DNA of 62,871 bases, filler included. It is 6 parts of 6 records of this genome, joined end to end, with 100 filler letters (N's around TTAATTAATTAA, not from the genome) between each part and the next. Parts side by side here need not be neighbours in the genome. Positions count along the whole stretch, not along the records: positions 54,715 to 59,643 come from SRR20825010_2643; 5 more parts are not named here. The stretch is one strand, 5' to 3'. Both the position numbers and the translations under genes were made by a program. This document shows positions 1 to 62,871 of this stretch, one piece after another (positions within the stretch are counted from its first letter, which is position 1; each line of letters starts with the position of its first letter). The notes under the pieces were generated by a model that saw nothing but the letters and a program-made list of their open reading frames with translations, was not told where the DNA came from and did no database searches.

Positions 1-72
1 CGGACTTGATCCGGCCATCCACGTCTTCACAGGCCGCAAGACGTGGATACGCGGGTCAGGCCCGCGCATGAC
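1..72. repeat. Palindromic REP-like dimer (alphaproteobacterial CGTC/GTCATG type), truncated at contig start
   Basis: ATCCACGTCTT (17-27) pairs with AAGACGTGGAT (38-48); hairpin CGCGGG-TCAGG-CCCGCG (50-66) followed by CATGAC. Confidence 0.75.
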
Positions 73-97
73 AAATGAGTTTGCAACAGAAAACTGT

Positions 98-697
98 TCA
101 CCCCCGCCCCGCCATCAATCCATCCACCAGCCGGTCCATCGCCGCGCCGTAATGCGCCCGCGCCACCTCGACATCTTCCGCCGCCGCGATCCCCAGCCCC
201 GCCTGTTGCAATGCGCCCGCCAGCAAATCGCCAATCGGGTCTTTATCCGCTGACGGAAGAATGCCCTCGTCCACCAGATGCTGAAGCGCATGGTCGAGAA
301 AGAGTTTCGACAAAGGCGCTTGCAAAACCTTCCAATTCAGAAAACCCAGCACCGCTGGTCCCTCGATCAGAAAGAGCCGCCGCACTTCCGGATCGGCATA
401 AATGCCCAGCAGCACCTGACAGCCGACTTTGAGGTCTTCGCGGTCCGCCTTGATCTTGGACATTGTCTCTTCAAAGAGCCGTTGTCCGATCTCCGGCAGC
501 ATCTTTTCCAGCACCGCCCGAAACAGATCCTGCTTGTCCGCAAACTGATGGTAGAGCGCGCCGCGCGTCACACCCGCCTCTTTGACAATCTCTTCCGTGC
601 CCGTCTCCGCAAACCCCTTCTCCGCAAAAAGGCGACGACCAGCCGCGAGCAGCTTGTCGCGGTTCTTGGAAGGTCTCTTGGCAGGGGCAATACGCAT
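98..697 (-). CDS. TetR/AcrR family transcriptional regulator
   Basis: N-terminal HTH LLAAGRRLFAEKGFAETGTEEIVKEAGVTRGALYHQFADKQDLF; 199 aa. Confidence 0.95.
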   Translation of the reverse strand: MRIAPAKRPSKNRDKLLAAGRRLFAEKGFAETGTEEIVKEAGVTRGALYHQFADKQDLFRAVLEKMLPEIGQRLFEETMSKIKADREDLKVGCQVLLGIYADPEVRRLFLIEGPAVLGFLNWKVLQAPLSKLFLDHALQHLVDEGILPSADKDPIGDLLAGALQQAGLGIAAAEDVEVARAHYGAAMDRLVDGLMAGRG

Positions 698-707
698 GGC
701 TCAACTT

Positions 708-768
708 ATACAGCTTGTATGAATTTCGAATCCCGATTATACAGTCTGTATCTCATACAACCGGTATG
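708..768. promoter_or_regulatory. Three palindromic operator-like sites ATAC-N5-GTAT
   Basis: ATACAGCTTGTAT 708-720, ATACAGTCTGTAT 739-751, CATACAACCGGTATG 754-768, between divergent TetR and membrane gene. Confidence 0.75.
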
Positions 769-781
769 AAAGCAGGTCGTA

Positions 782-1411
782 ATGTCCGCCAACGCCGCAG
801 CTTCCCTCGCCCCGTCCCGCAAAATCCCTTGGGCCCTCTTCATTCTGGTCGCTCTGGCCGGTGCCGGCACGGTGCTCGGCTCGCTCGCCTTCTGGCCCGA
901 TCCCGTGGAAGGCTGGCTCCATGCCGCCCGCTACACGGCGCGCCTCTCCTTCCTCATCTTCCTCGCGCCCTTCCTTGCCGCCAGCCTTGCCTATTGGGCA
1001 CCGTCACCGCTCACCAGATGGTTGCGTGCCAAACGGCGCTATCTTGGCTTGAGTTTTGCGCTTGCCCATTTCATCCATCTGGGCGCACTCGTCATCTACC
1101 TCAATCTGAGTGGCGAGGGTCGTTCGCTCATCACTCTGCTGGGCGGCGGCGGGGCCTATGTCATGATCACACTCATGGCGCTCACTTCCAACGACTGGTC
1201 GGTTCGCACGCTCGGCCCGCGCGTCTGGGGCTGGCTCCACTGGATCGGCATCTATGACATCTGGTTCGTCTTCACCTTCAGCTATTTCGGTCGCGTGACC
1301 AAAGACGCACCGCAAGAACCGAGGATTATTTATATCACGCTCCTCAGCCTCGCCCTTGCCGCTCTCGCGCTCCGCATCGCAACCCGCGTGGCCCGCCGCA
1401 AACGGGGATAA
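782..1411 (+). CDS. Ferric reductase-like transmembrane protein (MsrQ/YedZ-like)
   Basis: About 6 hydrophobic segments; RRYLGL, HFIH, ALTSND and WxxLHxxGxY motifs. Confidence 0.75.
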   Translation: MSANAAASLAPSRKIPWALFILVALAGAGTVLGSLAFWPDPVEGWLHAARYTARLSFLIFLAPFLAASLAYWAPSPLTRWLRAKRRYLGLSFALAHFIHLGALVIYLNLSGEGRSLITLLGGGGAYVMITLMALTSNDWSVRTLGPRVWGWLHWIGIYDIWFVFTFSYFGRVTKDAPQEPRIIYITLLSLALAALALRIATRVARRKRG

Positions 1412-1667
1412 AAAGCGTTCAGGCCGTCACAAGGCGAACAAGAAGAGCAAATGCACAATCTCGTGCTGGATTCGCTCGTTCTCGTGAAGGAAAACGCTGT
1501 TTTTTGATCGGTTTTCCGAGCCTCCCGCGCCTCCCCGTTGCTGACAAAACCCTCAGCAACGATCCTTCCATGCAGACAGGTGACGCAGAGCGGATTCGCT
1601 GTATCATGTCGCCAACCAGAATCTGACCGCCAAAAAGGCGGCATCTAAAGTCATTGGGAGGACTTTC

Positions 1668-3284
1668 ATGTCTTGGAATTTCGGCGACATTCTCGACGCC
1701 ATCTCGCCCGTACTCGACCAGAATGCGCCCGCCTTGGTGCATGGCACGCGCAAGATCACGTGGGGCGACTTCACCAAACGCAGCAACAACATTGCCCGCG
1801 GTCTCATCGAACGCGGCGCGAAACCGGACGACAAACTCGCCTTCTACATGCGCAATCGCCCCGAATATATGGAGCTTCTCGCTGCCGGCTTTAAAGCGCG
1901 CATGACCCACGTCAATGTGAACTATCGCTACAAGGCAGACGAAGTCTTTTACATCTTCGACAATTCCGATGCGCACACCGTTGCCTATGGTTCAGAGTTC
2001 CGCGACATCATCGCCGAAATCCGTCCACGCCTGACAAAGGTCAAAACCTTTCTCGAAATCAATGACGGCGGCGAGATCGCCGACTTTGCCGAACGCTATG
2101 AAGACCTCGCGACAACAGGCAATGGCGCAAATCTTGACATCAAACGCTCGCCCGACGATCAGCTCTTCATCTATACCGGCGGCACAACCGGCATGCCCAA
2201 AGGCGTGATGTGGCGTCACGACGATCTGCGCGAAGTGCAGCTCTCAGCCTTGCGTCGTCTCGGCCCCGTGCCCGAAGACTTGCCGTCGCTCATCGCGGCA
2301 ATCAAGGAAGTCGGCAACGCCGCGCCTATGATCCCCGCCTGCCCGCTCATGCATGGCACAGGTCTTCTAACCGCCCTCGGCAACATCATGTCGGGCGGTT
2401 GCATCGTCACACTCGACAGCGTGTCACTCGATCCCGACGAACTCTGGAAAGCCGTTGACGCCAACAAAGTCGCGCAGGTTGCTATTGTCGGCGATGCATT
2501 TGCAAAGCCCATGCTGCGCACATTGCGTGAAGCCCCCAAAGGCACATACGACCTGTCTTCCATAGTCACGCTCATCTCCTCGGGCGTCATGTGGTCCACG
2601 GAAGTCAAACGCGGCCTTCTGGAATATATGCCCGAAGCCATCATGACTGACAGCTTCGGCGCATCCGAAGCTGTGGGTCTCGGCTCATCGCTCATGACCA
2701 AAGACGGCGAGATCGCCACGGCCAAATTCCAGATCGGCGAACGCTGCAAAGTCTTTGACGAAAACGACGAACCCGTCGTTCCCGGTTCCGGCAAGCCGGG
2801 CTTCATCGCCCTCGGTGCGCCCATTCCTGTTGGCTATTACAAAGATGCAGAGAAAAGCGCCAAGACATTCAAGACAGTGCGCGGCGAACGCTACTCGATC
2901 CCCGGCGACTGGTGCACCGTGGAAGAAGACGGCACACTCACACTTCTGGGACGCGGTTCTGCCTGCATCAACACAGCAGGCGAGAAAGTCTATCCCGAAG
3001 AAATCGAAGAAGCGCTCAAGACACATCCTTCCGTTGAGGACGCACTTGTCGTCGGTCTGCCAGACGAGAAATGGGGCCAGTCTGTCACGGGCGTCATCAA
3101 GCTCGCACCCGGCGCCAAGTTCAACGAAGAAGAACTACGCGCCCATGTCCGAGGCCAGCTTGCCGGCTACAAAACACCCAAGCGCATTCTGATGGGAGCT
3201 GCCGTAGCTTTCCGCGCTGCAAACGGCAAAGCCGACTACAAAACCGTTACAGCTTTTGCCAAAGACGAACTCGACGTCGCATAG
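1668..3284 (+). CDS. Acyl-CoA synthetase (FadD19-like AMP-binding enzyme)
   Basis: YTGGTTGMPKG, FGASE, GRGSACINTAGEKVYPEEIE, YKTPK motifs. Confidence 0.93.
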   Translation: MSWNFGDILDAISPVLDQNAPALVHGTRKITWGDFTKRSNNIARGLIERGAKPDDKLAFYMRNRPEYMELLAAGFKARMTHVNVNYRYKADEVFYIFDNSDAHTVAYGSEFRDIIAEIRPRLTKVKTFLEINDGGEIADFAERYEDLATTGNGANLDIKRSPDDQLFIYTGGTTGMPKGVMWRHDDLREVQLSALRRLGPVPEDLPSLIAAIKEVGNAAPMIPACPLMHGTGLLTALGNIMSGGCIVTLDSVSLDPDELWKAVDANKVAQVAIVGDAFAKPMLRTLREAPKGTYDLSSIVTLISSGVMWSTEVKRGLLEYMPEAIMTDSFGASEAVGLGSSLMTKDGEIATAKFQIGERCKVFDENDEPVVPGSGKPGFIALGAPIPVGYYKDAEKSAKTFKTVRGERYSIPGDWCTVEEDGTLTLLGRGSACINTAGEKVYPEEIEEALKTHPSVEDALVVGLPDEKWGQSVTGVIKLAPGAKFNEEELRAHVRGQLAGYKTPKRILMGAAVAFRAANGKADYKTVTAFAKDELDVA

Positions 3285-3317
3285 AGCTTTCGACACCCTT
3301 TCATTGCTCCAAATCTG

Positions 3318-3353
3318 TTCAGCCGCATGTGCCGTAACGCACATGCGGCTGAA
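3318..3353. repeat. Perfect 15-bp intergenic hairpin (terminator or mRNA-stabilising stem)
   Basis: TTCAGCCGCATGTGC-CGTAAC-GCACATGCGGCTGAA; no clear U-tract. Confidence 0.6.
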
Positions 3354-3433
3354 TCTTGAGCATTGGCCAAGGCTGACATGACTGTTATCCTCCGGCCCAA
3401 AGAATTCACCCATCATCAAACGGGAAAAAACAC

Positions 3434-4624
3434 ATGGAACCCTTAGAGAAGTTCCGCCAGGAAACGCGCGAATGGCTTGAGGCAAACTGCCCTGCCTCAA
3501 TGCGAACACCCATGGCAAACGAAGACGAAACCGTCTGGGGCGGCCGCAAGGCAAAATACGAAAACCCGGAAGCCAAGCTCTGGCTCGACCGCATGGGCGA
3601 AAAAGGCTGGACCGCCCCCACATGGCCCAAGGCCTATGGCGGCGGCGGACTGAACAAGCAAGAGGCCCAGGTTCTCGCGCAGGAAATGCGCCGCATTAAA
3701 GCCCGCTCGCCTTTGTCGAGCTTTGGCATCTGGATGCTTGGGCCCGCCCTTCTCGAATATGCATCGGAAGAGCAAAAGCAAAAATTCCTGCCCCCCATCG
3801 TGCGCGGCGAAATCCGCTGGTGTCAGGGCTATTCCGAACCGGGTGCCGGTTCCGACCTTGCAGGTCTCCAGACCAAAGCCGAAGACAAGGGCGATCACTA
3901 TCTCGTCAACGGTCAGAAAATCTGGACTTCCTACGCAGATAAGGCCGACTGGATTTTCTGCCTCGTGCGCACCGATACATCCAAAAAGCATGACGGCATT
4001 TCCTTCCTGCTTTTCGACATGGCCAGCCCCGGTGTGGAAGCTCGCCCCATTTCAATGATCTCGGGCGCCTCGCCCTTCTGCGAAACTTTCTTCACAGACG
4101 TCAAAGTCCCCAAAGAAAATCTCGTCGGCGAGTTGAACAAAGGCTGGACGATTGCCAAACGCCTTCTCCAGCACGAACGCGACATGATTTCCGGCATGGG
4201 CCTCGGCTCCGGTGTCGGCTCCAGCGCCAGTCTTGAAAGCCTCGCCAAAGATTATTTCGGTGAAAGCAATGGCAAGGTCGCCAGCGCTGCTCTGCGTGAA
4301 CATATCGTGCAACAGAAAATGGACGGCAAAGCCTTTGCCCTCACCCTCCAACGCACCGCCGAAGAAGCCAAAGCCGGTCAGGGCATGGGTGCGGCCTCTT
4401 CGATCTTCAAATATTACGGCACGGAACTGAACAAGCGTCGCTACGAACTGATGCTCGAAATTCTCGGCACACAGGGCCTGGGCTGGGAAGGTGAAGGTTT
4501 CACCGATCAGGAAATCGGCGTCACACGTTCATGGCTGCGCTCCAAAGGCAACTCCATCGAAGGCGGCACATCCGAAGTGCAGCTCAATGTGGTCGCCAAG
4601 CGCGTACTCAACCTGCCCGATTAA
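3434..4624 (+). CDS. Acyl-CoA dehydrogenase
   Basis: WCQGYSEPGAGSDLAGL, NGQKIWTS, SIEGGTSEVQ motifs. Confidence 0.95.
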   Translation: MEPLEKFRQETREWLEANCPASMRTPMANEDETVWGGRKAKYENPEAKLWLDRMGEKGWTAPTWPKAYGGGGLNKQEAQVLAQEMRRIKARSPLSSFGIWMLGPALLEYASEEQKQKFLPPIVRGEIRWCQGYSEPGAGSDLAGLQTKAEDKGDHYLVNGQKIWTSYADKADWIFCLVRTDTSKKHDGISFLLFDMASPGVEARPISMISGASPFCETFFTDVKVPKENLVGELNKGWTIAKRLLQHERDMISGMGLGSGVGSSASLESLAKDYFGESNGKVASAALREHIVQQKMDGKAFALTLQRTAEEAKAGQGMGAASSIFKYYGTELNKRRYELMLEILGTQGLGWEGEGFTDQEIGVTRSWLRSKGNSIEGGTSEVQLNVVAKRVLNLPD

Positions 4625-4663
4625 GTTTCGACGACATTAGAAAAGAAAAAGAGTTCAACGCCC

Positions 4664-5803
4664 ATGGCACTTGTATTGACCGAGGAGCAGCAGCTTCTCC
4701 GCGACACCGCCACGCAATTCTTTCAAGAGCGCGTGCCCGTCGCCAATCTGCGCAAACTACGCGATACGAATAATCCCGATGGCTTTGACCGCGCTGTCTG
4801 GAAAGAAATGGCCGACCTTGGATTTGCCGGCATCATGACATCAGAGAAATACGGCGGCACGGATTTCGGTCCCGTTGGTCTTGGTCTGGTCCTCGAGCAA
4901 GCCGGTCGCACGCTGGCCGCCAGCCCGCTTGTTTCCACAGTGCTGCTCTGCGGTTCTGCCGTGCAGCTTGCTGGCAGCGCCAACCAGCGTCAGGACATTC
5001 TCTCTGCCATCGCAGCAGGTGAAACCATCATGGCGCTGGCGCTCGAAGAAGGTCCGCACCACAACCCCACGCGCATCGCCACCAAGGCAATTGCGGACGG
5101 AAACTATTTCCGCATTTCCGGCAGGAAGACATTCGTTCTGGATGGTCACGTTGCTGACACACTCATCGTCGCGGCCCGCACATCTGGCAACGAAAATGAC
5201 AAGTCGGGCATCACCCTCTTTCTGGTCGATCCGAAATCCAAAGGCGTCACCATCACGCGCACTTTGATGGTCGATAGCCGCAACGCCGCCAACATTACCT
5301 TCGACAATGTCAGCGTTTCTGCAGACGCTGTTTTAGGTTCCGTAGATGGTGGCAGCGATGTGCTGGATCAGGTTCTGGACATTGCACGCATTGGCCTTGC
5401 CGCTGAAATGCTCGGCGGCGTGCAGGAAGTCTTCGACACAACGGTTGAGTATTTGAAAGAGCGCAAGCAGTTCGGCGTGCCGATCGGCTCCTTTCAGGCA
5501 CTCAAGCACCGCATTGCCGATCTCTTTGCCGAGATTGAGCTTTGCAGGTCCGTCGTACTGGACGCGCTTTCCGCCCTTGAGGCCCGCCGCAATGACGTGC
5601 CGCAGATCGCCAGCCTTGCCAAAGCCCGGCTTTCCGAAACGGCAACCCGCATGACCAATGAAGGCCTGCAGATGCGTGGTGGGATGGGTATGACAGACCA
5701 GTTCGACATTGGCCTGTTCATGAAGCGCGCTCGCGTGGCCGCCGCCTCATTCGGCGACGCCAATTTCCATCGCGACCGCTACGCTACTCTCGAAGGCTTC
5801 TGA
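4664..5803 (+). CDS. Acyl-CoA dehydrogenase, partner-subunit type
   Basis: RKQFGVPIGSFQALKH, GGMGMTD motifs; degenerate N-terminal FAD motif (ALEEG). Confidence 0.92.
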   Translation: MALVLTEEQQLLRDTATQFFQERVPVANLRKLRDTNNPDGFDRAVWKEMADLGFAGIMTSEKYGGTDFGPVGLGLVLEQAGRTLAASPLVSTVLLCGSAVQLAGSANQRQDILSAIAAGETIMALALEEGPHHNPTRIATKAIADGNYFRISGRKTFVLDGHVADTLIVAARTSGNENDKSGITLFLVDPKSKGVTITRTLMVDSRNAANITFDNVSVSADAVLGSVDGGSDVLDQVLDIARIGLAAEMLGGVQEVFDTTVEYLKERKQFGVPIGSFQALKHRIADLFAEIELCRSVVLDALSALEARRNDVPQIASLAKARLSETATRMTNEGLQMRGGMGMTDQFDIGLFMKRARVAAASFGDANFHRDRYATLEGF

Positions 5804-5965
5804 TTACGGTGATTGCCCGCCTGTTTCGCCGCCAAGTCAGCGGAATTGGCGGGCCCCACCACAATCTTGCCCCGATTTGATGTTGCTCTGCTTGACAGGC
5901 ACAACGAGCCGGTATCTCCTTGATATCAGCACATTTCGAACGATCAGGATTTGGGAGACATATCC

Positions 5966-6271
5966 ATGCGCAAGATCATCCTCGCCGCCACTGCTGGCGC
6001 CCTTGGCCTTGTGATGGCTGCTGCTCCGGCTGCCGCCATTTCCAGCTACCAGGTCCAGTCTGATGGTGGCGCCAATTTCAACGGCGCGCCGAATACTAAT
6101 TCTGAAAGCACAGGCGGTTTGTCCATCACCTCCACCTCGTCCTTTGGTTCGTCTGAAATAGATCCGGCCACCGGCCTGCCGGTCAATAATTTTGAACCGC
6201 AAAAGCAGCAGAACCTTTCCGGCGACATGAGCTGGGAAGGCACAGGCTACTATCTGCGTCCGGAACGCTGA
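5966..6271 (+). CDS. Small secreted hypothetical protein
   Basis: GGAGA RBS; signal peptide MRKIILAATAGALGLVMAAAPAAA; Ser/Gly/Asn-rich mature region. Confidence 0.75.
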   Translation: MRKIILAATAGALGLVMAAAPAAAISSYQVQSDGGANFNGAPNTNSESTGGLSITSTSSFGSSEIDPATGLPVNNFEPQKQQNLSGDMSWEGTGYYLRPER

Positions 6272-6342
6272 TCGTCGACGAACCTGATAAGAACATGATC
6301 TCCTAACCGGCGATCAAGGAACGCCCCCGTCGGAATTGATCA

Positions 6343-7020
6343 ATGTTTTCAATTTTTTCTCAAAAAGCGCGACGTCTTGGACTCGCGCTTTTTCTTTGTC
6401 TGATCTCCGCATCACCTGCATTTGCGCACCCTCATGTCTGGATAGACATGCGCACCGATATGGTCATGGGACCGGATCAAAAACTCGAAGCGATTACGAT
6501 CACGTGGACCTTTGACGAGTTTTATACAGCATTCGCTGTGCAGGATTTTCAGAAGCAGAAGGATGGCTCCTACAAGCAGCAGGACCTTGACGCACTCCTG
6601 AACGTCAATCTCGAAAACCTCAAAGAGTGGAACTACTTCACCGAAATCAAACAAGCTGGAAAAACGTTGCCGTTTGCGGCACCCAAACCTCTGGATGCCA
6701 GATACGATGGCAAGCTTGGCCAATTGACCATTTCTTTTTCTCTACCTTTGAAACCGGCCGTAAAGCCGACTTCCACTGCACCCGTAACACTGCAGATCTA
6801 TGATCCGACCTATTACATCGCCATTGACTATGTGAAAGAAACGCCGCTGCGCCTCACCGGCGAACCAGCCAAGAGTTGCGCAATCAAAGCAACAACACCC
6901 GATGTTGAATCTGTGTGGACCAGCCTGCCGGAAAGCGCCTTCTCAAATCCAGACGGCACAACCCTTGGTCGGAACTTCGCCACCAACGTCACCCTGACAT
7001 GCGATAATAGCGCAAAATAG
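6343..7020 (+). CDS. DUF1007 family periplasmic protein
   Basis: Signal peptide followed by HPHVWID; WTFDE and YDPTYY motifs. Confidence 0.88.
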   Translation: MFSIFSQKARRLGLALFLCLISASPAFAHPHVWIDMRTDMVMGPDQKLEAITITWTFDEFYTAFAVQDFQKQKDGSYKQQDLDALLNVNLENLKEWNYFTEIKQAGKTLPFAAPKPLDARYDGKLGQLTISFSLPLKPAVKPTSTAPVTLQIYDPTYYIAIDYVKETPLRLTGEPAKSCAIKATTPDVESVWTSLPESAFSNPDGTTLGRNFATNVTLTCDNSAK

Positions 7021-7058
7021 AACGCTGTTTCGCAACGCCCCAAAACGGAAGAAAGCCA

Positions 7059-8102
7059 GTGCCAATTAGCTTTACCTCGATTTGTCATATGACTTTTGTG
7101 GTTCTTCTATTCTCACTTGTCTTGGCTCTGACACCCGCCCACGCACAGGACACGTCCCCGCATCCCTTTGCCATGCCGTCCAGCGGATCCGGTACAGCAT
7201 CGGACACAGCACAGACACCAGATCCCGCCGCCATCTCTGGCACCAAAGGGCCCGTCAGCGCACTCCTCTATCGCGCCATGCGCATGCAGCAGGATTATTT
7301 CCGTGGTCTCGCCAAAGCCTTTCGCAATTTCAACCTCGAAGGCTCGCTAGGCGCAGCCGCAACACTGATCGGGCTCTCATTTGCCTATGGTATTTTTCAT
7401 GCCGTTGGACCGGGCCACGGTAAGGTTATAGTCACGTCCTACCTGCTGGCCGACCAACGTGACGTGCGGCGCGGGATCGTGCTGGCCTTCCTTTCGTCAA
7501 TCGCTCAAGCCCTGACGGCAATTATCGTCGTCGGTGCCCTCGCCATCATTCTTGGCCTCACGCACCGTGCCGTGGCAGATTCGATACCGACAATCGAGAG
7601 GGCAAGCTTCCTGCTCGTAATCGCGGTCGGGCTGGTGCTTATCTGGCGGGCACTGAAAGGTGACCGCCATGATCATGATCATGGGCATGATCATGGGCAC
7701 CACGAACACGACCATGCAGGCCATGCCCATATGCCGGACCCTCAAACGCTCCGAAACGTCCATGGTTGGCGCGAGATGATCGGAGTGATTCTGGCTGTCG
7801 GCCTTCGCCCTTGCACAGGCGCGGTCCTCGTCCTGCTCTTCGCTCTCACACAAGGAGCCTTCCTGATCGGCATTCTATCAGCCCTCGCCATGTCCATTGG
7901 CACAGCTATAACGGTGTCACTACTTGCCGTGCTGACGCTTCTTTCAAAGTCAGTTGCGTTGCGTCTGGCTGGCGTTGCGGACAATCTCTGGGCGGCCCGA
8001 ATCGAGCGTGGCCTCAAGATCATAGGCGGTTTAATCATTTTGCTGCTTGGCACCATCATGCTGGCCAGTTCACTTCTGATGCCAGCCCAACCTCTGCTTT
8101 AG
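7059..8102 (+). CDS. Nickel/cobalt transporter (RcnA/NiCoT-like)
   Basis: YGIFHAVGPGHGK, His-rich loop HDHDHGHDHGHHEHDHAGHAH, GLRPCTGA; start GTG 7059 or ATG 7089. Confidence 0.9.
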   Translation: MPISFTSICHMTFVVLLFSLVLALTPAHAQDTSPHPFAMPSSGSGTASDTAQTPDPAAISGTKGPVSALLYRAMRMQQDYFRGLAKAFRNFNLEGSLGAAATLIGLSFAYGIFHAVGPGHGKVIVTSYLLADQRDVRRGIVLAFLSSIAQALTAIIVVGALAIILGLTHRAVADSIPTIERASFLLVIAVGLVLIWRALKGDRHDHDHGHDHGHHEHDHAGHAHMPDPQTLRNVHGWREMIGVILAVGLRPCTGAVLVLLFALTQGAFLIGILSALAMSIGTAITVSLLAVLTLLSKSVALRLAGVADNLWAARIERGLKIIGGLIILLLGTIMLASSLLMPAQPLL

Positions 8103-8196
8103 GCCAACAGGAAACTGCACCTACTCGACAATCAGCCCCCCCCGCCCCATACTGCGCCCGCGTATCTAACCGCCTTTTGTAAGGACCTATATCGGC

Positions 8197-8433
8197 ATGG
8201 CTGACGACACGAAATCCAATGATCCCGAGCGCATCACAGTGCTCGCCAAAGACTTCACGCCGGCGGCCATGGAGTTTCACCGTCGCAACATGAGCGAAAA
8301 AGGCTACCGCATGGAAGGCCAGATCGTTCAGCGTAAGTTTCAGATGATCGAAGGGCTCGGCGCACCTAAAGAGCTTTTCGACGGCGAGCTTTTCTACGCC
8401 GTGACATTTGTGCGCAAGGGCATCGACAAATAG
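8197..8433 (+). CDS. Small hypothetical protein
   Basis: AAGGA RBS; 78 aa with host-like codon usage. Confidence 0.7.
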   Translation: MADDTKSNDPERITVLAKDFTPAAMEFHRRNMSEKGYRMEGQIVQRKFQMIEGLGAPKELFDGELFYAVTFVRKGIDK

Positions 8434-8745
8434 GCCGACCGCACCCGCACAAGGTGTATCGACAGGACACACTCAGCATCCTGTTGCCAAAAATTCATTC
8501 GTAATTGCATGCACTTGCTGTCGCAGCGGGCGGTTTAACGCTGCGACAAAAAGTCCAAAATGCGTTGACTCACAGAAGTCAATGCTGTCAGAATTTCCGT
8601 GCAATCGACGTTTTGGCCTGCCTTGGCTGCACTGCCCTTCAGACTTTCTGCGGGCCCTTCAAGACACTTTCCAAAATCAGGTTGTCATCTGCCTCGCGAT
8701 GGGAGCGTGGTTATTTCCGTACGCAAGTACGTTAAGGAGACGAAT

Positions 8746-8949
8746 ATGGCTAGTGGTACTGTGAAGTGGTTCAACGCACAAAAGGGCTACGGATTTATCC
8801 AGCCGTCTGATGGCGGTCGCGATGTGTTTGTGCATATCAGCGCAGTAGAACGCGCCGGTATGAGCACCCTCAATGAAGGTCAGAACATCAACTACGAACT
8901 TGTCACTGAAAAGGGCAAGACCTCGGCGGCCAACCTTACGGTTGCTTGA
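8746..8949 (+). CDS. cspA: Cold-shock protein
   Basis: GTVKWFNAQKGYGFI and DVFVHISA (RNP1/RNP2); AAGGAG RBS; long non-coding region upstream. Confidence 0.97.
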   Translation: MASGTVKWFNAQKGYGFIQPSDGGRDVFVHISAVERAGMSTLNEGQNINYELVTEKGKTSAANLTVA

Positions 8950-8981
8950 TTTCAAGTCCCCCCGCATGAAAACAAGATACT

Positions 8982-9015
8982 TGGCCGGGCCTCTGCGCCC
9001 GGCCATTTGCATTTT
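8982..9015 (+). terminator. Probable intrinsic terminator of cspA
   Basis: TGGCCGGGC-CTCTGC-GCCCGGCCA followed by TTTGCATTTT. Confidence 0.65.
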
Positions 9016-9033
9016 GGCCCTTCTCTGTCCCTA

Positions 9034-10305
9034 ATGACCGCAAACAAAAATCAGGAGACGGGATTGTCCGCAGAAACCGAATTCAAAGCGCCATCGAAAC
9101 ACGCGATGACCTTTATATTTGTGACCATCCTCATCGACTCCATAGGCCTCGGGATCATCCTGCCCGTCCTGCCACAACTCATCGAACAGTTGAGCCAGGG
9201 CGGATTGAGCGAAGCGGCGCGCATAGGTGGTTGGCTCCTCTTCATCTACGCCTTTGCCCAATTCCTGTGTTCACCCATCATTGGAAATCTGTCTGACCAT
9301 TTCGGTCGCCGCCCGGTATTGCTCCTATCGCTCACCGCACTCGGCATCGATTATATTTTGATGGGTTTTGCACCCAGCATCGCATGGCTCTTTATCGGGC
9401 GATTAATCTCCGGCATGGCCGGTGCGAGCTACTCGACCGCAAATGCCTATATTGCCGATGTCACCCCGCCGGAGGCTCGCGCCCAAAATTTCGGCCTCAT
9501 GGGAGCCGCTTTCGGTATCGGCTTTATTATCGGACCAGTTATCGGGGGGCTGCTTGGCACATATGGTCCACGCACTCCATTTTTTGTGGCTGCTGGCCTG
9601 TCACTTGCCAATGCGCTCTATGGTCTGATTGTCATTCCGGAAACTTTGCCTCCGGAAAAACGCCGCGCTTTCTCCTGGGCGCGTGCGAACACGCTGGGTG
9701 CTTTCCGTCAGCTTCGCAAAATTCCTTCCGCCTTCATGCTGGCAATTACCCTTTTCTTTCATCAACTCGCACATTTCGTGCTACCCGCCGTTTGGTCATT
9801 TTACACAATGGAAAAATTTGGCTGGGGTGCGCGCGAGGTCGGCTACTCGCTTGGCTTTGCGGGTCTGTCCATGGCAATCGTGCAAGGCGGACTTATCCGT
9901 TCTGTCATCCCGCGTATTGGCACATCGCGCGCCGCCTATCTGGGCCTCGTCTTCGCAGCTATTGGCTATTTCGGCTATGCCTTCTCAACCACCGGATGGA
10001 TGCTCTACGCCTTCATGGTGCCAGCGGCTCTCGCAGGTCTCGCCTTTCCATCGATCAACGGAATCATCACCACATTGGTGCCTGCCAACGCGCAGGGCGA
10101 GTTGCAAGGTGCCCTTGGCAGCATCGGCGGCCTGACAGCCATTGTCGGCCCTGTTCTGATGACACAGACATTCGCATATTTTGCTGGCGCAAATACACCA
10201 TTTCATTTTCCCGGTGCTGCGTTTTTCGCCGCTGGTATATTTGAACTGATAGCCATTGCCATGCTGGTAATCATCATGCGCCGCAAGACCGCGGTAGCAG
10301 CATGA
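9034..10305 (+). CDS. TCR/Tet family MFS drug:H+ antiporter
   Basis: Motif [15 protein letters not shown]; motif [20 protein letters not shown]; about 12 TM segments. Confidence 0.92.
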
Positions 10306-10378
10306 TCGCGGTGAAACTTGACATAAGCCACCCCGACCGATTGCATCTCCCAATCGACATTCCGACCATGAGGATCAC

Positions 10379-11281
10379 ATGAGCATCCAGCTCACTTTGC
10401 TAAAACCCGTCCTGCGCTTCCAAATCAAACGCCGTTTCAAAAAGAAGCCCGATGTTTTTGAACTGCGCGCAATTATGGACGAAGCGCAGCGCATGCAGAA
10501 ACCAGTGCCCGACGACATCACTGTTGAGCAAATCACTTTGGGCAATGTCCCCGTCGAGCGTCTTACCGCCCCAAACACCGATATAAAATCAGCTTTTTTC
10601 TACATCCATGGTGGCGGCTGGGTTGCTGGCTCACCCAAGAGCCACCGCGGACTAACATGGCGCCTCGCTAAAGAAATCGGCATACCGGTTTTCGCGGTCG
10701 ATTACCGGCTCGCCCCAGAACATTTCTATCCCGCCGGTCTGGATGATTGCGTTTCCGCCTATAAGGGTCTGCTCGCAACCGGAGTGGATGCCAAAAAAAT
10801 TGTAGTTGGCGGCGACAGCGCCGGTGGCAATCTCACCCTTGCACTCACTCTAAGGCTAAAAGCTGAAGGGCAGCCCCTGCCCGGTGCGCTGGTTTGCCTG
10901 TCACCGGCAACCGACATGACGCATAGCAGTCCATCAGGCACCACCAATGCCAACGCCGATACATTTTTCATTCCTGAGATCATGAAGACAGTCGAACCAC
11001 GCTACTATCCTGGGCACGATGCGAAAGAGCCATTTCTGTCGCCGCTTTTCGGCGATGTGACGGGTTTTCCTCCTACGCTCTTCCAAGTTGGCGATACTGA
11101 AATGCTGTTAGATGACAGCACACGCATGGCCGAAAAAATGAAAGAAGCAGGCGTCACCGTCTCGCTCGAAATCTGGCCGCGGGTCTGGCATGTGTGGCAA
11201 GTCATGGCGGATTTGCTGCCTGAAGGCAGACTGGCCATTGGCAATATTGCAAGCTTCGTCCGACTGCACCTGAACAAATAA
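10379..11281 (+). CDS. HSL-family alpha/beta hydrolase (esterase)
   Basis: HGGG, DYRLAPEH, GDSAGG, HVW motifs. Confidence 0.93.
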   Translation: MSIQLTLLKPVLRFQIKRRFKKKPDVFELRAIMDEAQRMQKPVPDDITVEQITLGNVPVERLTAPNTDIKSAFFYIHGGGWVAGSPKSHRGLTWRLAKEIGIPVFAVDYRLAPEHFYPAGLDDCVSAYKGLLATGVDAKKIVVGGDSAGGNLTLALTLRLKAEGQPLPGALVCLSPATDMTHSSPSGTTNANADTFFIPEIMKTVEPRYYPGHDAKEPFLSPLFGDVTGFPPTLFQVGDTEMLLDDSTRMAEKMKEAGVTVSLEIWPRVWHVWQVMADLLPEGRLAIGNIASFVRLHLNK

Positions 11282-11321
11282 CCAATCAACAATCTTCAAA
11301 AAGCTTGGGAAACGCATCGCT

Positions 11322-11945
11322 ATGATCAAGGTCCACCACCTCAACAATTCGCGCTCGCAACGCATCCTTTGGCTGCTTGAAGAGTTGCAGCTTCCCTATG
11401 AGATCATCAAATATCAGCGCGATGCGGAAACCAATCTCGCACCGCCGGAGCTCAAAGCCATCCATCCGCTTGGAAAATCGCCGGTTGTCAGCGATGGCGA
11501 TCAAGTAATTGCCGAGTCAGGTGCGATCATTGAAATCCTGACGCGCAAATACGGCAAAGGCAAACTCTCGCCCGCCGAAGGCACACCTGCCCATGACCGC
11601 TATATTGAATGGCTGCATTTTGCCGAAGGCTCGGCAATGTTGCCGCTTATGCTGGCACTCTACACAAGCCGTCTGGGTGATGCCGCTGCCCCTCTCGGCC
11701 CCCGCATCATGAGCGAAATCGACAATCACTTTTCCTACATGAATAATCTTGTGGAAAAAGGTGGCTATCTAACCGGGCCGGATTTCAGCGCAGCAGACAT
11801 CCAGAACTCCTTCACACTGGAAGCAGGCAAGATGCGTGGCTTCCTCACAAACTATCCCAACCTGCTGGATCTACTGACCAGACTACAGGCCCGTCCGGCC
11901 TACAAAACTGCGCTGGAAAAGGGCGGACCCTACGCATTCGCGTAA
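11322..11945 (+). CDS. Glutathione S-transferase
   Basis: NSRSQRILWLLEEL, HPLGKSPV, ESGAII motifs. Confidence 0.95.
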   Translation: MIKVHHLNNSRSQRILWLLEELQLPYEIIKYQRDAETNLAPPELKAIHPLGKSPVVSDGDQVIAESGAIIEILTRKYGKGKLSPAEGTPAHDRYIEWLHFAEGSAMLPLMLALYTSRLGDAAAPLGPRIMSEIDNHFSYMNNLVEKGGYLTGPDFSAADIQNSFTLEAGKMRGFLTNYPNLLDLLTRLQARPAYKTALEKGGPYAFA

Positions 11946-11975
11946 AAAGCATAATCGCTTAAAATCGAGACAGAC

Positions 11976-12020
11976 AAAAAACCAACGCTCCGAAATGCAA
12001 ATTTTGGAGCGTTTTTATTT
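11976..12020. terminator. Bidirectional intrinsic terminator
   Basis: A-run, then AACGCTCCGAAAT-GCAA-ATTTTGGAGCGTT, then T-run. Confidence 0.7.
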
Positions 12021-12425
12021 GCGATTCGGCTCTACCAAATAGCGCTGAGACGTCTTCAAACGACTTCACTGTTACAAAACCTTGTTTTGACCCCTCCGCC
12101 GCCGGGTTGCATTTGTGACCGCATGATCTCTGATTTTGACAGCGCTGAAAGACACCGGCGGCCATCTGGCTCCAAACAGGTGGATTCCAAGCAGTCAACG
12201 CCAGGCATCTTCAAAGCGGTTTATCCACAGAAACCGCTCGCAAGAATTTTCTCCGACCGGCACTCAAATGGGCCCAAAGCACATTCGCCGATTGTGGAAA
12301 AAACCACACCTCCCCACTGTTCCCATGAAAACAGGCACTTAGACGTCTTTGGGACCTTGAGTGGTGTGAACTCGGGTCTGCCCTGCGACATGAGGGCAGC
12401 GCCCACCCGCGGCCAAAGCGGCCAA

Positions 12426-12454
12426 CCATCACAAAACTGTCACGTAATCGTCGT
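12426..12454 (+). promoter_or_regulatory. Pho box
   Basis: CCATCAC-AAAA-CTGTCAC-GTAA-TCGTCGT, 11-bp period, about 55 nt upstream of pstS. Confidence 0.75.
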
Positions 12455-12508
12455 AGTCAGAGAGTCGAGAGATTTCTCAGGCTGGGCACGACACTGGAGA
12501 ACGTCAAT

Positions 12509-13552
12509 ATGTTGAAACAAATCGGAAAATTGGGCCGCGCAAGCCTCTTTGCTCTGGCAACAATTACCGCAGCAACGACAGCGCAGGCCGCGACCATTTC
12601 TGGCGCGGGCGCCACATTCCCCTACCCTGTCTATGCCAAATGGGCCGAAGCCTACAAAGCGAAGACCGACATCGGCATGAACTACCAGTCGATCGGTTCC
12701 GGTGGCGGAATCAAACAGATCAAGGCAAAAACCGTCAATTTCGGCGCCACAGACGCGCCGCTTTCAGGAGAAGACCTCGAAAAGGCAGGCTTGCTGCAGT
12801 TCCCGACGGTCATGGGCGCGATTGTGCCAGTGGTCAATCTTGAAGGCGTGAAGCCCGGCGAAATGAAACTAACAGGTCAGGTTCTCGCAGAAATTTTCCT
12901 CGGTAAAATTTCCAAGTGGAACGACCCCAAGATCGCCGCAATCAATGAAGGCGTGAAACTTCCCGATCAGGCGATTGCCGTGGTGCATCGCTCGGACGGT
13001 TCGGGCACAACCTACAACTTCACCTACTACCTCAACGAAGCCAGCAAAGACTGGGCCGAAGTTGGCGTGAACAAGTCTGTCCAGTGGCCTGTCGGCCTCG
13101 GCGGCAAGGGCAATGAAGGCATTGCCGCTCTCGTCGGTCAAACATCGGGCGCCATCGGCTATGTTGAATATGCCTACGCCCACCAGAACGACCTGATCTA
13201 TACGGACATGGTCAACAAAGCCGGCAAGACAGTTGCCCCCAGCCTCTCCAGCATTCAGGCCGCCGCTGCCAATGCCGAATGGAGCAAAGCGCCCGGCTTC
13301 GGTGTCATCCTTGCCGATCAGCCCGGTGACGAAAGCTGGCCCATGACAGCCGCGACTTTCATCCTCGTCTACAAGCAGCAGGAAAAGGCCGAAATCGGCA
13401 AAGAAGTCCTGAACTTCTTCGGCTGGGCCTATGACGATGGTGACAAGCTCGCTGAAGATCTGATTTACGTGCCCATGCCCGACAATGTCGTCGACATGGT
13501 CAAGGAAAGCTGGAAGACAGTCGTCGATACAGACGGCAAGCCGGTCCTCTAA
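12509..13552 (+). CDS. pstS: Phosphate ABC transporter substrate-binding protein
   Basis: GAGATFPYP, YQSIGSGGG, HRSDGSGTT, GGKGNEG motifs. Confidence 0.98.
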   Translation: MLKQIGKLGRASLFALATITAATTAQAATISGAGATFPYPVYAKWAEAYKAKTDIGMNYQSIGSGGGIKQIKAKTVNFGATDAPLSGEDLEKAGLLQFPTVMGAIVPVVNLEGVKPGEMKLTGQVLAEIFLGKISKWNDPKIAAINEGVKLPDQAIAVVHRSDGSGTTYNFTYYLNEASKDWAEVGVNKSVQWPVGLGGKGNEGIAALVGQTSGAIGYVEYAYAHQNDLIYTDMVNKAGKTVAPSLSSIQAAAANAEWSKAPGFGVILADQPGDESWPMTAATFILVYKQQEKAEIGKEVLNFFGWAYDDGDKLAEDLIYVPMPDNVVDMVKESWKTVVDTDGKPVL

Positions 13553-13569
13553 TCCATAACTGAACATCC

Positions 13570-13602
13570 GGGCAAGGGAGGGGAAAGCGTCCTCCCTTGC
13601 CC
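13570..13602 (+). terminator. Stem-loop between pstS and pstC (attenuating or stabilising)
   Basis: 12-bp stem GGGCAAGGGAGG / CCTCCCTTGCCC. Confidence 0.6.
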
Positions 13603-13654
13603 CTCGTTTCTCCGATACCAGTATTATTAGACGAATAAGGACAGGACTGGCTCA

Positions 13655-14617
13655 ATGACCGATACAACCACTCGGCCGAAAAGCCTTATGAGGTCTCAAT
13701 TCGGAGATCCACTCTTCAAAAGCCTGACCTTCTTCTTTGCTATCTTAGTTTTGAGCATTCTTGGTGCCATTGTCGTTGTTCTCGTGCGCGACTCATGGCC
13801 TGCCCTGCGCGAGTTCGGCCTGCCTTTCGTTTGGACGGCAAACTGGAACCCTGTCACCGATACTTACGGTGCCTTTGTACCTCTGGTGGGCACGATTGAA
13901 ACCGCGCTTATCGCCATGCTTATTGGCGTGCCTTTCAGCTTTGGCATGGCCTTCTTCCTCACCGAAATGTGCCCGCACTGGCTGCGTCAGCCCATTGCCG
14001 TTGCCATTGAACTTCTAGCGGCCGTGCCCAGCATCATTTATGGCATCTGGGGGCTGTTCGTTCTCGTGCCTGTGTTCCAGCACTATGTCGAGCCTGCGCT
14101 GATCGCCACCCTCGGACCTCTCCCAATCATCGGCCATCTCTTTCAGGGACCGCCGATCGGCATTGGCGTCCTGCTCGCCGGCATCATTCTCGCCCTTATG
14201 ATCCTTCCCTTTGTCACCTCAGTCATGCGTGAAGTTTTCGCTGCCGTCCCCGCTGTGCTGCGCGAAAGCGCCTATGGCCTCGGCGCGACACGATGGGAAG
14301 TGGTCTGGAACGTCGTCCTGCCTTATTCTCGTGTCGGCGTCGTTGGCGCTGTCATGCTGGGCCTGGGCCGCGCCTTGGGTGAAACTATGGCCGTCACATT
14401 CGTGATCGGTAATGCCCACCGCCTCAGCCTGTCATTGCTTGCGCCCGGCACCACCATCTCGGCCACTCTGGCCAATGAATTCACGGAAGCAGACGGCGAA
14501 CTCTACACGGCCTCGCTTATCGGTCTTGGTCTCGTTCTCTTCGTCCTGACCTTCACCGTGCTCGCGCTCGGTAAACGCCTTTTGCTCAAAACGAATGGCG
14601 CGGGAGTTGGCAAATGA
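13655..14617 (+). CDS. pstC: Phosphate ABC transporter permease
   Basis: [37 protein letters not shown]. Confidence 0.97.
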
Positions 14618-15477
14618 GCATTTCAGATCAGACCAAGCTCAAACGCAGACGCCATATCAAAAAACGTCTGCGCTTTGATAACATCATGACCATTCTGGCG
14701 CTCTCGATGACAGCAGCCGTGCTGCTGACACTAGGATCGATCCTGGTCACGCTATTCTACAACGGTATCCAGGCCATCAAGCCCTCGCTCTTTCTGGAAA
14801 GCACCCCACCCCCCGGCAGCGAAGGCGGATTAGCCAATGCCATTTTCGGCAGCGTGGTTATGACAGGCATCGCCGTATTGATCGCCGCACCCATAGGCAT
14901 CATGGCCGGCACATATCTGGCCGAGTATGCACGCACCAGTCGCCTCGCCGACATCATCCGCTTTATCAATGACGTTCTGCTCAGCGCACCTTCAATCATT
15001 ATCGGCTTGTTCGTCTACGGAATTGTTGTGCTCAGCATGGGACATTTCTCGGCTTGGGCCGGTATCGTTGCGCTCGCGATCATTGCGATCCCGATCATCG
15101 TGCGCACAACCGAAGACATGTTGTCTCTCGTGCCTGACAGCCTGCGTGAAGCCGGTGCCGCGCTTGGCACACCACGCTGGAAAGTCATCACATCCATCAG
15201 CTATCGCGCCGCCTTTCAAGGCATCATGACCGGCGTCTTGCTGGCCATTGCCCGCGTCAGTGGCGAAACCGCACCTCTTCTCTTTACAGCCCTTAACAAC
15301 CAGTTCTGGAGCACGAACCTTAATGCACCCATGGCAAACCTGCCTGTGGTGATCTTCCAATTCTCGATGAGCCCTTATGAAGACTGGCGCAGCCTTGCTT
15401 GGGGCGGCGCATTGCTCATCACAACAACCGTCTTGATGCTCAACATTGTCGCCAGACTGTCAGCCAAGAGAAAGTGA
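14614..15477 (+). CDS. pstA: Phosphate ABC transporter permease
   Basis: [30 protein letters not shown] overlap with pstC. Confidence 0.97.
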
Positions 15478-15485
15478 GCCGAGTG

Positions 15486-16313
15486 ATGAACAGTGACGCC
15501 CTAACAGCTTCTTCTCTGGGAACCAGCAATCGTGCAAGCCTGGATGGCAAGCCCCAGATGCCTGAAAAAATCGGCGTGAAAAATCTCAATTTTCACTACG
15601 GCAATTTTCACGCCCTGAAAAACATCAACATCTCCATTCCCGACCGCCGGGTCACAGCTTTCATCGGCCCGTCGGGCTGTGGAAAATCCACTTTGCTGCG
15701 CACGCTGAACCGTATCTACGAAATGTATCCGGGCCAAAGCGCATCGGGCGAGGTCAATATTGACGGCGAGAACATCCTGAAACCCGGTGCAGATCTCACC
15801 GAGTTGCGCACAAAAGTAGGGATGGTCTTCCAAAAACCGACCCCCTTCCCCATGTCGATCTTCGAAAATGTCGCTTTCGGCATTCGCCTCTATGAAAAGC
15901 TGTCGCGCTCCGACCTCGAAGAGCGTGTGCATTGGGCGCTCTCGCGGGCAGCCCTTTGGGACGAAGTCAAAGACAAGCTTAATGTTGTCGGCACAGGACT
16001 GTCGGGTGGTCAGCAGCAACGTCTTTGTATTGCGCGCGCCATCGCAGTGAAGCCACAGATCCTTCTAATGGACGAACCCGCCTCGGCGCTCGATCCAATC
16101 TCGACAGCTAAACTGGAAGAACTGATCGAAGAACTGCGTGAAGAATTCTGCATCGTCATCGTGACCCACAATATGCAACAAGCCGCCCGTGCCTCGGACT
16201 ACACGGCGTTCATGTATCTGGGTGAACTCGTCGAGTTCGATACATCGGAAAAAATATTCACCAATCCTTCCAATACTCGCACCCGCGACTATGTGACCGG
16301 TCGCTTCGGCTAA
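15486..16313 (+). CDS. pstB: Phosphate ABC transporter ATPase
   Basis: [33 protein letters not shown]-terminal YVTGRFG. Confidence 0.98.
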
Positions 16314-16327
16314 CACCGCATTGCTTT

Positions 16328-16342
16328 TGAGAACAACTTGCA
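16328..16342 (+). promoter_or_regulatory. Possible Fur-family operator upstream of FTR1
   Basis: Imperfect palindrome TGAGAACAACTTGCA about 45 nt before the start codon. Confidence 0.4.
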
Positions 16343-16386
16343 GTTAGATCGGCACTTCAATGCAAAATGCTTTGGAGCGCCGTTGC

Positions 16387-17220
16387 ATGTTAGCGACCCT
16401 TATTATTGTCTTCCGCGAAATGATCGAAGCCGGCCTGATTGTCGGTATCGTTTTAGCCGCCACCCAAGGTGTTCCACATCGCGGGCGCTGGGTTGGCTAT
16501 GGCATTGCAGGAGGTGTGGCGGGCGCCTGTCTTGTCGCTCTGTTTGCAAGCGCTATTGCAGGTCTCTTCAAAGGATCGGGGCAGGAACTCTTCAACGCCT
16601 CTGTGCTGCTTCTCGCTGTCGCCATGCTCACCTGGCACAATGTCTGGATGGCCAGCCATGGCCGCGAAATATCCCGTGAGATGAAAGCCGTAGGAGCCGA
16701 TGTCGCAACCGGCCGGCGCACTCTTGGCGCATTGGCTATTGTAATCGGTGTCGCTGTGCTGCGCGAAGGCGCGGAAGTCGCGCTCTTCCTATATGGGATC
16801 GTCGTCTCTGGTGGCACCAGCACTGCCATGCTTCTCATTGGCGGCGCTTTGGGTATTGCTGGCGGAGCGGTTGTAAGCGCGCTGCTCTATTTCGGGCTTC
16901 TGACCATTCCTGCCCACCGCCTCTTCGCCGTCACATCCGGTTTGATCACCGTATTGGCAGCCGGTCTTGCCGCTCAGGCGATCCAGTATGTCCAACAGGC
17001 CGGCTACCTGCGTGTCCTGACAACACGTCTATGGAACAGCAACTGGTTAATCGACGAACGCAGCATTGTGGGCCAGTTGCTGCATACGTTGATCGGTTAC
17101 ACAGCTCGGCCAAGCGGCGCACAGCTAGCGGTTTATGCCGCTACCATCGTGATCATTGTCGGCCTGATGAAGATGACAAAATCCAAGCCGCTTCCGACCA
17201 AGATTGTTACCGCAGACTAA
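16387..17220 (+). CDS. FTR1-family iron permease
   Basis: Two RExxE motifs (REMIE, REGAE); multiple TM segments. Confidence 0.93.
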   Translation: MLATLIIVFREMIEAGLIVGIVLAATQGVPHRGRWVGYGIAGGVAGACLVALFASAIAGLFKGSGQELFNASVLLLAVAMLTWHNVWMASHGREISREMKAVGADVATGRRTLGALAIVIGVAVLREGAEVALFLYGIVVSGGTSTAMLLIGGALGIAGGAVVSALLYFGLLTIPAHRLFAVTSGLITVLAAGLAAQAIQYVQQAGYLRVLTTRLWNSNWLIDERSIVGQLLHTLIGYTARPSGAQLAVYAATIVIIVGLMKMTKSKPLPTKIVTAD

Positions 17221-17244
17221 TCAACACATACATTTTGAACCACA

Positions 17245-17280
17245 CAAAACGCCCCTTGCTGTACTGCGGCATGGGGCGTC
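17245..17280 (-). terminator. Intrinsic terminator of the exbB-exbD-tonB transcript
   Basis: ACGCCCC...GGGGCGT hairpin preceded by an A-run on the + strand, between convergent genes. Confidence 0.6.
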
Positions 17281-17305
17281 TCTGTTCGATCCCGCCAAAT
17301 CCCGT

Positions 17306-18001
17306 TCAGTCTTTAAATTGAAAACGCACAGGTAGATTGATCACCAGATTATCCTGCTCGATAGATGCTGGAAATGGAGGCAACGGGTCCGCGCGACGAA
17401 AAGTAGCCAATGCAGCTTCGTCCAACACCTCAAAGCCGGATGAACGCACCACTCTGCTTGCCAACACATGTCCTTTTCTATCTAGCTTTACCTGAACCGT
17501 AATCACGCCTTCAGGCTTAGTCCAAAGCGCGGCACGCGGATATTTCGAGTGCCTCTCAATATGGGCATAGAGCGCACTGAGATAGCTTGCGGAAATAGCA
17601 GGCGCAGCCTTAGTCGGCGATTGCGCCAGCTTGGGCGCAGCCGGAGGTGCGGCAACACTAGGTTGAGGCGGTTGCTCTTGCTTACGAGGCTTTGGCTTTT
17701 CCCGTTTCGGCTTCGGCTTGGGTTTCAGAACCACTTCCGCCTTCTCAATAACGGGCAGTTCCTTCGGCTTGATTTCCTCTTCGACCACTTTTGGCCGCGC
17801 AGGCGCAGGTGGCGTCGGCATCATGTCGATAAAAATCGCCGGAGGCGGTGCAGCAAGCTCCACAGGCTGCACCGCCCAGCCGACCGCAAGCGCTGCAACG
17901 CCAGCATGCATGCCAAGTACGACAACAAAACTCTTGCTCCAGAGCTTCCGTGTCTGACTATCGCCGCTCACTTGATAGGAAGATATATCGAACTCGCTCA
18001 T
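17306..18001 (-). CDS. tonB: Energy transducer TonB
   Basis: N-terminal TM with His, Pro/Lys-rich linker, YP and SSGFEVLDEAAL C-terminal domain. Confidence 0.93.
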   Translation of the reverse strand: MSEFDISSYQVSGDSQTRKLWSKSFVVVLGMHAGVAALAVGWAVQPVELAAPPPAIFIDMMPTPPAPARPKVVEEEIKPKELPVIEKAEVVLKPKPKPKREKPKPRKQEQPPQPSVAAPPAAPKLAQSPTKAAPAISASYLSALYAHIERHSKYPRAALWTKPEGVITVQVKLDRKGHVLASRVVRSSGFEVLDEAALATFRRADPLPPFPASIEQDNLVINLPVRFQFKD

Positions 18002-18423
18002 TTGACCGGTGCTTCGAGACCGATCAGCGCAACCTTGAGATATCCCGCCTCGCGCAAACTATTCATGACATCCATCAGGTCGCCATAAGGCACACTTTTG
18101 TCTGCACGCAGAAAAATACGCTTTTCCTTATCTCCGCCAGTGAGACCGTCAAGTCGGTCCGACAACGTGTCGCGCGCAATTAGGTCGTTACCAAGCGCCA
18201 ATGAAAGGTCTTCCTGCACGGTCAGCATAACAGGCTTATCAGGACGCGGGGCCTGAGCCGCAGCAGCTGCTGGCAAATCCACTGGAATATCGACAGTCGC
18301 CAGAGGAGCCGCCACCATGAAGATAATGAGCAGGACCAGCATTACATCGATGAACGGCGTGACGTTGATCTCGTGCGTTTCCTGCAGATCATCACCGATA
18401 CCGTGATTGAGCTTCACGCCCAT
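17998..18423 (-). CDS. exbD: Biopolymer transport protein ExbD
   Basis: EINVTPFIDVMLVLLIIFMV; LRADKSVPYG. Confidence 0.96.
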   Translation of the reverse strand: MGVKLNHGIGDDLQETHEINVTPFIDVMLVLLIIFMVAAPLATVDIPVDLPAAAAAQAPRPDKPVMLTVQEDLSLALGNDLIARDTLSDRLDGLTGGDKEKRIFLRADKSVPYGDLMDVMNSLREAGYLKVALIGLEAPVK

Positions 18424-18427
18424 TGGA

Positions 18428-19348
18428 TTACTCCGCTGCTTTACGTGAAACCGGCACCGCACGGTCGAGATCGCGCGAAACAAGGCGCAGAACCTCGGCG
18501 GCAGCATCAGCCACCATGGCACGTTGAAGTGCGATCATGCGGGCAAACATATTATAGATCACAACAGCGGGAATGGCCGCGACAAGGCCAATAGCTGTAG
18601 CCAGCAACGCTTCGGCAATGCCGGGCGCAACAACAGCGAGATTGGTCGTCTGGGATTGCGAAATACCGATAAAGCTATTCATGATGCCCCACACCGTACC
18701 GAACAGGCCAACAAAGGGGGCCGTGGCGCCAATAGTTGCCAATAGACCGGTGCCCAAACCAAGCTTGCGACCAATAGATGCCTCGATGCGCTCAAGACGC
18801 GAACCCACACGCTCCTTGATACCGTCCTTGTCGTCAGACGAGACATCGTTCGACAGGCGCATTTCGAGATTGGCGGACTGAACAAGCATTTGCACCGGTC
18901 CTTTGCCCCTGCCCACTTTGTCTAATGCTTCGCCCAGCGACGACACATTGGATAGAGCTTCTGAAGCGGTCAGAACTTTGCGCCGAGAAGACGCCAGTTC
19001 AAGGCTCTTGGCCAACCAAACCGTCCACGTAAGCACAGATGCGAAAACAAGGCCGATAAGCACAAGCTTAACGACAATATCTGCCCCCATGAACATGCCC
19101 CATGGAGACAGGTCCTGTGGGAGAAGTGCGCGGAGAGCCTGATTCACTTCGGCTTTCTCCGCATCCGAGGCAAAACTAGAATCAGCCTGAGGTTCCAGCG
19201 TGGCGCTGTCCGTCGGCTGGGCAGCAACTTCTGTTGCAACAGGCACAACATCGTCAGCATGAACCGGTGAGAGAAGCATTAGCCCCAGCGCAATCACCAA
19301 AGTGGCAAATACGCTGCGCTGTGTCAGATGAGAGCCAATCCTCAACAA
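18428..19348 (-). CDS. exbB: TonB-system energizer ExbB with N-terminal signal extension
   Basis: ATIGATAPFVGLFGTVWGIMNSF, VAPGIAEAL; TTG start at 19348 with AGGAG 7 nt upstream. Confidence 0.93.
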   Translation of the reverse strand: MLRIGSHLTQRSVFATLVIALGLMLLSPVHADDVVPVATEVAAQPTDSATLEPQADSSFASDAEKAEVNQALRALLPQDLSPWGMFMGADIVVKLVLIGLVFASVLTWTVWLAKSLELASSRRKVLTASEALSNVSSLGEALDKVGRGKGPVQMLVQSANLEMRLSNDVSSDDKDGIKERVGSRLERIEASIGRKLGLGTGLLATIGATAPFVGLFGTVWGIMNSFIGISQSQTTNLAVVAPGIAEALLATAIGLVAAIPAVVIYNMFARMIALQRAMVADAAAEVLRLVSRDLDRAVPVSRKAAE

Positions 19349-19507
19349 TCCCGTTCTCCTTTTACTGTTCCGCGGCCCGAGTAAGGTGCAAGAACCAAGA
19401 CATTCTCCGAGAAAAAACCGATTATGCACATGTGCATTTTGCACCAACCCAACCGAAAGAAATTGGCCAGGAATTATCGGGTATTTCAGAAAACGAGGCA
19501 TATCCTT

Positions 19508-19527
19508 ATTAATAATGATACGCAACA
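19508..19527 (-). promoter_or_regulatory. Fur box-like sequence upstream of exbB
   Basis: AATAATGATACGCAA resembles GATAATGATAATCAT. Confidence 0.5.
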
Positions 19528-19799
19528 GCATAATTCAGGCCGAAGATCGATAATTTGCCGCAGCGCAGCTCGCAAGCCGCATTGACAGCAAGGGATGGCT
19601 CCTTAGTATCCGCTCAACCATAGTGCCAAGGCACATTTTACTCGTTGTTACTGGCCCAGCTTATGCAGCCTTGTGGCAGTTCTAAACAAGGCGTCATTTG
19701 CTCGGTAGGGCAATATCAATCCCCATATGCGCCAATGGGATCCGCTGTCAGGTCGCTGGCCTGATCATATTTCTAGTCACCACAATCGGCGCGCTCTGC

Positions 19800-20786
19800 A
19801 TGCATAATAAGATCAAGGAATTCACTGCGCATTGCGCACTCTACCGTACGCCCGATGGTTGGCGTGCAGCTAGACAGATTGCGGCCACAGCACTTCCGTT
19901 TGTTGCCTTATCCTTCGCCATGTATTTAAGTCTTGAGTATAGCTACTGGCTTACACTGCTACTCGCGGTGCCCGCCGCAGGTTGTGCACTGCGCTTCTTC
20001 ATCATCCAGCATGATTGCGGTCATGGTTCGTTTTTCGCGTCCAAACGGGCAAATGATCTGACCGGTCGCTTTCTCAGCATCTTCACAATAACGCCCTATG
20101 CTTATTGGCGCCGCCTACATGCGCTGCACCATGCATCTTCCTCAAATCTCGATAGGCGCGGGTTTGGCGATATCGACACTCTGACTGTGGATGAATACAA
20201 GGCCCTGCCCCCGATGCGTCGACTTGGCTATCGCATCTATCGCAATCCGGTTTTCCTGCTCGTTATTGGCGGACCTTTGCATTTTCTGGTTTTGCAGCGC
20301 TTCCCGACAACGCTAAAGCGCCCGGCATGGGAAATGTGGACCAGTGTGATGGGCCACAATCTGGCGATCATCGCTTTCTATGGCGCCCTGCTTGCTATTC
20401 TAGGCGTAGAGCACTTTCTGGTCATGGTCTTGCCCATACTAGTCATCGCAGCAGCGGTCGGCGTATGGCTTTTCTACGTCCAGCATCAGTTCGAAAATAC
20501 GCGCTGGGAGACCAGCGAGAACTGGGACCGCCAAACAGCCGCACTTCTGGGCAGCTCCTATTATGCTCTGCCTCGTATTCTGCAATGGTTTACGGGCAAT
20601 ATCGGACTGCATCACATCCACCATCTCTGCAGCCATATCCCCAACTATCGACTGCAAGAATGCCTCGATGCTTTGCCGGAACTGAAATCCATCAACCGGA
20701 TGACCATGCTGGAAAGCCTCAAAACCGCTCCTCTGGCCTTGTGGGACAGCGAAAAGCGCAAGCTGGTAAGCTTTCAAGGCGTTTAA
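19800..20786 (+). CDS. Membrane fatty acid desaturase
   Basis: Histidine boxes HDCGH, HALHH, HHIHH. Confidence 0.93.
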   Translation: MHNKIKEFTAHCALYRTPDGWRAARQIAATALPFVALSFAMYLSLEYSYWLTLLLAVPAAGCALRFFIIQHDCGHGSFFASKRANDLTGRFLSIFTITPYAYWRRLHALHHASSSNLDRRGFGDIDTLTVDEYKALPPMRRLGYRIYRNPVFLLVIGGPLHFLVLQRFPTTLKRPAWEMWTSVMGHNLAIIAFYGALLAILGVEHFLVMVLPILVIAAAVGVWLFYVQHQFENTRWETSENWDRQTAALLGSSYYALPRILQWFTGNIGLHHIHHLCSHIPNYRLQECLDALPELKSINRMTMLESLKTAPLALWDSEKRKLVSFQGV

Positions 20787-20852
20787 TCAAAACGCTTCAG
20801 GCGTTACGCATGGCACTTTGAGCGGGACACCAACTACGGTTAACCTCTGGTC

Positions 20853-21113
20853 ATGCAGAAGCCTCAAAAGCCATGGTTCCTATATATTCTCGAATGTGAT
20901 GGCGGGCGTCTCTATACCGGCATTACCGTCGATGTAGAGGCTCGCTACAAAGTCCATGCATCGGGGCGAGGCGCAAAATTCACGCGCAGCTATCCACCCT
21001 GCCGCATTCTGCATGTCGAAGCCCATACCGACCGTTCGTCTGCCTCACGCGCCGAATATGCGATCAAAAAGCTCTCGCCCGACGCAAAGCGCAAACACAT
21101 TGCCGACCACTAG
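20853..21113 (+). CDS. Small GIY-YIG nuclease (UPF0213/YhbQ-like)
   Basis: FLYILEC...LYTGIT...R...H..GRGAKFTR...E. Confidence 0.9.
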   Translation: MQKPQKPWFLYILECDGGRLYTGITVDVEARYKVHASGRGAKFTRSYPPCRILHVEAHTDRSSASRAEYAIKKLSPDAKRKHIADH

Positions 21114-21121
21114 GAAATATC

Positions 21122-21343
21122 ATGGCTGATTTGCCGGAACTGGAAACGCGAATTGACGAGCTGGAAATCCATCTCGCGCATCAGGATCAGGTTATTGAGG
21201 ATTTAAGCAGCACCATCTCTCGACAATGGAAAGAGATCGAAGCGATTTCCCGCCAACTCGCAAAACTAGGCGACCGGATCAACGTCGTTGAAGAGCACGC
21301 GGGTGAACCAGCTCCCAGCGAACCCCCGCCGCCGCATTACTGA
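21122..21343 (+). CDS. slyX: SlyX family protein
   Basis: RIDELEIHLAHQD coiled coil; C-terminal EPPPPHY. Confidence 0.92.
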   Translation: MADLPELETRIDELEIHLAHQDQVIEDLSSTISRQWKEIEAISRQLAKLGDRINVVEEHAGEPAPSEPPPPHY

Positions 21344-21363
21344 TCCTCACAGCTCGCATTTAT

Positions 21364-22020
21364 ATGAACTCCTCTGATTACAATCCTCCACGTGCGCCAT
21401 GGCTTTCTGTAATCCATCGCGACGACGCCATACTGGTTCTCGACAAGCCGAGCGGCCTGCTGACCGTTCCGGGAAAGCTCGAAAACCTTGACGATTGCCT
21501 AGAGAAAAGAGCGCGAGGATTTTATCGCAATGCCATGATTGCGCATCGCCTCGACCGCGATACATCAGGCGTCATCATCATGGGCATGACACGCAAAGCG
21601 CATGCCGACATCAGCCAGCAATTCGAGCAACGCAGCACCCGCAAGACCTATGTGGCGCGGGTATGGGGAAGAGTAAAAGAAAACAGCGGAAGAATTGACC
21701 TTCCCTTGTCGACAGATTGGGAAAGACGTCCACGCCAGAAGGTCAATTTTGAGAATGGCCGCGCTGCCCAAACTGAATGGGAAGTTCTTACTCGCGAAGA
21801 TCAGACAACACTGATGCGCCTCATTCCGCTCACTGGCCGTTCACACCAACTGCGAGTGCATATGCTGGAGCTCGGACACCCCATTATAGGCGATGTCTTT
21901 TATGCAACCGGCGACGCTTTGGCTGCCGCCGATCGATTGCAACTTCACGCAGAATCGCTCGGTGTCAGGCATCCAACAGAAGGTAATTTCATCACCTTCT
22001 GTTCGCCCTGCCCATTTTGA
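21364..22020 (+). CDS. rluA: RluA-family pseudouridine synthase
   Basis: DKPSGLL, HRLDRDTSG, TGRSHQLRVH, LQLHA. Confidence 0.93.
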   Translation: MNSSDYNPPRAPWLSVIHRDDAILVLDKPSGLLTVPGKLENLDDCLEKRARGFYRNAMIAHRLDRDTSGVIIMGMTRKAHADISQQFEQRSTRKTYVARVWGRVKENSGRIDLPLSTDWERRPRQKVNFENGRAAQTEWEVLTREDQTTLMRLIPLTGRSHQLRVHMLELGHPIIGDVFYATGDALAAADRLQLHAESLGVRHPTEGNFITFCSPCPF

Positions 22021-22023
22021 AGA

Positions 22024-22314
22024 TCAGGCACGCAGTTCAACTGTTTCTGAAGAACTGCTCGAGCTTGAACTGCTGGAGCTTGAATTGGAATTGCCATTCG
22101 AATTGGAATTGCTGTTGCCATTCGAGTTGCTATTAAAATTCCAGTTCGAGTTGCTATTCGAATTGAAATTGTAATTGCCACCACCCGACGAGCAGGCATG
22201 AGCAGGACCAGCTGTCATCAATATGAAAGCAAAGACCCCGAGTAGGAGCAGCGTGCCAGCACCACTAAAGAGTACAATCCGACGCGGCATATTTAACTTC
22301 ATGACTTTGGTCAT
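22024..22314 (-). CDS. Secreted Asn/Ser low-complexity peptide
   Basis: AAGGA RBS; signal peptide ending PAHA; mature CSSGGGNYNF, Asn-Ser repeats, poly-Ser. Confidence 0.75.
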   Translation of the reverse strand: MTKVMKLNMPRRIVLFSGAGTLLLLGVFAFILMTAGPAHACSSGGGNYNFNSNSNSNWNFNSNSNGNSNSNSNGNSNSSSSSSSSSSSSETVELRA

Positions 22315-22338
22315 TTCACTATCCTTATTTTATTGGAA

Positions 22339-22443
22339 TCACCGCCAAGGAAAAAGCCAGTTCCAGAAACCACCGCCCGACGAACCGCCATCAGCAGGGC
22401 AGGCATAGACCGGCGTCGATGTCACAACGAGAACAGCCGCAAT
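22339..22443 (-). CDS. Small secreted peptide, 5'-truncated (not in ORF track)
   Basis: Manual translation IAAVLVVTSTPVYA-CPADGGSSGGGFWNWLFPWR*. Confidence 0.6.
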   Translation of the reverse strand: MAAVLVVTSTPVYACPADGGSSGGGFWNWLFPWR

Positions 22444-22445
22444 AC

Positions 22446-22545
22446 NNNNNNNNNNNNNNNNNNNNNNNNNNNNNNNNNNNNNNNNNNNNTTAATTAATTA
22501 ANNNNNNNNNNNNNNNNNNNNNNNNNNNNNNNNNNNNNNNNNNNN
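22446..22545. other. Artificial contig spacer
   Basis: N44-TTAATTAATTAA-N44. Confidence 0.99.
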
Positions 22546-22836
22546 GCACACAATAATGTGTTTTACCTTCAGGATTTCCACTGCAAACTGGGTGGCTGAT
22601 TGACCATTCAGGTCACCATGAAACACCTGGTTGGCCACATTGCGGTGTACAAACACCTCACCGGGCTGCAGGTTCACAATGGTGTTGGCGGGTACACGGC
22701 TGTCGGAGCAACCAATCCAGAAGTATTCCGGTGATTGCTGGTTCTCCAACCGTTTGAAAAAATCGGGGTCTTTGTCGACTTGGGCGCTGGCCCAGGTGCG
22801 ATTGGCATCAAGCAAGTGTGAAAGGTCTTTGGACAC
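22546..22836 (-). CDS. can: Beta-carbonic anhydrase, 3'-truncated
   Basis: [26 protein letters not shown]. Confidence 0.95.
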
Positions 22837-22957
22837 GGTGTTGGCCTTTTGAAATCAAGACGCGCATTTTACCGCGACGCACCATGCAGTGCCACTGGGG
22901 TGAGCCCGGGGTAACACATCCGTGTCACCCGGTGGCTTGTCGAAAGCTCAAGACCGT

Positions 22958-23734
22958 TTATTCAACCTGTGACACATAGCTGAATGACAACACATCGTCC
23001 GGGCTGGCTGTGCTCCGTCCTTTGGTGTAGCCAAACTGCAGGGCCGATGTTTGATCCAGTGCGTACACGGCAGAAATGGCGCGTTCCTTGCGTTTCTCAG
23101 TGCCAGCCAGCAGCTCATCGCGCTGCGATGTATTCAGGTTGATGAACAAGGCTTTGCCCAAGGGGAAATTCACACCCAGGGTCGCGTAATTGCCATTCAG
23201 CAGGGGCAATTCAGGCGTATCGCCGTAGTACTGGCGCCCAACAATCGCGGTCAACCCAAAACCATTGTCGAAACGATAGGCCAGGTCCGCCTGCAAGCCA
23301 TAATCTGTTTTGCCGGTACCCAGGCCTTTGTCCTCATTGCCACTGGCAATTTTGATCAAACCCGTGGCTGACATCGCAAACCCTTTGGATTGAATGCCGC
23401 CCACGATGTCTTGCGTGTAAGTGGCCACCATGTCGCCCAGCCCTTGCTGGCTGCGGCGCGAACCGCCTGAACCAGCGGTCACGGTGCCTGCCACCAAAGT
23501 ACCGGGACCTTCCAGTGAAATGTAGGGCACAAACACCGAAGCCCGGTAATCTTCGCCGACCAACGTGGCACCCAGTGTGAATGACTTGGCCCTGGTTTCC
23601 TGGGCCTGACCAAACTTGCCCGACAAACTGTCAAAGCTGTAGGTCATCAACAAACCGGGAGGTGCTGCAAAAATCGATGTGCTGGCTGCTGTCAAAGTGC
23701 AAGCCAGAAAAGCGCGAACAAAAGAATGCCCCAT
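22958..23734 (-). CDS. Exported hypothetical protein, probable outer-membrane beta-barrel
   Basis: Signal peptide; GLGD and KGLGTGKTDY motifs; alternating amphipathic strands. Confidence 0.65.
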   Translation of the reverse strand: MGHSFVRAFLACTLTAASTSIFAAPPGLLMTYSFDSLSGKFGQAQETRAKSFTLGATLVGEDYRASVFVPYISLEGPGTLVAGTVTAGSGGSRRSQQGLGDMVATYTQDIVGGIQSKGFAMSATGLIKIASGNEDKGLGTGKTDYGLQADLAYRFDNGFGLTAIVGRQYYGDTPELPLLNGNYATLGVNFPLGKALFINLNTSQRDELLAGTEKRKERAISAVYALDQTSALQFGYTKGRSTASPDDVLSFSYVSQVE

Positions 23735-23830
23735 GAACTGTCTCCTTTTTTTGGAACAGTATAGGGGCAAAAGCGCTGCGGCTGGGATACTTCAAAAGGT
23801 GGCCGGGAAAGTACTTACAAAAAACCGGTA

Positions 23831-24337
23831 TTACAAGGCATTGGATGTATCGCCGGAATTACCGTGATGGCGGTCCTTCATTTTTTCCTTCCACTCGGCA
23901 CGAATCACCTTGGCCTTCTCGCGTTGCTCCGGGGTCAGCACTTTGTAAATTTCATGCTGGGTGCGCAACATGCTCATTTTCATGGTGCGCTCCTGGTCCT
24001 GTTGCTGGGCAATCAATCGCTCGGCCTTGGCATCATCGAAGGTGTCATTTTCCACCAATGACTTCATTTCTTCTCGGTGTGCGCGGCGATCGCTCATTGC
24101 AACTTTCATGTTGGCCCTTTGCTTTTGCATGATCTGCTTGACCTGCGCCTGTTGCGCCTCGCTCAAATCAAGTTGCTTCAACATGCCCATGCCACCGTGC
24201 TTGTCGTGATGGCGCATTTCCGAGTGCTGTTTCTTGTCGCCCTCATCGTGATGACCTGCATATGCACTCATGGGGATCGCCATGGCCATGGCGGTTACAG
24301 CAATCATTTTCTGGATGGCCAGTTTCGATACATTCAT
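23831..24337 (-). CDS. Spy/CpxP family periplasmic chaperone
   Basis: Signal peptide; LxLSEAQ and LTPEQ (LTXXQ) motifs; AAGGAG RBS. Confidence 0.92.
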   Translation of the reverse strand: MNVSKLAIQKMIAVTAMAMAIPMSAYAGHHDEGDKKQHSEMRHHDKHGGMGMLKQLDLSEAQQAQVKQIMQKQRANMKVAMSDRRAHREEMKSLVENDTFDDAKAERLIAQQQDQERTMKMSMLRTQHEIYKVLTPEQREKAKVIRAEWKEKMKDRHHGNSGDTSNAL

Positions 24338-24405
24338 TTGCCTGCTCCTTGTGTAATCACAACTGCATTGTGCAAAACTGCCCTGTAAACATCCACACGG
24401 GCCGT

Positions 24406-24420
24406 GTAAAGAAGGGTAAA
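24406..24420 (+). promoter_or_regulatory. CpxR-type box
   Basis: Exact GTAAA-GAAGG-GTAAA between divergent spy/cpxP and regulator; extra half-sites at 24385 and 24427. Confidence 0.8.
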
Positions 24421-24471
24421 GCGACTGCAAACAAATGCACGAAAACCAATGTCGCCTAGTAATATTGAGCC

Positions 24472-25158
24472 ATGACAAAAATTTTGCACATTGACGACGA
24501 CATTGAACTGGGCGACATGCTGTGCGAATACCTGCGCGGCGAAGGTTTTGAGGCCGAGCACTGTGCCAACCCGGTTGAGGGTTTGAAGAAACTGGCCGAT
24601 GGAAAGTTTCAGCTGGTGATACTGGACGTGATGATGCCGCAACAAAGCGGGCTTGAAACCCTGAAACAGATTCGCTTGAAGTACAACACACCGGTGTTGA
24701 TGCTGACCGCCCGTGGCGACAACATTGACCGCATCGTGGGGCTTGAGCTGGGTGCCGACGACTACGTGCCCAAACCCTGCCTGCCCCGGGAAATTGTTGC
24801 GCGTGTTCGCGCCATTTTGCGCCGGGCCAGCGATTCCAACAACGCACCCAAACAAGCACTTCAACTTGGCCCTTTGGAAGTACAACCCGCCAAACGCAAA
24901 GTATTACTGAACGGACAGGAAATTGAGTTGACCAGCGCGGAATTCAATTTGCTGGAAGTGCTGGCCAGCCATGCAGGGCAAGTGGTCAGCAAAGCCGCGT
25001 TGAGCGAACAGGGCTTGGGGCGGCCGCTGGAGCGTTTCGACCGCAGCATTGATGTACACCTGAGCAGCCTGCGCAACAAACTGAATTTGAGCAATGCCCA
25101 ACTGCCACTCACCCTGCACACCATCCGTGGGCAGGGTTACCAGCTCAGCCTGGATTAA
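24472..25158 (+). CDS. cpxR: OmpR-family response regulator, CpxR-like
   Basis: REC domain (DDD, LDVMMP, KP) plus winged helix FDRSIDVHLSSLRNKL; synteny with spy/cpxP. Confidence 0.85.
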   Translation: MTKILHIDDDIELGDMLCEYLRGEGFEAEHCANPVEGLKKLADGKFQLVILDVMMPQQSGLETLKQIRLKYNTPVLMLTARGDNIDRIVGLELGADDYVPKPCLPREIVARVRAILRRASDSNNAPKQALQLGPLEVQPAKRKVLLNGQEIELTSAEFNLLEVLASHAGQVVSKAALSEQGLGRPLERFDRSIDVHLSSLRNKLNLSNAQLPLTLHTIRGQGYQLSLD

Positions 25159-25173
25159 CCTGGAATTCAAGCC

Positions 25174-26541
25174 ATGGGCAAACTGTTCTGGAAATTTTTC
25201 TTCGGCTTTTGGTTGTGCCTGATAGCAGCCGCCGTGGCCACAGGTACAGCCTTGTATTTGATGCGCGCAAAACCCGCGAGCAGCGACATTGCAGAAGGCC
25301 CACGCGCGCAATTCATGCTGGAAACCATTCAGGAAGTGCTGGAAGGCAAAGGGCCCGATGCCTTGCGTGACCTACTGGACCGCAACCGAAAGCGCACTGG
25401 CCACGCCATACCCGTGTTTGCGGTGTCCAATGAAGGCGACGAAATTTTAAACCGTGAAGTGCCCGAGAACATTCAACAACGCATCGCCGCGCTGTTTGGT
25501 GGGCTGGAGCAACCAGAGCAGGGCATCCTGATGGTAACGGCACAAAACAACTCGCAATGGATTTTGTTCATTCCACGCGCATCAAACCAGGCCCCAAAAC
25601 AGAATGAAAAACACCGACACCGCGAGGCACTGGAACCCCCTTTGCTGCCCCTGCCAGGCCCGGGCCTGTTTGCCGCATTGCTGGCCAGCCTGTTGTTCGC
25701 GGGCGTATTGGCCTACACCTTCAGCCGCCCCCTGAATACATTGAAGAATGCTTTTCGTGAAGCGGGCAAAGGCCGCCTGGGTGTCCGCATTTCAGGTAAA
25801 AACAAAACCGGTAAAAAACGCAGCGATGAAATTGGTGAATTGCTCAGCGGCTTTGACCACATGGCCGAGGAAATTGAAACCCGCATTGAACAACAAAAAG
25901 CGCTGTTGCACGATGTGTCGCATGAACTGCGCTCGCCCCTGGCACGCCTGAACCTGGCTGTGGGTCTGGCACGCCAGAACCCGGCACAACTGGACACCAG
26001 CCTAAGCCGCATAGAAACCGAAGCGGAGCGGCTCGACAACCTGATTGGCCAACTGCTGAATTTGTCGCGACTGGACACAGACCAGAATGCGGAAATTCTT
26101 CGAGAACACAATGTGATTGAATTGTTGCTGGCCGTGGTGGAGGACGCACAGTTTGAAGCGGCGCAACAGAACAAACATGTTGAATTTACAGGCGAGGTGA
26201 AACAGTGGAATTTGAGATGCCATGCTGAAAGCCTGCAAGGTGCATTCGACAACATCATTCGAAATGCGATCAAACACACACCAGAAAATACATGGGTGAA
26301 AATTGATTGTTCACTTCAGGGAAAAGTACTGCGTATAGAAATCGACGACCAAGGGCCAGGTGTTCCGCCCGCGCTGTTGGGCAAGCTGTTCACGCCGTTT
26401 TTCAAGCACGGCGAACACTCGGGTCACGGCCTGGGTTTGGCGATTGCCAAAAAATCAATTCAGCGTGCAAACGGATCCTTGACTGCACGAAACGGCATGC
26501 CGCGCGGCTTGCTCATCACCATTGAATTGCCAAGTGCATAA
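25174..26541 (+). CDS. cpxA: HAMP sensor histidine kinase, CpxA-like
   Basis: Two TM segments, HAMP, SHELRSPLARL, NIIRNA, DQGPG, GHGLGLAI. Confidence 0.85.
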   Translation: MGKLFWKFFFGFWLCLIAAAVATGTALYLMRAKPASSDIAEGPRAQFMLETIQEVLEGKGPDALRDLLDRNRKRTGHAIPVFAVSNEGDEILNREVPENIQQRIAALFGGLEQPEQGILMVTAQNNSQWILFIPRASNQAPKQNEKHRHREALEPPLLPLPGPGLFAALLASLLFAGVLAYTFSRPLNTLKNAFREAGKGRLGVRISGKNKTGKKRSDEIGELLSGFDHMAEEIETRIEQQKALLHDVSHELRSPLARLNLAVGLARQNPAQLDTSLSRIETEAERLDNLIGQLLNLSRLDTDQNAEILREHNVIELLLAVVEDAQFEAAQQNKHVEFTGEVKQWNLRCHAESLQGAFDNIIRNAIKHTPENTWVKIDCSLQGKVLRIEIDDQGPGVPPALLGKLFTPFFKHGEHSGHGLGLAIAKKSIQRANGSLTARNGMPRGLLITIELPSA

Positions 26542-26550
26542 CGCGTCGGC

Positions 26551-27453
26551 TTAAGCCGATGGTGGCACACCTGCAATCCAGCCTTCAACCGGGTCGATCA
26601 ATTTCGGCAAACCAAAATTGGAATCCGCCCGCTTGGCCGCCCAAGCAGCCACAAGACAACACAACACCGCATCCAGGTGGTCGGCTTTTACATCGTCGAG
26701 CAAACGCGCACGCAAATATGGGCGCACCTGCACCTTGATGCCAAACAGCATGCCCTCTTCCAGGGCACACAACAATTCCGAGCGGGCCATGCGGCGGTCG
26801 GCTGTGTCTTTTTTGGGGTCGTCGCTTTTGTAGCTGGCCCGGTTCAACACCTTGCGGGCCAAATAACCAGGGTAGGCCTCCAGAGCCACACGGGTTTTGT
26901 CACCGCGCTGCATGCCGGGTATGTGCACGCCCGTCTTCATCAGCAAGCGAGCGCCCGCGTGCAGCATGTAGGCCACCGGCGGGTTGACCCATTTCATGGA
27001 AGGTGATGAACCGGCAGGACCGTCGCATTCACGGTGTGCAAATTTGTGGCCTACGGGCCGTGCATCACACCACGCTTTGAAGGTGGCGCGAATTTGCTCG
27101 CGGCTCAAGGCGCTGTAGTAATTGATCAGGTTTTCCCAAGCCTTGAAGTCGGTGCGCCCGGCGCCTGGCCACTTCAAACCTTCCACCAGTTTGCGCGACA
27201 AACCAAACGGCATGTCAATGGCGGCTACAAAACCCAATTGCTCCAAAGGCCCGGCAGCGCGCTCGAATTTTCCAAATGCCTGCGGGCCTTCTTTCAACAA
27301 GGTTTCGAACTCGCCCAGCGTGGTCAGCGACATCAGTTCATCAACAGCCAACACCGCACCCTGCCACTGGCCCACAGCCACTGCAATTGGTTTTTTCTTC
27401 GTGGGGCTGCTGGAAAAATCAATGCCCAGCAGGCGACTGTTTTCGGGATTCAA
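26551..27453 (-). CDS. DUF429 domain protein (predicted RNase H-like nuclease)
   Basis: GIDFSS, IDMPFG, EAYP, DHLDA, EGWI motifs; TTG start overlaps ligase stop. Confidence 0.85.
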   Translation of the reverse strand: MNPENSRLLGIDFSSSPTKKKPIAVAVGQWQGAVLAVDELMSLTTLGEFETLLKEGPQAFGKFERAAGPLEQLGFVAAIDMPFGLSRKLVEGLKWPGAGRTDFKAWENLINYYSALSREQIRATFKAWCDARPVGHKFAHRECDGPAGSSPSMKWVNPPVAYMLHAGARLLMKTGVHIPGMQRGDKTRVALEAYPGYLARKVLNRASYKSDDPKKDTADRRMARSELLCALEEGMLFGIKVQVRPYLRARLLDDVKADHLDAVLCCLVAAWAAKRADSNFGLPKLIDPVEGWIAGVPPSA

Positions 27454-29198
27454 ACTGCATTCTCCGGGGGCAACAAAGCCTCGAGCACCGCAAGGTGATC
27501 GGCTTCATGCAAGGGTTTGTCATGGCGAATGCGAAGCATACGTGGAAAACGAACTGCCACGCCACTTTTGTGGCGAGTGGAGCGGGAAATTGCTTCAAAC
27601 CCAAGTTCGAAAACCAACACCGGCACCACAGTGCGAACGGGACCAAACTTGTTCACGGTGTGTTTGCGAATTACGCGATCTACCTCTTTGAACTCGTCAT
27701 CGGTCAAGCCTGAATACGCCTTGGAAAATGGCACCAAACGGGGCAAACCACGGGCAACCGTGTCTTCCACTTTTTCACCATTTGCAATAGCCTGCGCCAC
27801 TTCTTGCGCTTGTGCTGCAGTGGCTGGTGGCGTTTCCCACACCGCAAAAGTGTAATCGGTGTACAGGCTGGCACGGCGGCCATGGCCTCGCTGGGCGTAC
27901 ACCAACACACAGTCCACGGTCATGGGGTCTACTTTCCATTTCCACCACAGGCCATCGGCCTTGGTGCGCCCAACCCCATAACGGGAATCGCGGTGCTTCA
28001 GCATGAAGCCTTCCACACCCCTTGCGCGGCTTTCTTCGCGCAGCAATTTCAAATCATTCCAAGTGGGTGCTTTCACCCCTTGCGACAACAACAAACGCGG
28101 CATGGCATTCAAGGTGCAGTGTTCGCAATGCGCCGCATGAAATGCCTCCAGTGCAGCCCTGCGTTCCAGCTGGGGAAGGTTCACGGTATTGTTGCCATGG
28201 ATACGAAGCAGATCGTAAGCCAGAAATACAACGGGGGAATCCGCCATCAATTTCTTGCTGACCACTTTGCGATTCAAGCGCCCCTGCAAGGCATTGAACC
28301 CGGCGGGTGCATCGCCTTGCCACACCAGAATTTCGCCATCAAGAATGCAGCCTTCGGGCCAGTGTGCAAACGCTTCCTGCAACTCGGGAAACTGCTCGCT
28401 GACCAATTCTTCGCCGCGCGACCACACCCACACCTGTCCACCCTCTTTCACCACCTGGGCACGAATACCATCGTATTTCCATTCCACCAACCAGTCTGCG
28501 ACCGCGCCTAAATTTTCAGGCTCTTCCTGCAAGGGATGCGCCAGAAAAAACGGCAAGGGCTGGCCCAGGCGGCCTGGGTCCTGCCCGGTGCTGCCGTCAC
28601 CCGGCTCGGCCAGCAAGGCACTGAACTGCTCAGCGGTGGGTTGCTTGCTGGCATCGGCAAACCCCATCATGCGGGTGGCCAACAGCTTGGCATCCAGCCC
28701 AGCCAGTTCTGCCAGCGCGCGGGTCACCAACAACTTGGACACCCCCACCCGAAAACCGCCACCCACCAGTTTCACGAACAGAAATCGTTCGTTGGCTGCC
28801 AGTTCATTCCAGCAAGCTTTCACAGCGGCAATTCGCTCTTCATCAGGCATGTTGCGCAAGGGCAAAATACGGTGTTGCATCCACCAGGCCAAGCCCTGCG
28901 ACTGGCTGGCCACTGTGGGTGCAATGGGCAATACATGGGCAATGGTTTCGGCCAAATCACCCACGGCCTGGTAACTTTCCTCAAACAACCAATCGGGCAA
29001 ACCACTGACCTGCAAAGCCACTTCGCGAAGTGTGCGTGTGGGCACGGTGCGCTTGGGTTTGCCGCCTGATAAAAAATACACAGCCCATGCTGCATCCTCA
29101 GCGGGTGCGTGTTCAAAGTAACGGCGCAATGCCTGCACCTTGTGCAGGGTTGAGGTGGAGCCGTCCAGCTCGGCAAACAATTCCGCAAACTGTTTCAT
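27450..29198 (-). CDS. ATP-dependent DNA ligase
   Basis: EWKYDGIR, LDGE, EGFMLK, WWKWK, VRFPR motifs. Confidence 0.96.
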   Translation of the reverse strand: MKQFAELFAELDGSTSTLHKVQALRRYFEHAPAEDAAWAVYFLSGGKPKRTVPTRTLREVALQVSGLPDWLFEESYQAVGDLAETIAHVLPIAPTVASQSQGLAWWMQHRILPLRNMPDEERIAAVKACWNELAANERFLFVKLVGGGFRVGVSKLLVTRALAELAGLDAKLLATRMMGFADASKQPTAEQFSALLAEPGDGSTGQDPGRLGQPLPFFLAHPLQEEPENLGAVADWLVEWKYDGIRAQVVKEGGQVWVWSRGEELVSEQFPELQEAFAHWPEGCILDGEILVWQGDAPAGFNALQGRLNRKVVSKKLMADSPVVFLAYDLLRIHGNNTVNLPQLERRAALEAFHAAHCEHCTLNAMPRLLLSQGVKAPTWNDLKLLREESRARGVEGFMLKHRDSRYGVGRTKADGLWWKWKVDPMTVDCVLVYAQRGHGRRASLYTDYTFAVWETPPATAAQAQEVAQAIANGEKVEDTVARGLPRLVPFSKAYSGLTDDEFKEVDRVIRKHTVNKFGPVRTVVPVLVFELGFEAISRSTRHKSGVAVRFPRMLRIRHDKPLHEADHLAVLEALLPPENAV

Positions 29199-30199
29199 GC
29201 GGCGGGTTCCCCTTCACCCTCACCACCGTATTCGGTCACAAAGGCGCGTGCGCTCAACCCTTGTTCCTGCAGCCAGCGCACCATCACCTGCACATAACCG
29301 TGGGTCACAATCACTTGCTCTGCGCCGGTGGCACCAATGGCACGCATCAGGCCAGGCCAATCGGCATGGTCGGACATCACAAAGCCCCGGTCTACGTTGC
29401 TGCGTCTGCGCCCGCCACGCAACTGCATCCAGCCCGATGCAAACGCATCGGAATACGCATTGCCAAATCGCTTCATCCAGGCAGCGCCCTGGGCGGCCGG
29501 TGGTGCAATGGCAAGGCAGGTTTTGTAAATGGATTTATCGAGCACCTCGCTCACGGTCAACGTTTCTGGCAGCTTCACACCCGCGTCGCGATAGGCCTTG
29601 TTCAAACCCTCACACGCGCTGTGGCACACAATGGGGCCAATGCTTGAATCAACACCCGCCAGTATTCGCTGCGCCTTGCCAAATGAATAGCCGTACAACA
29701 CACTGGCCTTGCCCTGTGCGGCGTTGGCAGCCCACCAGGCATTAATTTCAGCATAAATTTCAGCATCGCTGCGCCAGCGGTAAATGGGCAAACCAAAAGT
29801 AGATTCCGTAATGAAGGTGTGGCACTTCACCGGTTCGAATGCATCGCAGGTTAAATCGGGGGCTACCTTGTAATCGCCACTGGCCACCCACACCTGGCCT
29901 TGGTATTCAAGACGAATTTGACAAGACCCCAACACATGGCCTGCCGGGTGCAGTGAAATTTTGACACCGTTGTGATTGGTGCTGGCACCGTAAGGCAGCG
30001 TGTCCAGGGCAATGTTACCCAGGCGGGTGCGCAGTACACCCTCGCCGGGCGCAGCACACAGGTAATGGTTGTGGCCGACACGGGCATGGTCGGCGTGCGC
30101 ATGGGTAATAATTGCGCGGTCTACCTTGCGCCAAGGGTCGATGTAAAAATCGCCCTGCGGGCAATACAAACCTTCGGGGCGACTGACCACCAAATCCAT
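29195..30199 (-). CDS. Ligase-associated DNA damage response exonuclease (MBL fold)
   Basis: THAHADH, AGHVLGS, ESTFGLP, SDHADW, VTHG. Confidence 0.95.
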   Translation of the reverse strand: MDLVVSRPEGLYCPQGDFYIDPWRKVDRAIITHAHADHARVGHNHYLCAAPGEGVLRTRLGNIALDTLPYGASTNHNGVKISLHPAGHVLGSCQIRLEYQGQVWVASGDYKVAPDLTCDAFEPVKCHTFITESTFGLPIYRWRSDAEIYAEINAWWAANAAQGKASVLYGYSFGKAQRILAGVDSSIGPIVCHSACEGLNKAYRDAGVKLPETLTVSEVLDKSIYKTCLAIAPPAAQGAAWMKRFGNAYSDAFASGWMQLRGGRRRSNVDRGFVMSDHADWPGLMRAIGATGAEQVIVTHGYVQVMVRWLQEQGLSARAFVTEYGGEGEGEPAA

Positions 30200-30224
30200 G
30201 CTGCACAACCTTCAAAAACTACAA

Positions 30225-31574
30225 CTAATACCGGCTGCCAAAACCACCAACAAACACTGCCAACAGCATCAATTTATAACACAACCAACTTAGCGCCCGG
30301 GCCTTGAAAGGCCGCCGGGCATGATCATGTGGCAGCACTTGCCGCCCGCCCTGCGCAATGGCCTGCAACAATTCTTTTTTCAACTGGCCCGCGAATTCCC
30401 GGTTGTGAACAATCACATTGGCCTCGCGGGCAAACAGGCTGCTCAAGGGGTCCAGGTTCGATGAACCAACGGTTGCCCAATTCGAATCAATGACCGCAAC
30501 TTTGGCATGTAAAAAACCGGGGAGGTACTCATACACTTCCACCCCCGGTTCCAGCAAACTGGAATACAGGTATTGCGTTGCGTAGTGCTGGAAACGGTAT
30601 TCAACCCGCCCTTGCAACAGCAACTTCACCACCACGCCACGTTTGCGTGCAGCAACAATGGCATTGCGCATTTTACGGCCAGGCAGGAAATAGGCATTGG
30701 CCAGTATCACCGTACTGTGAGCACGCCCAAGGGCCTGCAAATACGCGCGTTCAATGCGGCGGCGCAAGCGAAAATTGTCACGCACCGCCAACTGAACCTT
30801 CACCTTGCCTGTAGCAGCAGGCAAAGCCTGCGCGCGGTGCTGCGCTAGCATGTCGCGGTATTGGGCAATACGCCTTTTCCACCAGTCGGAATTGAAGGTG
30901 TCGGTCACCTTGCCACCTGGGCCAATTTGTAACCACAACCATTCCATGCTGTGCCAAATGTCATGCACCACAGGGCCTTGCAGGGCCACCGCGAAATCAT
31001 ATCGCGGACCAAGGTCCTGATCCAGAAGATCCATGTTCACTTGTAAATCCCTTGCGCTCAATGCGCCCGATTTACCAAATGAAAACTGCACTGGTTTTTC
31101 CACACGGGCATTGGCCCGCAGTAATTCTTTGCGTTCATTTTCGTGGTTCATGTCATCAATCAGATTGATGCCACCCACAAAAGCGGTGTGCCCGTCGACT
31201 GCAATCATCTTGCGGTGCATGCGCCGCAAACGCCTTGGGCTGGGTTTGAACACAAAGCCTTCCGGACGAAACACCCGTACTTTCACACCGTGTTGTTTCA
31301 GGCGGGGCACCCAGGTTTGAATTCCCTCGGTGCTACCGAAGCCGTCCAGCACCAAACGCACGATCACGCCCCGTGCAGCCGCATTGCACATGGCTTCACA
31401 AAAGGCCTCGCCAACCGAATCATTGGCGAAGATGTACGTTTCAATGCGCACTTCCTGTTTGGCTTGTTCAATGGCTTGCAAGGCCTTGGGGAACAGGTCC
31501 ACACCCCCCACCAGCAACTGGACTGAATTGCCATCGCGCTCCGGTGCAGGGGGTGGCAACATGCTCAAGGCCAT
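30225..31574 (-). CDS. clsB: Cardiolipin synthase B-like phospholipase D
   Basis: Two HKD motifs (HRKMIAVD, HAKVAVID); follows a YbhP-like gene. Confidence 0.88.
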   Translation of the reverse strand: MALSMLPPPAPERDGNSVQLLVGGVDLFPKALQAIEQAKQEVRIETYIFANDSVGEAFCEAMCNAAARGVIVRLVLDGFGSTEGIQTWVPRLKQHGVKVRVFRPEGFVFKPSPRRLRRMHRKMIAVDGHTAFVGGINLIDDMNHENERKELLRANARVEKPVQFSFGKSGALSARDLQVNMDLLDQDLGPRYDFAVALQGPVVHDIWHSMEWLWLQIGPGGKVTDTFNSDWWKRRIAQYRDMLAQHRAQALPAATGKVKVQLAVRDNFRLRRRIERAYLQALGRAHSTVILANAYFLPGRKMRNAIVAARKRGVVVKLLLQGRVEYRFQHYATQYLYSSLLEPGVEVYEYLPGFLHAKVAVIDSNWATVGSSNLDPLSSLFAREANVIVHNREFAGQLKKELLQAIAQGGRQVLPHDHARRPFKARALSWLCYKLMLLAVFVGGFGSRY

Positions 31575-32359
31575 GCATACTCCAGGTCCACCACAAAAGG
31601 CGCATGGTCAGACAACTTGGCCCAGGCGCCGCCGTGCAACACCGATGCTTCATGCACCTTGAAGCCGCGTGCGAACACCCGGTCCAGACCCAAAAACGGG
31701 AAGCGACTGGGAAAGCTGCCCACGCGCGCAAGTCGGTTGCTTTTGTCCAGCGGCATCACTTCGACCGCATTCAACCCCTGCTGCAAAATCGGGCCCAGCC
31801 TGCGTTGCCAATCATTGAAATCGCCCGCGACCACCAAAGGTGTACCTGCGGGCACATGGCTGGCCACATGTTCAATCAATTTGGTGGTTTGACGAATGCG
31901 GCTTCGGTACAGCAAACCAAAATGCGCCACCATGGCATGCACGGGGCCGGCCGGTGTTTTCAAACAACAGTGCAACAGACCGCGCTGTTCCAGCCGGTGA
32001 TCGGACACATCCTGATTCAGCATCCATTCAATTTCGTAGCGCGACAACAAAGCGTTGCCGTGGTGCCCGTGCGAATACACGGCATTCATGCCGTAAGCGG
32101 TAAAGTATTGCTGGCTGGCGTGGCCCAACAGGTCGTCAATCGCGGAAGGGGTTTGGGCCAGAAATTCATGCTGCCCACCCTCGGGCCAGTGTTCAAACTT
32201 GCTGGCGTGTTTGTCGTGGCGACCCTGCACTTCCTGCAGGAACACCAAATCAGCATTCAAGGCATGGATTTGATCGCGCAAGGCGTGAATAGTCAACGCC
32301 GGTTTGCGAAGGCCCATGACCCCCTTGTGGATGTTGTAGGTTGCGATTCGAAGTCGCAT
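31565..32359 (-). CDS. Endonuclease/exonuclease/phosphatase family protein (YbhP-like)
   Basis: TYNIHKG, LQEV, GNALLS, AGDFND, LDR, SDH. Confidence 0.92.
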   Translation of the reverse strand: MRLRIATYNIHKGVMGLRKPALTIHALRDQIHALNADLVFLQEVQGRHDKHASKFEHWPEGGQHEFLAQTPSAIDDLLGHASQQYFTAYGMNAVYSHGHHGNALLSRYEIEWMLNQDVSDHRLEQRGLLHCCLKTPAGPVHAMVAHFGLLYRSRIRQTTKLIEHVASHVPAGTPLVVAGDFNDWQRRLGPILQQGLNAVEVMPLDKSNRLARVGSFPSRFPFLGLDRVFARGFKVHEASVLHGGAWAKLSDHAPFVVDLEYAWP

Positions 32360-32531
32360 TACATGCAATACATAGAAAATTTACCGGTAATTTACCAAGT
32401 CAATTCAAAACCTGTCACAAGGACAGGGTATTGAAGCCGGATCAGGGCTCCCCCTAAACTAAGAGCGTATATTTTCAAAACCACATACGCAGTTTAAAAC
32501 CGTTTCTGGCAGCAGCTATACACCGTATATG

Positions 32532-32558
32532 AAAAAAGGGGCCCAAGGGGCCCCTTTG
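32532..32558 (-). terminator. Intrinsic terminator after nudB
   Basis: AAAAAAGGGGCCC-AAG-GGGCCCCTTT. Confidence 0.8.
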
Positions 32559-32564
32559 TATTTG

Positions 32565-33062
32565 TCAGGCAAGCATGTTTGCCAACGTTAGTATGGCCTG
32601 CGCATTGTTGGGTGAAAAACACCTTGCAGCAGCCTGCTGTGCATCCAGCCACGCGTAAGCCACATGTTCATTGGCGGCAAGCCGGGGTTTGAAATCGGCG
32701 GGCACACACACCATGAACCAGTGTTCGGTGTTGTGGGTCACGCCTTGCGGGTAGCGGTGGCGCCAATGCTCGAAAATTTCGTACTGCAAACTGTGGGGCC
32801 AGGGGCGTAACAGGCCGGGTTGCAACAATTCGCCGGGTGCGGCATCAATCACGGTGGGGGAATTTGTGGGCGTGGCCTTGAAACCGGTTTCTTCCTGCAG
32901 CTCACGAACAGCCGCTTGCAGGGGCGATTCTTCCGGGAAATCAAGGCTGCCCGTTACCGATTGCCAATAGCCAGCTTTGTCGGCCCGCTCAATCAATAAA
33001 AAATCCCCACGCGGGCTGACCATTACGACCAACACCGACACGGGGATTTTGTTGCTGCTCAA
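32565..33062 (-). CDS. nudB: Dihydroneopterin triphosphate diphosphatase
   Basis: KIPVSVLVV, WQSVTGS, Nudix box, YEIF..WRHRY, NTEH; downstream of aspS. Confidence 0.92.
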   Translation of the reverse strand: MSSNKIPVSVLVVMVSPRGDFLLIERADKAGYWQSVTGSLDFPEESPLQAAVRELQEETGFKATPTNSPTVIDAAPGELLQPGLLRPWPHSLQYEIFEHWRHRYPQGVTHNTEHWFMVCVPADFKPRLAANEHVAYAWLDAQQAAARCFSPNNAQAILTLANMLA

Positions 33063-33070
33063 AACGTTTT

Positions 33071-34876
33071 TTACACCACGTTTTTGGGCTCGGCCTGACG
33101 CACACGAATATGCAGTTCACGCAACTGCTTTTCGTCCACGGGGCTTGGTGCCTGGGTCAGCAGGCACTGGGCACGCTGGGTTTTCGGGAAAGCGATTACA
33201 TCGCGAATGCTTTCGGCACCGCTCATCATGGTCACAATACGATCCAGGCCAAAGGCCAAACCACCATGGGGTGGTGCGCCATACTGCAAGGCATCCAGCA
33301 GGAAACCAAACTTGGCTGCCGCTTCTTCTTCAGAAATATTCAAGGCGCGGAACACTTTGCTTTGAACCTTTTCCTTGTGAATACGCACCGAACCACCACC
33401 CAGTTCCCAACCGTTCAACACCATGTCGTAGGCCTTGGCAATGCACTTGCCGGGGTCTGTGGTCAGGTAGTCTTCGTGGCCGTCTTTCGGGCTGGTGAAG
33501 GGGTGGTGGCAGGCCACCCAGCGGCCGGCTTCTTCGTCCAGTTCAAACATGGGGAAGTCGATCACCCACAGGGGTTCCCACTGGCCTTGTACCAAACCGG
33601 CCTTCTGGCCAAATTCGCTGTGACCAATCTTCAGGCGCAAGGCACCGATTGCGTCGTTCACAACCTTGGCTTTGTCGGCACCGAAGAACAGAATATCGCC
33701 ATCGGCCGCACCACTGCGCTTGAGCAGTTCATTCAATGCTGCATCGTGAATGTTTTTCACGATGGGCGACTGCAGGCCATCGCGGCCCTTGGCCAGTTCA
33801 TTGACCTTGATCCAGGCCAGGCCCTTGGCACCATAAATGCCAACAAACTTGGTGTAGTTGTCAATTTCCGAACGTGGAATTTCAGCACCACCGGGCACAC
33901 GCAAAGCGACCACGCGGCCATTGTCCATGTTGGCAGGGCCGGAGAACACTTTGAAATCAACATCTTTCATGATGTCGGTCAACTCGGTGAATTCCATTTT
34001 CACGCGCAGATCGGGCTTGTCTGAACCAAAACGGGCCATGGCCTCGCTGTAGGGCATCACGGGGAACGGGTTCTGCAATTCCGCATCCATGGTCTGCTTG
34101 AACACCTTGCGGATCATGTCTTCGAACAGGTCACGAATTTCCTGCTCGCCCAGGAACGAGGTTTCAATGTCCACCTGGGTGAATTCGGGCTGGCGATCAG
34201 CTCGCAGGTCTTCGTCGCGGAAGCATTTGGTGATTTGGTAGTAACGGTCGTAACCCGCCACCATCAGCATTTGCTTGAACAACTGGGGCGATTGCGGCAG
34301 GGCGAAAAACTCGCCGGAATGCACACGTGAGGGCACCAGGTAATCGCGCGCACCTTCGGGTGTGCTTTTGGTCAACATGGGTGTTTCAATGTCGACAAAA
34401 CCTTGCGCATCCAGGTGCGTGCGAATGGCCATGGCCACTTTGTAGCGCAGCATCAGGTTTTTCTGCATTTGCGGGCGGCGCAAATCGAGCACACGGTGGG
34501 TCAGGCGCGTGGTTTCAGACAAATTTTCATCGTCCAGCTGGAACGGGGGCGTTACAGACGCATTCAGGATTTCAAGGCCCTTGCACAACACTTCCACAGC
34601 ACCGCTTTTCAGGTTGCTGTTTTCTGTACCTGCCGGGCGCGCGCGCACCAGGCCTTCCACGCGAACACAGAATTCATTGCGCAGGGTTTCAGCGGTGGCA
34701 AACACATCAGCGAGATCGGGATCGCACACCACCTGCACCAGGCCTTCGCGGTCGCGCAGATCAATAAAAATTACCCCGCCGTGGTCGCGGCGACGCTGTA
34801 CCCAGCCGCACAGGGCAATGGTTTGGCCCAAATAAGCCTGTGACACATTGCCACAATAATCAGTACGCATTTTCAT
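33071..34876 (-). CDS. aspS: Aspartate--tRNA ligase
   Basis: [45 protein letters not shown]. Confidence 0.99.
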
Positions 34877-34890
34877 GAATTTGGTCTTGT

Positions 34891-35523
34891 TTAATTAAGT
34901 TGAGTCGACACGTCTTCAGAGGGTGCAACCACCCCCAAAGACACAATGTACTTCAGCGCCTCTTCCACAGACAAACCGGACGGACGCAGTAATTTTTCGG
35001 GCACCATGATCACGTAACCCGAAGCCGGGCTTGGTGATGTGGGTACATAAACCGACACCAATACACCCTGATCTTGCAGATTGTCCAGCAACACCTGGGG
35101 TGGGGTTCCTGTCACAAAACCCAAGGCCCACACACCGGGGTGCGGATACGGCACCAAAACAGAACGAGTGAACGCTTTGCCGGAAGAACTTAACAGTGTG
35201 TCTGACACCTGCTTCACACTGTTGTACACAATCTTGAACAACGGGATTCTGGACAATACCCAGTCGCCAGCCTTGAAAAGCGAGGCACCAAAGTAATTCG
35301 CCGCCAACACACCCGTGCCAAACAGCACCACCAAAGTAAGAATAATACCCAGGCCCGGAATGTGAATGCCCAATAAAACCCGCGGATGCAGGGAATCGGG
35401 CAACAACATGAGTGTCTGGTCCATCAAACCAACGACCAAAACCAGCACCCAAAGCGTAATGGCCAAGGGCACCCAGATCAAGAGACCGGTAAGCAGGTAT
35501 TTTTTAACAAGTGCGGCGTTCAA
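34891..35523 (-). CDS. DUF502 domain membrane protein
   Basis: [36 protein letters not shown] start inferred from AAGGA. Confidence 0.9.
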
Positions 35524-35533
35524 CAATGATCCT

Positions 35534-35821
35534 TTAAGTGGCATCCGTACTGGGGGCCGGAGCAGCAGGAGCTGGTGCCGGTGCCGGTGCCGCGCTTGGG
35601 CTGCTGTCGGCTGCAGCCTTACCGCTACCGCCACTGTTGCCGCCACGGAAATCCGTGACATACCAACCCGAACCTTTCAACTGAAAACCAGCCGCGGTCA
35701 CTTGTTTGGCGAAACTGGCCTGCCCGCAAGCCGGACAACTGCTCAAAGGCGCGTCACTGAGTTTTTGCAAGACATCTTTCTCGAAACCACACGCTTCGCA
35801 ACGATACGCATAAATTGGCAT
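35534..35821 (-). CDS. FmdB family zinc-ribbon protein
   Basis: MPIYAYRCEACG...CPACG...GSGWYVTDF. Confidence 0.93.
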   Translation of the reverse strand: MPIYAYRCEACGFEKDVLQKLSDAPLSSCPACGQASFAKQVTAAGFQLKGSGWYVTDFRGGNSGGSGKAAADSSPSAAPAPAPAPAAPAPSTDAT

Positions 35822-36008
35822 TTCCGCTTTACTCACATATACAAACGAAAAACCCCCCATTATAAGATGGATGGCGCCATAACTCCAACACCCTGAATTT
35901 CAAAGACAAAAAAAGAGCGCATTCCTTTCGAAAAGCGCCCGGTGTGTCGGTGACACTGTACTACGCCGCCCCCTCTAGCAAAAAGGGCGGTTGGGGATCA
36001 ACAAGCTC

Positions 36009-36722
36009 TTAAGCGGCTTGGTATCCAGCCTCCTCACGCCCTTGTTCTTTCGCTTCCCAGCGGTTGGCCCGCTTGAATGTGCCCAGGTCATTGAACCGCA
36101 CGCCGTTGGCCTGCATTACTTCGTGGCCTTTCTTGGCTGTCATTTGGCGAATGTAGAACGGATCGCGCACTACAAAGTGGTGAATGCCGTGCGTGGAGCC
36201 AAAATTGAAGCAGAACAAGTGGGGAATGATGAACCACTTGCTGTTCAAGACTTGGCACTGTTGTACGAAATTGCCATCTTCAATGTCGCCGAAATAATGC
36301 ATGTTCGAGCTGATGAAGTTGATCGAGAATGAACGCAGCAGGTTGGGGGCAAATATCAGCACAGCCACTGTGTTGGCCGTGGCCACCAGTTCAGGCGTCA
36401 CAAATGCGGGCCAAGGCACGCTGTAACCCACTGCCCACGCTGCAGCCTCAACAGCCCAGTAAGCCACATAAGCGTGCCAGCCGGCGTAAAAGACCGTGGC
36501 CAAGGGGAAGTTGCCGATCGCGCCGCGCATCAGTGCCTTCAGGCGCAGGTGCTTGGGCACTTTCATGATGCGCAGCACCACTGAGATCTCCAGATCCAGC
36601 ATCATCAACAGGCGCAAGGGGGTAAAACGCTCGCCGTTGGTAATGGCACGTTCTTCCAGGTCGGTTTCCGTGCCGGAATGCTTGTGGTGGTGCAAGTGCA
36701 GGTGACGGCGCAACCAGGGGTT
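36009..36722 (-). CDS. Fatty acid desaturase, 5'-truncated
   Basis: HLHHH, MHY, HGIHH boxes; frame open to contig end. Confidence 0.88.
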   Translation of the reverse strand, partial: NPWLRRHLHLHHHKHSGTETDLEERAITNGERFTPLRLLMMLDLEISVVLRIMKVPKHLRLKALMRGAIGNFPLATVFYAGWHAYVAYWAVEAAAWAVGYSVPWPAFVTPELVATANTVAVLIFAPNLLRSFSINFISSNMHYFGDIEDGNFVQQCQVLNSKWFIIPHLFCFNFGSTHGIHHFVVRDPFYIRQMTAKKGHEVMQANGVRFNDLGTFKRANRWEAKEQGREEAGYQAA

Positions 36723-36723
36723 G

Positions 36724-36823
36724 NNNNNNNNNNNNNNNNNNNNNNNNNNNNNNNNNNNNNNNNNNNNTTAATTAATTAANNNNNNNNNNNNNNNNNNNNN
36801 NNNNNNNNNNNNNNNNNNNNNNN
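36724..36823. other. Artificial contig spacer
   Basis: N44-TTAATTAATTAA-N44. Confidence 0.99.
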
Positions 36824-36900
36824 GCAAAAAAGACCTTGTCCAAGAAATGGACTTGGAGCTGAAGGGCGGAGGCGACGCGAAGAGAGAAGGAACACTGGTA

Positions 36901-37719
36901 ATGGTTAGCAACTCGATTCTGACGAACCCGGAGGCTCTGGTCGCGCTCCGCAACCTTGAGCGTACCAACTCCCTCTTGGCGCAGACACAGGACCGAGTCT
37001 CGACAGGTCTGAAGGTGACTGGCGCCGAGGACGATGCTTCGAACTTTGCCATCGCGCAGGGGATCCGGGGAGATTTGCGGGCTTTGAGTGCTATTCAGCA
37101 GGGGCTGAATAATACCAAGGGTATCGCTCAGGTGGCGCTTGCGGGCACAACCTCGATTTCGGATCTGCTCGCGGATGTCAGACAAAAACTAACGGAGCTC
37201 TCGAACGAAGGTATTACATCGCAGCAGCGCAGTATTCTTCAGGATGACTTCAACGAATTGATCTCCCAGGCGCGCAACTTCGTTGCCAATGCGGTTTTCA
37301 ACGGTGTGAACGTTCTCGATACCTCGACTGCGGTGAATACGCTGTCGAACCTGAATAACGATACGATTACCCTGCGGGCACGTAACCTGTTGACCGACAT
37401 CAACTCGCTTGGTGGTGCTACCTTGGCGACAGCGACCAATGCGCAGAGCGTTTTGACCGAACAGTATTCAAACCTGGAATCAACGATCAACATCGCTCTC
37501 GGTCAACTTGGTGCCGATACCCGGGCTCTGAACTTCCAGACTGAATTTCTGACCTCGGTCAGTGACGCGACGGAGGAAGGTCTCGGAAACATCGTCGATG
37601 CCGATCTTGCTCGCGAGTCAGCACAGCTTACTGCTCTGCAGGTACGTCAGCAGCTTGGTGTCCAGGTTCTCGGTGTGGCCAACAATGCGCCGCAGGTCCT
37701 CCTGGGTCTGTTCCAGTAA
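36901..37719 (+). CDS. Flagellin (short, 272 aa, alphaproteobacterial type)
   Basis: SILTN..ALVAL, RVSTGLKV, VDADLARESAQLTALQVRQQLG, ANNAPQ. Confidence 0.96.
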   Translation: MVSNSILTNPEALVALRNLERTNSLLAQTQDRVSTGLKVTGAEDDASNFAIAQGIRGDLRALSAIQQGLNNTKGIAQVALAGTTSISDLLADVRQKLTELSNEGITSQQRSILQDDFNELISQARNFVANAVFNGVNVLDTSTAVNTLSNLNNDTITLRARNLLTDINSLGGATLATATNAQSVLTEQYSNLESTINIALGQLGADTRALNFQTEFLTSVSDATEEGLGNIVDADLARESAQLTALQVRQQLGVQVLGVANNAPQVLLGLFQ

Positions 37720-37752
37720 GTAACGGATCCATAGTTCTTGGAGGGCCGTAAA

Positions 37753-38127
37753 ATGCGTCAGGGTTATGCCGCATATTCGAATGTTCAGACCAAGACCGAA
37801 AGTCATCAGCAGATTGAGTATCGGTTGCTCGGGCAGGTGACGGCTGCGTTGCGGAAGGCACAGGAAGACACTGCTCCGTTGCAGGATAAGTTGAATGCAG
37901 CCTTATGGAATGGAAAGGTCTGGAATGCTTTCCTCTGTGATCTCTCTGAGCCGGGAAACCACCTGCCTGATCAGTTGAAGAAAAGTCTGATTCAGCTTGC
38001 CCACTGGGTTGCTCACGAAACGAAACTTGTCCTTGATGGCAAGGCGGAGCTCACGGCGATGATCAACGTGAACCGCCAGATCATGGAAGGTCTCCAGGAC
38101 CAGTTCCGTCTTGCTGAAGCCAGTTAA
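37753..38127 (+). CDS. flaF: Flagellar biosynthesis regulator FlaF
   Basis: IEYRLLGQVT, NHLPDQLKKSLIQL, INVNRQIMEGL. Confidence 0.92.
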   Translation: MRQGYAAYSNVQTKTESHQQIEYRLLGQVTAALRKAQEDTAPLQDKLNAALWNGKVWNAFLCDLSEPGNHLPDQLKKSLIQLAHWVAHETKLVLDGKAELTAMINVNRQIMEGLQDQFRLAEAS

Positions 38128-39869
38128 TGGCCCCTCTCAGCCCCTAAAATCCTGACCAGATGTGGAACTGCCTCGTCAATCAGGGCTGGCCAAGCACGGT
38201 CACCTGTTTTCACCAGACTGCACTCAGTTGGAAACCAGGGGTCTGCCCCAGCGCCGAAGAAAATAGCGCCACACTGGGAATGCAGGCCAATCGATGGTGT
38301 TCCCACGGCTCCTGCCATCATCAGAACGGATATGTTTGGTGATATGACCAGATCAAGGGCGGCAATAATTGCCGCTACCCGATCGAGTTCGTCTTTCTGA
38401 TCAATGCCCGGCGGGATGTCGAGCTGCAGATCTGTTAACGTCTGGATAGTCGTGATCTCGGACGCTGAAACATCGTACTGAAGACAGACGGGGAGGAAAT
38501 CAGCCGCCTTGAAAAATGGGGCGATATCCGCAAGTTCCGGGTAATTATGCCGCGCTCCAGCCCTTCGCATCCCGCTTCGCCAACTGAAGCCGACCGCAGG
38601 CCGCTCTCCATGTGCACGGAAACTGTCTTTCCAGCGCCTGACCTCGCTGATGTCAGGCTTCAGATAACCGGTATGCGAAGGAAAGCTTTGGAGGGAAGGG
38701 CGGACAAATGATTGCATGTCGGCAAGCATCATATACTGGCCAATGCCCTGTGCTTCGATAAGCGGAGCATATTGAGCTGTTGACGGGACGGTTTCTGACC
38801 GTTGGATTTTTTCGATCACGGTTACGTCTGGAAAAGACCGTGCGAAGAGGGGAAGCAGGCGTTTGTCTGATTCCAGAAAAACAGGGCCGTTGAAGCGTTT
38901 CTGTATGTCAGGGATGCAGGATACGAAACGGAGCTCGTCACCGATGCCTTGCTCATGACAGACCAGTAAGCCTGCTCCGTCCCTACAGGGGGCGCCGTCC
39001 CATTCCTTTGGCAGGCCTTGCCGTACAATCAGAATTTCAGGTTTCAGGTGGCGCCAGAAGTTACGGGCGTGCCCGCGTTCAATTTCGCCGGCGCTTAACA
39101 AGGCATCCGTCAGGCCGTGCTGCAATCCTATATTTTCTGGCTCGATCAGGCATGCTCGCGAGGCGTTTCGGACAGCATCCTGCATACGTCCGATCCTGCG
39201 CTCAGCCAGTTGCAGGTTGTTGAGTGCCTGTGGTGAGCTGGGAGCAAGGAGCAGGGATTTTCGGTAGGACAAAACTGCCTGGCTTGCCTTGTAGGCATCA
39301 AGCAGAGCCCTGGCTTCCTGAAAAAAATACTCCGGGGTTAGCGCTGATGTCTTGGCGAAGGAGTGCAGGGCCTCAAGCGCTTCCTCTGGTCGTTCCAGAT
39401 CATTGAGGGTTGCAATGTAAGACATTTTCCAGCCCTCTTCGTTGGGGCAGAGAGTCATTGCTTTTTCAAGTGATTGAAGAGCGGCGGCAGGATTACCGTC
39501 GAGCCGCTCCGTTTCTGCGATGTTTCGCCAGGCTTCAGGGTGATCCGGTGTTATTGCCAATGCGTGCCGCAACTGGCGGTGTGCACCTTCCGGATGATGT
39601 TCAGCCAAGAAAATACAGGCGAATCGATTGATGCAATTGGCATCATTAGGAATGAGCAGAAGTGCGCGCCTGAAGCAATCAGTGGCTTTTACCGTATCGC
39701 CAACCTGGAACAGTGCCAGCCCGTAAAAATGCCAAAACTGGCCTAAATGCTGCAATTGAGACGCGACGGACGTATAAATCTGCAATGCTTCTGGAATCCG
39801 CCCCGCGCTATGTTTGGCGAGTGCGTCCTGAAGCGTCTGGATCGCAGCTGATTGGGATTGAATAGGCAT
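38124..39869 (-). CDS. TPR plus GT-B glycosyltransferase-like protein (FlmG-like)
   Basis: N-terminal TPRs, then EQGIGDE, VGFSWRSG, LQY, LDLVIS..MAGAVG; start ATG 39869 or GTG 39884. Confidence 0.8.
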   Translation of the reverse strand: MPIQSQSAAIQTLQDALAKHSAGRIPEALQIYTSVASQLQHLGQFWHFYGLALFQVGDTVKATDCFRRALLLIPNDANCINRFACIFLAEHHPEGAHRQLRHALAITPDHPEAWRNIAETERLDGNPAAALQSLEKAMTLCPNEEGWKMSYIATLNDLERPEEALEALHSFAKTSALTPEYFFQEARALLDAYKASQAVLSYRKSLLLAPSSPQALNNLQLAERRIGRMQDAVRNASRACLIEPENIGLQHGLTDALLSAGEIERGHARNFWRHLKPEILIVRQGLPKEWDGAPCRDGAGLLVCHEQGIGDELRFVSCIPDIQKRFNGPVFLESDKRLLPLFARSFPDVTVIEKIQRSETVPSTAQYAPLIEAQGIGQYMMLADMQSFVRPSLQSFPSHTGYLKPDISEVRRWKDSFRAHGERPAVGFSWRSGMRRAGARHNYPELADIAPFFKAADFLPVCLQYDVSASEITTIQTLTDLQLDIPPGIDQKDELDRVAAIIAALDLVISPNISVLMMAGAVGTPSIGLHSQCGAIFFGAGADPWFPTECSLVKTGDRAWPALIDEAVPHLVRILGAERGH

Positions 39870-39934
39870 TTGCCGATGCTGCACTAACGCCGACGCATCG
39901 GAAAGCCTTTCTGGAAATTCTTAAAAATCAAAAC

Positions 39935-39950
39935 TGGCCCGGTTATTGCT
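39935..39950 (+). promoter_or_regulatory. Sigma-54 promoter of flgK
   Basis: TGGCCC-GGTTA-TTGCT with correct -24/-12 spacing. Confidence 0.8.
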
Positions 39951-40001
39951 TTCGTAGTTATGAGGCACTTTGCCTATGAGACTTCGGAGGTGATAGCCAC
40001 C

Positions 40002-41474
40002 ATGTCAATTAACAGCGCTCTAATCGCGGCAACATCCGGCCTGTCGGCAGCTCAGGCACGTATCGATGTGGTGTCCCAAAACGTGGCGAATGCCGCGAAC
40101 CCGACATACACACGGAAATCGCAGGAGCTGCAGACCCGGATTATCGGTGGTCAGGCGCAGGGTGTTGACCTCGGTGTGGTAGTGCGCTCCGTCAATGAAG
40201 GTCTACAGAAAGATATCCGTTCCCAGACAGCGACCGTTTCCGAGCTGACGGTTCTGGACACATATCTTGAGCGTATGGTCGAGTCTTTCGGTCGGCCGGG
40301 CGATGATGATTCGATCTCCGCGAAGATCACGGACCTGAAGGAAAAACTTCAGGCCCTGTCGATTGCTCCGGAGCTTGGAGCGAACCAGGCTGAAGTCCTG
40401 CGTGCGGCGGAAAGTGTTGCGGCCGAATTCCAGGAACTCTCGCGGACCATCAGCAATCTTCGAAAAGAAGCGGACCGGCAGATCGCGGATACCGTTGATC
40501 TGGCTAATACGGCGCTGGAAAATATCGACACGCTCAATGATTCAATTGCCACGCGTAAGACCCAGGGGCTGACGACCGCCGACCTTGAGGATAGCCGTGA
40601 TCAGTTTGTTGAAGAGCTGTCGCAATATATGAACATCAATGTGATCGAGCGCTCGAATGGCGAGTTGACCATTTTGACCGGCGATAGCCGCTTGCTGCTT
40701 GACGATACGATGTTCCCGCTGACATTCGTTGAAACCTCCCTTTTTACGGCGACGACTGCTGGTCAGCCTTTGCAGCTTGAGGACGGTCTTCCCGGTACCG
40801 CTACGAACCCGGATATTTCTGCCGAGGTGTCGGGAAAGGATGGTGAGCTGGCCGGGCTTCTAAGGGTGCGCGATACGATCCTGGTTGAAGCTCAGGATCA
40901 GCTGGATACTCTGGCGCACGAGCTGGCGAACGATCTGGATACCTTCACAATCAACGGTACGACCGCGGTGGTTAATCTGTTCGTTGATGGTGGTGGTGCG
41001 GTTCCCGCGGATGCGCTGGGCAGCGAACAAGGGTTTGCTGAGGTGATCCAGGTCAATGCCCTGGTGACCGGGACGCCTTCAATCCTGGTGACCGGTGATA
41101 CCGGAAACGGAGCAAATACATATGTTGCCATCGGCTCCGGTGACCATCGTGTCGCAAATGCCATGCTTGATGTGTTTCAGGATACCCAGACTTTCGTTGC
41201 CGGCTTCGGGCTGACCGCGAATAACAGTATTGAAGGTTTTGCCGCCGAACTGGTCGGCTTCCAGGCTAACCAGCATGCGACCTTTGAAAGCCAGCTTACG
41301 TTTGAAACCAATTTCCGGGACACCCTGATACAGACCTATCGGGACGAAAGCGGCGTGAACACGGATGAAGAGCTTGCCAAGCTGATCGAACTGGAAGCCG
41401 CTTTCGCAGCCTCCGCGCGTGTCTTGCAGACTGTCCAGCAGTCGCTTGACGAACTTGTTAACATTATTCGTTAG
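40002..41474 (+). CDS. flgK: Flagellar hook-associated protein 1
   Basis: SGL..AQ....VVSQNVANA..PTYTRK; SGVNTDEEL..L......AASARV. Confidence 0.95.
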   Translation: MSINSALIAATSGLSAAQARIDVVSQNVANAANPTYTRKSQELQTRIIGGQAQGVDLGVVVRSVNEGLQKDIRSQTATVSELTVLDTYLERMVESFGRPGDDDSISAKITDLKEKLQALSIAPELGANQAEVLRAAESVAAEFQELSRTISNLRKEADRQIADTVDLANTALENIDTLNDSIATRKTQGLTTADLEDSRDQFVEELSQYMNINVIERSNGELTILTGDSRLLLDDTMFPLTFVETSLFTATTAGQPLQLEDGLPGTATNPDISAEVSGKDGELAGLLRVRDTILVEAQDQLDTLAHELANDLDTFTINGTTAVVNLFVDGGGAVPADALGSEQGFAEVIQVNALVTGTPSILVTGDTGNGANTYVAIGSGDHRVANAMLDVFQDTQTFVAGFGLTANNSIEGFAAELVGFQANQHATFESQLTFETNFRDTLIQTYRDESGVNTDEELAKLIELEAAFAASARVLQTVQQSLDELVNIIR

Positions 41475-41488
41475 GAAGGAGTGAGACG

Positions 41489-42493
41489 ATGCGTGTCGCC
41501 ACCCTGACAATGTCATTGCGGGCACAGAACACAGTTCTGAATCTTCAGGATCAGTTTTCACGTGCGCAGCAGCAGGTTTCCACCGGGAAGATTTCCCAGA
41601 TTTACAGCGGGCTGAGAGGCGACGACGCGCGGGTTTCGATCCAGTTGCGCGAGGAGATCCAGACCAAGGAGACCTACGTCACCACCATTGAGCAGGTGCG
41701 AACACGTACCAAGATCATGGAAGCGGCGCTGACCGGTATCCAGGATCTTGCGGAGCAAATGCGGGTTGAACTGATCAACCAGCAGGAAGGCAAGTTCGAT
41801 GACACCGCGCCGGTGTTGAAGCAATTTGCGGATTCCGCCATCGATCAGCTTGTGAGCCTTCTGAACACGCAGTCAGAGGGGCGGTATCTCTTCAATGGAA
41901 CGGATGTCTCGACGGCGCCTGTGGATAATGCCGCAGCGTTGAAAACGGCAGCGTATGCAGCGATACCGGCGCTTGCTGTTGGTAACTCCGCGGCGGTGAT
42001 CGGCGCGTCGGCCACCCAGTTCGGTACTGATGCAAACTGGAACAATGTTGCCGGGCTTGTCCCGGGGCAGACCAAGCCGTTTGCATTCGATGCGGCGGAA
42101 GGTGTGCGCCTGGAGTTTGGTGAACTCGCCAACGACGATTCAACCTTCGAGGAGCTTTTCGAAGTATTCGCCACTTTTGCCGATGTCGATTTTGCCGCCG
42201 GCCTTGATAATGACTACCGTGATCTGGTCAACGATGGTTTGACTCGGGTTGAGGCTGCTGCGGATGAGATTGGCCTGATGATTGCGTCGCTGGGCACGAC
42301 CCAGGCGCGCATGACGGATATTGAATCCCAACACAAGGACGATAACACATTGCTGTCGAATCAACTCGATGGTGTTGAGAATGTGGATCCTTTTGAGGCT
42401 GCAGCAGAGTTTCAGCTGCTTCAGGGGCAGCTTCAGGCGGCCTACCAGACGACGGCGTCCTTGCGTCAGCTATCCCTTGCTAATTACATCTAA
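41489..42493 (+). CDS. flgL: Flagellar hook-associated protein 3
   Basis: MRVAT, QVSTGK, LNTQSEGRYLFNG, C-terminal LSLANYI; follows flgK. Confidence 0.88.
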   Translation: MRVATLTMSLRAQNTVLNLQDQFSRAQQQVSTGKISQIYSGLRGDDARVSIQLREEIQTKETYVTTIEQVRTRTKIMEAALTGIQDLAEQMRVELINQQEGKFDDTAPVLKQFADSAIDQLVSLLNTQSEGRYLFNGTDVSTAPVDNAAALKTAAYAAIPALAVGNSAAVIGASATQFGTDANWNNVAGLVPGQTKPFAFDAAEGVRLEFGELANDDSTFEELFEVFATFADVDFAAGLDNDYRDLVNDGLTRVEAAADEIGLMIASLGTTQARMTDIESQHKDDNTLLSNQLDGVENVDPFEAAAEFQLLQGQLQAAYQTTASLRQLSLANYI

Positions 42494-42698
42494 AGTCGAC
42501 GGGGGCATTTGACGCCTGACGCGGCCTTCTTAAGGCGCTGAAGTAAAGTAACTTCGATGATTCCGCTGTAATGCCGCGAATTTTGTCTAAATTGTTCTCT
42601 AATGTGTGAAGGACTCGACATTCTTTCTGTCGAGTGCTATATACATTTAAAGTTGCCGACAAAAAGGCAGGTTCGTTCACTCCAGAATGGAGATGGTC

Positions 42699-43097
42699 AT
42701 GGTCGAAATCCTCTCCGGGGCGACCGCCGCACAATCAGTTGCGAAAACCGTCCCGTTGCCGCCGCTTCAAGCGCCGGGCGCCAACGCTGCCACTGTTTCC
42801 AAGAATGTTTCCTCCGATTTTTATCTGAGTCCGGTGATTCGGTTTGATCCGGAATCCCTTCGTGTGATTTTTGAGCTTCGCGACAGCCAGTCGGGTGAAG
42901 TGACGAAGCAATTCCCGCCCGAGAGTGTTGTGAGAGAGCATCAGAAAAGTGCTGATCTTGCGCAAGAGCCTGCGGAAACTTCACGTCAGACTTCAGACGT
43001 CGGCACATCTTCCGATGCGAGCGCCGTTCCTACTCAGGAAACTGGCGAGTCGCCTCTGAATACAGGCACAGAGCAGGAAGTTGATGTTCTGATCTGA
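42699..43097 (+). CDS. FlaG-like flagellar protein
   Basis: VIFELRDSQSGEVTKQFPPE resembles the FlaG core; GGAG RBS. Confidence 0.6.
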   Translation: MVEILSGATAAQSVAKTVPLPPLQAPGANAATVSKNVSSDFYLSPVIRFDPESLRVIFELRDSQSGEVTKQFPPESVVREHQKSADLAQEPAETSRQTSDVGTSSDASAVPTQETGESPLNTGTEQEVDVLI

Positions 43098-43299
43098 TTG
43101 GATCGCAGGCTTGCGTAATCGGTGTGACCGGCTTTGATAAAGGACAAAAGGGCGAGGACACTGGGTCTGGCGCCCTTTATTCATGTTCAGGCAATAATTT
43201 TGAGTGGATGTAAGGTGGTTGCCAGGGGCGAACGTTTCCGGAAATTCCCCTACAGTTCCAACTATGCTAGGAACACAGTGTGTGGGTTTGAGTGTTTCG

Positions 43300-44244
43300 A
43301 TGGGGGATTCCAGCGTGACGAATGAAGACGCGATCAATGAATTGCTGAAACGCGGTATCAGCCATCATGAAGCCGACGAGGTTGTTGAGGCGCGCAACAT
43401 ATATGTCGAGATCCTTGAACGTGATCCGCAAAACCATCGGGCACTGGATCTTGCGGGTTTGCTCTGCATGCAGTGCGATGAGCTTGACGCTGCCGCGGAT
43501 TTTTTCGCTTCGGCCATCGAACTCGATCCTGAATCCGGCCGGTATCTCTGCCATGCGGGCACTCTTGAATTGCATCAGGGCAATTTTGGGAGAGCGACTG
43601 AGCTGTTGCTGAAGGCGATTGAAAACGATCCTGAAATCAGCGAGTCGTTTCTTTCTCTTGCGCTGGTTTACCGGGCAGAAAAGAAAATCGGAGATGCAAT
43701 CGCCGTTATTGAAAGCGGGCTGTCGCACGAGCCGGATAACAGCCGTTTGCTGACGTGGCGTGGTGTTCTTGAGGTTGATCGGGAAGATCTTCCGAGTGCT
43801 GCCGAGTTCCTGCATCAGGCGATTGATGCCGATCATGATAATGTCGAAGCAATGGTCACGCTTGGTAATGTCATGGCGGAGCTTGATGAGCTTGATGTGG
43901 CGCAACGCTGCTACAGCTCCGTCAAGGAGCGTGTACCGGAAGATATAGGAACCCGGTGCCGTCTTTCCGTTCTGCTCAAGCGCCTGGGCAAACGCGATGA
44001 AGCTGTCAAGGAACTTGAAGAGGCTTTTGCCGAGGCTCCGGCAGAAAGCGAGACCTTCAATGAAATCGCTTTGTTGTTTGAATCCCTCGGGCAGGATGAC
44101 GATGCGATCGTCGCGGCCGAACGGGCGGTCGCTTTAGATGCGGATAACGCGGCGAGTTTTAAATTGCTCGCGCGGCTTCATGAGAAGGCTGGTAACGAAG
44201 AAGCGGCTAAAGAGGCCAAAGACCGGTCGTCCGCTCTTTCCTGA
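43300..44244 (+). CDS. Acidic tetratricopeptide repeat protein
   Basis: Tandem TPRs along the whole length; start uncertain (43300 or 43315). Confidence 0.85.
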   Translation: MGDSSVTNEDAINELLKRGISHHEADEVVEARNIYVEILERDPQNHRALDLAGLLCMQCDELDAAADFFASAIELDPESGRYLCHAGTLELHQGNFGRATELLLKAIENDPEISESFLSLALVYRAEKKIGDAIAVIESGLSHEPDNSRLLTWRGVLEVDREDLPSAAEFLHQAIDADHDNVEAMVTLGNVMAELDELDVAQRCYSSVKERVPEDIGTRCRLSVLLKRLGKRDEAVKELEEAFAEAPAESETFNEIALLFESLGQDDDAIVAAERAVALDADNAASFKLLARLHEKAGNEEAAKEAKDRSSALS

Positions 44245-44301
44245 TTGTATCTTCCTTGGCTAACCGCATGCCATGCATGATGCGTGCGGTTAGCGCTCTT
44301 A

Positions 44302-44748
44302 TCAGAGACTTTTACTGACGGCCGCGATCGGCTGGGCGAGAGGGGCATAAGCTGCATAGCCTGTCCGGGGCTTGCCAAAGCTTGGTGCCTCCGCGTCGAT
44401 ACCGCGCTGCTTGCGAACCGATTCCATGATCAGTGAGACTACCCGTTCCGCGGCATCGTGGCTGGAGCGCAGCGCCAGCATGTTGTCCGACAGGGCACAA
44501 CGGAACCGCTGATACAGATCCCGCAACTCTGTCCGGTCGTCATCCGGTACATTATCCAGAACTTCCGGATGCGCGCGTACCGCTGTCTGATGCTTGTCGA
44601 AGGACAGGGACAGCTGGCGCTTACGGGCCTGGAGCTTGTCCAGTGTCTTGAATTCGCGTTTTTTCAGCAGCGCGGTCTCTTCATTCAAGAGCTTCATCAA
44701 CCCGATCATGCTCTCTCGGAAAGCTTCGACGATGGAATGATCAGGCAT
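44302..44748 (-). CDS. FlgN-like flagellar chaperone
   Basis: LLNEETALL...L...K..L helical pattern; follows flgI and rod-binding gene. Confidence 0.7.
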   Translation of the reverse strand: MPDHSIVEAFRESMIGLMKLLNEETALLKKREFKTLDKLQARKRQLSLSFDKHQTAVRAHPEVLDNVPDDDRTELRDLYQRFRCALSDNMLALRSSHDAAERVVSLIMESVRKQRGIDAEAPSFGKPRTGYAAYAPLAQPIAAVSKSL

Positions 44749-44749
44749 A

Positions 44750-45088
44750 TCAATTTACCTCCTGCAGAGAGATCAACTGGCGTTCGATGTTATCGGCAAG
44801 TCCGATGCCGCCGGTGCCGGCCATTTGTTTGCCATACTCGTCGACCAGCAGGTCGCGGTAGATGTTTTCGGCCTGGCCGCCTCCGAACAGCGGGTTGCTT
44901 TCCATTCCCTTGAACATGTGTCCAAGCATCTGGCTGATGAAGATGCCTTCGAATTCCTCGGCGGCATGGCGAATAGCCGTCTTGTCGCCACCTGCGGCCT
45001 GAAGTTTCTGGACCGCGGCGTTCGTGCGGGCACTTTGTGCCTGAGCGTTGGCGGCGGCGGAGTCAGTAAGGGATGTGGTTTGCATCAT
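44750..45088 (-). CDS. flgJ: Rod-binding protein (single-domain FlgJ)
   Basis: AAEEFEGIFISQML, FGGG.AENIYRDLL.DEY, GGIGLAD. Confidence 0.88.
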   Translation of the reverse strand: MMQTTSLTDSAAANAQAQSARTNAAVQKLQAAGGDKTAIRHAAEEFEGIFISQMLGHMFKGMESNPLFGGGQAENIYRDLLVDEYGKQMAGTGGIGLADNIERQLISLQEVN

Positions 45089-45096
45089 TCCGCTCC

Positions 45097-45354
45097 TTAA
45101 AGGACTTCTATTTCGGCTTGCAGGGCGCCTGCCGCCTTGATGGCCTGCAGGATCGAGATCAGGTCGCGGGGACCAATGCCGAGAGCGTTAAGCCCATCGA
45201 CGAGTTCCTGGAGGGTCACGCTTTGCGCGAGGACGGAGAGCTGCTTGTCTTCGTCCTGATCGATCTCGATCTGGGTCCTTGGAACCGTGACGGTCTCGCC
45301 GGTCTGTGCGAAAGGCTGAGGCTGCGATACCTGCGGTGTTTCCGTGATCCGGAT
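45097..45354 (-). CDS. flgI: Flagellar P-ring protein, 3' part only (not in ORF track)
   Basis: Manual translation IRITETPQVSQPQPF...LNALGIGPRDLISILQAIKAAGALQAEIEVL*. Confidence 0.95.
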   Translation of the reverse strand: MRITETPQVSQPQPFAQTGETVTVPRTQIEIDQDEDKQLSVLAQSVTLQELVDGLNALGIGPRDLISILQAIKAAGALQAEIEVL

Positions 45355-45454
45355 NNNNNNNNNNNNNNNNNNNNNNNNNNNNNNNNNNNNNNNNNNNNTT
45401 AATTAATTAANNNNNNNNNNNNNNNNNNNNNNNNNNNNNNNNNNNNNNNNNNNN
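45355..45454. other. Artificial contig spacer
   Basis: N44-TTAATTAATTAA-N44. Confidence 0.99.
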
Positions 45455-45455
45455 A

Positions 45456-45578
45456 CCAAGTCCACTGCGAACCGTCCGCGTCACACTGTTCGATGGCTCC
45501 ACATCACCGAGGAATCCTCCGCCGTGGAGGAGTGATGGGAATGGACTTGGCATCCACAGGGACCTGTCAGTCGGATGC
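45456..45578. other. Nested inverted repeats at contig edge (possible IS end or structured RNA)
   Basis: CCAAGTCCA/TGGACTTGG enclosing CGAAC/GTTCG, CATCAC/GTGATG and TCCTCC/GGAGGA; then GCATCC/GGATGC. Confidence 0.45.
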
Positions 45579-45852
45579 GTCGTCGCGATTACTAAAGATG
45601 CAAGATTCCGACAAGAGAACCAAACGAGGTGTGAAGATGTTGAAGCCCTAGTAGCTTGCTCGAGTGATGTGGCACGCCGAAGCACTAGATCGAGCAGTGT
45701 GAAAATCGTGGTTGCGGAATCGGGCTCGTATGTTTCGTTTGTACGTCGGTAGAAGGCCAACGGCCGCACGAAGAAGACGCGGTTTTCGTATCATAGCTCG
45801 TCGGTAGCCGCCGCCTTGTGATCCGTCTGTTGCCCCGCTGAACGAGCCCTTT

Positions 45853-46332
45853 GTGATCGCTGAACTCATTGCTGCGAACAACCCAACCGCACGACCGGTG
45901 AGTGTGGATAAATCTGCCGTTTGTTTCCTTTCCGAAAGCGGCGTTCCGGAGTGGATGGTCCGTTCTCTCACCGCGACTGCGTATGACGAGTGGATGCCGC
46001 TGCAGAATCATTTCATCGCTCCCGTGAATCAACTCCGCGAGCTCAATTACGAAGATCTGTATCGTCCTTGGTTTCAACGGCGATACCTCACCATCGGCGG
46101 TGGCTTGAATGGCGATCCGATCGCGATCGACCTGAACACTCATCGGATGTGCTTTCTCTTCCACGATGAAATGTATCCCCGGGAAGATTACCTTCCCGAC
46201 GACTTTGTATTGCACACCCCACTCACCTACACTGACTTTTGGACCGGAGTTGCCAACGATCCAAGCTTCCCGGTCGACGCCTACGACGCTGAAGCACGCT
46301 GGGGACGATTCCCGCGGAATTGTGCAGGGTGA
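45853..46332 (+). CDS. Hypothetical protein, SMI1/KNR4 (SUKH)-like
   Basis: YLTIGGGLNGDPIAIDL...FLFHDE pattern. Confidence 0.6.
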   Translation: MIAELIAANNPTARPVSVDKSAVCFLSESGVPEWMVRSLTATAYDEWMPLQNHFIAPVNQLRELNYEDLYRPWFQRRYLTIGGGLNGDPIAIDLNTHRMCFLFHDEMYPREDYLPDDFVLHTPLTYTDFWTGVANDPSFPVDAYDAEARWGRFPRNCAG

Positions 46333-46470
46333 TCGTCATGGATGTTGACCCATGGTCACCAAATGCGAACTGGACTGCAGCGTGTTTCGGCTGACTCACC
46401 ATCGCGTTCCAGTCACCCTGGTTTTTCATTGATCAATCATGCCGAACCTTTCCCGGATGGAGTGGATCCT

Positions 46471-47241
46471 ATGAAGAGCATCGCCAGTCTCGTTGTCGCA
46501 GCAATGTTTGTGATTTCATTGCCCGGAATGTCCGACGAGCCACCCGATCCGTTTTCGGACAATGAGATCACACCGCGAGAGGGCGCCCCCAAGTACGACC
46601 CCACCAAGCCGTGGAGCGAAGAAAACCGATTGCGACTGACTTTGTCTGTTATCAAGCATCCGACGGATCGATTCGATTCCGCAGTCGTTTCGTTGACGGC
46701 AAAGAACATCAGCGATCAACCGCTTCAGCTCGATTCTGAACTGATCATTGGTTTCAAAGTTCATTTTCGTACTGACCTTGAACCGACTGATGATCAGATC
46801 CGAGTGTTGCCTGATCCACGCTGCGTCGACTACAGGAATGAACAGGATCGAGCGAAGCCGACAAAGGCCGAAGCCGCTTCTCGGTTCACTATCCTCAAGC
46901 CGGGGGAGGCGATCAATCGTCGAATCGATCTTGGTGAACCGTTGCTTGGCGGAGGCGCAGGCCGAGCGTACATGACGACAGAATCGGGTGAAATGTTTGA
47001 CATTGAAACCTTCGGCGAAGGTTCATCCGAGCTTGTCTTTCCAGCGGAGGCGAGCGAGCTGACTTTGCGTGTGTACTATGAACGTGGCGTTGGATGGACT
47101 CCAGATAGCTTGCTCGAGGAGTATTTCGGTCTACCTGTTGAGCAACTGAAGGTGCCTTGGAATGGACGAGCGATCTCTGCGTCACTGGTCCTGAAGCTGG
47201 AAAGAAATCAAGCGGCGAACGATGGTGCTGTATCAGAGTGA
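46471..47241 (+). CDS. Exported hypothetical protein
   Basis: GGAG RBS; signal-like MKSIASLVVAAMFVISLPG; Ig-like pattern SLTAKNISDQP...ILKPGE. Confidence 0.7.
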   Translation: MKSIASLVVAAMFVISLPGMSDEPPDPFSDNEITPREGAPKYDPTKPWSEENRLRLTLSVIKHPTDRFDSAVVSLTAKNISDQPLQLDSELIIGFKVHFRTDLEPTDDQIRVLPDPRCVDYRNEQDRAKPTKAEAASRFTILKPGEAINRRIDLGEPLLGGGAGRAYMTTESGEMFDIETFGEGSSELVFPAEASELTLRVYYERGVGWTPDSLLEEYFGLPVEQLKVPWNGRAISASLVLKLERNQAANDGAVSE

Positions 47242-47294
47242 CTCATCTTCGTTGATCACGATTGCTACCGGGCGGGGAATTCCCACCGGCTGTT

Positions 47295-47520
47295 CATGCG
47301 GCTGGAGTCGGGTTCTGGTGGGTGATTTGGGCTTTCATCTTTTGTACTGATATCAGCGATCTTATTTTTCTGCGGGACGACGGAATCGCCCTGTGTGAAA
47401 TGCCTTGTTCGCCTTTTTGACGCTAGGAATCTTCTTGAGCTCACTGGCTGTCGACGCTCTGCACATCTTTGTCTTCCAGCACCACTGGCACCCCGCCTGG
47501 CTCCTCGTATCTAACCGGGC
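47295..47520 (+). pseudogene. Possible decayed membrane-protein gene
   Basis: Hydrophobic segments GVGFWWVIWAFIF and ALFAFLTLGIFL joined only via a frameshift near 47340 and in-frame TGA at 47348 and 47396. Confidence 0.3.
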
Positions 47521-47526
47521 GAATCG

Positions 47527-47610
47527 CAAAGCGATGAACCCAAGAAGCGAAGCCGGGCGGTTGCGAATGGTAAGAGGAGTTCCCGCGAGGCAGTTTTTAT
47601 GGACGTCAAT
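47527..47610 (+). repeat. Degenerate planctomycete attC-like repeat
   Basis: CAAAGCGATGAACC...GCGAAGCCGGGCGGTT...ATGGTAA resembles recalled Pirellulaceae cassette spacers. Confidence 0.4.
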
Positions 47611-47714
47611 TGACTGACATGCTGTTGGTTTTGCGTGGTTTGATGTCGCTTCGTTGGCTCGCTAGCTGGTAGAGTCCGTTCAAACTCGTCCATGATCTCG
47701 ATTTGGAAATCCTG

Positions 47715-48095
47715 ATGAAAAACGTCAGCAAAATGATGGCTCCTGTGGCGATCGTTGTCACTGTGTTGCTCGCGGGGACATTCGCATCAGATGCGTTCGG
47801 CGAACGAGGCTCGCAAAAGCTGACATTGCCCGACTTCACCGAGGTAGACGAATTGAGAGCATTCCTGTTCGAGAACGGTCACGATTCGCTTGCTCTGTCT
47901 CGATTGGAAGTTGAATCTTCGCTTCCCTGCGGCAAAGAATTGGGGACAATTCAAATCGTCGGCGATTCCAGGTACAAGCGAGTTGTCTATCTTCTTCCAC
48001 TGGGTGGAAACGAAGAGAGGCTGGTGCTTTCATTCGCAACACCAAAAGGCGCGAATGCGGAGAAACTGTGTGGCTTCTGGATTGAAGCGAATTAG
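47715..48095 (+). CDS. Exported or membrane-anchored hypothetical protein
   Basis: N-terminal hydrophobic segment VAIVVTVLLAGTFA; 126 aa. Confidence 0.6.
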   Translation: MKNVSKMMAPVAIVVTVLLAGTFASDAFGERGSQKLTLPDFTEVDELRAFLFENGHDSLALSRLEVESSLPCGKELGTIQIVGDSRYKRVVYLLPLGGNEERLVLSFATPKGANAEKLCGFWIEAN

Positions 48096-48221
48096 CGAGG
48101 GCAAATTGCCTTCACATGGAACAGTGGCACCTTCCTTCTCGTTTTATGCGCATCGATCACTACCATGAGTTCATGTCGCGCGGCATCCGAGCTGACCCAG
48201 GAAGATGAATGGCAAGTATCA

Positions 48222-48995
48222 ATGGCTGATAAAACCGTTAGGCGTGAACCACATCGCCGACGGAGATTGCCTCGGGTGAGTCTTCGACTGCTTCTGGTTG
48301 CGGTAACGCTTTGTTCCATCTGGTTTGCCAGGGTTGCTTCCACTACCAAGCGACAGAAGGATGCTGTTGCTGTGATTTCTCAACACGGTGGGCGTGTCAT
48401 CTACTCGGTCGAGGTGGACTCGCTGGACACAATGTCCAGCATTCGTTCTCGATTGCTAATGGCGGCCATCGAGTACGTTGATCTTGATTTGATTCTCCCG
48501 GTGACCGAGGTGCGTTCGCGATATCTGGAAGCTCCGAGTCTTCAGCGAGGCGAAAAGTATGCGCCGAGCAGCATCATCAACGCCCTGCCCGACTTGCCAT
48601 CGATTCAAACTTTGTACTTAACGCACACAGAAATCCAAAACGCCGACTTGGCGTCCCTGTCACATCTAGGCGATCTACGCAGGCTCGACTTGTCGATGAC
48701 ACGTCTTCACGAAGGGGATCTGTCTTCGATCGAGTCGCTTGATCTCGTTCACTTGAATTTGTCCCGCACGCGGGTGAATGACGAAGGGCTGAAGTCTCTT
48801 ACCAAGATGACCAATCTTGAAACCCTCAACCTGACTCGAACAAAAGTGACCGGTCACGGGCTTCGCTACATCCAATCGTTGCCCCGTCTGAAGACACTGC
48901 GGATAGAACGCTCATTGGTTTCGAGTGACGACTGCGAACGATTCAAGCAACTTCGACAGGACGTTAACGTCAAATGGTCGGCGTTATCGCTTTGA
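48222..48995 (+). CDS. Leucine-rich repeat protein with planctomycete-type N-terminal anchor
   Basis: RVSLRLLLVAVTL leader; repeats LxxLxLxxTxV/I. Confidence 0.88.
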   Translation: MADKTVRREPHRRRRLPRVSLRLLLVAVTLCSIWFARVASTTKRQKDAVAVISQHGGRVIYSVEVDSLDTMSSIRSRLLMAAIEYVDLDLILPVTEVRSRYLEAPSLQRGEKYAPSSIINALPDLPSIQTLYLTHTEIQNADLASLSHLGDLRRLDLSMTRLHEGDLSSIESLDLVHLNLSRTRVNDEGLKSLTKMTNLETLNLTRTKVTGHGLRYIQSLPRLKTLRIERSLVSSDDCERFKQLRQDVNVKWSALSL

Positions 48996-49016
48996 ACCAC
49001 ATTCTCCGACCGACTC

Positions 49017-49463
49017 ATGAATGATTTGGAGTCGCCAATCGCGGTTGATCTGTGGGCCGCGCGGATACCGGGGTTCGCGTGTATTGCCGAGCACCACTGG
49101 TTCATCGTTGCTCGACCAGGAACTGCGAACCGCTGGGAGGTTTGGCAGACTCCCTGCCAGTCCGAGGTTTCTTGGGGTCATTTGCACTGTGACTTGCTTG
49201 GTCTGACATCCGGCGTTGGCAACGGCCCTGGTCGTATGCTTCGGCGGTGGAGTGGTGCTGATGCTTGTGAGTTGGCTCAACGCATCGAAAATGCACCTGC
49301 GAACTATCCGTGGGTTGATACCTACCGTGTTTTTCCTGGCCCCAACAGCAACACATTCGTACAATGGGTGCTCGCTGGTATTCATGAACTCGGCTGGCGT
49401 GGAATCGGGAGGGCCTATGCACGGCAAGCGTTCGCGTCACACCGCTCGGTGACTCCACCCTAG
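49017..49463 (+). CDS. DUF3750 domain protein
   Basis: HHWFIV, RWEVW, YPW..YRVFPGPNSNTFV. Confidence 0.8.
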   Translation: MNDLESPIAVDLWAARIPGFACIAEHHWFIVARPGTANRWEVWQTPCQSEVSWGHLHCDLLGLTSGVGNGPGRMLRRWSGADACELAQRIENAPANYPWVDTYRVFPGPNSNTFVQWVLAGIHELGWRGIGRAYARQAFASHRSVTPP

Positions 49464-49594
49464 TAGGCAAACTTTGGAGGGCAACTGTTCTATTCTGTCC
49501 GAGCTTTGTTCTTTGGTCGGGTGTGTCTCGGAGTCAGCTTGACGATGAGTCGTGATGACGATCATTGACGCTTCGCTGCCCACGGACTGGGGTT

Positions 49595-50746
49595 TCAGAA
49601 CCATCCGTTTTGCAGGCCGCTCAGGGTTTGCAGCATGCGGCGGCGAACCCAGGGCACTCTGGGAAACCAAGGGAGGCCAATGTTGCGGCACGTGGCAGAC
49701 AGCGGCACATTGGATTGAAAGAACGGTGTCAGCAATCGGGTCAGCGATTGGTAGTAGCGGACCTTTCGTTGCCGAAGTGTCTGATAGCGGACGGCTGCTT
49801 GTTGGAAGGTTCCCGTGTCAGCGATTGCATCCGCAAAACAGGCTGCGTCTTCCAGGGCCAAGTTGACGCCCTGGCCTAAATGGGGACTCGACGGGTGAGC
49901 TGCATCGCCAACGAAGACGACCTTGTCTGTGTGCCATTGCGGCATGCTGACGTGTCGGTAGCCGGCGAACGTCATCTCTGTGAATTCGTTGATGGAATCG
50001 AGGAGTTCCGTGGCGGGTTCGCACATGGTAACGACCTCCTGTTTCCAGACCGACAATCCTCGTTGGACTAGTCCTTCGTAGTGATCGGTGCGCAGTCCCC
50101 AGAAGAAGCTGCATTGTCCATTGCCAATCGGTAGCAATCCGGCCAACCGGTTGGTGCCATCAATGACTTGATGCAACCGATTGTGAACCTGAGAGCAAGG
50201 GCCCGTCGCCCAAATGGCAGCGTAGTCGTAGTTGATGGTTCGTGAATCGAGTTTCGCCGCCGTTCTCAATCGAGATCGAGATCCGTCTGCAGCAACGAGG
50301 AAATCGAAGGGGCCGTGTTGGGTGCCATGTTGGTCGATCGCATAGACGTCGTTTCCATCATTGCGAAAGTCGCAAATTTGGGTCGATGTATGCAGACGGA
50401 CGTTGGACTGATTGCACAGATTCATCAATTGCTGAAAGAGTAACCCGCGATGGACGCCGTAGGCAAAGTGGTTGTCGCCGAGGTGGCCGTAGTTCAATTC
50501 AATCAGTGGTCGGCCGGAGAGTAGGAACGCCTCAATGCCTTCCAGTTTGGCCGCCTGACGAGCAATCGTGTCAAGGATTCCCAAGCGATCCAACACGACT
50601 TGCCCACTGGGTTGGAGCATGATGCCCGCACCAATCGCTTGGCACTGGGCCGCTTGTTCAAAGATCGTGACTTGATGGCCCGCTGATGCGAGCAGATGAC
50701 TGACCGCGGTACCGGCGATGCCACATCCCGAGACCGCAATGTTCAT
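49595..50746 (-). CDS. FAD-dependent monooxygenase
   Basis: GCGIAG, ADGSRS, GDAAHPSSPHLGQGVNLALEDA. Confidence 0.93.
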   Translation of the reverse strand: MNIAVSGCGIAGTAVSHLLASAGHQVTIFEQAAQCQAIGAGIMLQPSGQVVLDRLGILDTIARQAAKLEGIEAFLLSGRPLIELNYGHLGDNHFAYGVHRGLLFQQLMNLCNQSNVRLHTSTQICDFRNDGNDVYAIDQHGTQHGPFDFLVAADGSRSRLRTAAKLDSRTINYDYAAIWATGPCSQVHNRLHQVIDGTNRLAGLLPIGNGQCSFFWGLRTDHYEGLVQRGLSVWKQEVVTMCEPATELLDSINEFTEMTFAGYRHVSMPQWHTDKVVFVGDAAHPSSPHLGQGVNLALEDAACFADAIADTGTFQQAAVRYQTLRQRKVRYYQSLTRLLTPFFQSNVPLSATCRNIGLPWFPRVPWVRRRMLQTLSGLQNGWF

Positions 50747-50915
50747 TTCGGTTTGCTTTTGATTGAGTGACCGTGGTTGTAGGTCGAGGGTGATGCATGA
50801 TAGCCGACGCCTGGCGACCGCTCCTCGGAACCGTAGGGTCGATCGAAGGCGACTCTGGGCATCGACGGTGGAGCATTCGCGATTTTCCTAGCTTTCAGGG
50901 CGTCTCTAAACCGGA

Positions 50916-51320
50916 CTACGGTGTGGGATCGAGTTCCACTCGAATGGAGTCCGTGCGGTCGGCTTGGTTGGAATATCGCAAGTCGCTGGTGTAATAATCA
51001 GCGTAGCGTCGAGGGACCGTTTGGCCGTGATCGTGATCGGCTGCGGCTACGTCTTCTGTCATCACAATTTGTACGACGACCATTTCATAATCGCCCGGGG
51101 GAAGGGATTCATTCCCGTCTTGATCTCGCAATGCGAACGTTCCATCGCTCGCAATTCGTCCGGCATACCGAGCACCCGTCTCAAGCGAGCGGAATTCGAT
51201 GCTGCCGGACTGAACTGGATCACCGTCGGTGTACTCGACGATTCCCGTAGCGGGTTGTTGGCTCGAGCACCCTGTTAGCGTCACCACCAACAACAGCATC
51301 GCAAATCGAAAATCGATCAT
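50916..51320 (-). CDS. Small lipoprotein, carboxypeptidase-regulatory-like fold (DUF1559 partner)
   Basis: Lipobox LTGC; GTFAL, PGDY, VPRRY...TSDL; DHDHG motif. Confidence 0.85.
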   Translation of the reverse strand: MIDFRFAMLLLVVTLTGCSSQQPATGIVEYTDGDPVQSGSIEFRSLETGARYAGRIASDGTFALRDQDGNESLPPGDYEMVVVQIVMTEDVAAADHDHGQTVPRRYADYYTSDLRYSNQADRTDSIRVELDPTP

Positions 51321-52342
51321 TGTTCCAATTCCACCACCCGAGCGTCACGGCGGTTGGCAAGTGAGCCCAGTACTTTTGTGTCCGTGAAGGGTGTGAACAT
51401 TCTCACGCTGCCATCGACCAAGGCAAAATGGACTCCGGCGGGGTGCCAGCTTCCAAACGAGAACATGTCAGCCAGGACATCACTGGGGCCGTTGGCCAAT
51501 CGCAGTCCGGGACCCGCCAGTCGACTGGATGCCGGAAGATGATCGCCATCGTAGGCGGGTGAGTCCTCGGGGAATTGAGCAAGGCGATCAAGCGGGACAT
51601 ATTTCTCACCGAACAAAAACGTGCTCGACGTTCCATCGGTGACAGAAGCCATGCGAATGCGATCGGACGGTGCGATGGCCTTGCCCGCTTTGCAGTCCGG
51701 TCGCACGCTGATAATCACGCCGGTTCCATTTCCGCCGAAGTAAAAGTCGGTGGGGGCTCCGGTCGCACCGGGCGTTAAGTCACCATGATTGCCGGCATAG
51801 TCACAAAGGGCTCCTTCAACATTCAACGATACATCCGTGGGACGTGGTGGAAGAGGGCAACCGCACGGGAGTCGGCCACCACCGCCGGTTTCTGTGGAGC
51901 GGAGTTCTCGAGTGCCGGTCGGTTGTGTTCCGGAGCGTCGCGAGGGACAGAGGAAGATGTCGGGAACAACCGTCCGGACATTTTCGGGATGTTGATGCCA
52001 GGGTTTGGAAAAATCCCATTGGCTACCCAGCGAGGCTTGCTCGATATACGGCATCACCCGAGCCAGCCACGTCGGTGTTTCCAAACCGCATTGGTCGGCG
52101 GGATCCGCGTCCGGACGCGATTCATATCGTGCCGGCGGGAAGTAGCCGAGCACGTCATGGTGCATGTGCGTGGCCAGTGCCAATTGCCGAATGCGGTTTT
52201 TGCAATCGGTGCTGCGAGCGGCTTCGCGTGCCGATTGAACGGCAGGCAGCAACATCGCCACCAGAACGCCAATGATCGAGATGACCACCAGCAATTCGAC
52301 CAGCGTGAAGGCACGGGGTTTGATTTTTTTGACTACCAACAT
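51317..52342 (-). CDS. DUF1559 prepilin-type protein
   Basis: AFTLVELLVVISIIGVLVAMLLPAVQSAREAAR, TDGTS.T, HPAGVHFALVDGSV. Confidence 0.96.
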   Translation of the reverse strand: MLVVKKIKPRAFTLVELLVVISIIGVLVAMLLPAVQSAREAARSTDCKNRIRQLALATHMHHDVLGYFPPARYESRPDADPADQCGLETPTWLARVMPYIEQASLGSQWDFSKPWHQHPENVRTVVPDIFLCPSRRSGTQPTGTRELRSTETGGGGRLPCGCPLPPRPTDVSLNVEGALCDYAGNHGDLTPGATGAPTDFYFGGNGTGVIISVRPDCKAGKAIAPSDRIRMASVTDGTSSTFLFGEKYVPLDRLAQFPEDSPAYDGDHLPASSRLAGPGLRLANGPSDVLADMFSFGSWHPAGVHFALVDGSVRMFTPFTDTKVLGSLANRRDARVVELEQ

Positions 52343-52421
52343 GAAACGGATCTTCCGCAGAAAGAGGGCGCGTCAGTCCGGTCCGACCGCTTGCGATTGT
52401 AGTCTCGCTGAATGGCGATTG

Positions 52422-54056
52422 TCACGGATCGGGCCGAAATGACCGCACCCAACGGGAGTTCGTAGCCAGAATATTCCTCACGACCTGTTGTGTTTCGTCC
52501 AGTTCAAACGGATCGTGTTCCAATTCATGCTCAAGCAATTCGAGCTTTTTGCGGATCAAGTAGCCCTGCATCCGCTGGTAGGGCCGGATCTGCCCCGTGC
52601 GGATGAAGGTGCCGACTTCCATCCGGCGGCTCCAGTCTTCCCAGACGGGTAACCAGTACAGCGCATGCTCGGCTTGGCCGCTATTGGCGGCTGCGAGACA
52701 TTCGGCCCGGGCCATGCTGATTTCATCCAGGCATTCTTCGGCCGATGGGTAGTAAGCGAAGCAGGCAACGACGCTCATCGCGACCAACCCTGCCAGCATG
52801 GTGGCGCCGATGACGCCCGGCGGGACAACGATGTCGAGTCCCTTGCGAGCTTGTGCGTCTTGCGATGAAAGAGAGGATGCAAACGAGTCGGCTTTGGCGG
52901 TACTCACCAACCAAGCCTCATCGATTTTCATCCAACGCAATCCGATACCAATCAGACTGAGAACACCCAGCACGGAGAGGGCGGCGATGACGCTGAAGTC
53001 GAGTCCCTTGACCACCAAATCATACAAAGCGTTTGCACTAAGGCTGTGGTGAATCGACATCGGGTTGGCGTAGACGTCAAACGCATGCGTGTGACCGGCA
53101 GGTTCGACTCCCGGCGGAACGAGTGGCCGGTTGATCGCGTACGAAATGCCCAGCACGATCACCAGCAGCGAAGCGGTCCAGCATGCGGTGGCTTTGAATC
53201 CGTAGTTCTTTCCGAACCAAAACGGTGTTGCCAAGTTCATGCCGGTGCCCAAGATCAACAACGTGAACGCGGCACCGGGCGAATTGGCATGTTGGAACAT
53301 CATGCCGAGTTGGCTCATGGCCAGCATCGGTGTCGCATAAACCGGAATCGCGACTCCGAGCATTGTGAGAGGCGCGAACCAATCATCGCGTTCAACCGAA
53401 TGCTGCATCGCTCCGAAAGGCAGGGCCGCTGCCAGGATCGCGAGTCCAGACAACGCCAACATGGTCAAAGCAAGATTGACGCCGGTGAGTTCTCGGGAGA
53501 AGTGAACGAACGTCGCGGCGAGTCGTCGCAAGCCAATCAGGTGATCTTTGGATTCGGCATCAACGGTGCCGTTCGTTTCCGAATCATGCTGGTTTGCAAG
53601 CTCATCTTCTGTCTCTTTTCGGTTGGACCATTTTTCGATTGAGTCCCAGAACAACCCCAATGCAGTGACGATGATCAGCGAGCCAAATGCAAACAGCAGG
53701 ATCACCATCGGACGGCTGAGCGTGAGCCCATAGAGCAGCGAGAGAGGATTGAACAACGGTGCGGATAACGCGAATGCTGACATGGCTCCAGGCTTCACAC
53801 CCGCCCGACGCATCTCACGCAAAATCGGCAGCACGCCAATCGAACAAACTGGCAACAGCATCCCGACCAACCACGATTGCGGCAGCGATCGCAGGGTGTC
53901 GCCTCCGAACAGTCTGCGTGTGCCTTTTTCGCCCAGGTAGTACCGAATGATCGAGGCAATCAGCATGCCCACCAGGAAAGTTGGCGCCGCAGCGGCAAAG
54001 CCTTGAAGGACGCGAACGAGTCCGCCCATCAACATGATCGAAATGGGTTGGCTCAT
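52422..54056 (-). CDS. Permease (DUF318/ArsP-like) with C-terminal extension
   Basis: GMLLPVCSIGVLP, FALSAPLFNP, SPGAAFTLL; GHTHAFD. Confidence 0.8.
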   Translation of the reverse strand: MSQPISIMLMGGLVRVLQGFAAAAPTFLVGMLIASIIRYYLGEKGTRRLFGGDTLRSLPQSWLVGMLLPVCSIGVLPILREMRRAGVKPGAMSAFALSAPLFNPLSLLYGLTLSRPMVILLFAFGSLIIVTALGLFWDSIEKWSNRKETEDELANQHDSETNGTVDAESKDHLIGLRRLAATFVHFSRELTGVNLALTMLALSGLAILAAALPFGAMQHSVERDDWFAPLTMLGVAIPVYATPMLAMSQLGMMFQHANSPGAAFTLLILGTGMNLATPFWFGKNYGFKATACWTASLLVIVLGISYAINRPLVPPGVEPAGHTHAFDVYANPMSIHHSLSANALYDLVVKGLDFSVIAALSVLGVLSLIGIGLRWMKIDEAWLVSTAKADSFASSLSSQDAQARKGLDIVVPPGVIGATMLAGLVAMSVVACFAYYPSAEECLDEISMARAECLAAANSGQAEHALYWLPVWEDWSRRMEVGTFIRTGQIRPYQRMQGYLIRKKLELLEHELEHDPFELDETQQVVRNILATNSRWVRSFRPDP

Positions 54057-54520
54057 GATCCGGTTGCCTTCAAACTGGCGAGTTGGTCAGGGATTTTTGA
54101 GATCGATTCGTCGATCAGTTGGCAAAGCGATTCGATTTGTTGCAGGTCATCGTTGGAGAACGGTTCGTTCGTTGCCTTCAAGTTTGCCGAGACCGCTTGG
54201 CTGCTCTCGTGCAACGGAATCCAATCGGCTTCTGAGAGGTTTGTGTCGGCGGCAACTTCACCGACCCATTCGACGAGGTCTTCGATTTCATGACGCAATT
54301 GTTCGTCGGAGAAATCGTTGTTCGCGGAGATGCGGCTGCGCAGTTTGCTCGACAAGTCAGCAAGGTCTTCGGGCCAGTGCGATGACACGACGTGATCGTG
54401 TTCAAAGTTGGATGTTTTGGGAGCATCGTCCGTGCTGCAGCCGGCGAGCAAGAGAAGAAGCGAAAGGGTGAGTGCAGAGCTCAGGCTCGGCCCTCCGTTC
54501 GCTTTGCTCGACGCTCGCAA
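54053..54520 (-). CDS. Helical lipoprotein with His motif
   Basis: Lipobox LLAGC; FEHDHVVSSHWP; start uncertain because the frame is open to the contig end. Confidence 0.75.
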   Translation of the reverse strand: MRASSKANGGPSLSSALTLSLLLLLAGCSTDDAPKTSNFEHDHVVSSHWPEDLADLSSKLRSRISANNDFSDEQLRHEIEDLVEWVGEVAADTNLSEADWIPLHESSQAVSANLKATNEPFSNDDLQQIESLCQLIDESISKIPDQLASLKATGS

Positions 54521-54614
54521 AGGGAGGGTGTCGTGCAGTTTTCTGGTGCCGCTTTTCGGCAGATCAACACACGGTTCACCTCTTCCGAAACGAAGTTTGG
54601 GGAGAGGTCGAGCG
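54491..54614. repeat. Two planctomycete REP-like palindromes
   Basis: CCCTCC...GGAGGG (54491-54528) and ACCTCT..AAAC-GAA-GTTT..AGAGGT (54578-54607). Confidence 0.55.
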
Positions 54615-54714
54615 NNNNNNNNNNNNNNNNNNNNNNNNNNNNNNNNNNNNNNNNNNNNTTAATTAATTAANNNNNNNNNNNNNNNNNNNNNNNNNNNNNN
54701 NNNNNNNNNNNNNN
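54615..54714. other. Artificial contig spacer
   Basis: N44-TTAATTAATTAA-N44. Confidence 0.99.
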
Positions 54715-54840
54715 GTGCTTGTGGAAGCCGATCCTAATGCCGCAGCCTTTTATGCACGGCAAGGCTTTCGCCAATGTGGCGAGGTCCCGTCCGCCTCCAT
54801 CCCTGGCCGCACATTGCCGCTAATGGAAATGCGCTTCTAG
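54715..54840 (+). CDS. GNAT N-acetyltransferase, C-terminal fragment (not in ORF track)
   Basis: Manual translation VLVEADPNAAAFYARQGFRQCGEVPSASIPGRTLPLMEMRF*. Confidence 0.8.
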   Translation: MLVEADPNAAAFYARQGFRQCGEVPSASIPGRTLPLMEMRF

Positions 54841-55670
54841 TTTTCTTCGTCAAACCGCAGCGTATGTGCATGGTAAAGCGGCCCATGACCTTTGCCAAAG
54901 CCCGGCGCTGTGCGGATTGCCTCCTGCACATAGTCGCGCGCAATCTCCACCGCATCACGCAATGGCGCGCCTTGCGCCATCAGGGCGGCAATGGCTGACG
55001 CCAATGTGCAGCCTGTACCATGCGTGTGACGCGTGTCGATGCGCGGACCGGACATAACTTCGATCATTTCATGCGTGGCAAGCACATCGTTGATCGTAGA
55101 CCCGTCAATATGTCCACCCTTGATAAGCACCGCATCGCAACCAAGCCCCAACAAGGCATCGGCGGCGGCTTTCTGGTCATCAAGGTTCTTTATGCTACGC
55201 CCCGTCAGCGCTTCAGCTTCGGGCACGTTGGGTGTGATGAGCGTTGCAATCGGCATAAGCGCGCGCTTGTAGGCATCCACCGCATTGGCCTGCAAAAGCG
55301 CGGCACCACCTTTGGCGACCATAACCGGATCAACAATCAGCGCGGCATCCGGCGCGAGAGCCGAAATATCTTCCGCCACGGCTTCGATGATTTCAACCGA
55401 ATGCAACATACCAGTCTTGATCGCGTCAGTGCCGATATCCTGCAACACGACCTTGATCTGGGCACGAATGATATCCAATGGAATTTCGTGGATGCCATGA
55501 ACACCAAGCGTGTCCTGCACCGTGATCGCTGTGACCGCATTGCTGGCATAGCCGCCAAGGGCTGTGACTGTCTTGATATCAGCTTGCAGGCCCGCACCGC
55601 CACCGGAGTCAGAACCGGCAATAATGAGAACACGGCCACGCGGATCGTCGAGATGGAAGCTTTCAGACAT
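54837..55670 (-). CDS. thiD: Hydroxymethylpyrimidine/phosphomethylpyrimidine kinase
   Basis: IAGSDSGGGAGLQAD, KTGML, DPVM, TPN, HGTGC. Confidence 0.97.
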   Translation of the reverse strand: MSESFHLDDPRGRVLIIAGSDSGGGAGLQADIKTVTALGGYASNAVTAITVQDTLGVHGIHEIPLDIIRAQIKVVLQDIGTDAIKTGMLHSVEIIEAVAEDISALAPDAALIVDPVMVAKGGAALLQANAVDAYKRALMPIATLITPNVPEAEALTGRSIKNLDDQKAAADALLGLGCDAVLIKGGHIDGSTINDVLATHEMIEVMSGPRIDTRHTHGTGCTLASAIAALMAQGAPLRDAVEIARDYVQEAIRTAPGFGKGHGPLYHAHTLRFDEEN

Positions 55671-57016
55671 CAGGCCGCATGACCTTCAATGGCTGTGCAA
55701 ATATCCTTCACCACAGATTTGACGAGCTTTTCATCATCACCCTCGCCCATCACGCGGATGAGAGGCTCCGTGCCTGACTTGCGAATGACGAGGCGACCGG
55801 ATGCGCCAAGACGTGCCTCGCCTTCGCTAATGGCGGCTTTCACGTCTTTCTCATTGAGTGGCTCGCCCTTTTTGAAGCGAACATTCTTCAGAAGCTGGGG
55901 CAGCGGATCGAAAAGATGGCAAAGCTCGGACACGGGCTTATTCTCAAGCTTCAGCGCCGCAAGAATCTGGAGCGCGGCGACAAGCCCGTCGCCTGTGGTG
56001 CCGAAATCCTTAAGCACGATATGACCTGATTGCTCGCCACCCACATTGAAACCATGCGCCCGCATATGCTCGACCACATATCGGTCGCCGACCTTTGTGC
56101 GGATAAGGTCAAGACCCAAACCGCCCAAATAGCGCTCCAGCCCCAGATTGGACATGACCGTGGAGACGATGCCCGGCGCTGAAAGCTTGCCAGCCGCTTT
56201 CCATGACTTGGCGATAAGCGCCATGATCTGATCGCCATCGACAATATGGCCGGTCTCGTCACAAATGATAAGGCGGTCGGCATCACCGTCCAGCGCAATG
56301 CCGATATCGGCGCGACGCTCGCGCACTGTCGCGCAAAGACGCTGCGGTGAGGTGGAACCGCAATCATCGTTGATGTTGAACCCATCTGGCGAGACACCGA
56401 TAGTGACGACTTCTGCACCCAGTTCATAAAGCACGGCAGGCGCGACCTTATAGGCCGCTCCATTGGCGCAATCGATGACAATACGCAGGCCTTCCAGCGT
56501 CAGATCGCGCGGAAAGGAATGCTTCACATGCTCGATATAACGCGCCTGCGCATCATCGACACGCTTTGCGCGGCCAAGATCGCGCGATCCGGCCAGCTCG
56601 TCTGTGAGGCCGTTATCGATATGATGCTCGATCTCAAGCTCAATCTCGTCTGACAATTTGAAACCGTCGGGACCAAAAAGCTTGATACCATTATCCTGAA
56701 ACGAATTATGCGATGCCGAAATCATCACGCCGAGATCGGCACGAAGCGACCGCGTGAGCATGGCAACCGCAGGAGTGGGCAGAGGACCAAACAGAAATAC
56801 ATCCATACCCATGGAGGTGAAACCTGCCGTCAGCGCAGGCTCCAGCATATATCCCGACAGGCGCGTATCCTTGCCGATCACGACACGATGACGATGGTCG
56901 CCACGACGGAACACGCGGCCTGCCGCCATGCCGACGCGCAAAGCCGTCTCCGCCGTCATCGCGCCTTCATTGGCCTTGCCGCGGATACCATCCGTGCCGA
57001 AATACTTGCGCACCAT
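55670..57016 (-). CDS. glmM: Phosphoglucosamine mutase (complete)
   Basis: [36 protein letters not shown]. Confidence 0.98.
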
Positions 57017-57083
57017 GCGGTCTCAATTCCTGTGTTCTGTCTGCATTGACACGCGAATATAGAGAGATTTGGCAAAAGTGCAG

Positions 57084-57899
57084 TTAACGTTTTCTTGCTG
57101 AATCTTTCAATGCAGCCAGTACTTTAAGCCCATCACACAAAGGCGCTGGCTCATGCGTGCGGATATAGTCGGCACCAGCCTGACTTGCCGCCAGTTCTGC
57201 GGCAAGTGTGGCCGCCCCCGCCTCGCCCGGACCACGCCCCACAGCCGCTCGCAAAAACGACTTGCGGGAGACAGACAGCAGCACAGGCAGGCCGAAACGG
57301 GTCTTCAATTCACCAAAACGGGCCAAGGCAGCGAAAGATGTTTCAGGCGCTGAACCGAGAAAGAACCCCATGCCGGGATCGAGCACAATCCGCTCGCGTG
57401 CCACACCGGCCTCTGTAAGCGCCGCAATTCGCCGCTCAAAGAACTCTGCTATATGCGAAATGATATCGCCAGCCGGTGCCTCGCGACGATCCGCCTGACC
57501 GTCCTGAATGGAGTGCATGACAACAAGACGGGCATCGGACGCAGCCAACGCGCCATAAAGCGCGCGATCAGGAAAGCCGCGAATGTCATTGAGATAGGCG
57601 ACACCACGTGACAGGGCATAGGCCTGCGTCTCGCGCTGGTAGCTATCAACGGAAACCGCGATGCCGTCGCCATGCAGCGCATCAAGCACAGGTGCGATCC
57701 GTGCAATCTCGGTGGCCGGACTGACGGGCGCGGCATCGGGATTGGACGATGCGGGCCCCAGATCGATAACATCTGCCCCCTCCGCCACCAGTTTACGAGC
57801 ATGAGCAACCGCAGCATCGGGCGCAAGATAGCGCCCGCCATCGGAAAAACTATCCGACGTAATATTGACGATTCCGAAGATTATAGGTGCGCTGCTCAT
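57084..57899 (-). CDS. folP: Dihydropteroate synthase of the Sul clade (Sul2-like), 271 aa
   Basis: GIVNITSDSFSDGG, LGPASSNPDA, DPGMGFFLG, SVSRKSF, IRTHEP; alternative ATG at 57905. Confidence 0.96.
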   Translation of the reverse strand: MSSAPIIFGIVNITSDSFSDGGRYLAPDAAVAHARKLVAEGADVIDLGPASSNPDAAPVSPATEIARIAPVLDALHGDGIAVSVDSYQRETQAYALSRGVAYLNDIRGFPDRALYGALAASDARLVVMHSIQDGQADRREAPAGDIISHIAEFFERRIAALTEAGVARERIVLDPGMGFFLGSAPETSFAALARFGELKTRFGLPVLLSVSRKSFLRAAVGRGPGEAGAATLAAELAASQAGADYIRTHEPAPLCDGLKVLAALKDSARKR

Positions 57900-57946
57900 A
57901 GCCATTTTCTAGCATGAAAAACGTACGGCCACATATGGCTACAGGC

Positions 57947-58561
57947 TCAAAACCCCTGCCCCATGATCATGTTGACGAGCTGTTCGAGATAAATATCGAA
58001 CTCTTTTCTCGCCACACCCGAAAAATGCATCAGCGCCACGGTGTGCCCGCCACCGATAAAGAGACGCGCGGCCGACATTGTGTCGAGACTGGCGGGGATC
58101 ACCCCTTCGCGCTTTCCGCGCTGTAAAAGCCGATGGGCCACATCAACGAAACCATTATTCAAAGCGGCATAGCGCGGCCAGACATCGGCACGCACACCAG
58201 TGCTCCAGTCGAGCCAAACCTTGATAAGGTCCGGCTGCTCGCTCGACATATTGGTGAAGCGCCCGGCGAGATTTTCCAGACAATCGCGCACAGGCGCATT
58301 CTGGGTCAGAAGGCCTTGCACGTTCTCGCTGAGCTGCAATTCGACTTCATCGAGAACGGCTGTCACCAGATCTTCCCGTGTACGGAAATAGGAATGCACA
58401 GCCGAGACGGAAATGCCAGCACGCTCGGCCACATGGCTATGGGTAGCGCGCGCCAGCCCATTTTCGGCGCAGGCGGAAATGGCACAAGCAACGAGTTGCG
58501 CCCGTCGCTCGACAGGCGACAGGCGGGTGCGTTTGGATCTGGTAGCGACAACAGGAGACAA
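57947..58561 (-). CDS. TetR-family regulator resembling Vibrio SmcR/HapR/LuxR
   Basis: RTRLSP..RR.QL, HSHVAERAGISVSAVHSYFRTREDLV..VL, KVWLDWST.VR.DVWP; GAGGGG RBS before TTG. Confidence 0.9.
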   Translation of the reverse strand: MSPVVATRSKRTRLSPVERRAQLVACAISACAENGLARATHSHVAERAGISVSAVHSYFRTREDLVTAVLDEVELQLSENVQGLLTQNAPVRDCLENLAGRFTNMSSEQPDLIKVWLDWSTGVRADVWPRYAALNNGFVDVAHRLLQRGKREGVIPASLDTMSAARLFIGGGHTVALMHFSGVARKEFDIYLEQLVNMIMGQGF

Positions 58562-58661
58562 AATGGCCCCTCAAACAATGGAATCACACGAACCCGAACT
58601 ATAACGGCTTCAAACAAGTATACTGAGCAGTTGCAGCACAAATCAGGCCAAAATTTCTAGG

Positions 58662-58710
58662 TTGACTTCGCGGCACCTTCTTATTGATACTTTACTCAAT
58701 AAGAAGGTGC
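58662..58710 (+). promoter_or_regulatory. CYP153 promoter with 15-bp perfect inverted repeat operator
   Basis: TTGACT at 58662; GCACCTTCTTATTGA (58673-58687), 8-nt spacer, TCAATAAGAAGGTGC (58696-58710). Confidence 0.8.
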
Positions 58711-58727
58711 AATCCGTGGAGGGAACA

Positions 58728-59643
58728 ATGAGCGTAGCGACGCTGGAAGCAACGACTGCTGATTCCATGCCGATCGATCAAATCGACGTGAGCAATCCCG
58801 AACTTTTCCTGAACGATACGGTAGGCGAATATTTCACTCGCCTGCGTCGCGACGATCCGGTGCATTACTGCAAAGACAGCGCCTACGGACCTTATTGGTC
58901 GATCACCAAGTATCAAGACATCATGGCGGTCGACACGAACCATAAAGTCTTCTCGTCGGAAGCCGGTGTCGGCGGCATCATCATTGATGATAATAACGTA
59001 CGCAGCGAAGGCCTGCCCTTGCGCAGCTTCATCACGATGGATCCGCCAGATCACGATGCGCAGCGCAAGACGGTGAGCCCGATTGTGGCGCCCGCCAATC
59101 TGATGGTGCTGGAAAAAACAATCCGCGAGCGGATGCAGAATATTCTCGATCGTCTGCCAGTCGGCGAAACATTCGACTGGGTGGACAATGTCTCCATCGA
59201 ACTCACAACCCAGATGCTGGCAACGCTGTTCGACTTCCCCTTCGAGGAACGCCGCAAGCTGACACGCTGGTCCGATGTGACAACAGCCGAACCCGGCAGC
59301 GGCATTATCGACAGCTGGGAACAGCGCGCCAAAGAGCTACAGGAATGTGCGGCATCCTTCATGACGCTGTGGAACCAGCGTGTGAATGCAAAAGAACCCG
59401 GCAACGATCTGATCTCGATGCTCGCCCATTCGCCAGCAACACGAAACATGCCGCCGGAAGAATTCCTCGGCAATATTCTACTGCTGATCGTCGGTGGCAA
59501 TGACACGACACGCAATTCGATGACAGGCAGCGTGCTGGCGCTGAACCGCTTCCCCAAAGAATTCGAGAAGCTGAAAGCCAATCACGCGCTCATCGACACG
59601 ATGGTGCCGGAAGTCATCCGCTGGCAGACACCGCTTGCCCATA
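58728..59643 (+). CDS. Cytochrome P450, CYP153 family (alkane omega-hydroxylase), 3'-truncated
   Basis: IDVSNPELF, GPYWSITKY, SIELTTQMLATLFDFP, LLIVGGNDTTRNSM, EVIRWQTPLAH. Confidence 0.95.
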
Positions 59644-59743
59644 NNNNNNNNNNNNNNNNNNNNNNNNNNNNNNNNNNNNNNNNNNNNTTAATTAATTAAN
59701 NNNNNNNNNNNNNNNNNNNNNNNNNNNNNNNNNNNNNNNNNNN
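59644..59743. other. Artificial contig spacer
   Basis: N44-TTAATTAATTAA-N44. Confidence 0.99.
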
Positions 59744-59744
59744 C

Positions 59745-60251
59745 GGTGCCCAGAAAAATATCGGCCCGGCCGGCCTGACTCTGGTCATCGTGCGTAAGGA
59801 CCTGCTCGGCAAAGCCTCAAGCAGTGTTCCTGCCATGCTCAATTACCAGATCCATGCCGACAACGGCAGCATGTACAACACCCCGCCGACCTATGCCTGG
59901 TACCTGTCTGGTCTGGTGTTCTCCTGGCTGAAAAAGCAGGGCGGCGTGGGCAACATGGGTGAAATAAACCAGCGCAAAGCAGAAAAGCTGTATGGTTTTA
60001 TTGATGCCAGCGGTTTGTACAGCAACCCGGTAGAGGTGATCAGCCGCAGCCGCATGAATGTGCCTTTTGTCTTGGCTGATGACCGTCTCGACAAGCCGTT
60101 CCTGGATCAGGCTCAGGCAGCTGGCTTGTTGAATCTCAAAGGTCACCGCAGCGTGGGTGGCATGCGCGCCAGCATCTACAATGCGGTGCCGGAAGCGGCG
60201 GTGGATGCGCTGATTGCCTTTATGGCAGAGTTTGAAAAGAAACACGGCTAG
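59745..60251 (+). CDS. serC: Phosphoserine aminotransferase, 5'-truncated
   Basis: [33 protein letters not shown]. Confidence 0.97.
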
Positions 60252-60253
60252 AC

Positions 60254-60420
60254 GCTTCAGGCAACACGCATCACGCCATACTTGCCAGGGTAGTGCAGGT
60301 GTTTAGCGACGAGATTGTTTGAGAGGTGGGTAGAACAATGGATTTGAATGGTTGGCACGAAATCGCAACGAATGCTCCCACGCCTGTTCGCGTGTTGCGT
60401 GATGCGTGCTGCATGCTTGC
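60254..60420. repeat. Inverted heptamer tandem arms flanking about 110 nt
   Basis: GCTTCAG-GCAACAC-GCATCAC (60254-60274) versus GCGTGTT-GCGTGAT-GCGTGCT-GCATGCT (60390-60417). Confidence 0.7.
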
Positions 60421-60429
60421 GAGGGCAGA

Positions 60430-61512
60430 ATGACCGATTCTCTGGATTCCCTGCGTAACCAGATCGACGAGCTGGATCAAAAACTTCAGGACCTGCTCAA
60501 CGAGCGCGCGACTTTGGCCCATAAAGTGGCTGAGGTGAAAACGGCCACCGACCCCAACCCGGTTTTCTACCGGCCTGAGCGTGAAGCCCAGGTGCTGCGT
60601 CGGGTCAAAGAGCGTAATCAGGGGCCGCTGGATGGCGAGACCATGGCGCGCTTTTTCCGTGAAGTGATGAGCGCCTGCCTGGCGCTTGAGCAGCGCATGA
60701 AGGTGGCGTTTTTGGGGCCGGAAGGTACCTTTACCCAGCAGGCTGCCCTCAAGCATTTTGGTCATGCAGTGGAGAGCCTGCCGCTGGGTGCCATTGATGA
60801 AGTCTTTCGTGAAGTGGAATCCGGTGCCGCCAACTATGGTGTGGTGCCAGTGGAAAACTCCACTGAAGGGGTGGTGAACCACACCCTGGATACGTTCATG
60901 ACCTCCAGCCTGAAAATTTGCGGGGAAGTGGAACTGCGTATTCATCATCATCTGCTGGCGGGTGAGCATACCCGCCAGGACAAGGTGACTCGGGTGTATT
61001 CCCACCAGCAGACGTTGGCCCAGTGTCGTCAGTGGCTGGATGCCCACATGCCCGGCGTGGAGCGGATCGCGGTTAGCTCCAATGCCGAGGCAGCGCGCCG
61101 CCTGAAAGATGAATGGAATGCCCTGGCCATTGCCGGGGAAATGGCGGAAGAGCTTTATGGGCTCACTGCCGTACAACGCAACATTGAAGATCGCCCGGAC
61201 AACACCACCCGCTTTATTATCATCGGTCGCCAGGACACGCCGGCCTCCGGCTGCGACAAGACCAGCTTGATGATCAGTGGCAAAAACCGCCCGGGGTTGT
61301 TGTACGAAGTGTTGTCCCCCTTCCGGGACGAAGGCATCAACCTGACCCGTCTGGAATCCAGGCCCTCGCGCACTGCCAACTGGAGCTATGTGTTCTTCGT
61401 GGATTGCGAAGGCCACAAGGAAGATGCGGCCTTGCAGGCGGTGCTGGATAAACTGGAAGCCGCCGGCAATACCATCAAGCTGCTGGGCTCGTATCCCAAG
61501 GCAGTGCTATAG
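60430..61512 (+). CDS. pheA: Chorismate mutase/prephenate dehydratase (P-protein)
   Basis: LRNQIDELD, FLGPEGTF, VPVENS, NTTRF, LESRP. Confidence 0.97.
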   Translation: MTDSLDSLRNQIDELDQKLQDLLNERATLAHKVAEVKTATDPNPVFYRPEREAQVLRRVKERNQGPLDGETMARFFREVMSACLALEQRMKVAFLGPEGTFTQQAALKHFGHAVESLPLGAIDEVFREVESGAANYGVVPVENSTEGVVNHTLDTFMTSSLKICGEVELRIHHHLLAGEHTRQDKVTRVYSHQQTLAQCRQWLDAHMPGVERIAVSSNAEAARRLKDEWNALAIAGEMAEELYGLTAVQRNIEDRPDNTTRFIIIGRQDTPASGCDKTSLMISGKNRPGLLYEVLSPFRDEGINLTRLESRPSRTANWSYVFFVDCEGHKEDAALQAVLDKLEAAGNTIKLLGSYPKAVL

Positions 61513-61518
61513 GCAATC

Positions 61519-61595
61519 GGGTCTGACGTCGGAGGTCTGACGCCGGACGCCTTAGCGGTTTTTGCGTCGGACGTCCGACTTCAGACGTCCGGCCC
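61519..61595. repeat. Hairpin with four heptamer units per arm
   Basis: GTCTGAC-GTCGGAG-GTCTGAC-GCCGGAC versus GTCGGAC-GTCCGAC-TTCAGAC-GTCCGGC, 13-nt loop. Confidence 0.8.
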
Positions 61596-61653
61596 TGATC
61601 AGATAACCCCTGTGGCCAAGGCTGGCAATCAGGGGTAAAGGGAGCTCCCACAC

Positions 61654-62766
61654 ATGACCTGCGATTACATCCAATTAGCCAACAACGGTATCCAGCAGCT
61701 CAAGCCCTACGAGCCGGGCAAGCCCATCGAGGAGCTGGAGCGTGAGCTGGGCGTCACCGATATCGTCAAGCTGGCCAGTAACGAGAATCCGCTGGGGGCC
61801 AGCCACAAGGCTCTTCATGCCCTTAAACATCTCCACGAGCTGCATCTGTATCCGGATGGCGCCACGTTTTCCCTAAAAGCGGCCTTGTCGGAGAAGCTGG
61901 GTGTGGACAGCGCGCAGCTGACACTGGGTAACGGTTCCAACGATGTGCTGGATCTGGTTGCCAGGGCTTACCTGCAGGAAGGTGACGAAGCGATTTTCTC
62001 CGAATACGCTTTTGCGGTGTACCCGATTGTAACCCTGGCCTGCAACGCCAAACCGGTGCAGGTGCCTTCCAATCTGTTTGGTCACGATCTGGCGGCCATG
62101 GCCGAGGCCGTGACCGATCGCACCCGGGTGATTTTTGTTGCCAACCCGAACAACCCCACCGGCACCTGGTTTAATGCTCATGCCCTGGATGAATTCCTGT
62201 CACGGATTCCCGATCGGGTGGTTGTGGTGCTGGATGAGGCCTACGTGGAGTATGTGGAAGAAAGCCACTACCCGAATGGGATTGAACGACTGGCTAAACA
62301 TCCTAACCTGATCGTGACCCGCACTTTCTCCAAGATCTATGGTCTCGCCGGGCTGCGGGTGGGGTATGGCATCTCCAGCCCGCAGATCGCCGATGTGCTG
62401 AATCGCGTGCGCCAGCCGTTCAATGTGAATACGCCGGCACAGGTGGCGGCGGAAGCGGCCCTGCAGGATGACGATCACATCGAAAACTCCCGCAGCGAGA
62501 ACACCTCAGGTCTGGTGCAGATCGCCGAAGGCCTGCAGAAGCTGCATCTTGAGCAGATCCCTTCCGTAGCCAATTTCATTGCCTTCGATTGTGGCCGTGA
62601 CGCCATGCCTGTCTATGAAGGGCTCTTGAAGCAGGGAGTGATCGTGCGTCCGCTGGGAGGTTACGGCATGCCCAACCACCTGCGCGTCACCGTGGGCACC
62701 AGCCGCGAAAATGAACGCTTCCTGGATGCGCTCAAGCATGTGCTGAAGGATTTGGCGGATGGGTAA
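61654..62766 (+). CDS. hisC: Histidinol-phosphate aminotransferase
   Basis: KLASNENPLG, ANPNNPTG, DEAY, RTFSKIYGLAGLRVGY. Confidence 0.96.
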   Translation: MTCDYIQLANNGIQQLKPYEPGKPIEELERELGVTDIVKLASNENPLGASHKALHALKHLHELHLYPDGATFSLKAALSEKLGVDSAQLTLGNGSNDVLDLVARAYLQEGDEAIFSEYAFAVYPIVTLACNAKPVQVPSNLFGHDLAAMAEAVTDRTRVIFVANPNNPTGTWFNAHALDEFLSRIPDRVVVVLDEAYVEYVEESHYPNGIERLAKHPNLIVTRTFSKIYGLAGLRVGYGISSPQIADVLNRVRQPFNVNTPAQVAAEAALQDDDHIENSRSENTSGLVQIAEGLQKLHLEQIPSVANFIAFDCGRDAMPVYEGLLKQGVIVRPLGGYGMPNHLRVTVGTSRENERFLDALKHVLKDLADG

Positions 62767-62791
62767 CGTCAAAACCTTGGAAATGCCCGCT

Positions 62792-62871
62792 GTAGGAGCA
62801 CCTCTTGAGGTGCGAACCTGCTTGCGGCATGCCGTGCCAGATTCGGTTCGCACCTCAAGAGGTGCTCCTAC
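62792..62871. repeat. GTAG-type REP doublet (REPIN)
   Basis: Perfect 27-bp inverted repeat GTAGGAGCACCTCTTGAGGTGCGAACC (62792-62818 / 62845-62871), 26-nt spacer. Confidence 0.9.

Follow-up and report, generated by a model that had tools for sequence, protein, structure and literature searches.

A probably resident chromosomal folP*-glmM-thiD locus encodes a Sul-motif dihydropteroate synthase that is a likely cousin of Sul2

Venkatesan et al. (PMC10328974) describe Phe179 and a Phe-Gly insertion in Sul enzymes; this Phe sterically excludes sulfonamides while allowing pABA to bind, insertion of Phe-Gly alone into E. coli dihydropteroate synthase (DHPS) raises resistance, and other residues of helix alpha-6 as well as active-site dynamics also contribute. 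The same paper still states that the direct ancestor of sul2 is unidentified. In the literature searched, the ancestry of sul2 was addressed only by a 2019 study of Rhodobiaceae (PMC6335563). In that study, the folP gene of P. lavamentivorans shares 63.3% nucleotide identity with sul2 (Table 1) and yields a sulfamethoxazole MIC of >512 mg/L in E. coli (Table 2); FolP* of Leptospira (L. interrogans), too, confers an MIC of at least 512 mg/L. The gene order P450-TetR-folP-glmM-thiD has already been published there for Rhodobiaceae/Parvibaculum FolP*, and the DHPS analyzed here belongs to this described FolP* group.

The gene lies in a 62.9-kb window (the whole stretch of DNA that was analyzed) made up of six contigs, with N runs plus TTAATTAATTAA at the joins (five spacers); at least two of the window's other contigs derive from different organisms. 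The contig of the folP* gene itself spans only 4,930 bp (54715–59644) and holds the end of a GNAT-like ORF, thiD, glmM, folP*, a TetR gene, and a truncated P450 gene. At the contig edge, the 3′ end of the GNAT-like ORF (54715–54831, plus strand) gives a weak PF13673 match of 18.2 bits, below the gathering score. The next genes are on the minus strand: thiD (HMP/HMP-P kinase; 54837–55670; TIGR00097, 307.9 bits; cut-off 204.95), whose start codon shares 1 nt with the stop codon of glmM, and an intact glmM (phosphoglucosamine mutase, 448 aa; 55670–57016; TIGR01455, 631.4 bits; cut-off 447.55). A 67-nt spacer (57017–57083, minus strand), which is 86 nt long in sul2 elements and in the related public Parvibaculum MAG G044, separates glmM from folP* (57084–57905, minus strand). 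The gene for a TetR-family regulator (57947–58561, minus strand; PF00440 TetR_N, 32.9 bits) lies 41 nt upstream of folP*, co-directional with it and divergent from the P450 gene (58662–59644, plus strand), which is cut by the contig end. Six NCBIfam P450 families match the truncated P450 product, the best being SolI with 329.5 bits, below its cut-off, and Pfam returned no match for this product; the gene may be CYP153-like.

The folP* ORF encodes a 273-aa protein, and a second ATG, at 57899, lines up with Met1 of Sul2 and gives a 271-aa form. The protein scores above the cut-offs of the DHPS models TIGR01496 (254 bits; cut-off 162.6) and PF00809 (214.8 bits; cut-off 25.5). With the Sul2 model NF000295 it scores 478.2 bits, below the cut-off of 575, compared with 615.1 for true Sul2, 572.5 for the Tara scaffold L169, and 557.6 for G044. 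Residues 3–273 align with Sul2 as one ungapped piece at 79.7% identity (216/271, 55/271 differing), and alignment with Sul3 requires one 1-residue gap, distant from the motif. DPGMGFFLG occupies residues 176–184 of the 273-aa form; within it GMGFFLG is identical in Sul2, and Phe181 is the alignment partner of Sul2 Phe179. Ser52, Phe179, Leu181, Lys213, and Ser214 of Sul2 are all kept in the window DHPS. The pattern DPGMGFF[LVI]G was present in 52/52 DHPS rows: the window, Sul2, Sul3, 10 proteins from databases, and 39 loci from the family or from metagenomes. The GC content of folP* is 58.9%. The exact window DHPS was absent from a collection of 15 billion proteins, the nearest being P0002 at 96%, which is encoded on a 675-kb contig.

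The first 81 residues of GlmM are identical (81/81) to the truncated glmM product beside sul2 on an IncC plasmid (L001), and other family loci match this stub at 71–81 of the 81 residues. The original prediction had thus been accurate in several respects: it had described a 271-aa DHPS carrying DPGMGFFLG, now located at 57084–57899 on the minus strand; a gap-free match to Sul2 of roughly 80%; the order folP-glmM-thiD with an intact glmM, borne out by ORFs and profile scores; and a GlmM N-terminus equal to that of the sul2-linked stub. We weighed whether the perfect protein match signals a recent shared origin and rejected the idea: glmM nucleotides 1–243 share 86.0% identity with the stub, L082 and L087 match it more closely at 86.8%, and stub and window differ with a dN of 0 and a dS of 0.99. 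This combination of dN and dS points instead to purifying selection as the reason for the identical N-termini. The spacer of the window is 55.8% identical to that of sul2 in a global alignment, and the window GlmM shares 75–92% identity with GlmM proteins adjoining folP in family genomes.

Over its entire 4.9 kb, the contig shows collinearity with the 78-kb contig C22 of G044 (77–83% nucleotide identity) and also with L002 and L003. The order on C22 is tilS-ftsH-...-P450-folP-glmM-thiD-GntR, and the L003 locus lies on a 388-kb contig. Synteny with these large contigs, a stronger basis than the short contig itself, supports a chromosomal setting for the locus. Moreover, thiD is 85–88% identical to the genes that follow glmM in L002, L003, L111, and L169, the P450 gene shares 89–90% identity with its positional counterparts in L003 and L111, and a TetR homologue (54–64% identity) stands upstream of folP in 18/30 family loci. 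Across 39 loci, the identity of DHPS to that of the window correlates with the identity of GlmM (Spearman 0.88, with phylogenetically non-independent rows), which argues for vertical inheritance of the locus. Exactly one DHPS match was found in 67/73 family genomes and none in the other 6; judging from these relatives, folP* would have a housekeeping role and would be the sole DHPS of its host. The host is probably an uncultured, probably marine, Parvibaculaceae-type alphaproteobacterium, a family name that rests on the relatives L002 and L003 (‘Parvibaculum sp.’ and ‘Parvibaculaceae bacterium’).

Against the sul2-spacer-glmM segment, the window shows 75.0% nucleotide identity with 17 gap openings (~73% for the CDS), and the dS between folP* and sul2 is 2.1, which is saturated. 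These values, together with the glmM dS, bear out the earlier statement that the host is not the donor itself. In the DHPS phylogeny that had been proposed along with that statement, the window protein groups with Sul2 and the family FolP proteins. The trees are single-gene trees of ~273 columns, in which a 16-row clade (98/95), many of whose inner forks are poorly supported, takes in both the window DHPS and Sul2. Inside this clade, the window and P0002 form a clade at 100/100, and the sister group of Sul2 (100/100) consists of G044 (locus L085) and L169. A separate 51-row tree gave an agreeing placement. Sul1 was not found among the fetched loci; it is left out of both trees, which are rooted on Sul3 or distant family members. 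An AU test rejected a window+Sul2 clade (p = 0.0014), a group that was named after the tree had been seen.

Among available sequences, the window lineage might be taken for the one closest to the sul2 donor on the strength of its 79.7% amino acid and 73% CDS nucleotide identity, compared with only 63.3% for P. lavamentivorans (PMC6335563), and its complete match to the GlmM stub. This reading is scarcely credible beside G044, which is 90.4% identical to Sul2 and 84.7% identical to sul2 at the nucleotide level, ungapped over 1,155 nt including the 86-nt spacer, and beside L169, with 93.4% and 85.0%, respectively. When 31 loci are ordered by CDS nucleotide identity to sul2, the window comes fifth; proteins from several other Parvibaculaceae MAGs are as similar to Sul2 as the window protein (79–80% identity), P0007, P0002, and P0011 equal or exceed it, and the AU test points the same way. 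What stands of the predicted closeness to the donor lineage is the 16-row clade shared with Sul2; the nearer position of G044 and L169, the AU result, and the tied MAG proteins all speak against a closer tie. The other main doubt concerns location, in that the contig could be part of an unrecognized mobile element bearing a divergent sul2 variant, not a piece of chromosome. The contig is short, what lies past its ends is not in the sequence, and the window is a mixed contig set, but we hold such an element to be very unlikely in view of the full-length glmM and thiD, the recurrence of the five-gene order on the 78-kb (G044:C22) and 388-kb (L003) contigs amid housekeeping genes (tilS and ftsH, for example), and the way in which DHPS divergence follows GlmM divergence. 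ORF and profile inspection also revealed no transposase-like ORF on the 4.9-kb contig, a result that covers 1.7 kb on the upstream side of folP* and 2.4 kb on the downstream side because the contig measures only 4,930 bp. For this contig the earlier claim that no transposase, ISCR, or integron is present holds; as written it does not, the window being six joined contigs.

The function of the enzyme allows a further alternative, namely a DHPS that bears the motif and is nonetheless sensitive to sulfonamides, so that the host would not be intrinsically insensitive. The 55 substitutions relative to Sul2 leave room for this, as does the contribution that, according to Venkatesan et al., further residues of helix alpha-6 and the dynamics of the active site make. 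We regard it as unlikely, although less so than a mobile origin: GMGFFLG is identical to both Sul2 and Sul3, the ligand-contacting residues checked are identical to those of Sul2, the FolP* enzymes of P. lavamentivorans, a much more distant family member, and even of Leptospira give MICs of at least 512 mg/L, and, in the same paper by Venkatesan et al., the Phe-Gly insertion by itself raises the resistance of E. coli DHPS. Given the conserved Sul motif and the assay results published for a less closely related member of the family, it is reasonable to expect that the host would be intrinsically sulfonamide-insensitive.

These results collectively make it very probable that the contig carries a resident chromosomal P450/TetR-folP-glmM-thiD region with a housekeeping FolP*-type DHPS, and that its lineage is a cousin, being neither the sul2 donor nor the donor's nearest known relative. 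We propose the following course of events on this basis. The folP* gene encodes a DHPS that natively bears a Phe-containing insertion of two residues in helix alpha-6 (DPGMGFFLG), as in Sul1–3, and Phe181 of the 273-aa form (Phe179 in Sul2) would keep sulfonamides out and admit pABA. The enzyme is therefore expected to be unaffected by sulfa drugs while producing dihydropteroate as usual. It is very probable that mobile sul2 was captured from another member of the same clade, along with 81 codons from the start of glmM, which makes the window lineage a cousin of the sul2 source at about 80% amino acid and 75% nucleotide identity.

As to the source, G044 and L169 are ~85% identical at the nucleotide level to each other as well. 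Their being assembly chimeras with mobile sul2 is argued against by the 85% nucleotide identity and the intact glmM. A metagenome scan for the exact donor junction, in which the end of the sul2-linked stub runs into an intact glmM, returned 0 stretches. A looser junction pattern returned at least 120 metagenome stretches; among the matches listed, 50 loci had a Sul2-like DHPS and only L169 exceeded 71% amino acid identity to Sul2. A homologue search with the G044 DHPS found nothing between the G044 protein and Sul2 in a 90%-clustered database, where such proteins are hidden by the clustering within the Sul2 cluster (2,367 members, 40 of which were looked at). The chances appear evenly balanced that the species from which sul2 was captured is Parvibaculum-like, as yet unsampled and probably marine, and belongs to the L169+G044 subclade, with the window+P0002 lineage as a near outgroup. 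If so, the window lineage could polarize Sul2 substitutions into those before and those after capture, and this outgroup could be used for designing baits toward the true donor.

The window thus adds one more environmental lineage with a native Sul-type DHPS ~80% identical to Sul2, and it supports an old, vertically inherited reservoir. The window leaves the donor search as wide as before; G044 and L169 (90–93% amino acid identity), two publicly available sequences from outside the window, do narrow it. In resistome surveys of marine metagenomes, native Parvibaculaceae folP could be miscounted as mobile sul2, since L169 scores 572.5 bits against a cut-off of 575 and clustering at 90% merges such proteins with Sul2.

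The window DHPS and the FolP* proteins of Rhodobiaceae/Parvibaculum (Sanchez-Osuna et al. 2019, PMC6335563) have the two-residue Sul insertion in common, group with Sul2 in trees, and are encoded by genes of similar GC content. The neighborhood described for FolP*, in which folP is preceded by a TetR-family (or FtsH) gene and followed by glmM, is found in the window as well as in L002 and L003, and the window gene is nearer to sul2 (73–75% nucleotide identity) than is the P. lavamentivorans gene (63.3%). Sul2 itself (PDB 7S2J/7S2K; NF000295) has 271 residues like the shorter window form, an identical DPGMGFFLG helix, and a glmM that follows in both cases. However, in the mobile locus glmM is cut after codon 81 and the spacer is 86 nt long, whereas the window has a 67-nt spacer and an intact 448-aa glmM followed by thiD. 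In L001, a transposase gene and floR come after the 81-codon stub, while the window contig is free of ISCR2 and of other resistance genes. The G044 protein (MDO8420608.1; L085/L111) and L169, whose proteins clustering at 90% places within the Sul2 cluster, lack a TetR match between P450 and folP, unlike the window; they nevertheless have the same P450-folP-glmM-thiD order and protein family, and their GlmM proteins are 92% identical to that of the window.

The window is divided by five spacers (at 22490, 36768, 45399, 54659 and 59688), each consisting of TTAATTAATTAA between two runs of N, into six contigs, and the Sul-motif dihydropteroate synthase (DHPS) gene, folP*, lies on a 4,930-bp contig (54715–59644). 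The earlier statement that no transposase, ISCR or integron is present extends over these 4,930 bp and not over the window of six contigs. Contig 1 carries an acyl-CoA synthetase that is 89–91% identical to Parvibaculaceae genes and whose homologue shares a contig with folP in two Parvibaculaceae genomes (G043:C55 and G001:C16). Contig 1 also encodes an MFS transporter (9007–10305, plus strand) that resembles Tet(A)/(B)/(C) efflux proteins (308.8 bits, under the 475-bit cut-off) and is probably an ordinary chromosomal pump of this Parvibaculaceae-like contig. The AspRS of contig 2 and the PheA of contig 6 share just 44% and 33% identity with their Parvibaculaceae counterparts, respectively, which assigns at least these two contigs to organisms other than that of the folP* contig. 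On contig 4, the gene at 51317–52342 (minus strand) specifies a DUF1559 protein with a prepilin-type N-terminal methylation motif, a type typical of Planctomycetota, which would make this contig part of yet another organism. Since the contigs differ in origin, host inferences must rest on the 4.9-kb contig only.

Three co-directional genes occupy 54837–57905 on the minus strand: folP (57084–57905; 273 aa; TIGR01496, 254 bits vs cut-off 162.6), an intact glmM (55670–57016; 448 aa; TIGR01455, 631 bits vs 448) and thiD (54837–55670; TIGR00097, 308 bits vs 205), with the thiD start and the glmM stop sharing one base. These NCBIfam scores, all above their cut-offs, confirmed the three genes of the predicted folP–glmM–thiD order. 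The 271-aa form originally described starts at the second ATG (57899), the codon that corresponds to Met1 of Sul2. A TetR-family gene (57947–58561, minus strand) precedes folP by 41 nt in the same orientation, and a 100-nt gap separates it from a divergent P450 gene (58662 onward) that is cut by the contig end. The TetR protein may regulate the P450 gene, the folP–glmM–thiD operon, or both.

The similarity to Sul2 was also borne out. In a tblastn search of 72,556 plasmid records, the window DHPS matched Sul2 at 79.7% identity over residues 3–273 in a single ungapped piece, against the roughly 80% estimated by hand, and Sul3 at 53.7%; a residue-by-residue count gave 55 differences from Sul2 in 271 positions. 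A PDB search returned the Sul2 structure 7S2J (E 3e-133, gapless), and the segment LDPGMGFFLG is the same in the window DHPS, Sul2 and Sul3. The motif DPGMGFF[LVI]G occurs in all 52 assembled DHPS rows, and S52, F179, L181, K213 and S214 (Sul2 numbering) are all conserved in the window enzyme, which scored 478 bits with the Sul2 model (cut-off 575; genuine Sul2, 615). The predicted feature is real and was correctly described. According to Venkatesan et al. 2023 (PMC10328974), sulfonamides are kept out sterically by the inserted Phe (Phe179 in Sul2), while pABA binding is retained; Sanchez-Osuna et al. 2019 (PMC6335563) report that the P. lavamentivorans gene raised the sulfamethoxazole MIC of E. 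coli above 512 mg/L. Sulfonamide insensitivity of the window enzyme is a well-founded prediction.

Exactly one DHPS match was found in 67 of 73 genomes from the family of the Parvibaculaceae genome G001 and none in the other six, with 57–80% identity to the window DHPS. In 30 of these family loci glmM follows folP, with a TetR homologue upstream in 18, and two Parvibaculum/Parvibaculaceae loci (L002 and L003) show the complete P450–TetR–folP–glmM–thiD order. The entire window contig aligns at 77–83% nucleotide identity to C22, a 78-kb contig of the Parvibaculum MAG G044, which reads tilS–ftsH–aquaporin–epimerase–fatty acid hydroxylase–P450–folP–glmM–thiD–GntR. Across 39 loci, DHPS identity to the window rises and falls with GlmM identity (Spearman 0.88, the rows not being independent). 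These comparisons mark folP*–glmM–thiD as a housekeeping locus that is resident rather than mobile.

The original prediction also placed this host close to the sul2 donor lineage; a special closeness is unsupported, because better candidates are already public. The DHPS genes of G044 (L111 9764–10579) and of the Tara scaffold L169 (5089–5904), the latter from a metagenome pattern scan, are the closest chromosomal Sul2 relatives found (L169 among the matches listed). Both are followed by an intact glmM, and a TetR match is absent upstream of folP in both. The G044 protein, which NCBI lists under a Parvibaculum sp. MAG, is 90.4% identical to Sul2, and its locus matches sul2–spacer–glmM at 84.7% over 1,155 ungapped bases, with a spacer that, at 86 nt, is as long as that of sul2. 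L169, collinear with G044 at ~86%, reaches 93.4% (protein) and 85.0% (nucleotide) identity to Sul2. Setting aside those derived from Sul2, none of 120 database proteins exceeded 80.2% identity to it, and P0007, P0002 and P0011 equalled the window DHPS, whose coding sequence ranks fifth of 31 loci (73.0% nucleotide identity to sul2).

In a 51-row tree rooted on Sul3, the partner of Sul2 was the G044 locus L085 and that of the window was P0002 (100/100 for each pair), and one 15-row clade (100/97) enclosed all four. With L169 added (31 rows), L085 and L169 formed the sister group of Sul2, and this clade (100/100) was nested, together with the window, in a 16-row clade (98/95). Forcing window, P0002 and Sul2 together was 46 log-likelihood units worse (AU p 0.0014, for a group picked after the tree was seen). 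Nei–Gojobori distances to sul2 were dN 0.152 and dS 2.13 for DHPS, and dN 0 and dS 0.99 for glmM against the sul2-linked stub, upholding the view that the window lineage is not the donor itself. Zero dN with such dS attributes the perfect GlmM N-terminal match to purifying selection; other family loci share 71–81 of 81 residues with the stub. Several lineages are cousins of Sul2 at roughly 80% identity, and that of the window is one among them. Neither G044 nor L169 is the donor either, with dS values against sul2 of 0.86 and 0.43 for G044. G044 and L169 score 557.6 and 572.5 bits with the Sul2 model, near its 575-bit cut-off, and 90%-identity clustering puts them inside the Sul2 cluster; thus, marine resistome 'sul2' counts could include native Parvibaculaceae folP.

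Sanchez-Osuna et al. (PMC6335563) describe chromosomal FolP* genes with the two-residue Sul insertion in Rhodobiaceae including Parvibaculum, with glmM on one side and a TetR-family or FtsH gene on the other, and report that Sul2 and its glmM stub both branch with Rhodobiaceae; the best donor identity there is 63.3% (nucleotide). Venkatesan et al. (PMC10328974) state that the direct ancestor of sul genes was not identified. A literature search for later work on sul2 origin returned only these two papers and their preprints, and the G044 and L169 genes were mentioned in no paper found. The window DHPS adds one more member to this published FolP* group. In the IncC plasmid locus L001 (3975–5129), homology of mobile sul2 DNA to chromosomal loci begins just 5–11 nt upstream of the sul2 start and stops after glmM codon 81; these limits put the captured segment at ~1.15 kb, carrying little or no native promoter along. 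A metagenome scan for the exact donor junction gave no match. Compared with sul2 elements, the window shows a DNA match at 75% identity running from ~20 nt inside the DHPS frame through the spacer (67 nt in the window, 55.8% identical) to glmM codon 81; glmM nucleotides 1–243 are 86.0% identical to the stub and, as predicted, GlmM residues 1–81 are identical to those encoded beside sul2 in L001.

Follow-up and report, generated by a model that had tools for sequence, protein, structure and literature searches.

A conserved 22-bp palindrome between a LuxR/HapR-like TetR gene and a divergent CYP153 gene in Alphaproteobacteria

Does a TetR-type gene that stands back to back with a CYP153 alkane hydroxylase gene belong with the quorum-sensing master regulators of Vibrio, and is the palindrome between the two genes its operator? 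The question is raised by one locus in a window of 62,871 bases (the whole stretch of DNA that was analysed), for which the original prediction proposed an SmcR/HapR/LuxR-like regulator with an SmcR-like operator in front of CYP153. The regulator is encoded by a 204-aa ORF with a TTG start (57947..58561, minus strand), separated from the CYP153 gene by a divergent intergenic region of 166 bp (58562..58727), an arrangement that is conserved in relatives. Downstream of tetR lies, as context, a folP-like gene for a pterin-binding enzyme (57084..57905, minus strand; Pfam Pterin_bind, 214.8 bits), and the same neighbour is present at loci L002 and L003.

The likeness of the protein to the LuxR/HapR group is borne out by sequence and predicted structure. 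TetR_N (Pfam PF00440) is matched with 32.9 bits (cut-off 24), and the AF2 model, with a pLDDT of 92.6, has nine helices in the all-helical, two-domain TetR fold. In a PDB sequence search, the top 18 of 18 matches are LuxR, HapR, SmcR or OpaR, at 80-90 bits, followed by MbdR and FadR at about 36 bits (FadR 35.7). Foldseek gives the same picture: among the matches listed, ranks 1-42 are all LuxR/HapR/SmcR (TM 0.72-0.84), and FadR (3whc, with stearoyl-CoA) is the structural neighbour right after this group. The patterns on which the prediction was built, those of the Vibrio regulators, are indeed present. RTRLSP..R..QL and H..AE.A.(I/V)SV..V..YF.TREDLV..VL are visible in the alignments to the OpaR, LuxR and HapR chains, and the C-terminal pattern KVW.(D/E)WS...R..VWP is common to all of them.

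Membership in the SmcR/HapR clade, which the prediction also implied, did not hold. The best NCBIfam model is quorum_TF_HapR (NF040929), with a score of 96.7 bits that misses the curated cut-off of 350, whereas Vibrio-type proteins reach 303-434 bits. Over 401 Pseudomonadota genomes, the scores on this model are either 302-434 or 98.8 bits, with none between (E <= 1e-15). In two trees, taking in roughly 100 50%-identity clusters, the regulator falls outside the Vibrio-type clade (support 100, stem 1.1-1.3) and inside its own clade, with support of 96-98 (FastTree) and 90 (IQ-TREE quick), as sister to L003 and L001 (support 98). Members of its clade come from Parvibaculaceae, Sphingomonadales, Zavarzinia, Acidocella, Nevskia and others, and many relatives carry the JGI label 'hemagglutinin/protease transcriptional regulator'. 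In all, 201 clusters were found at E <= 1e-10. Nearer to the Vibrio clade stand hpt-linked HapR-like genes, e.g. in Agarivorans (cluster P0176), and for the hpt-linked non-Vibrio genes HapR is again the best NCBIfam model (143-150 bits). A Pribosyltran neighbour in divergent arrangement is present at L082, a Vibrio-type gene, and at L103 and L113; the regulator studied here and its relatives show the order folP-tetR-CYP153, with no hpt-like phosphoribosyltransferase as neighbour. Because of the missed cut-off and the different clade in both trees, the regulator is, as judged from its sequence, a cousin subfamily of LuxR/HapR and not a member of that family.

The divergent neighbour is, as predicted, most probably of the CYP153 type. 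Its first 305 codons (58728..59643, plus strand; ATG at 58728) precede the contig end that cuts the gene, with the run of N from 59644, and this N-terminal fragment matches CYP153A7 (3rwl) with 500.5 bits over residues 10-304. Pfam p450 gives no match to the fragment, whose C-terminal haem-binding part would lie beyond the contig end. In nine Parvibaculum-type loci, one P450 copy is 90-92% identical to the fragment. A likely ribosome-binding site, GGAGGG (58718..58723, plus strand), is read from the sequence 4 nt before the ATG. The sole sigma-70-like match in 58480-58800 consists of TTGACT (58662-58667), an 18-nt spacer and GATACT (58686-58691) on the plus strand, with 0.3 matches expected from shuffles; it is a match to the consensus and no more. 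The promoter scan returned no promoter for tetR in the window and no match in the related loci L009 and L040. In relatives, the TTGACT of the second site is seen by eye 17-19 nt from TGATAT, GATATA or ATATAT.

Between the two genes lies the perfect inverted repeat that had been described, with 15-nt arms (58673-58687 and 58696-58710) around an 8-nt centre, together 58673..58710. Its 22-bp core, the candidate operator O1 (TTATTGATACTTTACTCAATAA, 58681..58702), has no mismatch to TTATTGA-N8-TCAATAA and is the only such site in the window; at up to three mismatches, two sites are found against 1.45 expected. As printed in PMC2859563, the SmcR consensus is TTATTGATWWRWTWNTNAATAA, with which O1 agrees at 20 of 22 positions when counted on the sequence, exactly as claimed. 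With TTATTGATAAATTTATCAATAA, the ChIP-seq motif given for V. alginolyticus LuxR in PMC8034623, the agreement is 18/22. The predicted overlap with the probable -10 also stands, in so far as the consensus match GATACT is located inside the core, and O1 itself lies 26 nt upstream of the CYP153 ATG. A second operator was not found in the window: 22 nt further on, AGTCAA alone remains, the -35 match as read on the opposite strand. Many relatives carry two sites; that the window carries a single one is a point against a repressor model.

The proposed survey of TetR-CYP153 synteny showed that the arrangement is conserved, with a divergent upstream CYP153 in 51 of 70 related loci. The gap between the two genes measures 133-203 nt in 50 loci and 741 nt in one more, while L043 has a convergent CYP153 with two sites in front of it. 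At up to three mismatches, the 22-bp site is found in the spacer of 50/51 CYP153-divergent loci, and 32 of the 51 have at least two sites, mostly as abutting copies with starts exactly 22 nt apart. The site of L025 is identical to the reverse complement of O1. When up to two mismatches are allowed, the spacers (9,321 nt) hold 55 sites and the remaining 393,973 nt of the same loci none. The distance from site to start codon is 23-65 nt across loci, L003 excepted. The 22-bp palindrome is conserved and does not stem from chance. Only this core is conserved, since the flanking complementarity beyond it, measured in 51 aligned sites, is 0 nt in 39, 1 nt in eight, and 2, 3 and 4 nt in one site each, versus 8 nt in the window, to which the 15-nt arms are peculiar. 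With its clade, its divergent CYP153 and a site of the form yTATTGAGTAwwnTATCAATAr in the spacer, the regulator belongs to a CYP153-linked HapR-like TetR subfamily, as defined here, that is conserved and uncharacterised.

Beyond the CYP153 loci, a Sphingomonadales branch that lacks this gene has similar paired sites ahead of its TetR gene and of a PF10118 gene that diverges from it. More distant relatives adjoin acyl-CoA dehydrogenases, a di-iron monooxygenase or another P450, and several keep the half-sites. Exact sites are nearly absent elsewhere in the genomes of relatives. The exact 12-base pattern occurs twice in G001 (3.1 Mb) and once in G002 (4.8 Mb), in both at the own locus only; in G003, the own locus is without an exact site. 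One-mismatch sites elsewhere number four, two and five in these three genomes, against one, zero and zero for a control pattern, and therefore a small wider regulon is possible. Each of three relatives' genomes encodes one strong HapR-like protein (84-99 bits), with all other scores at or below 33 bits. At up to three mismatches, the seven Vibrio-type loci are without a site upstream of their own gene, although one (L085) has two sites elsewhere; the Vibrio motif used here therefore rests on PMC2859563 and PMC8034623. Nor was an upstream site seen at this threshold for the hpt-linked non-Vibrio HapR-like genes.

How might the protein read such an element? SmcR residues R9, R11 and H39 are kept as R11, R13 and H41, within an arm of the motif KRTRLSP; among the CYP153-linked sequences in the alignment, R13 and H41 occur in 49/49 and R11 in 43/49. 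As reported in PMC8034623, the arm arginines Arg9 and Arg11 of LuxR contact T2, A3 and T4 of the operator, and these positions carry 1.4-2.0 bits in the aligned sites of the CYP153-linked loci; the comparison of base contacts with LuxR covers R9 and R11. The recognition helix departs from that of SmcR at F54H and N55S. The ligand pocket is far less alike. Of the 18 putative pocket residues of SmcR set out in PMC2859563, five are identical in the regulator (W, S, N133, A163 and F166) and three are kept in the subfamily majority. Replacements in the subfamily are often aliphatic (F75L, F115L, N133L, N136L, H167L/I/V and C170G).

We consider it likely that this TetR acts locally, reading O1 with a LuxR-type module to repress the CYP153 operon, and that a ligand probably releases it. 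A dimer would use the same module as Vibrio LuxR/HapR: its helix-turn-helix would enter the major groove, and its N-terminal Arg-x-Arg arm would reach into the minor groove where each half-site has its outer T-A-T. Once bound, it should block transcription of the P450 operon, because O1 covers the only promoter-like -10. A hydrophobic effector may then release it, the candidates being an alkane, a 1-alkanol, a fatty acid or an acyl-CoA, i.e. a substrate or product of the alkane pathway. That it acts locally, at the CYP153 promoter, accords with the divergent gene order kept in relatives and is favoured by the restriction of exact sites to the own locus in G001 and G002 and by the single HapR-like protein per genome. 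Besides the single site of the window, points against this reading are the recognition-helix differences F54H and N55S, the promoter match confined to the window, the lack of an exact site at the G003 locus and the one-mismatch sites elsewhere in the three genomes.

Homology does not tell whether control is positive or negative, since LuxR/HapR proteins both activate and repress. Binding of the same site with activation of the CYP153 promoter, or with both activities, is a reading that we hold to be unlikely. It draws on the dual role of the LuxR/HapR relatives described in PMC8034623, on the tandem sites of many relatives and on the empty promoter scans in two of them; in V. alginolyticus, according to the same paper, activated genes are also richer in sites (median 3 vs 1.6). 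Against this, the near-symmetric palindrome is of the type that PMC8034623 ties to repression and tighter binding in LuxR, and a site so close to the start codon (L003 apart), over the only -10 match, has no room for a promoter downstream. Another factor might read the conserved element while the adjacent TetR acts elsewhere, as the one-mismatch sites in the relatives' genomes could suggest. We regard this as very unlikely: the element tracks the regulator and not the P450, being kept in similar pairs by the Sphingomonadales that lack CYP153 and also by distant members next to acyl-CoA dehydrogenase or di-iron monooxygenase genes, and its half-site is the same as in the solved LuxR complex (PMC8034623).

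There is a still smaller chance that the palindrome works as a hairpin, be it an RNA leader or a DNA cruciform, rather than through a bound protein. As RNA, the 15-nt arms would fold stably (-26.5 kcal/mol, z = -6.67, with none of 200 shuffles as stable). However, the eight extra paired bases are unique to the window, the conserved core pairs with itself at 4-10 of 11 positions only, and its conserved letters are fixed and do not co-vary. No terminator-like T run follows the palindrome, and with the predicted -10, the transcript would start inside the right arm. Despite the stable local fold, the hairpin or terminator reading was rejected, as the arms are not conserved and the T run is missing. 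Least probable of all, in our judgement next to negligible, is true orthology of the gene with the LuxR/HapR master regulators and a global regulatory role in an alphaproteobacterium. The best NCBIfam model, the JGI names, the arm and the operator type would agree with it, but the family membership tests contradict orthology. The score lies far below the cut-off and on the other side of the gap seen over the Pseudomonadota genomes, the clade is separate in both trees, folP-tetR-CYP153 stands against hpt-luxR, and exact sites are confined to the own locus in two genomes.

A local repressor of this kind can be set beside known systems. With LuxR, HapR, SmcR, OpaR and LitR of the Vibrionaceae, it shares the TetR fold, for which they are the closest structures, the R-x-R-L-x-P arm, the histidine corresponding to H39, the C-terminal helix and a 22-bp operator type with TTATTGA half-sites 8 bp apart, here present as a site in the window. 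It differs from them in overall sequence, with about 26% identity overall (53/202 aligned) and a score below the family cut-off, in its link to CYP153 rather than hpt, in the few exact or one-mismatch sites of relatives' genomes, against the large regulon of that family, which is under cell-density control (Qrr sRNAs), and in a mostly replaced pocket. The hpt-linked HapR-like genes belong to the same superfamily but are nearer to the Vibrio clade, have a divergent phosphoribosyltransferase and show no upstream site. AlkX of Dietzia (alkW1) and FadR/YsiA of Bacillus are similar in outline, being TetR proteins that repress genes for alkane or fatty-acid oxidation until fatty acids or acyl-CoA release them; for AlkX, PMC8784404 gives C10-C24 fatty acids as effectors. 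Both are remote relatives with other operators and gene orders, and the AlkX gene, unlike the divergent tetR, lies downstream in the alkW1 operon (PMC8784404). By analogy with AlkX and FadR, an effector of lipid type may be envisaged here. CypR of Alcanivorax and Dietzia is also a divergent local regulator of a CYP153 operon (PMC8784404), but it is an activator of another protein family (AraC/XylS). In its available part, this 2022 review gives the AraC-type CypR, and no TetR, among the CYP153 regulators, and a literature search found no link between HapR-type proteins and CYP153 or alkane hydroxylases; for these reasons, the TetR-operator pair is counted as uncharacterised.

The original prediction saw in this locus a pointer to the ancestry of the Vibrio regulators and to the ligand of their pocket. 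The former is partly supported, yet weakened by the hpt-linked non-Vibrio relatives that stand closer to them; the latter is weak, given the low pocket identity. A tentative and rather doubtful extension is that the LuxR-type module is not a Vibrio invention but ancestral in a rare, widespread superfamily whose members locally control hydrocarbon and lipid oxidation genes. The quorum-sensing masters would then have branched off and evolved fast, retaining the DNA code, giving up the local job and deriving their pocket from one for aliphatic-chain metabolites. The contexts behind this idea are CYP153, other P450s, a di-iron monooxygenase and acyl-CoA dehydrogenase. If it is true, the tractable CYP153-linked cousins could reveal the class of compound once held by the orphan LuxR/HapR pocket; a 2026 paper states that the native ligand of LuxR/HapR proteins is not known. 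In 2021, minor-groove reading by Arg9 and Arg11 was described as a feature that, in the TetR family, LuxR proteins alone possess (PMC8034623); here, both the Arg-x-Arg arm and the T-A-T that it targets are conserved far beyond the Vibrionaceae. Relatives whose metabolic setting is obvious open a route to asking what LuxR/HapR-type pockets bind, though the pocket is poorly conserved. In marine and soil Alphaproteobacteria, the TetR-operator pair is a very well conserved putative switch for alkane oxidation, and as such a candidate part for hydrocarbon biosensors.

The regulator and the P450 gene lie on the contig at 54715-59643. An ORF search gives a TetR gene of 204 aa at 57947-58561 (minus strand), and the sequence reads as a divergent spacer of 166 bp (58562-58727) followed by a CYP153 gene on the plus strand, of which the first 305 codons (58728-59643, ATG at 58728) are present before the contig end cuts the gene. 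Compared with solved structures, this fragment scores 500.5 bits against CYP153A7 (3rwl) and 250-400 bits against other CYP153 structures. The Pfam p450 model does not match the fragment, whose haem-binding end is absent, and does match the full-length relatives. Downstream of the regulator, pterin-binding (folP-like) and phosphoglucosamine-mutase-like genes are found. The contigs of the window are joined by runs of N around a ttaattaattaa linker (e.g. 54615-54714 and 59644-59743), and the contig after 59643 has a similar G+C content (0.51-0.59) and carries aminotransferase-like and prephenate-dehydratase-like ORFs.

TetR_N is the sole Pfam domain of the regulator. In a sequence search against PDB chains, the first 18 distinct matches are LuxR, HapR, SmcR or OpaR (E 1.4e-24 to 1.8e-21, 80-90 bits), with MbdR at rank 19 (36.5 bits) and FadR at 35.7 bits. 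An AlphaFold2 model, with 30 relatives as input, reached a mean pLDDT of 92.6. Among the Foldseek matches listed for this model, ranks 1-42 are LuxR, HapR or SmcR (TM 0.72-0.84, query length), and Bacillus FadR, DarR and further TetR proteins come next. The three sequence patterns named in the original prediction are present in the alignments to LuxR/HapR-type proteins, and the window protein shares 53 of 202 aligned residues with one Vibrio-type protein. The best NCBIfam model is the quorum_TF_HapR equivalog, with 96.7 bits versus a cut-off of 350, followed by BetI with 52 bits. Searched with this model, 401 Pseudomonadota genomes gave six matches above the cut-off (368-434 bits), one of 302.6 bits and one of 98.8 bits, the last being the Parvibaculum relative that served as the centre of the sample, and nothing further at E <= 1e-15.

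Trees were made with FastTree (181 rows) and IQ-TREE 'quick' (75 rows), using seven and five unrelated TetR proteins from the relatives' genomes, respectively, as outgroup. Rows with coverage below query positions 20-165 were left out, as were the duplicate loci L071-L073. The HapR-like superfamily splits from the outgroup with a support of 92 (FastTree) and 98 (IQ-TREE, branch length 1.0). In both trees, the Vibrio-type proteins form one clade with support 100 and a long stem of 1.1-1.3, which in IQ-TREE is nested with Agarivorans and metagenome proteins (support 97). The window protein adjoins the Parvibaculaceae proteins of L003 and L001 in both trees (96-98), inside a clade of 72 rows in FastTree (96) and 25 rows in IQ-TREE (90). 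Neither FastTree nor IQ-TREE resolves the backbone joining the Vibrio-type, Agarivorans-containing and window-protein groups. Grouping outside the SmcR/HapR clade had been named beforehand as the finding against the proposed membership and, since both trees place the window protein elsewhere, this membership is abandoned. The protein lies outside the LuxR/HapR family proper; the looser label 'LuxR/HapR-like' stands.

A word-indexed search gave 291 relatives at E <= 1e-5. Among the 120 matches listed of these, identity to the window protein is 50-96%, and the sources named among the matches listed are Parvibaculum, Rhodobiaceae, Afipia, Nevskia and Rhizobiales. Many relatives carry the JGI pipeline label 'hemagglutinin/protease transcriptional regulator'. 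When 50%-identity representatives were searched exhaustively, 3,025 matched at E <= 0.001, 201 of them at <= 1e-10 and 25 at <= 1e-30. The HapR-like superfamily is rare in reference genomes: a 52-member profile at E <= 1e-25 detects it in 9 of 401 Alphaproteobacteria and 2 of 400 Gammaproteobacteria, centres and known carriers counted in.

Scanning species-representative genomes yielded 70 loci. In 51, CYP153 stands upstream of the regulator and is divergent from it; 50 of these have a gap of 133-203 nt, and L003 has one of 741 nt that holds a 2Fe-2S ferredoxin gene. CYP153 is downstream and convergent in L043, with two sites before it, while the regulator stands behind a UDP-glucose dehydrogenase gene in L047 and L048. 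Upstream DNA is too short for context in L046, L052, L063 and L067, and the context of L049 and L069 is not clear. In ten Sphingomonadales loci (L042, L045, L050, L055-L060 and L064; about 2950-3930 of the 8.5-kb loci), the gene divergent from tetR is instead of type PF10118 ('predicted metal-dependent hydrolase'), with 181-188 bits in the four that were tested. This branch belongs to the same TetR clade as the window protein, and its spacers hold a TTATTGA..-type site in 8/10 loci and a pair about 24 nt apart in 6/10. Several Parvibaculum loci read folP, tetR and then, divergently, CYP153, ferredoxin, CYP153, ferredoxin; such tandem CYP153-ferredoxin pairs behind the operator occur in L002 (781-3834), L005, L009, L019, L024, L025 and L028. 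With the window P450, the distal copy of the Parvibaculum loci shares 90-92% identity and the proximal one 70-75%, so the window arrangement differs in having a 'distal-type' P450 directly at the operator.

The palindrome at 58681-58702, of the type TTATTGA-N8-TCAATAA, reads TTATTGAGTAAAGTATCAATAA in the regulator orientation and is identical to the L025 site. With up to three mismatches, the spacer of 50 of the 51 CYP153-divergent loci holds such a site, L053 having none. With up to two mismatches, a site is present in 43 of these loci, and the 9,321 nt of spacer hold 55 sites, the remaining 393,973 nt of these loci holding none. The operator-like element is real and conserved, and the original observation is confirmed. 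Its consensus is yTATTGAGTAwwnTATCAATAr, with 1.1-2.0 bits at positions 2-10 and 14-21 (32 distinct first sites). Two or more sites are found in 32/51 loci, the second mostly starting exactly 22 nt past the first; its outer half in relatives is GAGTCAATAT, in which the P450 strand reads the hexamer TTGACT. This TTGACT is retained in the window (58662-58667); the rest of the second site is lost and the extension of the first palindrome is in its place.

The perfect inverted repeat with 15-nt arms that had been described beforehand is real. As RNA, the long hairpin has a predicted fold of -26.5 kcal/mol (z -6.67), but it was rejected as the functional unit and regarded as a local peculiarity, since the extension is not conserved and a scan found no terminator-like site at the window palindrome. 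In 51 aligned sites, the extension is 0 nt in 39, 1 nt in eight, and 2, 3 and 4 nt in one each; the 8 nt of the window have no counterpart. The conserved unit is the 22-bp core, not the full inverted repeat.

The SmcR consensus is given as TTATTGATWWRWTWNTNAATAA in PMC2859563, and the window site, read in either direction, agrees with 20 of its 22 positions, as originally claimed. According to PMC8034623, the ChIP-seq motif of V. alginolyticus LuxR is TTATTGATAAATTTATCAATAA, the site layout is 9-4-9 and repressed promoters have palindromic sites; Arg9 and Arg11 of the N-terminal arm touch T2, A3 and T4 in the minor groove, contacts that, among TetR-family members, the paper regards as found in LuxR proteins alone. 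Their counterparts in the window protein are R11 and R13. R13 and H41 (SmcR H39) are present in 49/49 subfamily rows and R11 in 43/49; R13 is at least 90% conserved in the 52-row superfamily alignment. In the recognition helix, H and S stand where SmcR has F54 and N55, a change that may be linked to the G in position 8 of the left half-site. In seven Vibrio-type loci, the DNA upstream of the regulator's own gene holds no site at <= 3 mismatches. The window protein belongs to an uncharacterised CYP153-linked TetR subfamily whose DNA-reading module and operator are of the LuxR type.

The half-site extends beyond the CYP153 subfamily. Ten more distant superfamily members share 28-38% identity with the window protein. 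L087, L089, L094, L095 and L098 carry a site with at most two mismatches no more than about 150 nt ahead of the regulator gene. In L100, such a site stands before the P450 gene by which the regulator is preceded; L092, L093, L096 and L101 have no upstream site. Adjoining genes encode acyl-CoA dehydrogenases (L094, L095), a methane/phenol/alkene-type di-iron hydroxylase subunit (L098), a P450 (L100) and a flavin amine oxidase-like protein (L093). In L087 (2294-3496) and L089 (97-1299), 400-aa proteins with no Pfam match are divergent from the regulators, with operator-like sites in the spacer. One gammaproteobacterial genome (G896) holds three paralogues, at L098, L100 and L101: the first is divergent from the di-iron hydroxylase subunit with three operator-like sites, the second directly behind the P450 gene.

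Each of three complete or near-complete relatives' genomes (G001-G003) has a single strong match to the HapR model (98.8, 93.7 and 84 bits) and nothing else above 33 bits. Exact TATTGA-N8-TCAATA occurs twice in G001 and once in G002, always in the tetR-CYP153 spacer, and is absent from G003, whose own site carries mismatches. One-mismatch sites number 4, 2 and 5, respectively, versus 1, 0 and 0 for a reversed control pattern. These counts fit a local regulator whose additional regulon, if any, is small. A one-mismatch variant, TATTGACA-N4-TGTCAGTA, lies off the CYP153 locus in two unrelated genomes (G001:C1:1285240-1285259 and G003:C2:3265781-3265800), where it could mark either a further target or a site read by a different regulator.

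The site is 26 nt from the P450 start codon in the window and 23-65 nt in relatives except L003. The predicted overlap with a probable -10 was recovered: in the sole sigma-70-like match of the spacer, the -10 at 58686-58691 falls within the site and the -35 at 58662-58667 lies just outside it. The same scan found no such match in two relatives' spacers. Given this position and the putative promoter geometry, a regulator dimer on the site would occlude the P450 promoter or transcript start. Of the 18 SmcR pocket residues, the window protein keeps five and the subfamily majority three (W114, S118, A163). The majority also shows F129Y and F166Y/F, and several polar or aromatic residues become aliphatic (F75L, F115L, N133L, N136L, H167L/I/V, C170G). 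No native ligand is known for LuxR/HapR proteins (2026 paper). Among the closest relatives of known ligand, these ligands are fatty acyl chains: the FadR structure contains stearoyl-CoA, and for AlkX, another alkane-pathway TetR, C10-C24 fatty acids are given as effectors in PMC8784404. By analogy, the natural candidates for an effector that would release the regulator are alkanes, alkanols, fatty acids and acyl-CoAs. The best reading of the TetR and its operator, which we consider quite likely, is a local, effector-released repressor of alkane hydroxylation.

A search of the main texts of open-access papers found no link of a HapR-type protein with CYP153 or an alkane hydroxylase, and no HapR homolog of TetR type described for Alphaproteobacteria. 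A co-mention of 'CYP153' and 'HapR' was a false match, and a 'TetR' beside CYP153 and Parvibaculum was 'tetr' for tetracosane; by their titles, the other papers listed for that combination deal with different subjects. In the available part of a 2022 review of alkane-monooxygenase regulators, AraC-type CypR is named for CYP153, and the TetR protein AlkX for alkW1 only (PMC8784404). An earlier description of the CYP153-linked TetR subfamily is conceivable.

The original prediction also saw in this regulator a possible pointer to the ancestry of the Vibrio regulators. The CYP153-linked clade is a cousin rather than a stem group, and genes like the Agarivorans HapR-like cluster P0176 are nearer. 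Relatives of P0176 occur as one protein each in 84 of 401 genomes of the order holding the Vibrio-type genomes, with identity falling in steps (92-100, 75, 63-65, 49-54 and 44-47%) and known Vibrio-type genomes at 38-48%. Three such genes scored 143-150 bits on the HapR model (NF040929). Among the HapR-like genes of non-Vibrio genomes in this order (L102-L115), the two checked, L103 (1498-2115) and L113 (1489-2109), are divergent from a phosphoribosyltransferase gene, like the Vibrio-type gene in L082, whereas the downstream neighbours differ (Mur ligase versus pyridine-nucleotide disulphide oxidoreductase). P0176-type genes are probably positional orthologues of luxR/hapR below the curated cut-off. 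A wider evolutionary reading of the LuxR-type module beyond Vibrio is plausible but only partly supported, and for the origin of luxR/hapR itself, P0176-type genes are more directly informative than the CYP153-linked clade.
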